Source: Xylanibacter ruminicola 23 (GTDB lineage: Bacteria > Bacteroidota > Bacteroidia > Bacteroidales > Bacteroidaceae). From it: a stretch of DNA of 32,000 nucleotides. Shown here piece by piece: positions 1 to 32,000 of the stretch; position 1 is the stretch's first letter; every line of letters begins with the position of its first letter. Position numbers and translations under genes: made by a program. The stretch covers positions 3,390,001-3,422,000 of the forward strand of contig NC_014033.1 of NCBI RefSeq assembly GCF_000025925.1, in the 5' to 3' direction. The notes under the pieces are model-generated. The model worked only from the letters and a program-made list of their open reading frames with translations. It was not told the origin of the DNA and made no database searches.

Positions 1-318
1 GGTGAGTCGATGAAGATGGGCGAGAACAGTCCTGAGGACGTGCTGTTGAACTCAAAGTTGGCTAAGGAACCTGATAAGTATCTCAGTCTGAGTGCCAATA
101 CCTATGTGGATAAGAACGATCCTCCTATCATCATCTTCCACGGTGAGAAGGATAACGTTGTGCCCTGCTGCCAGGGAAAGGCTTTCTTCGAGACGTTGAA
201 GGCTGCAGGAGTAAAGACCGAGGCTACCTTCGTTCCCGAAGGCAGTCATGGCGGACCAGCTATGTATGTAGAAGAAAACCTTCAGAAGATGGTGAATTTC
301 CTGAAGGCGCTCCTGTAA
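1..318 (+). CDS. alpha/beta-hydrolase fold esterase/peptidase, C-terminal fragment (5' end outside window)
   Basis: The frame is open from nt 1 to TAA 316-318. The tail PPIIIFHGEKDNVVP...FVPEGSHGG has the Asp-loop and catalytic-His context of alpha/beta-hydrolase C-termini. Confidence 0.6.
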   Translation, partial: GESMKMGENSPEDVLLNSKLAKEPDKYLSLSANTYVDKNDPPIIIFHGEKDNVVPCCQGKAFFETLKAAGVKTEATFVPEGSHGGPAMYVEENLQKMVNFLKALL

Positions 319-336
319 AATGACTATTCTTATAAC

Positions 337-373
337 AAGAAGTAGCTTTTCGCCATGCGAAAAGCTACTTCTT
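337..373. terminator. perfect 16-bp hairpin between convergent genes
   Basis: aagaagtagcttttcg (337-352) pairs with cgaaaagctacttctt (358-373) around a 5-nt loop. There is no clean U-tract on either side. Confidence 0.45.
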
Positions 374-384
374 GTTGGGTGATA

Positions 385-417
385 AGCTACTTTTCGATTA
401 GCGAAAAGTTACTTTTT
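385..417. terminator. second, related hairpin with T5 tail (likely terminator for the + strand esterase gene; lies 4 nt beyond the pullulanase stop)
   Basis: agctacttttcg (385-396) pairs with cgaaaagttact (402-413), 10 of 12 positions paired. The run ttttt (413-417) begins at the last stem base. Confidence 0.5.
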
Positions 418-420
418 GAT

Positions 421-2325
421 TTAGTCGTGGAGAATTAATGCCGACTGGGCATCTACGATGGCCTTGGAGCCTTTGAGGGTGCCGAGGCCATTCTCATTGA
501 TGGTGCCATCGCAGCATACGATGGTGTAGTGGCCATCAGGGATGGTGAGCTCCATGGGCTCCTTGTTGGCATTGAGCACCACGATGATGTTGCGCCAGTC
601 GTCGCGTCCTGCATAGTTCTTCAGACGGAAGGCTACCACACTCTCTGGAGCATCGATAAACTCCAGATGCTTGCGCACCAAGTCGGCATTGCCCAAACGG
701 AAAGCAGGATGATTCTTGCGCAACTGAATCAGGTTCTTATAATAATTGAACACCTGTGGATACTGCTTCAGGTTGTCCCAGTTGAGCTGATTGATGCTGT
801 CGGGCGACTCAAAGCTGTTGTGCACACCTTTCTTATTGCGCAGCAGCTCCTCGCCACTGAGCATGAAAGGCACGCCCTGTGAGGTGAACACGGCTGTCTG
901 TGCCAGCAGGTCGAGCTTGATCAGTTCCTCGGTGGTGATGCCTGGGATGCTGCTCTGCAGGCGATCCACCAGGCACATGTCGTCGTGACAGCTCACGTAG
1001 CTGATCATTTGCGTAGGCTCTGTGGCCCAAGGCTCCTTGCTGTAGTTCACCTTGGTCATATCCACCTGCGGATGACTGATGGCACCAGCGATACCGAACT
1101 TGATGCTCTCCTTATGGCCTGCCAAGCCAGCTAAGAATGCGGGCTGCTTATCGTCGCTGAACGGACCGCGCAAAGCATCGCGAATCTCATCGCTAAAGGC
1201 TGCGATAGTTGGCATCTGTGGGATGTTGGCCTTCATGCCCAACTGCTCGTTAGGAATAGCACAGGCACCAGCACTCCAACCCTCGCCATAAATAAAGATG
1301 GTGGGATCGATGTCGTTAACAGCCTTTCGGATGGCGTTCATCGTCTCGATGTCGTGAACGCCCATCAGATCGAAACGGAATCCATCGATATGGAATTCGT
1401 TAATCCAGTACTTCACGCTCTCAATCATGAACTGGCGCATCATGGGCTTTTCGGATGCAGTCTCGTTGCCACAGCCACTGCCGTTGCTGTACTGACCATC
1501 GGCTGTTTTGCGATAGAAATAGTCGGGATAGGTGCGCTGGAAGTTGGAGTGCTCGATGTCGTAGGTGTGGTTATACACCACGTCGAGAATCACGCGGATG
1601 CCAGCCTTGTGCAGCGCCTGCACCATCTGCTTGAACTCACGAATACGCACCTCGGGCTTGTAAGGATTGGTGGAATAGCCACCCTCGGGCACATTGTAGT
1701 TCACTGGATCGTAGCCCCAGTTGTACTTGTTGTCGCTCAGTCGTGTCTCATCCACTGAACCATAGTCGTAGCTGGGCAGGATATGCACAGCGTTGATACC
1801 CAACGACTTCAGATGGTCGATAGCCCAAGGCTCGGTGAGCGCCATGAACTTGCCTGGATACTGCGCATCCTGACGATTGATAGAGAAGTCGCGATGGTGC
1901 ATCTCGTAGATAATCAGATCTGCAGGCGATTTTGTGACAGGACGCTCATCACAGCACCAGTGCTCAGGATCGGTGCTGGCCATATTGATGATGGCGCCAC
2001 GCTTACCGTTGGCACCTACGGCCTTGGCAAAGACACCAGGGCACTCGCCCTTACCCATGTCGAAGGTGTAGAACTTTCCCATCAGGTCGCCCTTGATGGT
2101 AGCTGTCCAGCACTCGTTGCCAGTCTTCTGCATTTTTACGCGTTTGATGGCCTTGCCTCCTAGTCCGTCTTTATAGACACGGACAGTAATCTGCTTGGCA
2201 TCATTGGGTGCAAACAACTGGAACTTGGTTGCTTGAGGTGCATAGCTCACCTCTTTAAACGTCTGTGCTACTACCTGATGGGGTAGTAGCATAGACAACA
2301 ATCCTGCAAAAATCAATTTCTTCAT
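421..2325 (-). CDS. pulA: type I pullulanase, glycoside hydrolase family 13, secreted
   Basis: Signal peptide MKKLIFAGLLSMLLPHQVVAQ. Pullulanase motif YNWGYDP. GH13 regions VILDVVYNHT, GFRFDLMG, YGEGW and YVSCHDD. Confidence 0.92.
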   Translation of the reverse strand: MKKLIFAGLLSMLLPHQVVAQTFKEVSYAPQATKFQLFAPNDAKQITVRVYKDGLGGKAIKRVKMQKTGNECWTATIKGDLMGKFYTFDMGKGECPGVFAKAVGANGKRGAIINMASTDPEHWCCDERPVTKSPADLIIYEMHHRDFSINRQDAQYPGKFMALTEPWAIDHLKSLGINAVHILPSYDYGSVDETRLSDNKYNWGYDPVNYNVPEGGYSTNPYKPEVRIREFKQMVQALHKAGIRVILDVVYNHTYDIEHSNFQRTYPDYFYRKTADGQYSNGSGCGNETASEKPMMRQFMIESVKYWINEFHIDGFRFDLMGVHDIETMNAIRKAVNDIDPTIFIYGEGWSAGACAIPNEQLGMKANIPQMPTIAAFSDEIRDALRGPFSDDKQPAFLAGLAGHKESIKFGIAGAISHPQVDMTKVNYSKEPWATEPTQMISYVSCHDDMCLVDRLQSSIPGITTEELIKLDLLAQTAVFTSQGVPFMLSGEELLRNKKGVHNSFESPDSINQLNWDNLKQYPQVFNYYKNLIQLRKNHPAFRLGNADLVRKHLEFIDAPESVVAFRLKNYAGRDDWRNIIVVLNANKEPMELTIPDGHYTIVCCDGTINENGLGTLKGSKAIVDAQSALILHD

Positions 2326-2328
2326 GCT

Positions 2329-4542
<2,214 letters not shown>

Positions 4543-7221
4543 TTATTTTCTTCCGCTTTGAATAATTAATGTGCTGATTTCGTTATTGAAGTCGTCGGCC
4601 TGCAGCAACTGCTCGATAGTGAGGTGCATGCGATAACGCCAGTAGTGGCGTGGATTGGCCGGGATGTTGATGCGCTCGGCATTCTGGTCGGGAAGGCGAA
4701 GGCCCTCGTCGATGCTCAGCCAATCCTGCAATGACAGCAGACAGAGCATAGAGGGCGATGTGAGATGACGACTCACAATGTCCTTTGCCAACCAACCAGG
4801 CAGTGGGTGTGGAGCTGCACCACCACGACGTAAAGTGGTGTTATAGTAAGTCTGTGTCTGCTCCTCGTCCTCGTCCCACCATTGGCGCAATGTTGACATA
4901 TCGTGGGTAGAGATGGTATCTACCGAGCGATAGGGGTTGTGCGACAGTTTGCCGAAGCGTGTAGTCGGATCCTTTGGCATCGACTGGATTTCGAGGCTCA
5001 GGATGCGCAGTTCGTTCATCACCCAGGGTACGCAATCGGGCACCATACCCAGGTCTTCGGCACATACCAGCATGCGTGTGGCCTGTGTCAAACGTGGCAT
5101 CTTCTTCATCGCTTCGGTGTACCAGAACTGGTTGTTGCGGCGATAGAAGTAGTCGTTGTACAAACGATTGAACACGAACTTATCGTTGTCCCAAAGGGCC
5201 TCGTAGATAAAGTCGTTCTGCACACCGATGCGTGGGTGGAACTTGTCCTTGTTCTTGCGATCGCGCACAAAGAGCACATCGCTGATGAGGGCATATAGAC
5301 CATCGCGCAGATTCAGATCAGCCTCGTCGGTCTTGCCCTTGAATACGGCTTCAACCTTACGCTGGGTGTCGTATTCGGGCTTCATCTGCCAGATATCGTC
5401 GTGAGCATGATCCAGGAAGGTGTCCTTCACGTACTGAGCACGCTCGCCAAATATGCGCTCCAAAGTCCAGTCGGCAATGAATGGCTTGGTGAACAGCTCT
5501 TCCTGGAAGTGCAGACCGTAGGCTTCGATTTCCTCGCGGGTCATACCCAGTGAGGGCGAGAACTGACCTAACAAACCGTGAACGGCATCGATAGGTATTT
5601 CCCAAATGCGGAAGAAACCTAACACGTGGTCGATGCGATAGGCATCGAAGTACTCTGCCATCTTGCGGAAACGGCGAACCCACCAAGAGCAGCCGTCTTC
5701 AAGCATGGCATCCCAGTTGTAGGTGGGGAAGCCCCAGTTCTGTCCGTTAGCCGAGAATGCATCGGGTGGTGCACCGGCCTGTCCGTTCAGGTTAAAGTAC
5801 TTGGGCTCTACCCAAGCCTCTACACCATCGCGACTGATGCCGATGGGGATATCGCCCTTCAAAACCACGCGCTTCTTGCGGGCATAAGCATGGGCGGCAC
5901 GCATCTGCTGATCGAGGTTGAACTGTACATAGTACCAGAAGGCCACCTCTTTATATAACTTAGTTGTTGACTTGCTCATGGCCTCGCGCTCGCTGTCGGG
6001 CAACTCATGATGGTCGGGCCAGTCTTGGAATGTGGCTGTGCCGTATAGATCACGGTAATGACAGAAAGCGGCATAAGGTACCAGCCACTCCTTATTCTGT
6101 TCGAAGAACTGCTTGAAGGCTGCCGTCTTCATGGTCTTGGCACCTTCCTGAGCATAGATGGCACGCAGATACTCCATCTTGGCATTGTTTACACGCTCAT
6201 AGTCGATTTGTGGTAGGGCGTTCAGCGATTTACGCAGAACCTCGTACTCCTGGCGCAGTTTTTCGTCTTTCAGCTGTGGCAGCTGGCGCAAATCGGTGTA
6301 TTGCGGATGCAGTGCATAGATGCTGATAGAGTTGTAGGGATATGAATCCTGCCAGGTGTGGGTGATATTGGTATCGTTGATGGGCAGCACTTGCAGTACG
6401 CGCTGCTTGGTCTTGTCGCACCAGTCAATCATCAGCTTCAGGTCGCCGAAGTCGCCAACACCAAAGCTGCCCTCACTGCGTAATGAGAAGATAGGGATAA
6501 CGGTACCGGCACCCTTCCAAGGATAGACAGGGAAGTAGGCCTGCGACAGTTCATAGACAACGACCTCGCCATCTGCTATTTCCGGTAGCTCAACGGTACG
6601 GTTCATACCGTTCTCCCACAATGGAGTGACATCTACCTCTTCGTCGAGGGCCACGAATTTGAACTCGATGGTACGAGGGAGTTTGTCGGCGTCAAGACTG
6701 ATCACCCATTCGTTGTTCTCGTGCTCAGCCATGTCGATGGCACGCTTTGCCTCCCAGTTTCCTAAGGTCTCGCCGCCACCAATCAGTGCCAGGCGCTCGT
6801 TGTTGCGCAGCTGTGGGGCACGAACCTTCAGACGTACGGTCTTGCCATAGGATGTAAGGTTGCTCATTTTTTGTGTACGGGCGGCCACACATTCGGTAAA
6901 AGCAGTCGAGTACATATACGAATCCTCTGGGATATCAATCCAGTGGTCGTAAACCATATAACGGGCTCCCTTGGCTGCAGCAAACTCCAAACGGTGTGGA
7001 ATAACCAGCCACTCGTGACGCTGCTCATGGTCGCCGCGCATCACGGTATAATAATAGTCGATGTGGGCAGCCGATTTCTCTGCCTTATTCATTTCGCACA
7101 TCCAGTGCAGCCCATCCAGGGTTGTCATCTTGTGCTCTTCCGTCTTGCCATCCGTTAGGATGTTCAGTGCCAGCTCTTCGCCGAAGATAGTCTGGTACTC
7201 CAGGTTGAAAGTGATCTTCAT
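4543..7221 (-). CDS. malQ: 4-alpha-glucanotransferase (GH77) with N-terminal starch-binding (CBM20-like) modules
   Basis: GH77 motifs YRIDHVLGFFRIWEIP, VCAEDLGMVP, STHDMSTLRQWW and NWGFPTYNW. The 892-aa length is typical of the Bacteroidota long form. The stop directly abuts the GH97 ATG. Confidence 0.92.
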   Translation of the reverse strand: MKITFNLEYQTIFGEELALNILTDGKTEEHKMTTLDGLHWMCEMNKAEKSAAHIDYYYTVMRGDHEQRHEWLVIPHRLEFAAAKGARYMVYDHWIDIPEDSYMYSTAFTECVAARTQKMSNLTSYGKTVRLKVRAPQLRNNERLALIGGGETLGNWEAKRAIDMAEHENNEWVISLDADKLPRTIEFKFVALDEEVDVTPLWENGMNRTVELPEIADGEVVVYELSQAYFPVYPWKGAGTVIPIFSLRSEGSFGVGDFGDLKLMIDWCDKTKQRVLQVLPINDTNITHTWQDSYPYNSISIYALHPQYTDLRQLPQLKDEKLRQEYEVLRKSLNALPQIDYERVNNAKMEYLRAIYAQEGAKTMKTAAFKQFFEQNKEWLVPYAAFCHYRDLYGTATFQDWPDHHELPDSEREAMSKSTTKLYKEVAFWYYVQFNLDQQMRAAHAYARKKRVVLKGDIPIGISRDGVEAWVEPKYFNLNGQAGAPPDAFSANGQNWGFPTYNWDAMLEDGCSWWVRRFRKMAEYFDAYRIDHVLGFFRIWEIPIDAVHGLLGQFSPSLGMTREEIEAYGLHFQEELFTKPFIADWTLERIFGERAQYVKDTFLDHAHDDIWQMKPEYDTQRKVEAVFKGKTDEADLNLRDGLYALISDVLFVRDRKNKDKFHPRIGVQNDFIYEALWDNDKFVFNRLYNDYFYRRNNQFWYTEAMKKMPRLTQATRMLVCAEDLGMVPDCVPWVMNELRILSLEIQSMPKDPTTRFGKLSHNPYRSVDTISTHDMSTLRQWWDEDEEQTQTYYNTTLRRGGAAPHPLPGWLAKDIVSRHLTSPSMLCLLSLQDWLSIDEGLRLPDQNAERINIPANPRHYWRYRMHLTIEQLLQADDFNNEISTLIIQSGRK

Positions 7222-7247
7222 ACCAACTTGCTTTTAGTTATTTTTGG

Positions 7248-7255
7248 CAAAAGTA
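7248..7255 (-). promoter_or_regulatory. Bacteroidota -7 promoter box (TActTTTG) for the malQ operon
   Basis: The reverse complement of caaaagta is tacttttg, which matches TAnnTTTG. It lies 26 nt upstream of the malQ ATG (7221). Confidence 0.55.
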
Positions 7256-7287
7256 CAAAAATAACCCGTTCGGTGTTTCCAAACGGG
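7256..7287 (-). terminator. rho-independent terminator of the histidine-kinase gene
   Basis: On the minus strand the stem cccgtt/aacggg (7265-7270 / 7282-7287) has 2 extra inner pairs. It is followed by ttattttt (reverse complement of 7257-7264). Confidence 0.6.
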
Positions 7288-7308
7288 CTTGTAATTGATA
7301 GTTTCTCG

Positions 7309-7324
7309 ATGCAAACGATTGCAT
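7309..7324. promoter_or_regulatory. LacI/PurR-type palindrome ATGCAA-ACGA-TTGCAT nested in a larger hairpin (7301-7333)
   Basis: tgcaaacgattgca (7310-7323) matches the TGnAAnCGnTTnCA class in 13 of 14 symmetric positions. An outer stem gtttct/agaaac flanks it. Confidence 0.3.
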
Positions 7325-7338
7325 GCAAGAAACTCTGC

Positions 7339-8991
7339 TTATCGGGGGAGTGTCATGACGAATCTGGCGCCAGGATTGAAGTCGGTATCCAGTTGTATAT
7401 CGCCTCCCATTCGGCGGGCCATACTACGTGCTACGGTTAGTCCGATACCAGTGCCTTCGTAATAGGCGTCGAGCTGTACAAACTCGTCGAAGATGTGCTC
7501 AGCTTCCTTGGCTGGAACGCCTATACCATTGTCTTCGATTGCGAACTGTACACTGCTGGGCAGGGCCTCTATATGCAGTTTTACATGTTGATCGGCACTT
7601 TTTGCACTGAATTTGCGCGCATTGTCGAGTAACAAAGTCAGGGCACGAACAGCTGCCTGCATATTTGTCTTCAGTAGAATCTTCTCTACCTCAGGCTGTA
7701 TCTCCAGATCAAACGTCAGTGAGGGATTATCGGCAATCATACTCTTGGCGATGGCCTCGCTGGCAATCTTGTTAGGCGATACCTTATCGGTTCGCTCAAT
7801 CACGTTGCGACTGTTGGCATCGCTCAGTTCCAACATCTTGTTAACCAGACCGGTAATACGTTCGGTATTGGTTACAATGTCGTTGGCAATCTGCTTCTTC
7901 TCGTCCTCGCCTAACTCTAAGTCTGGAGTGGTGAGTATCTGTGTAAAGCCACTCAGGATATTCAATGGGGTACGTATCTCGTGCGAAATCTGTTGGATAA
8001 AGTGGGTCTTCATCTTCGATGATTCCTCAGCTCTGGCTGTGGCCTCTATCAACTGGTGGTTGGTTTGCTCCAACTCCATGTGGCTCATTTCCAAGATGTT
8101 GTAGTTGGTTTCTAACATAGCGTTAGTGAACTGCAACTTGCGGCGAGAGCGATAGAGGGTAAAGATATAAAGTGAGATGAGTGCCAGGATGATTATAACA
8201 CTTAGATACCAGATCCACATGGGCACACCATGATGACTAACGCCTTCCTTGATTTCCGAGCCATATATCTTGTCAACCAGTCCTTCGCTGTCCATCTTGG
8301 CTATCTCCAGACTGATGGCGTCGATCAGCTCCTTGTTGTGGCCTACATAGCAGTATTCGCGTGGCTGTAGCGAAATCTCCTCTCGAGCCAGACTCTCGAG
8401 GCCGTAATGATCGATAAAGTATTTGGCCTGATAACGGTAGCAGATAATGGCATCGTAACGGCCGTTTGCCAGTTCGCGGAACGACTGGTCGAGATCGTTA
8501 ACTTTTACGCAAGTACCACCTTCGCGCTCCACCAGTTCGGAAATATGGCGTGAGTTCAGGAAGGCAAATGTCTTACCTTTCAGGTTACGGAAGTCAAACG
8601 TCTTGTAGTCGCTTTTACGATACACCACCTGGTAGTACAGACGGAAGATAGGACGCGAATAATAGATGGTATCCTTGCGATAGGATGAGTAAACCATCAT
8701 CGCCAGATCGGTATCGCCGTTAAGCACCGAGGTGGCCACCTTGTTCCACAGGTTGGGCACATAATAGTATTTGATACCCATACGCTTCATCAACTCGCGT
8801 GTAAAGTCGATGTCGTAACCATGGGGAAGTCCGTCTTTATCTACCGATTGCAGTGGGGCATAGTTGGCATCCAGACCAATGGTAATCTGGTCTGTAGGTG
8901 GCACGAATGCTATTGCTCGCATAGATATACTGCATAGAGTTGTTATCAACAACCCTACAATCCAGTATCTGTCTAGTCTCAATTTAATCAC
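7339..8991 (-). CDS. sensor histidine kinase with periplasmic solute-binding (SBP_bac_3-like) domain
   Basis: The N-terminal part (ITIGLDANYAPL...DGLPHGYDIDF...) resembles amino-acid-type SBP family 3. TM segment VPMWIWYLSVIIILALISLYIF. H-box ISHEIRTPLN, N-box LLLDNARKFS, G-boxes IEDNGIGV and GTGIGLTVARS. Confidence 0.88.
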   Translation of the reverse strand: MIKLRLDRYWIVGLLITTLCSISMRAIAFVPPTDQITIGLDANYAPLQSVDKDGLPHGYDIDFTRELMKRMGIKYYYVPNLWNKVATSVLNGDTDLAMMVYSSYRKDTIYYSRPIFRLYYQVVYRKSDYKTFDFRNLKGKTFAFLNSRHISELVEREGGTCVKVNDLDQSFRELANGRYDAIICYRYQAKYFIDHYGLESLAREEISLQPREYCYVGHNKELIDAISLEIAKMDSEGLVDKIYGSEIKEGVSHHGVPMWIWYLSVIIILALISLYIFTLYRSRRKLQFTNAMLETNYNILEMSHMELEQTNHQLIEATARAEESSKMKTHFIQQISHEIRTPLNILSGFTQILTTPDLELGEDEKKQIANDIVTNTERITGLVNKMLELSDANSRNVIERTDKVSPNKIASEAIAKSMIADNPSLTFDLEIQPEVEKILLKTNMQAAVRALTLLLDNARKFSAKSADQHVKLHIEALPSSVQFAIEDNGIGVPAKEAEHIFDEFVQLDAYYEGTGIGLTVARSMARRMGGDIQLDTDFNPGARFVMTLPR

Positions 8992-9027
8992 GTGTATTTG
9001 TTTTATTAATATAAGTTCTTAATCTTC

Positions 9028-11169
9028 TTAATCATCAGCCAGCGTAAAGTCTAACTGCTTGCGCTCCAGATTGGCACGGGCTACCTGAATACGTATGGGG
9101 TCGCCCAACTGGTACTTGGTGTGATGACGACGACCTACAATCATGTAGTTCTTCTCGTCGAAGTCGTAGTAGTCGTTACCCAGGTCGCGAATAGGTATCA
9201 TTCCTTCACAGTGGGTCTCGTCAATCTGGGCATAGATACCGTACGACTGGATGCCGCTGATATGTGCATCGTAGGTATTACCAATCTTGTCGGCCATAAA
9301 CTCTACCATCTTGTACTTGATAGAGTCGCGCTCAGCATTCATGGATATCTGCTCCATGTCGCTGCAGTGCTCGCAGAACTCCTCGTACTTATCCTTGTTG
9401 GCCGAACGGGCACCATCCTGATACTTGGTAAGCAGACGGTGAACCATCATGTCGGGATAACGACGGATGGGTGAAGTGAAGTGCGTGTAGTAGTCGAATG
9501 CAAGTCCATAGTGACCGATATTGTGTACGCTATACTTGGCTTTCATCATGGCACGCAAAGCAACAGTCTCAATGGCATTCTGCTCGCGTGTACCTTCGGC
9601 CTGCGACATCAGGGCGTTAAGCGACTTGGTGATAGCACCCTTGGTACCGGCAGTTTTTACCTTATAGCCGAACTTAGCCACAAACTCGCGCAGATTCTCC
9701 AGCTTCTGTGGATCTGGTTGGTCGTGAATACGGTAGGGCAGCGTCTTTGCTTTAACACCCTTCTTCACGCGACCGATACTTTCGGCCACCGTTTTATTGG
9801 CCAGCAGCATGAATTCCTCAATCAGCTTGTTGGCATCTTTCGACACCTTGAAGTAGGCGCGGATAGGTTTGCCAGTCTCGTCGATATCAAAGTGCAACTC
9901 CTCGCGGTCGAACTTTACACTACCGTTCTTGAATCGGGCTTCGCGCAGTTTCTTGGCCAGCGCATCGAGCTTCAACAGGAATTCGGCGTTTTCGCCTTTT
10001 CCCTCTTCAATAATCTGTTGAACCTCTTCGTAGGCATAGCGACGGTCGCTCTTAATCACGGTGTGTGCCAGATGCCAATCCTTGATGTTTGCCTCGTCGT
10101 CCATCTTGAAGATAACGCTGTAGCACAGTTTTTCCTCGTCGGGGCGCAGCGAACAGATAAAGTTACACAAACGCTCGGGCAGCATAGGGATGGTACGATC
10201 CACCAGATAGATACTGGTGGCACGTGCATATGCTTCCTTGTCGATGGTTGAACCCTCTTTTACGTAGTGTGATACATCGGCGATGTGTACGCCAACCTCC
10301 CAAAGACCTTTGTCTGTCTTCCTGATACTCAGGGCATCGTCGAAGTCCTTGGCATCCTTGGGGTCGATGGTGCATGTGAATACATCGCGGAAGTCCTCAC
10401 GGCGAGCAATCTCCTCTGGGGTGATAGCTGCGTCGATCTTCTCGGCAGCCTCTTCTACGTTCTTGGGATACTTATAAGGCAGATTATACTGTGCCAGGAT
10501 GGCGTGCATCTCAGCATTGTTTTCACCTGTCTTACCCAGAATATCGATGACCTGACCGATGATGTTCTTATGGTCCTGATCGGGCCACTGGATAATCTTT
10601 ACTACAGCCTTGTCGTCGGTCTTACCTCCCTTCAGCTTACGCTTAGGGATAATGATATCGTGAACAATCGTAGAGTCGGCTGTTACCAGGAAGGCTATAT
10701 CCTTTTCAACGCGCAGCTTACCAACGATCGTGTCGTGGGCTCGCTTCACAATCTCGATAACCATTGCCTCTTTGATATGCTTATCGCGGCGCGCCATAAG
10801 TGATACCTTTACATGGTCGCCATCCATAGCCGACATCGAGTTACGTTCGGCCACAAACACAGGTGTACCACCATCATCAGGCACAAACGAGTTACGTCCG
10901 TTAGCTTTTCTATGGAAGATACCTTCCTGTACCTGAGTCTTCAGGTTTAGTTTGTAGGAGTTGTCGCTCACTTTCAGCAGGAAATCATCCCACGCCATCT
11001 CCTCCATCACATCGATGGCCAGCATCTTGAGAGGATGAGTGTCGAGTTTCAACACCTTGAATATTTGTTTGAACGAGAATGTTTCGTTAGGATTATGTTG
11101 AAACAGGTTCTGTAGTAGTTCGCTTACCTGCTTCTTTCCTAAACGTTTTCCACCTTTCTTCTTACCCAT
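9028..11169 (-). CDS. rnr: ribonuclease R (3'-5' exoribonuclease, RNB + S1 domains)
   Basis: RNB motifs DPKDAKDFDDALS, HIADVSHYV and YLVDRTIPMLPERL. C-terminal S1 domain GIQSYGIYAQIDETHCEGMIPIRDL. The start was moved to MGKKKGGKRLGKK (ATG 11169) because a -7 box (11198-11205) lies inside the longer ORF that runs to 11220. Confidence 0.9.
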   Translation of the reverse strand: MGKKKGGKRLGKKQVSELLQNLFQHNPNETFSFKQIFKVLKLDTHPLKMLAIDVMEEMAWDDFLLKVSDNSYKLNLKTQVQEGIFHRKANGRNSFVPDDGGTPVFVAERNSMSAMDGDHVKVSLMARRDKHIKEAMVIEIVKRAHDTIVGKLRVEKDIAFLVTADSTIVHDIIIPKRKLKGGKTDDKAVVKIIQWPDQDHKNIIGQVIDILGKTGENNAEMHAILAQYNLPYKYPKNVEEAAEKIDAAITPEEIARREDFRDVFTCTIDPKDAKDFDDALSIRKTDKGLWEVGVHIADVSHYVKEGSTIDKEAYARATSIYLVDRTIPMLPERLCNFICSLRPDEEKLCYSVIFKMDDEANIKDWHLAHTVIKSDRRYAYEEVQQIIEEGKGENAEFLLKLDALAKKLREARFKNGSVKFDREELHFDIDETGKPIRAYFKVSKDANKLIEEFMLLANKTVAESIGRVKKGVKAKTLPYRIHDQPDPQKLENLREFVAKFGYKVKTAGTKGAITKSLNALMSQAEGTREQNAIETVALRAMMKAKYSVHNIGHYGLAFDYYTHFTSPIRRYPDMMVHRLLTKYQDGARSANKDKYEEFCEHCSDMEQISMNAERDSIKYKMVEFMADKIGNTYDAHISGIQSYGIYAQIDETHCEGMIPIRDLGNDYYDFDEKNYMIVGRRHHTKYQLGDPIRIQVARANLERKQLDFTLADD

Positions 11170-11197
11170 AGCTTGTTTTCTTTTTTCTTTCTGCCTG

Positions 11198-11205
11198 CAA
11201 AGATA
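11198..11205 (-). promoter_or_regulatory. -7 promoter box (TAtcTTTG) for rnr
   Basis: The reverse complement of caaagata is tatctttg. It lies 28 nt upstream of ATG 11169. Confidence 0.55.
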
Positions 11206-11215
11206 AGAAAAAAAA

Positions 11216-11290
11216 GGCACGGATTACACGGATTGACACAGATTTTTTCGTAAAATAGTTAAAATCCGTGTAATCCGTGTAATCCGTGCC
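11216..11290. repeat. long inverted repeat made of tandem 9-mers (CACGGATTA / AATCCGTGT)
   Basis: The left arm ggcacggattacacggattgacacagatttt (11216-11246) pairs with the reverse complement of aaaatccgtgtaatccgtgtaatccgtgcc (11261-11290). The first 19 nt pair perfectly, followed by 1 bulge and 1 mismatch, around a 14-nt loop. A8 lies on the left flank. Confidence 0.85.
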
Positions 11291-11300
11291 TAAAAAATTG

Positions 11301-11308
11301 TAACTTTG
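11301..11308 (+). promoter_or_regulatory. -7 promoter box (TAacTTTG) for the epimerase/PAP2 pair
   Basis: taactttg lies 20 nt upstream of ATG 11329. Confidence 0.5.
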
Positions 11309-11328
11309 CACGGAAATTTTTAAGATGT

Positions 11329-12324
11329 ATGAAGATATTAGTAACTGGTGCGAGTGGTTTTATCGGCTCGTTTATTGTTGAGGAGGCACTCCGTCGCGGC
11401 TTTGATACATGGGCTGCGGTACGTGGCAGTAGCTCTAAGGCTTATCTGCAGGATGAGCGCATCAACTTTATCGAACTGAACCTTTCGTCGAAGGCTCAAT
11501 TGGTGGAGCAGCTACGTGGTCAGGCATTCGATTATGTGGTACATGCTGCAGGTGTAACTAAGTGCTTGGATAAACAGGATTTCTTCCGTATAAACACCGA
11601 GGGAACTAAGAATCTGGTTGATGCACTCGTCGAGGTAGGTATGCCGCTGAAGCGATTGGTGTTTGTAAGCAGCTTGAGCATTTTTGGTGCTATCCGTGAA
11701 CAGCAGCCTTATCAGGAGATTAAGGAAACCGATACGCCCCAGCCTAATACCGCTTATGGTCGCAGTAAACTGGCCGCTGAGCAGTATCTGGAACAGATGG
11801 CCTCGCGCGTACCTTATATAATAGTACGTCCAACTGGTGTTTATGGTCCTCGTGAGAAAGACTATTTTATTATGGCCAAGAGCATTAAGCAGCACTCTGA
11901 TTTTGCTGTAGGCTACAAGCGTCAGGATATCACCTTTGTATATGTAAAGGATGTGGTTCAGGCCATCTTTCTGGCTTTGGATAAGGGCGAGAACGGTAGA
12001 AAGTACTTCTTGAGCGATGGTAAGGTATATCAGAGCGAGACGTTCAGCAATCTGATTCATCAGGAACTGGGATGCCCATGGTGGATTCGAATCAAGGCGC
12101 CTATCTGGGTACTGCGTGTGGTAACCTTCTTTGGTGAGTATATCGGACGACTGACAGGTAAGGTAACCGCGCTTAATAACGATAAATATAATATTCTTCG
12201 TCAGCGTAATTGGCGTTGTGATATACAGCCCGCTATCAGTGAACTGGGCTATAAGCCTGAGTACGATCTGGAACGTGGCGTGAAAGAAACAATTAAATGG
12301 TATCAGGATAACAAATGGTTATAA
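11329..12324 (+). CDS. NAD-dependent epimerase/dehydratase family protein (extended SDR)
   Basis: Rossmann motif VTGASGFIGS and catalytic YxxxK (TAYGRSKLAAE). The length is 331 aa. Confidence 0.85.
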   Translation: MKILVTGASGFIGSFIVEEALRRGFDTWAAVRGSSSKAYLQDERINFIELNLSSKAQLVEQLRGQAFDYVVHAAGVTKCLDKQDFFRINTEGTKNLVDALVEVGMPLKRLVFVSSLSIFGAIREQQPYQEIKETDTPQPNTAYGRSKLAAEQYLEQMASRVPYIIVRPTGVYGPREKDYFIMAKSIKQHSDFAVGYKRQDITFVYVKDVVQAIFLALDKGENGRKYFLSDGKVYQSETFSNLIHQELGCPWWIRIKAPIWVLRVVTFFGEYIGRLTGKVTALNNDKYNILRQRNWRCDIQPAISELGYKPEYDLERGVKETIKWYQDNKWL

Positions 12325-13271
12325 AAAAGATATTCGAGATAGAAAAGAAACCCCGTAAGGGATTAATGGCATTCGAGTGGGCAGTGATGGCTTATTTGCT
12401 GTTTACGTTGCTGCTTATTATGATTACCTTTACCAAATTGCAGAATCCAGGCGAAATGCTTTGGGGACGTGCGCAGGTGGTTATTTCTACTCTGGCACTC
12501 TGGTGGGTGTATCGTATGATTCCCTGCCGCCTCACGATGATGTTCCGTGTGGCATTGCAGCTGATACTGCTGTCGTGGTGGTATCCTGATACCTATGATA
12601 TCAATCAGGTATTCCCTAATCTCGACCATGTGTTTGCCGGTTACGAGCAGCAGCTGTTTCACTTTCAGCCCGCTCTGGTCTTCTCGCAGGCTATCTCTAA
12701 TCCGGTGTTTAGCGAGCTGATGCATCTGGGCTATGCCTCGTATTATCCACTCATAGCCCTGGTAACACTTTACTATTTCCTGTATCGTTATCAGGAGTTT
12801 TCGCGCGTGGTGTTTATCATCCTGGCATCGTTCATGCTCTATTATGTCATCTTTGTACTGATGCCCGTTACCGGTCCGCAGTATTACTACTTGGCAGCAG
12901 GCGTAGATCAGATAGCACAGGGCAACTTCCCCAATGTGGGCGATTATTTCGCTACCCACACTGAGGCGTTAACCATACCAGGTTGGAAGGATGGCTTCTT
13001 CTACCAGTGTGTGGCCAGTGCGCACGCAGCAGGCGAACGTCCTACGGCAGCTTTCCCCAGCAGTCATGTGGGTGTAACCACCATTCTGTTGTTGTTGGCT
13101 TGGCATGCCCGTAATCGTAAACTGCTGTACACATTGTTGCCCTTTTACGTGCTGATGTGTTTCGCAACTGTTTACATTCAGGCGCACTATGCAGTAGATG
13201 TGATTGGTGGTTGGATTTCGGCCCTCGTCATCTATGCGTTTTTGTTTTTTTTATCAAAAAAATTTGTTTGA
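12315..13271 (+). CDS. PAP2-superfamily integral membrane protein (lipid phosphatase / phosphotransferase-like)
   Basis: Multiple hydrophobic helices. PAP2 C2/C3-like motifs FPSSHVG and QAHYAVDVIGG. The ATG overlaps the epimerase 3' end by 10 nt. An alternative start is M18 at 12366. Confidence 0.75.
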   Translation: MVIKKIFEIEKKPRKGLMAFEWAVMAYLLFTLLLIMITFTKLQNPGEMLWGRAQVVISTLALWWVYRMIPCRLTMMFRVALQLILLSWWYPDTYDINQVFPNLDHVFAGYEQQLFHFQPALVFSQAISNPVFSELMHLGYASYYPLIALVTLYYFLYRYQEFSRVVFIILASFMLYYVIFVLMPVTGPQYYYLAAGVDQIAQGNFPNVGDYFATHTEALTIPGWKDGFFYQCVASAHAAGERPTAAFPSSHVGVTTILLLLAWHARNRKLLYTLLPFYVLMCFATVYIQAHYAVDVIGGWISALVIYAFLFFLSKKFV

Positions 13272-13286
13272 TTCGAAAATAATGCT

Positions 13287-13294
13287 TATCTTTG
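13287..13294 (+). promoter_or_regulatory. -7 promoter box (TAtcTTTG) for greA
   Basis: tatctttg lies 121 nt upstream of the greA ATG, by far the longest leader in the window. Confidence 0.5.
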
Positions 13295-13331
13295 CAACCG
13301 AATAAGTAAGGATAAGACATAATACAACATA

Positions 13332-13372
13332 GGGATTCCGACACAAGGCGAGTCGGGATTCTTTTCTTTTTT
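13332..13372 (+). terminator. intrinsic-terminator-like hairpin inside the greA 5' leader
   Basis: gggattccgac (13332-13342) pairs with gtcgggattc (13352-13361) as a 10-bp stem including 2 G-U pairs, with a 9-nt loop. It is followed by ttttctttttt (13362-13372). Confidence 0.55.
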
Positions 13373-13415
13373 GTCCATCCGAGTAATTAAGAAAATCTTT
13401 AAAAATTGAATAGTT

Positions 13416-13883
13416 ATGGCATACATGTCACAAGAAGGCTACGATAAACTGATAGCCGAACTGCAGCGTTTAGAAGGTGTTGAGCGTCCAAAGGCCTCAG
13501 CCGCTATTGCCGAGGCCCGTGAAAAGGGCGATTTGAGTGAGAACTCTGAGTACGATGCCGCTAAGGAGGCACAGGCTCACCTTGAGGATAAGATCAATCA
13601 GCTGAAGATGACTATCGCCGAAGCAAAGGTGATAGATACCAGCCGTTTGAGCACCGATTCTGTACAGATTCTCTCGAAAGTAGAGATGACTAACCTGACC
13701 AATAAGGCCAAGATGACTTACACTATTGTAAGCGAGAGCGAGGCTAACCTGCGTGAGGGTAAGATCTCTATCCAGACTCCTATTGCCCAGGGCTTGCTGA
13801 ACCATAAGGTGGGTGATGAGGTTGAGGTGAAGATTCCTCGTGGTACTATCAAACTGCGTATCGACAAGATCACTGTTGGTTAA
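13416..13883 (+). CDS. greA: transcription elongation factor GreA
   Basis: N-terminal coiled coil with acidic tip GDLSENSEYDAAKEAQ. C-terminal FKBP-like domain ...SIQTPIAQGLLNHKVGDEVEV. The length is 155 aa. Confidence 0.93.
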   Translation: MAYMSQEGYDKLIAELQRLEGVERPKASAAIAEAREKGDLSENSEYDAAKEAQAHLEDKINQLKMTIAEAKVIDTSRLSTDSVQILSKVEMTNLTNKAKMTYTIVSESEANLREGKISIQTPIAQGLLNHKVGDEVEVKIPRGTIKLRIDKITVG

Positions 13884-13910
13884 TTGAAAATTTGATAATT
13901 GAAAATTGAA
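13881..13910 (+). repeat. 15-nt tandem duplication forming the greA-HIT spacer
   Basis: taattgaaaatttga (13881-13895) is followed by taattgaaaattgaa (13896-13910). The first copy begins with the greA stop TAA. Confidence 0.8.
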
Positions 13911-13914
13911 AGGC

Positions 13915-14307
13915 ATGGATATCTTTAGCAAAATCGCAGCTGGCGAGATTCCCAGCTATAAGTGCGCTGAGAACGAGGAGTTCTACGCATTTCTTGATAT
14001 TAATCCGTTGGTAGAGGGACATACACTGGTTATCCCCCGCCGCGAAGTAGATTACATCTTTGATATGGACGACGACGAGTTGGCTCGCTATCAGGTGTTT
14101 GCTAAGCGCGTTGCTCTGGCCATCAAGAAGGCCTTCCCATGCAAAAAGGTAGCACAGGTAGTGCTGGGCCTCGAAGTGCCCCACGCACATATCCACCTCA
14201 TCCCTATGCAGAGTGAGGCCGATGTTGACTTCCGCCGTGAAAAGCTGAAGCTTACAGAAGATCAGTTTAAGGCTATTGCCGAAAAAATACGTGGTGAGTT
14301 TGTGTGA
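13915..14307 (+). CDS. HIT-family (histidine triad) nucleotide hydrolase
   Basis: Histidine triad HAHIHLIP and N-terminus MDIFSKIAAGEIPSYK typical of HinT-like proteins. The ORF-track start at 13906 is a TTG codon, and ATG 13915 is preferred. Confidence 0.88.
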   Translation: MDIFSKIAAGEIPSYKCAENEEFYAFLDINPLVEGHTLVIPRREVDYIFDMDDDELARYQVFAKRVALAIKKAFPCKKVAQVVLGLEVPHAHIHLIPMQSEADVDFRREKLKLTEDQFKAIAEKIRGEFV

Positions 14308-14320
14308 TTACACAAACTCA
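14295..14320. terminator. palindrome spanning two abutting convergent stop codons (bidirectional hairpin)
   Basis: tgagtttgtg (14295-14304) pairs with cacaaactca (14311-14320), and the loop tgatta is TGA plus the reverse complement of TAA. On the minus strand it is followed by cacgtattttttc. Confidence 0.5.
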
Positions 14321-15408
14321 TCGCCGTATTTAATCCTTACCTCGTTTACATATTTCTTTACCATCGACGAGTTGTCGCTCTTCTTGCAGATGAGTAGCAC
14401 TCCGTCTTCTTCGGCTACGATATATCCCTCCAGACCGTTGAACACGCCCAGTTTTCCTTTAGGTAGCTTGATGATGTTGTTCTTGCAGTCCTCTAGTATC
14501 ACCTCCGAGTCCATCACCACGTTGTCGTCGGGTACTTTGTGCATCACCTCGTAGATGGCATGCCAGGTACCCAGGTCGGCCCAACCAAAGTCGCATTTCA
14601 TCACATACACGTTGTTGTTGCTCTGCTCCAGAATGGCGTAGTCGAGTGATAGGTTGGGATAGCGTGGATAGTTATCGGCCACAAACTTGGCTTCCTCTTC
14701 CTCTGTGTAGTTCGGATTGTCGTAGCGTAACTCACGCAGTACCGGGGGAAATACATGCTCGAACGTGTCGAGCAAGTGGTAGGCGTTCGAAATGAAGATG
14801 CCTGTGTTCCAGTAGAACTCGCCGCTCTCCATAAACATGCGTGCAAACTCGCGTTCGGGCTTCTCGGTGAATGATTTAACCTCGAACACATCTGGCTTGC
14901 AGCTCAGGTCGCCCAGCTGTATGTAACCATAGCCTGGCTCGGCACGTGTGGGTTTAACGCCCATAGCCAGCAGCACGTTGTTTCTGGTAACGTAACTGAT
15001 GCCTACCTCCATGCTGTGTTCAAATGATGACTCGTTCAATATCAGCTGATCGCTGGGCGATACGATGATATTGGCATCTGGTGTGTGGTGGTGAATACGC
15101 ATGGCAGCCCAAGCTACACTGGGGGCTGTGTTGCGATGAATAGGCTCTACGATGATGTTCTTTGTGTCAACCTCAGGTAGTTGTTCTTTCACCAGTTCCA
15201 GATATCCCGCGCATGTACATATTAATATATTATCTTTGGGTAACAATCGGGCAAAACGGTCGTAAGTCGTTTGTAACAAAGTGCGGCCAGTGCCAAAAAG
15301 GTCCAAAAACTGTTTAGGGTACTGCTCTCGGCTAACGGGCCACAATCGCTGACCGCGACCCCCTGCCAGAATCACGCAGTAATTTTTATTATTATTTATT
15401 TCCATCAT
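14308..15408 (-). CDS. manC: mannose-1-phosphate guanylyltransferase (sugar-phosphate nucleotidyltransferase)
   Basis: ILAGGRGQRLWPVSR nucleotide-binding motif, plus PKQFL and EPGYGYI. The start was moved to MMEINNNKNYCVILAGG (15408) because a -7 box (15436-15443) lies inside the longer ORF. Confidence 0.85.
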   Translation of the reverse strand: MMEINNNKNYCVILAGGRGQRLWPVSREQYPKQFLDLFGTGRTLLQTTYDRFARLLPKDNILICTCAGYLELVKEQLPEVDTKNIIVEPIHRNTAPSVAWAAMRIHHHTPDANIIVSPSDQLILNESSFEHSMEVGISYVTRNNVLLAMGVKPTRAEPGYGYIQLGDLSCKPDVFEVKSFTEKPEREFARMFMESGEFYWNTGIFISNAYHLLDTFEHVFPPVLRELRYDNPNYTEEEEAKFVADNYPRYPNLSLDYAILEQSNNNVYVMKCDFGWADLGTWHAIYEVMHKVPDDNVVMDSEVILEDCKNNIIKLPKGKLGVFNGLEGYIVAEEDGVLLICKKSDNSSMVKKYVNEVRIKYGDEFV

Positions 15409-15435
15409 TAGGATTTTAGCATTATATTCTACCTG

Positions 15436-15443
15436 CAAACATA
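15436..15443 (-). promoter_or_regulatory. -7 promoter box (TAtgTTTG) for manC
   Basis: The reverse complement of caaacata is tatgtttg. It lies 27 nt upstream of ATG 15408. Confidence 0.5.
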
Positions 15444-15516
15444 CAAATATTTTGCGAAACAAACAAGAAAATCCAAGTTTTTTTTCATTTTCTTTTGGTA
15501 ATTCAAATAAAAGTCG

Positions 15517-15524
15517 TATCTTTG
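15517..15524 (+). promoter_or_regulatory. -7 promoter box (TAtcTTTG) for tRNA-Leu
   Basis: tatctttg lies 37 nt upstream of the tRNA 5' end. Confidence 0.5.
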
Positions 15525-15561
15525 CACCCGCTTTAGGAGATTAAGCAGCAAAGACTGTTAA

Positions 15562-15646
15562 GCCCAGATGGCGGAATCGGTAGACGCGCTGGTCTCAAAC
15601 ACCAGTGGAGCAATCCATCCCGGTTCGATCCCGGGTCTGGGTACCA
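15562..15646 (+). tRNA. tRNA-Leu (anticodon CAA), class II with long variable arm, CCA encoded
   Basis: Acceptor stem gcccaga/tctgggt. Anticodon stem ctggt/accag with loop cuCAAac. T arm cccgg-ttcgatc-ccggg. The variable arm is about 14 nt. The 3' end is a-cca. Confidence 0.93.
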
Positions 15647-15657
15647 AGTCCTAAGGC

Positions 15658-15685
15658 AAGGGAATCTTCGGATTCCCTTTTTTTG
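15658..15685 (+). terminator. rho-independent terminator after tRNA-Leu
   Basis: aagggaatc-ttcg-gattccctt forms a 9-bp stem and is followed by a T-run. Confidence 0.8.
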
Positions 15686-15719
15686 TGCCAAAAAGTTAGT
15701 AGTTTTTCAGGAAAATGAT

Positions 15720-15727
15720 TACCTTTG
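15720..15727 (+). promoter_or_regulatory. possible -7 box (TAccTTTG) only 5 nt upstream of the GH28 ATG
   Basis: This is the only TAnnTTTG match between the tRNA terminator and the GH28 coding region. Confidence 0.3.
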
Positions 15728-15732
15728 CAGCC

Positions 15733-17175
15733 ATGAGAAAGTGTTTTGCGTTTTTTCTGTTGCTGTTGTTGACTGTTTTGTCTTGCTCTGCTAAGGTGAA
15801 AACAACGATAAGTACCCGCGATTTGCAGGTAGATACTACAGGCCAGTCGCTGTGTACCAACCAGTTGCAACAAGCCATCGATCGTTTGGCTAAGAAAGGT
15901 GGTGGCACATTGTTGCTGGCGCCAGGACACTATCTTACAGGTGGCTTGATGCTGCGTTCAGGCATTACACTGCAGTTTGATGAGGGTGCTGTGTTGCTTG
16001 GTAGCACCAATCCTTACCACTATCAGTCGATGGCTGTTGAAGATACCGACGACCAACGGGGTGATAATGCCTCGATGGCCTTGTTGATGGCAGATGGAGC
16101 TGAACACGTTTCTATTTGCGGAAAGGGTGTGATTGATGGGCAGGGCCTGCAGTTGGCCCTGAATATCGATAGTCTGCACCATACAGGCGAACGGGTTGAT
16201 GCACATTACAACCAGCGTCGCCAACGTCCCAGCGAACTGGCGCGTCCCAAACTCTTTTTCTTTTACCGCTGTAAGAATATTGAGGTCAATGACGTGACAT
16301 TGAAAAGTAGTGCCAACTGGGGCTTGTCGTTCGATTTATGTCAGCACCTGAAGCTTACCAACCTGACTATCGAGAACCGTGCTTATTGGAATAATGATGG
16401 TATCGACTTTACGGATTGCCAGCATGTACTGGTAGCCGATTGCCGTATCAACTCGGCCGATGATGGCGTTTGCTTGAAGTCGTATCACACCCAGAGCGAG
16501 TGTCGTGATATAGAGCTGGCTCGTTTGGATATCCGTAGCAGTGCTTCGGCCATCAAGTTCGGTACTGCCTCGTGGGGTGGATTCCGTCAGGTGTATATCC
16601 ACGATATCAAGGTTCGCGATACGTTCCGTTCAGCCATTGCTATCGAGAGTGTTGATGGTGCTCAGATAGATAGCATCCTTGTGGAGCGTGTTGATGCACG
16701 GAACACCGGCAATCCTGTATTTATGCGTTTAGGACAGCGTGCAGGTCAGCGTAAAGGCTCGCTTAAGCATGTTACCATTCGCGATTTTAAGTGTGAGGTA
16801 CCTTTCGGTCGTCCTGATGAGGCTTACGACTTGCGAGGCCCTGAAGTGGATTTCTTTCACAATCCCTTCCCCAGTAGCATCTGCGGTATCCCTGGCAATA
16901 AAATCCAGGATGTTCTGCTTCAGAATGTCAGCATCCTTTATCCTGGTCGGGCCACCAAAGGTATGGCCTATATTCCTCTTTGGCGTAAAGGCGATGTACC
17001 CGAACAGATACAGAAATATCCGGAGTTTACCATGTTTGGCGAACTCCCGTCATGGGGCTTCTATCTTCGTCATATCGATGGTATAACGCTCCAAAATGTG
17101 CAGCTGAAGTTAGCGGCCGATGATTTCCGTCCTGCCATTGTTGATGAGGATGTGGACGGACTGTTGATTAAATAA
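15733..17175 (+). CDS. GH28-family (polygalacturonase-like, right-handed beta-helix) glycoside hydrolase, lipoprotein
   Basis: Lipoprotein signal MRKCFAFFLLLLLTVLSCS. Pectate-lyase-fold N-terminus QAIDRLAKKGGGTLLLAPGHYLTGG. GH28-like motifs NNDGIDF, SADDGVCLKS and SAIKFGT. Confidence 0.8.
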   Translation: MRKCFAFFLLLLLTVLSCSAKVKTTISTRDLQVDTTGQSLCTNQLQQAIDRLAKKGGGTLLLAPGHYLTGGLMLRSGITLQFDEGAVLLGSTNPYHYQSMAVEDTDDQRGDNASMALLMADGAEHVSICGKGVIDGQGLQLALNIDSLHHTGERVDAHYNQRRQRPSELARPKLFFFYRCKNIEVNDVTLKSSANWGLSFDLCQHLKLTNLTIENRAYWNNDGIDFTDCQHVLVADCRINSADDGVCLKSYHTQSECRDIELARLDIRSSASAIKFGTASWGGFRQVYIHDIKVRDTFRSAIAIESVDGAQIDSILVERVDARNTGNPVFMRLGQRAGQRKGSLKHVTIRDFKCEVPFGRPDEAYDLRGPEVDFFHNPFPSSICGIPGNKIQDVLLQNVSILYPGRATKGMAYIPLWRKGDVPEQIQKYPEFTMFGELPSWGFYLRHIDGITLQNVQLKLAADDFRPAIVDEDVDGLLIK

Positions 17176-17222
17176 GAAAATGTCAAAAACTCTACAAAAG
17201 ATTTTAATTAAATAGATTCGTT

Positions 17223-17870
17223 ATGATTAGGTATACCAAGAAGGAGGAGATATGGAATGCGGCATCGCACGGTGGAGGTGTTCTGTTGGGTGTGGTGTTT
17301 GGTATTATTTTCCTGATATGGTGCTTCCAGGCCGATAATAACTGGGCCCGAATTGGCGTGATTCTTTACCTGTTTGGTATGCTGGGCTCGTATGCAGCTT
17401 CTACCATCTATCACTCCATCAAACACCACTCAAAATGGAAGGAACGATTACGCAAATGGGACCATGCTGCCATCTACTGGCATATAGCTGGCTCGTACTC
17501 GCCTTTAACGTTGGTGGCCCTGCGCGAACAAGGTTATTGGGGATGGAGCCTTTTCTGCTTTGTGTGGGCTTGTGCTATTGCAGGAACCATTATCAGCTTT
17601 ATCCGTCTAAAAGAGCATTCCAACGTCGAAACGTTCTGTTTCGTCGGTATGGGACTGAGTGTTCTGGTGGCCTTCAAACCTCTGATCGATTCGGTATCAA
17701 CCGCGGCTGTTGTATGGATTATTGCCGAGGGTGTGAGCTACATCACTGGTGCCGTTTTTTATTCTTTGAATAAGACCAAGTATATGCACTCCGTTTTCCA
17801 CTTTTTTGTGCTTGCTGGTAGCATTTGTCACATCATTGCCGTGTGGGATGTGCTGATGGAGTACTTATAA
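17223..17870 (+). CDS. hemolysin III / PAQR family membrane protein
   Basis: About 7 hydrophobic helices. Conserved His positions are present (STIYHS, DHAAIY, HSVFHFFVLAGSICH). The length is 215 aa. Confidence 0.85.
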   Translation: MIRYTKKEEIWNAASHGGGVLLGVVFGIIFLIWCFQADNNWARIGVILYLFGMLGSYAASTIYHSIKHHSKWKERLRKWDHAAIYWHIAGSYSPLTLVALREQGYWGWSLFCFVWACAIAGTIISFIRLKEHSNVETFCFVGMGLSVLVAFKPLIDSVSTAAVVWIIAEGVSYITGAVFYSLNKTKYMHSVFHFFVLAGSICHIIAVWDVLMEYL

Positions 17871-17916
17871 TGGTTAAAAGTTCGGGGTTTTTTTTGGTCG
17901 TTTCGCTAAAAAGTAG

Positions 17917-17924
17917 TAATTTTG
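17917..17924 (+). promoter_or_regulatory. -7 promoter box (TAatTTTG) for the CoA-transferase gene
   Basis: taattttg lies 29 nt upstream of ATG 17954. Confidence 0.5.
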
Positions 17925-17953
17925 CACGCACATTTGCAAATTTAATCTATCAT

Positions 17954-19459
17954 ATGGCATATACACGTATCACAGCTGCCGAGGCTGCAGCATTGATTAA
18001 GAATGGCGAGAACATCGCCATGAGTGGTTTTACACCCGCAGGTGTAGCCAAGGCAACAACAAAAGAGTTGGCTAAAATTGCTGTAGCTGAGCATGAGGCT
18101 GGTCGCGAGTTTAAGGTAGGTATCTTTACCGGTGCTTCTACTGGTCAGAGTACCGATGGCGACTTGGCAAATGCGCAGGCCATTAAGTATCGTGCCCCTT
18201 ATACCACTAATCCCGATTTCCGTAAGCATGTTAATTTGGGTGAGATTCCCTATAACGACCTGCACCTGAGTCATATGGCACAGGAGCTGCGTTACGGTTT
18301 CTATGGCGATGTGGATTGGGCTATCCTCGAGGTGTGCGACATCGAAGAGGTTGGCAACGACTATCACGTGTATCTCACTGCTGCAGGTGGTATCTCGCCC
18401 ACAGCAGCCCGTTTGGCTAAGAAGGTTATTCTCGAGCTCAACTCGTTCCACAATCCCAACGCCAAGTTTATTCACGACGTGTATGAGCCACTTGATCCTC
18501 CTTACCGCAAGGCTATCCCCATTGAGCACGTAGGCGACCGTATTGGTAAGCCCTATGTAAGCATTCCTAAGGACAAGGTGGTAGGAGTTGTAGAGTGCAA
18601 CATTCCCGACGAGGCCCGTGCCTTTAAGGATAGCGATCCTGTAACCGAAAAGATTGGTTTCCTGACTGCCGAGTTCCTGGTGGAGGAGATGCACAAAGGT
18701 CGTATCCCTCAGGAGTTCCTGCCATTGCAGAGTGGTGTAGGTTCAACAGCCAACGCTATTCTTGGTGCACTCGGTGAGGACAAGCACGTGCCTAACTTCA
18801 ATATCTATACCGAGGTGATTCAGAACTCGGTTATCGAGATGATGCTGAACGGACGTGTAAAAGATGCATCGGCTTGCTCGCTCACTGTATCTAACGATTG
18901 CCTGATGCAGGTTTACGACAATATGGACTACATGAAGCAGCACCTGACACTGCGTCAGAGCGAGATCAGTAACTCGCCTGAGCTTATCCGTAGATTAGGT
19001 GTGATTGCTATTAATACGGCTATCGAGGCCGACCTTTATGGTAACGTAAACTCTACCCACATCAGTGGTGTGAAGATGATGAACGGTATTGGTGGTAGCG
19101 GCGACTTTATCCGCAATGCCTACCTCTCTATCTTCACCTGTCCTTCGATTGCTAAGGGTGGTGTCATCAGTTCTATCGTGCCATTCGTTAGTCACCAGGA
19201 CTCTTCGGAGCACGATGTTAATATCATCGTAACCGAGCAGGGTGTGGCCGACTTGCGTGGTAAGAGCCCTGCCCAGCGTGCAGAGTGTATTATCGAGAAC
19301 TGCGCACATCCCGACTATAAGCAGCTGTTGTGGGATTACCTGAAGATTGCTAAGATGGGACAGACCCGTCATTGCCTCACTGCTGCATTTGCCATGCACG
19401 ACACACTGGCTCGTAAGGGCGACATGAAACTGACTGACTTTGCTGAATATGTGAAATAA
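17954..19459 (+). CDS. acetyl-CoA hydrolase/transferase family protein (succinyl-/propionyl-CoA:acid CoA-transferase type)
   Basis: MAYTRITAAEAAALIKNGENIAMSGFTPAG, ...LQSGVGSTANA... and EADLYGNVNSTHISGVKMMNGIGGSGDF are typical of the Cat1/ScpC/AarC family. The start was moved from 17825 because the -7 box lies inside the longer ORF, which also overlaps the previous gene. Confidence 0.88.
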   Translation: MAYTRITAAEAAALIKNGENIAMSGFTPAGVAKATTKELAKIAVAEHEAGREFKVGIFTGASTGQSTDGDLANAQAIKYRAPYTTNPDFRKHVNLGEIPYNDLHLSHMAQELRYGFYGDVDWAILEVCDIEEVGNDYHVYLTAAGGISPTAARLAKKVILELNSFHNPNAKFIHDVYEPLDPPYRKAIPIEHVGDRIGKPYVSIPKDKVVGVVECNIPDEARAFKDSDPVTEKIGFLTAEFLVEEMHKGRIPQEFLPLQSGVGSTANAILGALGEDKHVPNFNIYTEVIQNSVIEMMLNGRVKDASACSLTVSNDCLMQVYDNMDYMKQHLTLRQSEISNSPELIRRLGVIAINTAIEADLYGNVNSTHISGVKMMNGIGGSGDFIRNAYLSIFTCPSIAKGGVISSIVPFVSHQDSSEHDVNIIVTEQGVADLRGKSPAQRAECIIENCAHPDYKQLLWDYLKIAKMGQTRHCLTAAFAMHDTLARKGDMKLTDFAEYVK

Positions 19460-19483
19460 AAACAATGGACTAATTATTAATAT

Positions 19484-21577
19484 ATGAGAGATTTTAAAAA
19501 ATGGCAATTTAGAATTACCTTAATCCTTACTGCTGCAATCCTGATGTCGTGTGGCGGCAATTCGCGCTCATGGAAGGGAAACAGTAAGTCGGCTAAGGAT
19601 TCGCTGAAGGTAAGTGCCATAGACAGTATGATTGTAGCTGTTGAGGAAGCAAAGGATTATGAACGTAAGTTTGCTTTGGCCGACAGTTTGGAAAAGACAG
19701 GCGACATCAGTCCTGTAAAGGCAAATTATTGGCGTGGTACTGCTTTGCGCAGCATGAAGAAAAAAGCAGCCTCTGAGGCATACTTCAAGAAAGCCTTGGA
19801 AGTAGAGGAGTTACAGGAAAAGGATGTGCTCTATTATAGCCGTTCGGCTCGCATATTGTCGCAGATGCTTTCGGTTAAGAACGATTACGAAGCAACCCTG
19901 CGTGTGGCAACACCTGCCGTACAGAAACTGGCAGGACTTCCCAAGGCACAGTCGGGCGATTTGGCTGTCCTCTATTATGTAATCGGTTCGGCCCAGATGT
20001 ATCTTGGTCACGTCGAGGATGCTTCTGAGAGTTACGAGAAATCCTTCGAGCAGTATATGAAATCTATCTCGAAGAAAGATACCAACGGTTCACGTATCCG
20101 TTCGGCCATTACCGGTATTAACAATATTACCGTGGCCTGTCTGAACACCCAGCACTATAAGGAGGGTAAGAAGTGGAACGACCGTACCGACTCTCTGCTG
20201 TATGTGTATCGCTTGCGTCCGGATGCCGACTCTGAGGTTTGCGACCACTATCGCGCTCGTATCCGTTTGTTCAACGCTTTGACTGCCTATGAGTTCGGTC
20301 ATCGTGCCGAGGCAGATGCCAGCTTTGCTGCCTTCCAGAAAACTGATTATGCAGCTACCGAGCAGGGAAAGTTGGATGCTAACGACTATCTGATGAAGGC
20401 TCATCGTTTCGAGGAGGCTGCTAAGAACTTCCGTACGCTCGATCACTGGGTTGATGTCCGTGGCATGAAGATGAATCTTGATAATATCTCGATGTATCTC
20501 ATTCCTAAGTATCGTGCCAATATCGGTGCTGGCCGTAAGGATTCGGCTATTTACGTAGCCAATCAGATTGTAAACGCATACGATTCGGCCCTTGTATGGT
20601 CAAAGCGTGATGATACAGCCGAGATGGCAACCATCTACGAAACCCATCAGAAGGAAGAAGAACTGGCTCGCAGTCAGTGGGAGCTTGAGAAGCGTGGACA
20701 TGATATTGCCCGTCAGCGTATGATCAGCTTCGGTATTGGAATCCTGCTGCTCACAGGCTTCCTGGGCTTCTATACACTTAACAAGCGTAAGGCCTTTAAG
20801 CTGTTGCAGGATGCCTACGATCAGCTTGAGGAGGCTACTTCGGCCCGTGAGCGTATCGAGAGTGAGTTGCGTATTGCGCGCGATATCCAGATGTCGATGA
20901 TTCCGGCCTCTAACCTTGAGAGCGAGGGCTTGGATCTGTTTGCATCGATGACGCCTGCCAAGGAGGTTGGTGGTGACCTTTACGACTACTTCCTTGAGAA
21001 GGATCACCTTTACATTGCTATCGGCGACGTATCTGGTAAGGGTGTGCCTGCCTCACTGTTCATGGCTCAGGTTATCCGCCTGTTCCGTGCCATGGCTAAG
21101 CAGCACTACACGCCTGCTGATATTTGTACCCGCATCAACAACGAGTTGACCGAGAATAACGAGAACGGTATGTTCATCACCATGTTCATTGGTTTGATCG
21201 ACCTGAATAGCGGTCGTCTCGACTTCTGTAACGCAGGTCATAATCCTCCCGTACTGGGCGGCGATGCTGATGGTGGTAACTTCCTGAAGATGGTTCCAAA
21301 TGCACCTATCGGTTTGTGGCAGGGCCTCGAGTTCGAGGGTGAGTATATCGATAGCATCAAGGGTAAGCCTCTCTTCATCTATACCGATGGTTTGAACGAG
21401 GCCGAGAACCCCGATCTGGTTCGCTTTGGCGATGATCACATGCTGGATGTTCTCCGTCATACCGAGTTTGCTAACGCCATGCAGGTGGTTGAGAGCTTGA
21501 AGCGTCAGGTAGAGGAGCACCGTCAGGGTGCCGATCCTAACGACGACCTCACTATGATGTGCCTGAAGGTTGGATAA
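19484..21577 (+). CDS. membrane-anchored PP2C/SpoIIE-family serine phosphatase with N-terminal periplasmic helical (TPR-like) domain
   Basis: Lipoprotein-like signal LILTAAILMSCGG. TM segment ISFGIGILLLTGFLGFYTL at about aa 415-435. PP2C/SpoIIE motifs GGDLYDYF, IGDVSGKGVPASLFMA, FCNAGHNPP, YTDGLNEA and DDLTMMCLKV. Confidence 0.85.
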   Translation: MRDFKKWQFRITLILTAAILMSCGGNSRSWKGNSKSAKDSLKVSAIDSMIVAVEEAKDYERKFALADSLEKTGDISPVKANYWRGTALRSMKKKAASEAYFKKALEVEELQEKDVLYYSRSARILSQMLSVKNDYEATLRVATPAVQKLAGLPKAQSGDLAVLYYVIGSAQMYLGHVEDASESYEKSFEQYMKSISKKDTNGSRIRSAITGINNITVACLNTQHYKEGKKWNDRTDSLLYVYRLRPDADSEVCDHYRARIRLFNALTAYEFGHRAEADASFAAFQKTDYAATEQGKLDANDYLMKAHRFEEAAKNFRTLDHWVDVRGMKMNLDNISMYLIPKYRANIGAGRKDSAIYVANQIVNAYDSALVWSKRDDTAEMATIYETHQKEEELARSQWELEKRGHDIARQRMISFGIGILLLTGFLGFYTLNKRKAFKLLQDAYDQLEEATSARERIESELRIARDIQMSMIPASNLESEGLDLFASMTPAKEVGGDLYDYFLEKDHLYIAIGDVSGKGVPASLFMAQVIRLFRAMAKQHYTPADICTRINNELTENNENGMFITMFIGLIDLNSGRLDFCNAGHNPPVLGGDADGGNFLKMVPNAPIGLWQGLEFEGEYIDSIKGKPLFIYTDGLNEAENPDLVRFGDDHMLDVLRHTEFANAMQVVESLKRQVEEHRQGADPNDDLTMMCLKVG

Positions 21578-21604
21578 TCCGTAAAATTATATACCGATAT
21601 CATC

Positions 21605-21636
21605 AAAAGTACCGCAACGCGTTGCGGTACTTTTTT
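21605..21636. terminator. bidirectional rho-independent terminator (22-nt perfect palindrome flanked by A4 and T6)
   Basis: aaaa-gtaccgcaacgcgttgcggtac-tttttt. The core GCAACGCGTTGC lies at 21614-21625. Confidence 0.8.
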
Positions 21637-21780
21637 GCGTATATGCGCTTGCATTTTTAGCAAAAAATGTTCATATTTGCAATACCAAAACAACACAAAT
21701 ATTCATATAATAGGTCATTTGATGGTATCACAATAGGGTTGTCTTGTTGCACATATCATTAAATTTAATTAGTTAGATAA

Positions 21781-21808
21781 GGTCACCGGCTTGTGAAAGT
21801 CGGTGACC
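21781..21808. other. stable 10-bp stem-loop in the LacI upstream region
   Basis: ggtcaccggc (21781-21790) pairs with gtcggtgacc (21799-21808), with one G-U pair and an 8-nt loop. No U-tract follows. Confidence 0.5.
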
Positions 21809-21824
21809 CATCTAACTGGGGAAA

Positions 21825-21836
21825 GCAACGCGTTGC
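21825..21836. promoter_or_regulatory. second copy of the GCAACGCGTTGC palindrome (candidate LacI/PurR-type operator), followed by T8
   Basis: The 13-mer gcaacgcgttgcg is identical to 21614-21626. It lies 46 nt upstream of the lacI -7 box. Confidence 0.3.
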
Positions 21837-21882
21837 GCAATTTTTTTTGATGTGTTGTGCCTATTATTTACGCAAAAATATG

Positions 21883-21890
21883 TATTTTTG
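21883..21890 (+). promoter_or_regulatory. -7 promoter box (TAttTTTG) for the LacI-family gene
   Basis: tatttttg lies 28 nt upstream of ATG 21919. Confidence 0.5.
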
Positions 21891-21918
21891 TGCTGACTAA
21901 CATTATACAACGACTTAG

Positions 21919-22917
21919 ATGAAAAGAATTTCGCAGCGAGAAATCGCTAACTTATTGGGTGTCAACGTCTCTACCGTATCTCGTGCTTTGCGAGGTCTCG
22001 AAGGCGTTAGTCAGGAATTACGTCAGAAAATTCTTAGTCTTGCCAAGGAGCAGGGCTACCGTCCCAACCCGTTTGCTGTAAGCTTACGTTACGATACCAC
22101 CCGTACCATTGGTATTGTGGTGCCCGATGTATCGTTTAACCATTATGCCCAAATCGTGAAGCGTATCGAGGCCGAGGCCCGCAAAGTGGGCTACATGTGC
22201 ATCATCACCGACTCCGACGACAAGTACGAGAACGAAAAGAATTGTATCGACTTGCTGGTGAATATGCATGTCGAGGGTATTATCATTTGCCTGGCTCAGG
22301 AAACCACCGACTTCTCGCATATTCAGCATCTCCGTAGGATTCACATGCCTGTGGTGCTGTTTGATAGAGATGCTGATATCGATATCTCGTCGGTAGTTAT
22401 CAACGATGTTGAATCAGCTCGTGAAGTTACTTGCAGGTTGATTGACGGTGGTGCCAAGCGTATTGCTTTCCTGGGTGGTCCTAACCGCCTGAAGCAGACG
22501 GCCGATCGCAAGCATGGCTATCTTGAGGCTCTGCGCGAACGTGGAATACCTATCCGCAAGGAGTTGGTAAAGTGTGATTTTCTAAGCTTCAGTTCTGGTT
22601 TCTCGAATACTACCGAGTTGCTTGATATGCACGACCGTCCTGATGCCATTGTTGCCAGTCATGGTTTGCTGACCCTTTCGTCAATGAAGGCCATCGAGGC
22701 TCGTGGGATGAATGTTCCCAATGATATCTCAGTTGTGGGTTATATGAGCGATTGGATTTCGGAGGTATTAACCCCTCGTGTATCGTTTGTTAAGCAGAAT
22801 CAAAAAGAGATAGCCGTAAAGGCCTTTAAACTGCTGCACGACCAGATGGATGGCGACACCTGTGTGCAGCATGTCATCGTAAAAGCCCGACTGGAGTTGC
22901 GCGACAGTACCCGATGA
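21919..22917 (+). CDS. LacI-family transcriptional regulator
   Basis: N-terminal HTH ISQREIANLLGVNVSTVSRALRG, then a periplasmic-binding-protein-like sugar-binding core (IGIVVPD..., ...RIAFLGGP...). The length is 332 aa. Confidence 0.9.
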   Translation: MKRISQREIANLLGVNVSTVSRALRGLEGVSQELRQKILSLAKEQGYRPNPFAVSLRYDTTRTIGIVVPDVSFNHYAQIVKRIEAEARKVGYMCIITDSDDKYENEKNCIDLLVNMHVEGIIICLAQETTDFSHIQHLRRIHMPVVLFDRDADIDISSVVINDVESAREVTCRLIDGGAKRIAFLGGPNRLKQTADRKHGYLEALRERGIPIRKELVKCDFLSFSSGFSNTTELLDMHDRPDAIVASHGLLTLSSMKAIEARGMNVPNDISVVGYMSDWISEVLTPRVSFVKQNQKEIAVKAFKLLHDQMDGDTCVQHVIVKARLELRDSTR

Positions 22918-22944
22918 CAACCAACATAAAATTTAATTAGTAAT

Positions 22945-25848
22945 ATGTACAATTTAATTAGGTCTTTTTTAGTTTTAACTTTATTATTTGTAACCTTTAC
23001 AGCTGCGGCGCAGCCCGACCCCGAGGACAGAAAGCTTACTATCCGCGGACAGGTGCGCGATGCCGAGCTGAAGGAACCGATGGTACAGGCTACCATCCAG
23101 TTGTTTGCCGCCTCCGACAGCACTTTTGTAGGCGGCACCGTTAGTAACGAGCGCGGTAATTTTTATCTTACCGCCCCATCCAGTGGCACCTATCGCATTA
23201 AAATCTCGTCGGTAGGCTACCAGACCATCGAACGCGAGATAACGCTGCGTCGTAACGCTAATCAGGATTTGGGCAACCTGCTCATGGAGACCGAGAGTAT
23301 CATGCTGCAGGAGGCTGTTATCACCGGTCGTGCCGCACAAGTCATCGTTAAAAAGGATACCATCCTGTATAACCCTGAGGCCTACCGTACTCCCGAGGGC
23401 TCGCCTATCGAGGAGCTTATCAAGCGTATTCCTGGTGCCGAGGTAGATGAGGATGGCAACATCACCATCAACGGTAAGCAGGTTAAGAAGATTCTGCTGG
23501 ATGGTAAGGAGTTTATGCTGGGCGATGTCGAGACGGCACTCAAGAATATCCCCGTGAGCATCATCCAGAACATGAAGTTCTACGATCAGCAGAGCGATGA
23601 GTCGCGTATCACTGGTATCGAGGATGGCGAGAAGGAAACCGTGCTCGACTTCTCTATTAAGAAAGGTATGAACCGCGGCTACATGACCAACCTCGACTTG
23701 GGTGGCGGCACCAAGCATCGCTATGCCTCGCGTGGTATGGGGAGCAGCTTTACCGATAAAACACGCTTTGTGCTGTTGGGTAACTTTAATAATAAGGAGG
23801 AGAATGCCGGCTGGTGGAACCGTCGTGGCTTGAACTCGCGCAAGATGTTAGGCACCAACTTCAACTTTGATGATAACGATAAGCTCAAGATTGATGCCAG
23901 CGTGCGTTGGAACCACCGTGGTGGCGACAACCAGACCGAGAATGCCAAGGAGGATTTTTACAGCGAAGGCAGCACCTTCTCTAACACCCTTACGGCCAAC
24001 TATACCCGTAGCGATAACTGGTGGGGTAACCTGCGCTTTGAGTGGAAGCCCGACAGTCTTACTAACATCCTGGTACGTGCCAACGGTAGCTATGGCACCA
24101 GCGATGGCACTACCCAGTCGATGGCTGCCACCTACGATGCCGACCCTTATCTGTATGCCACCGACCCGCTCAACCAGCTCTCGGTGCTCAAGCCCTATGC
24201 CATTAACCAGAACTTGAATGCCAACCTGACGTATGGCGAGAACAAGAATGCCTGGGCCATGCTGCAGCTGTATCGCCGCTTGAATCCTCGCGGTCGTAAC
24301 ATCATTCTGCGTGTTGAGGGTAGTGCCGGCAACAGCGAGAACCAGAGCGTATCCGATAACGAGGTGCTGCTGTTCCGCAAGCAGGATCTGTATGGTAACG
24401 ATTCTACCTACTATACTGCCCGTTACAGCACCACGCCTGCCGATAACTGGGGCTATGTGCTGCGTACATCCTACAGCGAGCCCCTGTGGAAAGGTGCCCA
24501 CCTGCAGCTCAGCTACGAGTTGCGCTATAACCAGAATAAGAGCGACCGTCTGACTTACGACTTCAGTCACATGTCTACGAACATCTTCGAGGGCATCACC
24601 CCCGAGTACCGCACCTGGGATCCCTGGCTGCACAGTGTGTACGATAAACTCGACGATTACCTGGAGCGCGACCTGAGCCGCTATTCCGAGTATAAGAACT
24701 ATACCCACAACGTGCGCCTGAACCTGCGCCACCGTGTCGAGAAGTACGATTACAACATCGGTTTCCTGGTTCAGCCCCAGCACTCTAACTTTATCCAGAA
24801 CTACCGTGGTGTGTATGTAGATACCGTGCGTAATGTAACCAACCTTACGCCAACATTCGATTTCCACTATAAGTTCAGCGATCAGAGCAACCTGTGGCTG
24901 CACTACCGTGGCGATACCCGTCAGCCTGAGATGACCCAGCTGCTCGATATCACCGACGACTCTAATCCGCTTTACGTCACCATGGGTAACCCTGGTCTGA
25001 AGCCTCAGTTCACCAGTTCGCTCAATGGTTATTACAACAACTATATTGTGCGTTACAAGCGTAGTATCGTGGTTTATGCCAACTACCGCCACATCCGCAA
25101 CTCCATCTCAAACCTGGTGCGTTACAACCCCGAAACAGGTGGTAGCATCACCCGTCCCGAGAATATCAACGGCAACTGGAACGTTAATGCCGGCTTTACC
25201 TTTAATACGGCGCTCGACAGTACTGCCCATTGGAATGTAGGTACCGATACCCGTGTGCGCTATAACAATCTGGTAAGCTATGTGGCACAGGATAAGGCCG
25301 ATGCCGCCAAGAACACCACCCGTACCACTAACCTGAACGAGCGCATCACCATGGGCTACCGTAACGATTGGGTCGAGGTGTCGCTCGATGGCCAGCTCAA
25401 CTACCAGCACACCCGCAACGAGCTGCAGCCCACAGCCAACCTCGATACCTGGCAGTTTAACTACGGTGGACAGTTCCTGGTGCGCCTGCCGCTCGACTTC
25501 GAGTTGAGCATGAACCTGCACGAGCGCAGTCGTCGTGGCTATAACGATGCCTCGATGAACACCAACGAGCTGATATGGAATGGTCAGGTATCCAAGCCGT
25601 TCCTCAAGAATAAGTCGCTCATCGTGGCCCTTAACTTCTACGATCTGTTGGGGCAGCAGAGCAACTACGAGCGATGGGTAAACGCCACTGGTCGTAGCGA
25701 TACCCGCTTCAACAGCGTTAACTCTTACGCCATGCTGCATGTGCGTTACCGCCTGAATATGTTCGGTGGCAAGATCGACACCGAGGGCCGTTACGACAAG
25801 AAGTGGGGCGGCCGCGACAACCGTGGTCGTGGTGGATGGCGCCGATAA
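22945..25848 (+). CDS. TonB-dependent-receptor-like outer membrane beta-barrel protein (CarboxypepD_reg + plug + barrel; not SusC/SusD type)
   Basis: Signal peptide. The segment LTIRGQVRDAELKEPMVQATIQLF...GNFYL...YRIKISSVGY resembles a carboxypeptidase-regulatory domain. Plug-like segment IKRIPGAEVDEDGNITINGKQVKKILLDGKEF. A long alternating beta-strand region ends at YAMLHVRYRLNMF and is followed by an Arg/Gly-rich tail. Confidence 0.8.
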   Translation: MYNLIRSFLVLTLLFVTFTAAAQPDPEDRKLTIRGQVRDAELKEPMVQATIQLFAASDSTFVGGTVSNERGNFYLTAPSSGTYRIKISSVGYQTIEREITLRRNANQDLGNLLMETESIMLQEAVITGRAAQVIVKKDTILYNPEAYRTPEGSPIEELIKRIPGAEVDEDGNITINGKQVKKILLDGKEFMLGDVETALKNIPVSIIQNMKFYDQQSDESRITGIEDGEKETVLDFSIKKGMNRGYMTNLDLGGGTKHRYASRGMGSSFTDKTRFVLLGNFNNKEENAGWWNRRGLNSRKMLGTNFNFDDNDKLKIDASVRWNHRGGDNQTENAKEDFYSEGSTFSNTLTANYTRSDNWWGNLRFEWKPDSLTNILVRANGSYGTSDGTTQSMAATYDADPYLYATDPLNQLSVLKPYAINQNLNANLTYGENKNAWAMLQLYRRLNPRGRNIILRVEGSAGNSENQSVSDNEVLLFRKQDLYGNDSTYYTARYSTTPADNWGYVLRTSYSEPLWKGAHLQLSYELRYNQNKSDRLTYDFSHMSTNIFEGITPEYRTWDPWLHSVYDKLDDYLERDLSRYSEYKNYTHNVRLNLRHRVEKYDYNIGFLVQPQHSNFIQNYRGVYVDTVRNVTNLTPTFDFHYKFSDQSNLWLHYRGDTRQPEMTQLLDITDDSNPLYVTMGNPGLKPQFTSSLNGYYNNYIVRYKRSIVVYANYRHIRNSISNLVRYNPETGGSITRPENINGNWNVNAGFTFNTALDSTAHWNVGTDTRVRYNNLVSYVAQDKADAAKNTTRTTNLNERITMGYRNDWVEVSLDGQLNYQHTRNELQPTANLDTWQFNYGGQFLVRLPLDFELSMNLHERSRRGYNDASMNTNELIWNGQVSKPFLKNKSLIVALNFYDLLGQQSNYERWVNATGRSDTRFNSVNSYAMLHVRYRLNMFGGKIDTEGRYDKKWGGRDNRGRGGWRR

Positions 25849-25860
25849 ACACTAAAAAGA

Positions 25861-25894
25861 ACTGCAATTTTTTTCCAAATTGCAGTTTTTTTTA
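25861..25894 (+). terminator. strong rho-independent terminator after the OMP gene
   Basis: actgcaattt (25861-25870) pairs with aaattgcagt (25877-25886) as a perfect 10-bp stem with a 6-nt loop. A run of 7 T follows (25887-25893). Confidence 0.85.
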
Positions 25895-25948
25895 TCAATG
25901 TGCGAATAAATTTTGGATAATTCAGTGTTTTTTGTTTCCTTTGCACCC

Positions 25949-26839
25949 ATGAATACGATACTCACGATAACAGGTAGCGACGGTACAGGTGGTTCTGGTG
26001 TTCAGGCCGACATCCAGCTCATCAGTGCGTTAGGCGGTGCTGCAGCATCGGCTATCACGTCGATTACCGTGCAGAACACCCTGGGTATCCAGGAGTTCCA
26101 CGATCTGCCTGCCTCAGTGGTTCGTCAACAGGTCGAGGCTATCATCAACGACCTCCAGCCGCAAGTCATCAAGATTGGTCTGGTGCGCCGTATCGATGTG
26201 GTCGAGATGCTGGCCGATGTGCTCAAGCGCTATCAGCCCAAGCACATTATCTATGCCCCCGTGCTCACATCTACCAAGGGCGAACAACTGGTTCTGCCCC
26301 GTGTTTACGAGGCCATCCAGCGCCTGCTCATACCGCTGTGTACCGTGGTTCTGGCGCCATCCGATCTGCCTGGCGGTCCCCGTCGCCATGGTCTTGCCAA
26401 CCAGTTGGGATCGGCATTGGCCTATTATCTCAGTCTCGACGAGAAGGTGAGCGATGCTCTGCTGCATGCGCAAACCTATCTCAAGCAGCTGCCTGCCGTT
26501 TATGCCGATGGTAACACCCGTAGCGAGGAGCTTTACAATCAGTTCCTGGATGCTGTTGAGCATTACTACAACCGCTATGCCGATGTGGCTTTCTATGCCG
26601 AACAGCTCAATGTTAGTGCGCGCTATCTGGCACAGGTAACCCGTCAGATTGCCGGTCGTTCGCCCAAGGCCATCATCGACGAGCGTATCACTGCCGAGAT
26701 TGTCAAGCTTATCACCACAACCAACAAGCCACTCAAGGACGTAGCCCTGTGTCTGGGCTTCTCGTCGCAGGCCCACCTGTCGCGTTTCTTCAAAAAGCGC
26801 AAAGGTGTTTCGCCCACCGAATTTCAACATAAACAATAA
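25949..26839 (+). CDS. fusion protein: degenerate ThiD/PdxK-like (HMP-P/pyridoxal kinase fold) N-domain + AraC/XylS-type HTH C-domain
   Basis: N-terminus [30 protein letters not shown]...KIGLV...[12 protein letters not shown]...[16 protein letters not shown] is ThiD-like. The HGTGC motif is replaced by HGLAN and the ATP-lid segment is missing. The C-terminus [18 protein letters not shown]...[25 protein letters not shown] is an AraC HTH. ATG 25949 is preferred over the ORF-track start 25913. Confidence 0.8.
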
Positions 26840-26846
26840 ATACAAA

Positions 26847-27722
26847 ATGACAAACGAAAGACAAGCGTTAAACCGCCAGTTAGCTCAGATGCTGAAGGGT
26901 GGTGTTATAATGGACGTGACTACTCCCGAGCAGGCCAAGATAGCCGAAGAGGCTGGTGCCTGCGCTGTAATGGCCCTCGAACGTATTCCTGCCGACATCC
27001 GTGCAGCAGGAGGTGTTAGCCGTATGAGCGACCCTAAGATGATTCGTGGCATCCAGGAGGCTGTAACTATTCCCGTGATGGCCAAGTGCCGTATCGGTCA
27101 TATTGCCGAGGCTCAGATCTTGCAGGCCATCGAGATTGATTATATCGACGAGAGCGAGGTGCTCAGCCCAGCCGATAACATCTATCATATCGATAAGACC
27201 AAGTTCGATGTGCCCTTTGTGTGTGGTGCCAAGAACCTTGGCGAGGCCCTGCGCCGTATTGCCGAGGGCGCTACCATGATTCGTACTAAGGGCGAACCAG
27301 GTACCGGCGATGTAGTACAGGCTGTGAGTCACATGCGCCTGATGCAGAGCGAGATCCGCCGATTGGTATCTATGAGCGAGGATGAGCTTTACGAGGCAGC
27401 CAAGCAGTTGCAGGCCCCTTACGAGCTGGTACGCTACGTACACGATAATGGCAAGCTGCCTGTGGTTAACTTTGCTGCTGGTGGTGTGGCTACCCCTGCC
27501 GATGCTGCGCTCATGATGCAACTTGGTGCCGAGGGTGTGTTTGTAGGTAGCGGTATCTTTAAGAGTGGCAACCCCCGCAAGCGTGCTGCCGCCATCGTAC
27601 AGGCCGTAACCAACTGGCAGGATGCCAAGCTGCTGGCCCAGCTCTCCGAGGATCTTGGCGAGGCTATGGTAGGTATCAACGAGCAGGAGATCCAGCTCTT
27701 AATGGCCGAGAGAGGTAAGTGA
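26847..27722 (+). CDS. pdxS: pyridoxal 5'-phosphate synthase, lyase subunit PdxS
   Basis: [52 protein letters not shown]...[10 protein letters not shown]...[31 protein letters not shown] is the near-invariant PdxS/SNZ signature. The start was moved to ATG 26847. Confidence 0.95.
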
Positions 27723-27745
27723 ATAGTGAAGAGTGAATAGTGAAA
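27718..27745 (+). repeat. 14-nt tandem duplication forming the pdxS-pdxT spacer
   Basis: agtgaatagtgaag (27718-27731) is followed by agtgaatagtgaaa (27732-27745). The first copy contains the pdxS stop TGA (27720-27722). The second copy runs into the pdxT ATG (27745). Confidence 0.8.
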
Positions 27746-28344
27746 TGAAAGCAGCAGTGTTGGCCCTGCAAGGGGCATTTATAGAGCACGAGCAGGTGCT
27801 GCAACGCCTAGGCGTTGAAACGGTGGAGATTCGCCAATTAAAGGATTGGCAAAAGTTTGTCTCCTCAGCATCCCCCTCCCTTTTGGGAGGGGTTAGGGGT
27901 AGGCTTGATGGGGGTAGGCTCCTCATCCTGCCTGGTGGCGAAAGCACCGTGCAGCTGCGCCTGCTCAAGGAGTTGGGGCTTTTCGAACCCATCCGCCAGG
28001 CCATTGCCGATGGCATGCCTGTGCTAGGCACCTGTGCTGGCATGATTCTGCTCTCACAGGGTTATCTGGGCACTATGGACATCCGTGTGCGTCGCAACGC
28101 CTACGGTCGCCAGTTAGGCAGTTTCCACACCACAGGCACTGTCGAAGGCATTGGCGACGACGTGCCTATGACCTTTATCCGTGCACCGTATATCGAAGAG
28201 GTGCTGTCGGCCGATTGTCAGCCGATAGCCGAAGTAGATGGCCATATCGTTGCCGCTCGTCAGGGTAACCAGATTGCCACGGCATTCCACCCCGAACTCG
28301 ACAGCGATACCCGCCTGCACCAATTGCTTATTTCGTTACAATAA
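27745..28344 (+). CDS. pdxT: pyridoxal 5'-phosphate synthase, glutaminase subunit PdxT (with ~20-aa in-frame insertion)
   Basis: MKAAVLALQGAF, LPGGEST, the GTCAG nucleophile elbow, RNAYGRQ and FHPEL (His/Glu). The ORF-track start 27733 is a GTG codon, and ATG 27745 is preferred. Confidence 0.9.
   Translation: MKAAVLALQGAFIEHEQVLQRLGVETVEIRQLKDWQKFVSSASPSLLGGVRGRLDGGRLLILPGGESTVQLRLLKELGLFEPIRQAIADGMPVLGTCAGMILLSQGYLGTMDIRVRRNAYGRQLGSFHTTGTVEGIGDDVPMTFIRAPYIEEVLSADCQPIAEVDGHIVAARQGNQIATAFHPELDSDTRLHQLLISLQ
27859..27918 (+). repeat. GC-rich hairpin / G-run element embedded in frame in pdxT
   Basis: cccctccc-tttt-gggagggg (27873-27892). ggggtaggc occurs twice (27896-27904 and 27911-27919). G-runs lie at 27885-87, 27889-92, 27896-99 and 27910-14. 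The element encodes VSSASPSLLGGVRGRLDGGR. Confidence 0.7.
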
Positions 28345-30763
28345 TAACTACTCCGTTCTTTAGGCCGCCACTCTCACATGTCAGGGTGGCGGTTGTTTTT
28401 TGTGTGGTGCTCTGCACCAGCACCTGTGCCCTGCCGTTAAAGGCTGGCACGCTGAATGTCTTACAGTTCAGCTCCTTGGGATGGTCGATGCCTGCATACA
28501 TCGGGTCGCCGTTGCCCACACCTAATATGCGGGCATCACCCTCTAATCGCAGGCTCAACATCGGACAGGCATCAGGCACTACGCGCCCTTTCTTGTCCTG
28601 CACCTCGATGGTCACCACTGCCAGGTCCTGTCCGTCGGCCGTAATCGTCTGTCGGTCGGTCTTCAGCACTGTCTTATAGGCAGGCTTGGTGGTCTCTATG
28701 GTCTGTGTCAGTGTGCGCTTGCCGTTCTTGTAGCCTATGGCCACCACCTTACCTGGCTGGTAGGTGGCTTTCCACTTCAGGTGCCCGTTCTTCGGCATCG
28801 CCTGTCGGCCCAGTTTCTTTCCGTTCACTATCAGTTCTACCTCGTCGCAGTTGCTGTAGGCCCACAGTTCTATCTCCTCGCCCTCGTGACCCTGCAGGTT
28901 CCAGTGTGGCAGCAGGTGCAGCGTAGGCTCATCCGTCCACCAGGCTTTCAGATAGTAAGCCTCGTCTTTCCAGAATCCGCAGTAGTCCAGGATACCGAAT
29001 TCCGAGTCGTGCGCAGGATAGGACAGGGGATTGGGCTCGCCGCGATAGTCAAAGCCCGTCCAGTAGAACAGTCCTGCAGCCCATGGTCGCTCGTCGTAGA
29101 ACTTCCAGCCGCGCTCAATGATGTTCTCGTAGTTCTGTTCCATGGTACGGTTCATACTCACCATGCGCCCCTTGCAGTCGGGGTTGTTAAAGTAGATGCC
29201 GCGTGTGCCGCAGCCCGTTGTCTCTTCGGTGCCCACAATCTTCCAGTCGGGGTTGGCCTTCTTACGGTTATCCACATCGTTCTGGATAATGTAGTTAAAT
29301 CCCTTCACGTCCAGTCCCTTTATCAGCTCGGTACCGCCAGCATTAGCCACCGTACTGGGGCGTGTAGGGTCGTACAGTCTGGTGTATTCGCGCATGGCTT
29401 CGGCCAGTCGTGTGCCCTGTATGTTGTTTTCCAAGCCCCATTCCTCGTTGCCGTCGCTCCACAGGATAATGCTGGGGTGATTACGGTCGCGCTTAATCAT
29501 CCGCTCCAGCAGTCGCAGATGCTCGTCGTTGATGCCCATCAGTCGGTTCTCGTCGATGACTAAGATGCCCTCGCGGTCGCAGATGTCCAGCAGTGCTGGC
29601 GTCATGGGGTTGTGCGATGCGCGATAGGCATTGCAGCCAAAGGCCTTCAGCTGCTTAATGCGCCATGCCTGCAAGGCATCGGGAATGGCAGCGCCTACAC
29701 CCGCATGGTCCTGATGCAGGTTCACGCCCTTCAGCTTCAGGGGCTGGCCGTTCAGCAAGAAACCACGGTCGGCTGTAAACTGTATATCACGCAAACCTGT
29801 TGTTGTTTCGTACACATCCGTTACCTTACCATCTACCTTTACCGTGGTCTCCACCTTATACAGATAGGGTTCGGTGGTGCTCCACAGGTGCGGATTAGAA
29901 ATCTTTATCCGATGATCGGTTGTTCGCGTTTCTTTGGCGAGTATAGGGTACGTGAATCCGCTGACGTGTGCCACCTCTCTGCCTTCGGCATCCAGTATTC
30001 GCTGCTCAACCTCATATAGCTGGGTTTTCAAGCTGCTGTTGGTCACCTCTGTCTTTACATGTACCACAGCCTCGTTGTAAGGCTGCTGCAGTTCGGCGTA
30101 CACAAACGTACCGAAAGGTGCCACGCTGACCTGTGCCGCTTTCTCCAACCACACGTCGCGATAGATGCCGGCGCCCTCGTAAAACCACCCCTCCTCCAGG
30201 GTGGCATCGGCGCGCACGCATATCAGGTTGTCGTCGCCGTATTTGATATAGGGTGTGATGTCGTAGGTCTGTGTGGCGTAACCGCTGGGTTCGATGCCCA
30301 TATAAAAGCCGTTGAACCATACACGGGCATTGCGGAAGATGCCGTCGAAGCGCAGCATCAGTCGCTTGCCCAGATCCTCGTTGGGTATGTGGATGGTTTT
30401 GCGATACCATCCCACGCTGGTTTCAGGGTATTTGTAGCCCACCGTCTTATAGCCGTGCGAGTGACTGGCTTCGGCCGCATAGGGCAGTGTGGTCACCCAG
30501 TCGTGCGGCAACTGCACCTCGTGCCAACGGTTGTCCTCCACAAATTTCTGCGCGTACGGTCCCTCGTTGTGTATCGAGTTGGCCTTTGTCAGATAGTTAA
30601 AATACTCCGTGCCGCAACCGAAGTCCTTTTGAGGGTCGGCAGCGTTTCCCAGTGCAAATCGCCATCCCTTGTCAAGTCGGATGGTTTCGCGTACGCTCTG
30701 TGCATTCAAGTTGGCAGTTAGCAGGCAGCCTATCGCTGCTACAATCATCGTTTTAAGTTTCAT
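28328..30763 (-). CDS. GH2 beta-galactosidase-like glycoside hydrolase, secreted
   Basis: Signal peptide MKLKTMIVAAIGCLLTANLNAQS. GH2 sugar-binding domain WFYEGAGIYRDVWL. TIM-barrel segments NAYRASHNP and HPSIILWSDGNEEWG (acid/base Glu). The start was moved to ATG 30763 because the -7 box lies inside the longer ORF. The 3' end overlaps pdxT by 17 nt. Confidence 0.88.
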   Translation of the reverse strand: MKLKTMIVAAIGCLLTANLNAQSVRETIRLDKGWRFALGNAADPQKDFGCGTEYFNYLTKANSIHNEGPYAQKFVEDNRWHEVQLPHDWVTTLPYAAEASHSHGYKTVGYKYPETSVGWYRKTIHIPNEDLGKRLMLRFDGIFRNARVWFNGFYMGIEPSGYATQTYDITPYIKYGDDNLICVRADATLEEGWFYEGAGIYRDVWLEKAAQVSVAPFGTFVYAELQQPYNEAVVHVKTEVTNSSLKTQLYEVEQRILDAEGREVAHVSGFTYPILAKETRTTDHRIKISNPHLWSTTEPYLYKVETTVKVDGKVTDVYETTTGLRDIQFTADRGFLLNGQPLKLKGVNLHQDHAGVGAAIPDALQAWRIKQLKAFGCNAYRASHNPMTPALLDICDREGILVIDENRLMGINDEHLRLLERMIKRDRNHPSIILWSDGNEEWGLENNIQGTRLAEAMREYTRLYDPTRPSTVANAGGTELIKGLDVKGFNYIIQNDVDNRKKANPDWKIVGTEETTGCGTRGIYFNNPDCKGRMVSMNRTMEQNYENIIERGWKFYDERPWAAGLFYWTGFDYRGEPNPLSYPAHDSEFGILDYCGFWKDEAYYLKAWWTDEPTLHLLPHWNLQGHEGEEIELWAYSNCDEVELIVNGKKLGRQAMPKNGHLKWKATYQPGKVVAIGYKNGKRTLTQTIETTKPAYKTVLKTDRQTITADGQDLAVVTIEVQDKKGRVVPDACPMLSLRLEGDARILGVGNGDPMYAGIDHPKELNCKTFSVPAFNGRAQVLVQSTTQKTTATLTCESGGLKNGVVIIVTK

Positions 30764-30790
30764 TGTTTGCTGTTTATAGTTATTTTTTTG

Positions 30791-30798
30791 CAAAGATA
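30791..30798 (-). promoter_or_regulatory. -7 promoter box (TAtcTTTG) for the GH2 gene
   Basis: The reverse complement of caaagata is tatctttg. It lies 27 nt upstream of ATG 30763. Confidence 0.5.
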
Positions 30799-30885
30799 GT
30801 GCAAATCGCGCGAAATACAAAATTATTTTTCGCAAAGTCGTTCTATAATACTAACAATCAGCAAAATAGTACAAACGATCATCGG

Positions 30886-32000
30886 TTATAATCTTATGCC
30901 GATGGCGGTGTTGATAAACCAGTCGTTCAGATAGCCATGAGTGCTTTGGTGGCGATAGCGTATGTTGTTAAACTGTCCGTAGGCACTGATAAAGTAGCGT
31001 CCGAAGTTGTAGGTGACCGACATGCGTGTGTCGAATCCCAGACTGATACCGCTGTTGATGGTTTTGTCGCCCATGGGTGTGATGTGCACATGGCTATAGA
31101 ACCACTCGTCCCATTCCTCGTTGCTGATGTCTTCGCTCCAGAATCTGTCGTCGGTCATCAGTTCGGGCACGTTGGTGGCGTAGGCAAACACCTTCAGTTT
31201 GTTCACGAATGTCACCATGGGCATCAGCATCACGTTAACCAGCAGTCCGCGTGCTGGCACCCAGTTGTAGGCATAGCCCACGCCAGCGCTGCCCTGCCAC
31301 AGCTTTACTTTGCCCAGTCCGTGCATCAGGTACACCAGGTCGCCATTCAGGTCGGTGGCATAGTCGATACGCGTATAGTTGTACATCAGTCCGGCCATGA
31401 GCGATCCAGCCGAACGTTTCTGTATCACCGACTGGTCGTAGGCCGCTGCATACGAGAATTTCTTGCCGTTGAACATATAGTAGCCATCGGCAATCACGGT
31501 TCGCACGTGTATAGGGTCTATCAGTTGTACGTCGTCCCAGGTTTTCTGTTCTTCCTCGCTCAGCAGTTCGCTGTTCAGGTTGATGCTGGGGTTGCTGTTG
31601 TCGAACGAGTGTATGCGCACGTTCACGCCGTAGGCGCCTCCAGTGGCACCAAACACCAGGTTGCTACCTTTATCGCCGCCCACGTTCACGGTGTAGCCGA
31701 TGCCATAGCCTCGGTAGCCCGCCCAGAAACCTACGTACTGTGAGGGCTGCGTTTTAAGATAGGGTCGGGCACTGTAGTCCACGCCTAATATGTTTCCATC
31801 GGCGTTCATACTCACAATCGTCTGACTCACATTGCCCTTGGCTATCAGTTGCCATGGTTTCTCAGAAGCATCAATATAGCTACGGTCGAGGCCTCTCACC
31901 GACATCGAGTCGATCATCGTGCCCACTTTCTTCACGAAAGTAGTCAGGCCCCCTTGCGCCGTCGCCGTCCCGCAACAGCCCATACCTATTGCTAAAATGA
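30886..32000 (-). CDS. DUF4421-like (Bacteroidota-specific, probably outer-membrane beta-barrel) protein; N-terminus outside window
   Basis: The frame stays open beyond M at 31983 to the window edge (...ILAIGMGCCGTATAQ looks like the end of a signal peptide). The sequence is rich in alternating Tyr/Gly strands and ends with an aromatic-rich strand. The family assignment is from memory only. Confidence 0.55.
   Translation of the reverse strand, partial: ILAIGMGCCGTATAQGGLTTFVKKVGTMIDSMSVRGLDRSYIDASEKPWQLIAKGNVSQTIVSMNADGNILGVDYSARPYLKTQPSQYVGFWAGYRGYGIGYTVNVGGDKGSNLVFGATGGAYGVNVRIHSFDNSNPSINLNSELLSEEEQKTWDDVQLIDPIHVRTVIADGYYMFNGKKFSYAAAYDQSVIQKRSAGSLMAGLMYNYTRIDYATDLNGDLVYLMHGLGKVKLWQGSAGVGYAYNWVPARGLLVNVMLMPMVTFVNKLKVFAYATNVPELMTDDRFWSEDISNEEWDEWFYSHVHITPMGDKTINSGISLGFDTRMSVTYNFGRYFISAYGQFNNIRYRHQSTHGYLNDWFINTAIGIRL

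Follow-up and report, generated by a model that had tools for sequence, protein, structure and literature searches.

Organization of the locus

The DNA analyzed here, a 32-kb stretch from the Prevotella-type rumen bacterium Xylanibacter ruminicola that we refer to as the window, contains a 296-aa open reading frame on the + strand, extending from ATG 25949 to a stop codon at 26839 and followed by the genes for the two subunits of PLP synthase. The stop codon lies 7 nt from pdxS, and pdxT begins 22 nt after pdxS; both spacings had been reported in an earlier, sequence-only reading of this DNA and are borne out by the gene coordinates. The features of the locus are as follows.

25860..25893 (arms to 25887), no strand assigned: hairpin AACTGCAATTT / AAATTGCAGTT, flanked by an A-run and a T-run
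25870..25907, + strand: conserved 38-nt box, candidate operator, with the family consensus TTTnnCCAAAnTGnanTTTCnTTTATCAnAAnnGGAAC
25912..25915, + strand: TTTG, taken as the -33 element of a promoter of the Bacteroidetes type, with the -7 box 20 nt downstream
25936..25943, + strand: TTCCTTTG, presumed -7 promoter element, the most conserved stretch of the region
25949..26491, + strand: sensor domain (aa 1-181), a truncated, non-catalytic ThiD fold that retains strands 1-6, the flap and the residues of the substrate pocket
26492..26839, + strand: linker (aa 182-195), AraC/XylS double HTH (aa ~196-296) and stop codon
26847..27722, + strand: pdxS, PLP synthase lyase subunit (NF003215, NCBIfam PdxS, 509 bits; cutoff 395)
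27745..28344, + strand: pdxT, PLP synthase glutaminase subunit (TIGR03800, 183.5 bits; cutoff 105.6)
28363..28404, + strand: terminator-like hairpin (12 bp, 7 GC) with a T-run, 19 nt after pdxT

Across 80 orthologues, the conserved start codon corresponds to the ATG at 25949. A TTG at 25913 was also considered and was rejected, since the orthologues start at an ATG placed 3-6 codons ahead of the sequence ILTITGSD; comparison of the orthologues showed, in addition, that the stretch upstream of ATG 25949 is conserved at the DNA level and not at the protein level. At the other end of the gene cluster, the hairpin at 28363..28404 sits inside the 3′ end of a convergent GH2 gene and is likely to mark the end of the operon.

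The first gene encodes half of a ThiD fold joined to an AraC domain

Profile searches with the 296-aa protein identified two unrelated regions. The Pfam Phos_pyr_kin profile matched aa 11-134 with an E-value of 1e-37, covering only positions 1-123 of its 246. HTH_18 matched aa 216-293 (E 1.5e-18; 67.3 bits against a cutoff of 33.6) and HTH_AraC also scored above its cutoff (55.3 versus 26.6 bits). The C-terminal domain further matches the sequences of AraC (2k9s) and SoxS (7w5w), which together with the Pfam results upholds the AraC/XylS double HTH recognized earlier from about aa 195; seven helices occupy aa 190-295 in the AlphaFold model. The mean pLDDT of this model is 85.9, with low confidence in the linker (aa 182-195), where R191 and L195 are conserved within a GRxxELYN motif, and with poor modelling of the junction at aa 141-147. 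When the model was compared with solved structures using Foldseek, the best matches were ThiD and PdxK, at a probability of 1.0 to 4jjp, 1jxi, 2i5b and 4c5l and with partial target coverage (TMt 0.6-0.7). The order of parts is thus the N-terminal half of a ThiD (HMP-P kinase) fold, two helices and an AraC double HTH. The ThiD enzymes and the ThiD-like PdxK of B. subtilis and S. aureus, which are homologous to the sensor, differ in this respect: they end in a C-terminal GxGxGP tail where the X. ruminicola protein has the linker and the AraC domain.

Alignment with solved ThiDs located the missing part. Residues 3-137 of the regulator align to residues 25-158 of 7r8y, after which 8 residues stand in for ~68 ThiD residues, a net deletion of ~60 aa. 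The deletion site falls at aa 138-146 and is followed by HG at 147-148 and then by LAN instead of TGC; the resulting HGLAN, an alteration of HGTGC that the sequence-only reading had pointed out, aligns to HGTGC at residue 227 of 7r8y. That reading had described the loss as an ATP-binding lid of 50-60 residues. The description was too modest, as the entire ATP-binding half is gone: comparison of the AlphaFold models of the regulator and of a long relative showed that the deleted part comprises two helices and three strands. Strands 8-10, helices 5-6, Lys176 and the NxxE motif are all absent from the regulator model, whereas the strands and helices are modelled in the long relative. Two NCBIfam equivalog models gave a similar picture. 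TIGR00097 (HMP-P kinase) scored 117.3 bits against a cutoff of 204.95 and aligned only over its positions 1-131 of 254, and NF009077 (ThiD-like pyridoxal kinase) scored 64.8 bits against a cutoff of 385, again over the N-terminal half only. The profile and structure searches that had been proposed for this protein therefore confirmed the half-length kinase match, the AraC HTH, the deletion and the altered motif.

Catalytic residues are lost throughout the family

To place these observations in a wider context, we assembled 289 fusion proteins, a sample biased towards top database hits, of which 161 are long forms. In the long relatives (354-391 aa) the ThiD fold is still entire, and one of them models as a complete ThiD fold with a TMt of 0.91. 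Neither Cys213 nor Thr211 is present in any of the 289 proteins. The long forms do retain the positions of the NxxE Asn and of Lys176, and yet none of the 161 keeps either residue. Taken over the family, all 289 members examined have lost or changed the GTGC anion hole, the NxxE Asn and Lys176. The suggestion that the kinase domain is catalytically degenerate thus extends from one protein to the family. Judged by these alignments, the N-terminal domain is a descendant of the HMP-P kinase ThiD in which the ATP-binding half and every catalytic motif are gone.

Public databases name this protein a bifunctional HMP/HMP-P kinase, and the Phos_pyr_kin match is a significant one. Read in that way, the protein would phosphorylate HMP and HMP-P, or else pyridoxal, and its DNA-binding tail would perhaps make it a moonlighting enzyme-regulator. 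We consider this highly improbable given the half-profile match, the missing ATP-binding strands and helices, the family-wide loss or alteration of GTGC, the NxxE Asn and Lys176, and NCBIfam scores far under the equivalog cutoffs. The best reading of the 296-aa protein is that it is a transcription factor rather than an enzyme, and this forms part of the joint explanation for which a probability is given below.

The substrate pocket is retained

In contrast to the catalytic residues, those that line the substrate site in ThiD have been kept. Asp23, Gln44, Val107 and His209-Gly210 are shared with the ThiD and PdxK enzymes, even though the short forms are without the ATP-binding half and no form has kept Cys213, Thr211, the NxxE Asn or Lys176. 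In the family comparison, Asp23 and His209-Gly210 are kept in 100% of the fusion proteins and Gln44 in 99% of the short forms; Asp23, Gln44-Asn45 and Val107 are invariant or nearly so in the short forms. Across 79 orthologues, the substrate-site residues G9-D11, D21, Q42, L78, V105 and H147-G148 (regulator numbering) are invariant, and the N-terminal half of the sensor is on average 80% identical, compared to 76% for the AraC domain. Based on these comparisons, the sensor pocket is under strong purifying selection; the same pocket holds the pyrimidine or pyridine substrate in the ThiD/PdxK enzymes. The HG with which the phosphate-binding helix begins has been preserved along with it. The ThiD-type QNT motif is also retained in the sensor. 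It is not conserved in one subgroup of the long forms, indicating that the pocket has diverged within the family.

These data bear on the possibility that the truncated kinase domain is a dimerization or stability module that has no small-molecule ligand, with pdxST expressed constitutively or under another signal. Losing 60 residues could have ruined the pocket, and the junction at aa 141-147 is indeed poorly modelled. However, a mere dimerization scaffold is hard to reconcile with an invariant pocket and with a sensor conserved above its DNA-binding domain, and we regard this explanation as improbable.

The identity of the ligand is less readily deduced from the domain itself. The sensor is nearer to the HMP-P kinases of TIGR00097 than to the pyridoxal kinases of NF009077 and keeps QNT, so the sequence alone points equally to HMP and to a B6 vitamer.

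Conserved linkage to pdxST

The sequence-only reading had called for an examination of synteny with pdxST in related genomes, and the linkage proved to be conserved: of 77 informative species-level loci in the Prevotellaceae, 76 carry pdxS-pdxT downstream of the regulator and in the same orientation. The gap between regulator and pdxS is at most 40 nt at 52 of the 77 and 41-150 nt at a further 20, while four have genes inserted between the two; at the remaining locus (1/77) pdxS was not found within 5 kb of the regulator. Among long forms, pdxS was immediately downstream in 6 of the 7 loci looked up individually. An adjacent pdxS is missing in one species, X. brevis, and at one long-form locus. 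No thiamine genes were linked to the regulator in the examined loci, with the exception of one long-form locus, which lies 0.5-2.5 kb from TMP-TENI/Thi4 thiamine genes.

This context weighs on a second alternative, which keeps the same architecture and operon and assigns the effector role to HMP, HMP-P or another thiamine-related pyrimidine, the ancestral specificity of ThiD being preserved. Several observations are consistent with it: the HMP-P kinase model outscores the ThiD-like PdxK model (117 versus 65 bits), the best PDB matches are ThiDs, the short forms rarely or never depart from ThiD at Asp23, Gln44-Asn45 and Val107, and the one exceptional long-form locus is close to thiamine genes. 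However, pdxST is the sole conserved genomic partner and the sole gene set behind the conserved box, and the other loci are without a linked thiamine gene. Furthermore, the pocket side differs consistently from ThiD at three places (Ala to Thr before GSD, Met80 to Leu, and Cys213 to Asn or Gly), and proteins of the ThiD type can bind pyridoxal, as the title of PDB entry 4ywr states. For bacteria with the ThiC route to HMP-P, there is no obvious physiological reason to place PLP synthase under the control of HMP. Together these points make a thiamine-related effector distinctly unlikely, and a B6 vitamer is the effector that we favor.

A conserved box and promoter precede the pdxS transcription unit

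The 100-nt region around the upstream hairpin folds at -26.9 kcal/mol (z -5.2). The hairpin is likely to be a bidirectional terminator that ends the upstream outer-membrane receptor gene, and a strong terminator at 25861-25894 had previously been described as isolating the regulator, pdxS and pdxT from that gene. The hairpin and T-run are real. However, the 3′ arm and the T-run overlap the box at 25870-25907 in its distal part. This conserved box is an element of the control region of pdxST, and the hairpin is therefore not only an insulator. Phylogenetic footprinting of 25895-25948 had also been suggested as a way to find the operator; footprinting of this kind yielded a conserved box and promoter heading the pdxS unit, but the candidate operator is not confined to that interval and starts at 25870, inside the presumed terminator.

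A position weight matrix was built from 48 distinct orthologous regions. It has a single match in the 32-kb window, with a score of 42.5 and nothing else at or above 10, and one match in each of the 77 Prevotellaceae loci in which pdxS is present or the sequence ends ahead of it; a match was absent from two X. brevis loci and from one truncated contig. No further sites were found with the matrix in the window or in the ~10-kb loci beyond one per pdxS unit. The box always heads the transcription unit that contains pdxS, occurring once per pdxS locus and on the + strand: in operonic loci it precedes the ATG of the regulator by ~110 nt, and in split loci it stands ahead of the pdxS ATG. It forms a degenerate direct repeat with a period of ~21-22 bp, as shown by self-similarity peaks at offsets 21-22. 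In front of pdxS at the long-form loci there is a related proximal half-site, TTTTACnAnAnnGGAAC.

The box is separated by a fixed 28 nt from the -7 element. We take TTTG and TTCCTTTG to be the -33 and -7 elements on the basis of the Bacteroides promoter consensus (TTTG / TAnnTTTG); the -33 TTTG is conserved in most orthologous regions. Relative to the transcription start predicted from this promoter, the box extends from about -80 to -43. As the -7 element is only 5 nt from the ATG, the mRNA is probably leaderless or nearly so. A riboswitch or other leader RNA in 25849-25948 was ruled out, given that the conserved element precedes the -7 box, that the ATG follows the -7 element by 5 nt, and that Rfam gave no match at gathering score in the 32 kb and only chance-level matches in 25800-26000.

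An inverted repeat across the -33 element (nnGGAAC ... GTTCCnn followed by a T-run) was considered as a core operator or attenuator and was set aside as not universal. A perfect stem of at least 6 bp is present in 7 of the 48 distinct sequences, the window having 4 bp; the mean stem is 4.77, compared with 4.35 in permutations, and the spacing between the arms ranges from 6 to 16 nt. In long-form loci, the inverted repeat resembles a terminator of the regulator gene.

The position of the box suits an activator, although the inverted repeat in some lineages could serve a repressor. A ligand-dependent repressor of pdxST would, in its B6-bound state, occupy the box and/or the inverted repeat over -33 and block RNA polymerase. 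In favor of repression, the GGAAC at the proximal end of the box borders directly on the -33 element, some lineages carry a second, inverted GTTCC in the interval from -33 to -7, and end-product repression is the simplest feedback logic. Against this stand the location of the conserved box at -80 to -43, upstream of the polymerase footprint and where AraC/XylS activators classically bind (as at araI and for RhaS and XylS), and the scarcity of the inverted repeat, whose arms are variably spaced and which at 6 bp or more is not found in the window. We consider repression unlikely and favor activation. The box could also be the target of another factor.

A model for feedback control of PLP synthase

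Based on these results, we propose that the protein is an AraC-type regulator of PLP synthase with a pseudokinase as its sensor, and that it probably acts as an activator antagonized by a B6 vitamer. We assign this joint reading a probability of about 0.65, the ligand and the sign of regulation being inferred. The sensor is predicted to dimerize like ThiD and to set two AraC domains on the direct repeat, with each C-terminal domain binding within the 38-nt box just upstream of the -33/-7 promoter. A low B6 pool would lead the regulator to activate this promoter, which in X. ruminicola is expected to drive regulator-pdxS-pdxT as a single near-leaderless operon and in relatives with a separately transcribed regulator to drive pdxS-pdxT alone. 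Binding of a B6 vitamer, most likely PLP, to the sensor would then relieve activation. The outcome would be end-product feedback on PLP synthase and, where the genes are laid out as a regulator-pdxS-pdxT operon, autoregulation.

Most of what is known about the control of B6 synthesis comes from PdxR of Firmicutes and Actinobacteria. PdxR, of the MocR/GabR type, regulates pdxST in Corynebacterium, Listeria, Streptococcus and Bacillus clausii; it combines a GntR winged helix with a fold-type-I aminotransferase domain that carries PLP on a lysine, and its gene is usually divergent from pdxST. The likeness lies in the pdxST target operon, deduced here from linkage and the box, and in a regulator gene that adjoins its target. 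Unlike PdxR, the present protein has a C-terminal AraC double HTH and a ThiD pseudokinase of the ribokinase superfamily, and its gene is co-directional with pdxST and often in the same operon; Pfam and NCBIfam scans found no GntR, MocR or aminotransferase domain in it. It may work like PdxR but does not belong to the PdxR group.

Other regulators share parts of this design. In archaeal ThiR, an inactive ThiN thiamine-phosphate-synthase domain is fused to a DNA-binding domain, and the common principle would be that a dead vitamin-pathway enzyme is put to new use as a sensor controlling vitamin biosynthesis genes; the enzyme fold, the DNA-binding domain, the vitamin (thiamine) and the domain of life all differ. 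Some AraC regulators (FtrA, GbdR and CdhR) have DJ-1/PfpI or GATase1-like N-terminal domains and likewise couple an enzyme-derived N-terminal domain to a C-terminal double HTH. To our knowledge, a ThiD-type fold has not been reported as an AraC-family sensor. Classical AraC, RhaS and XylS use a ~21-bp direct repeat abutting -35, much as the site predicted here abuts -33, but the promoter in this case differs in being of the Bacteroidetes sigma-A type. Searches of the openly accessible literature found no description of a ThiD-AraC or other non-PdxR regulator of pdxST, nor of PLP synthase control in gut or rumen Bacteroidales, in agreement with the earlier remark that no characterized regulator with this architecture was known.

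The proteins look like an undescribed, Bacteroidales-wide family of B6-biosynthesis regulators that is currently mislabelled as an enzyme. A fuller reading, which we hold tentatively and at slightly less than even odds, takes the X. ruminicola protein as the founding example of a B6-responsive family of at least several thousand sequence clusters that functionally replaces PdxR in the order. According to it, a ThiD pseudokinase was re-tuned from HMP to PLP and shrank stepwise from ~385 to 360, 320 and 296 aa, down to the vitamer pocket and the phosphate-binding helix, to yield an AraC-type activator acting on a 21-bp direct repeat with PLP as its anti-activator.

If confirmed, the model would supply the missing B6 regulator of the Bacteroidales together with an operator motif usable for regulon reconstruction, and a compact vitamer-binding domain of ~180 aa with potential use as a B6 biosensor. 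The family also offers a clean natural case of an enzyme turned sensor, in which the catalytic half appears to have been lost in visible steps. Finally, the thousands of entries named "bifunctional HMP/HMP-P kinase" represent a systematic misannotation, which inflates predictions of thiamine salvage in metabolic reconstructions of microbiomes.

The regulator joins a ThiD remnant to an AraC domain

The protein encoded ahead of pdxS and pdxT is 99% identical to proteins of Xylanibacter (Prevotella) ruminicola strains D31d and Ga6B6. A sequence-only reading had described it as a ThiD/PdxK-type kinase start followed by an AraC helix-turn-helix, and Pfam recovers both parts: Phos_pyr_kin at aa 11-134 (E 9.8e-38), covering only profile positions 1-123 of 246, and HTH_18/HTH_AraC at aa 216-294. 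NCBIfam scores stay below cutoff for both enzymes: 117 of the required 205 bits for the HMP-P kinase equivalog, and 65 of 385 for the ThiD-like pyridoxal kinase model. The operon spacing is likewise as first described.

Genes of the operon and its upstream neighbours
19484-21577, TPR-SpoIIE-type phosphatase
21919-22917, LacI-family regulator
22945-25848, CarboxypepD_reg and OMP beta-barrel receptor
25949-26839, +, regulator, ORF of 296 aa
26847-27722, +, pdxS, above equivalog cutoff, 7 nt after the regulator
27745-28344, +, pdxT, above equivalog cutoff, 22 nt after pdxS

The upstream neighbours (19484-25848) have no apparent relation to B6. At the other end, pdxT converges with a GH2 glycosidase gene on the minus strand (28328-30835). 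The two 3′ ends overlap by 17 nt, which include the pdxT stop codon (28342-28344), and a terminator-like hairpin 3′ of pdxT (28363-28394; region 28328-28404) falls within the GH2 coding sequence.

In alignments to solved ThiD structures, aa 3-137 are colinear with residues 25-158 of 7r8y, and directly after aa 137 some 68 ThiD residues are matched by 8 in the regulator. The HGLAN segment, read earlier as an altered HGTGC motif, does pair with the helix that carries HGTGC, at residue 227. The protein's AlphaFold model is confident (mean pLDDT 85.9), with weak stretches confined to the junction (aa 141-147) and the linker (aa 182-190); its top PDB matches are ThiDs and ThiD-like PdxKs, with target-relative TM-scores of only 0.6-0.7. 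The model of P0290, a 360-aa relative, is a complete ThiD fold (TMt 0.91, rmsd 1.7-2.4 Å). Set against this model, that of the short form is missing two helices and three strands, represented in the long form by helices 139-146 and 153-165 and strands 170-174, 182-189 and 192-199. In the ribokinase superfamily these elements make up the ATP-binding half, which bears Lys176; residue correspondence to S. typhimurium ThiD numbering is based on 1JXH/1JXI. The reported absence of an ATP-binding lid is thus real as an absence, but more than a lid is gone.

A sequence search over 1.84 billion representative proteins, and a profile search yielding 6611 clusters at E <= 1e-30, show the protein to belong to an extensive ThiD-AraC fusion family, with named members in Prevotella, Bacteroidaceae and Bacteroidales. 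Lengths fall into two classes, 290-327 aa (short) and 344-391 aa (long). Intermediates keep 15-25 junction residues that the window protein, the most reduced stage, lacks. Motifs were surveyed in 289 members (128 short, 161 long).

ThiD residues in the family sample
Cys213, 0/289
Thr211, 0/289
NxxE Asn, 0/161 long forms (Arg/Lys instead)
Lys176, 0/161 long forms (Arg instead)
Asp23, 100%
His209-Gly210, 100%
Gln44, 99% of short and 81% of long forms

Since the catalytic motifs are absent from the long forms too, the sequences indicate that catalysis was lost before the ATP-binding half was deleted. Public databases attach no source name to entries across the family other than 'bifunctional hydroxymethylpyrimidine kinase/phosphomethylpyrimidine kinase'. 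The absence of the half-domain and the motifs contradicts an active bifunctional kinase, and because these motifs are lost the name looks like a systematic misannotation of thousands of entries. One 296-aa member, P0178, is shortened elsewhere: the ATP-side half is present, and the kinase fold lacks the stretch from about helix 3 to strand 7. This may reflect a separate reduction or an artefact of assembly or gene calling.

Among 79 distinct orthologues from different species, mean identity to the window protein is 80% for the truncated N-half versus 76% for the AraC domain, and invariant residues include G9-S10-D11, D21, Q42, K75-G77-L78, V105, C131, H147-G148 and N151. This conservation indicates that purifying selection acts on the remnant at positions lining the ThiD substrate site. 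Invariant pocket residues fit poorly with a sensor that serves purely for dimerisation.

Association with pdxST across the family

The proposed synteny with pdxST across Prevotellaceae was checked in 80 species-level genome loci and held in 76 of the 77 informative ones, where pdxS lies downstream on the same strand at no more than 40 nt from the regulator stop (52 loci), after 41-150 nt (20) or, with pdxT, beyond a few intervening genes (4); three loci end at a contig edge. In the remaining one, from X. brevis, pdxS is absent within 5 kb and a restriction-modification gene comes next. The two retrieved X. brevis loci (L019, L020) have the orthologous regulator followed by a type I restriction-modification methylase gene, with no pdxS within 5 kb of the regulator and no box upstream. 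In L052 (5888-8454), and likewise L054 and L060, an opposite-strand second AraC-family gene and two ORFs without Pfam match separate regulator and pdxS; the conserved box remains with pdxS. For long forms, pdxS, mostly with pdxT, is directly downstream in 6/7 contexts and missing from one; therefore the association is older than the deletion and common to the whole family. At L088, where pdxS follows a long-form regulator, thiamine genes occur at a distance of 0.5-2.5 kb upstream of that regulator (1-2129), two of them TMP-TENI and one a Thi4-type thiazole synthase, which could be coincidence or hint at a thiamine link.

One conserved box and promoter per pdxS unit

DNA 5′ of the regulator (in loci with a long gap, 5′ of pdxS) was aligned without gaps, anchored on the -7 box. 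The consensus is TTTnnCCAAAnTGnanTTTCnTTTATCAnAAnnGGAAC, 28 nt (with TTTG at the -33 position), then TTaCTTTGCA, and the sequence flanking it on both sides is unconserved. A PWM of the 38-nt box was scanned over Prevotellaceae loci of about 10 kb and the 32-kb window. It matched once per locus, always on the coding strand, in 77/77 Prevotellaceae loci with pdxS or ending before it, and not in the two X. brevis loci or one truncated contig. The box lies about 110 nt 5′ of the regulator ATG in operonic loci and precedes the pdxS ATG where the regulator is separate, including three loci with 3.3 kb between.

Control region in the window
25860-25887, hairpin and T-run
25870-25907, +, 38-nt box, sole PWM match (score 42.5; no other >=10 across 32 kb)
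25912-25915, TTTG (-33), 20 nt from TTCCTTTG
25936-25943, TTCCTTTG (-7 box), ATG 5 nt further

An operator was to be sought in 25895-25948; a conserved box exists, but starts further upstream. The presumed upstream terminator is a real hairpin with T-run, but its 3′ arm and T-run belong to the box of the pdxS unit; the 5′ arm is limited to the closest relatives. Pfam, NCBIfam, the ThiD alignment, gene spacing and the hairpin together confirm every element of what the sequence-only reading had observed. Spacing of TTTG and TTCCTTTG agrees with the Bacteroides -33/-7 consensus, and with only 5 nt between -7 box and ATG the transcript is probably leaderless or almost so.

Self-similarity of the box is maximal at offsets 21-22 (9.1 of 21 matches versus about 6 at other offsets). 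Long-form loci have a related proximal element upstream of pdxS, TTTTACnAnAnnGGAAC, at equal distance to the -7 box, preceded at 21 nt by a second (G/A)GAA(C/T). The upstream regions of L015, L021, L025, L028, L049, L058 and L078, as well as L082 (7083-7191) and L090 (4131-4268), contain a perfect inverted repeat of 6-10 bp that spans the -33 element; it has the form nnGGAAC ... GTTCCnn followed by a T-run, its flanking bases covary, and it is only weakly enriched versus permutations. None crosses the -33 element in the window. In long-form loci the repeat may be the regulator-gene terminator, overlapping the pdxS promoter.

A proposed model for B6-responsive control

A non-catalytic ThiD remnant with an AraC domain thus holds a conserved place ahead of pdxST, with one box and promoter per pdxS unit. 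We propose that the AraC domain binds the box and that the regulator would be an activator, because the box is a direct repeat of about 21 bp at roughly -80 to -43, like araI, RhaS and XylS sites. Repression is possible, given an inverted GTTCC between -33 and -7 in some lineages, which is neither universal nor present in the window. The regulator would dimerise through its sensor in the ThiD manner and, given the window operon layout, also autoregulate.

The exclusive linkage to pdxST points to a B6 vitamer as effector. Kinases of the ThiD fold hold the transferred phosphate at the start of the HG helix; retention of this start and a dispensable ATP site suggest PLP as most likely, which would antagonise activation. 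The ligand may instead be HMP or HMP-P, as the sensor sequence is closer to true HMP-P kinase than to ThiD-like pyridoxal kinases and keeps the QNT motif, against which stands the linkage exclusively to pdxST.

In accord with the sequence-only reading, which knew of no characterised regulator of this architecture, full-text literature searches found neither a ThiD-AraC regulator nor an alternative pdxST regulator. The proposed system is well supported by comparative genomics; the enzyme-as-sensor principle itself is already known. AraC regulators with enzyme-like N-domains have precedent, and archaeal ThiR, a dead vitamin-pathway enzyme serving as sensor, shares the design principle of our regulator, whose sensor has ThiD as its ancestor. 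The vitamin transcription factors named in a review of gut-bacterial vitamin regulons are limited to BirA, BioQ, NrtR, NiaR and PdxR (PMC6593275). PdxR, of the MocR family, is the closest system by function and structurally unrelated; its apo form activates pdxST and PLP is the anti-activator (PMC5320631), which the PLP anti-activation proposed here would parallel.
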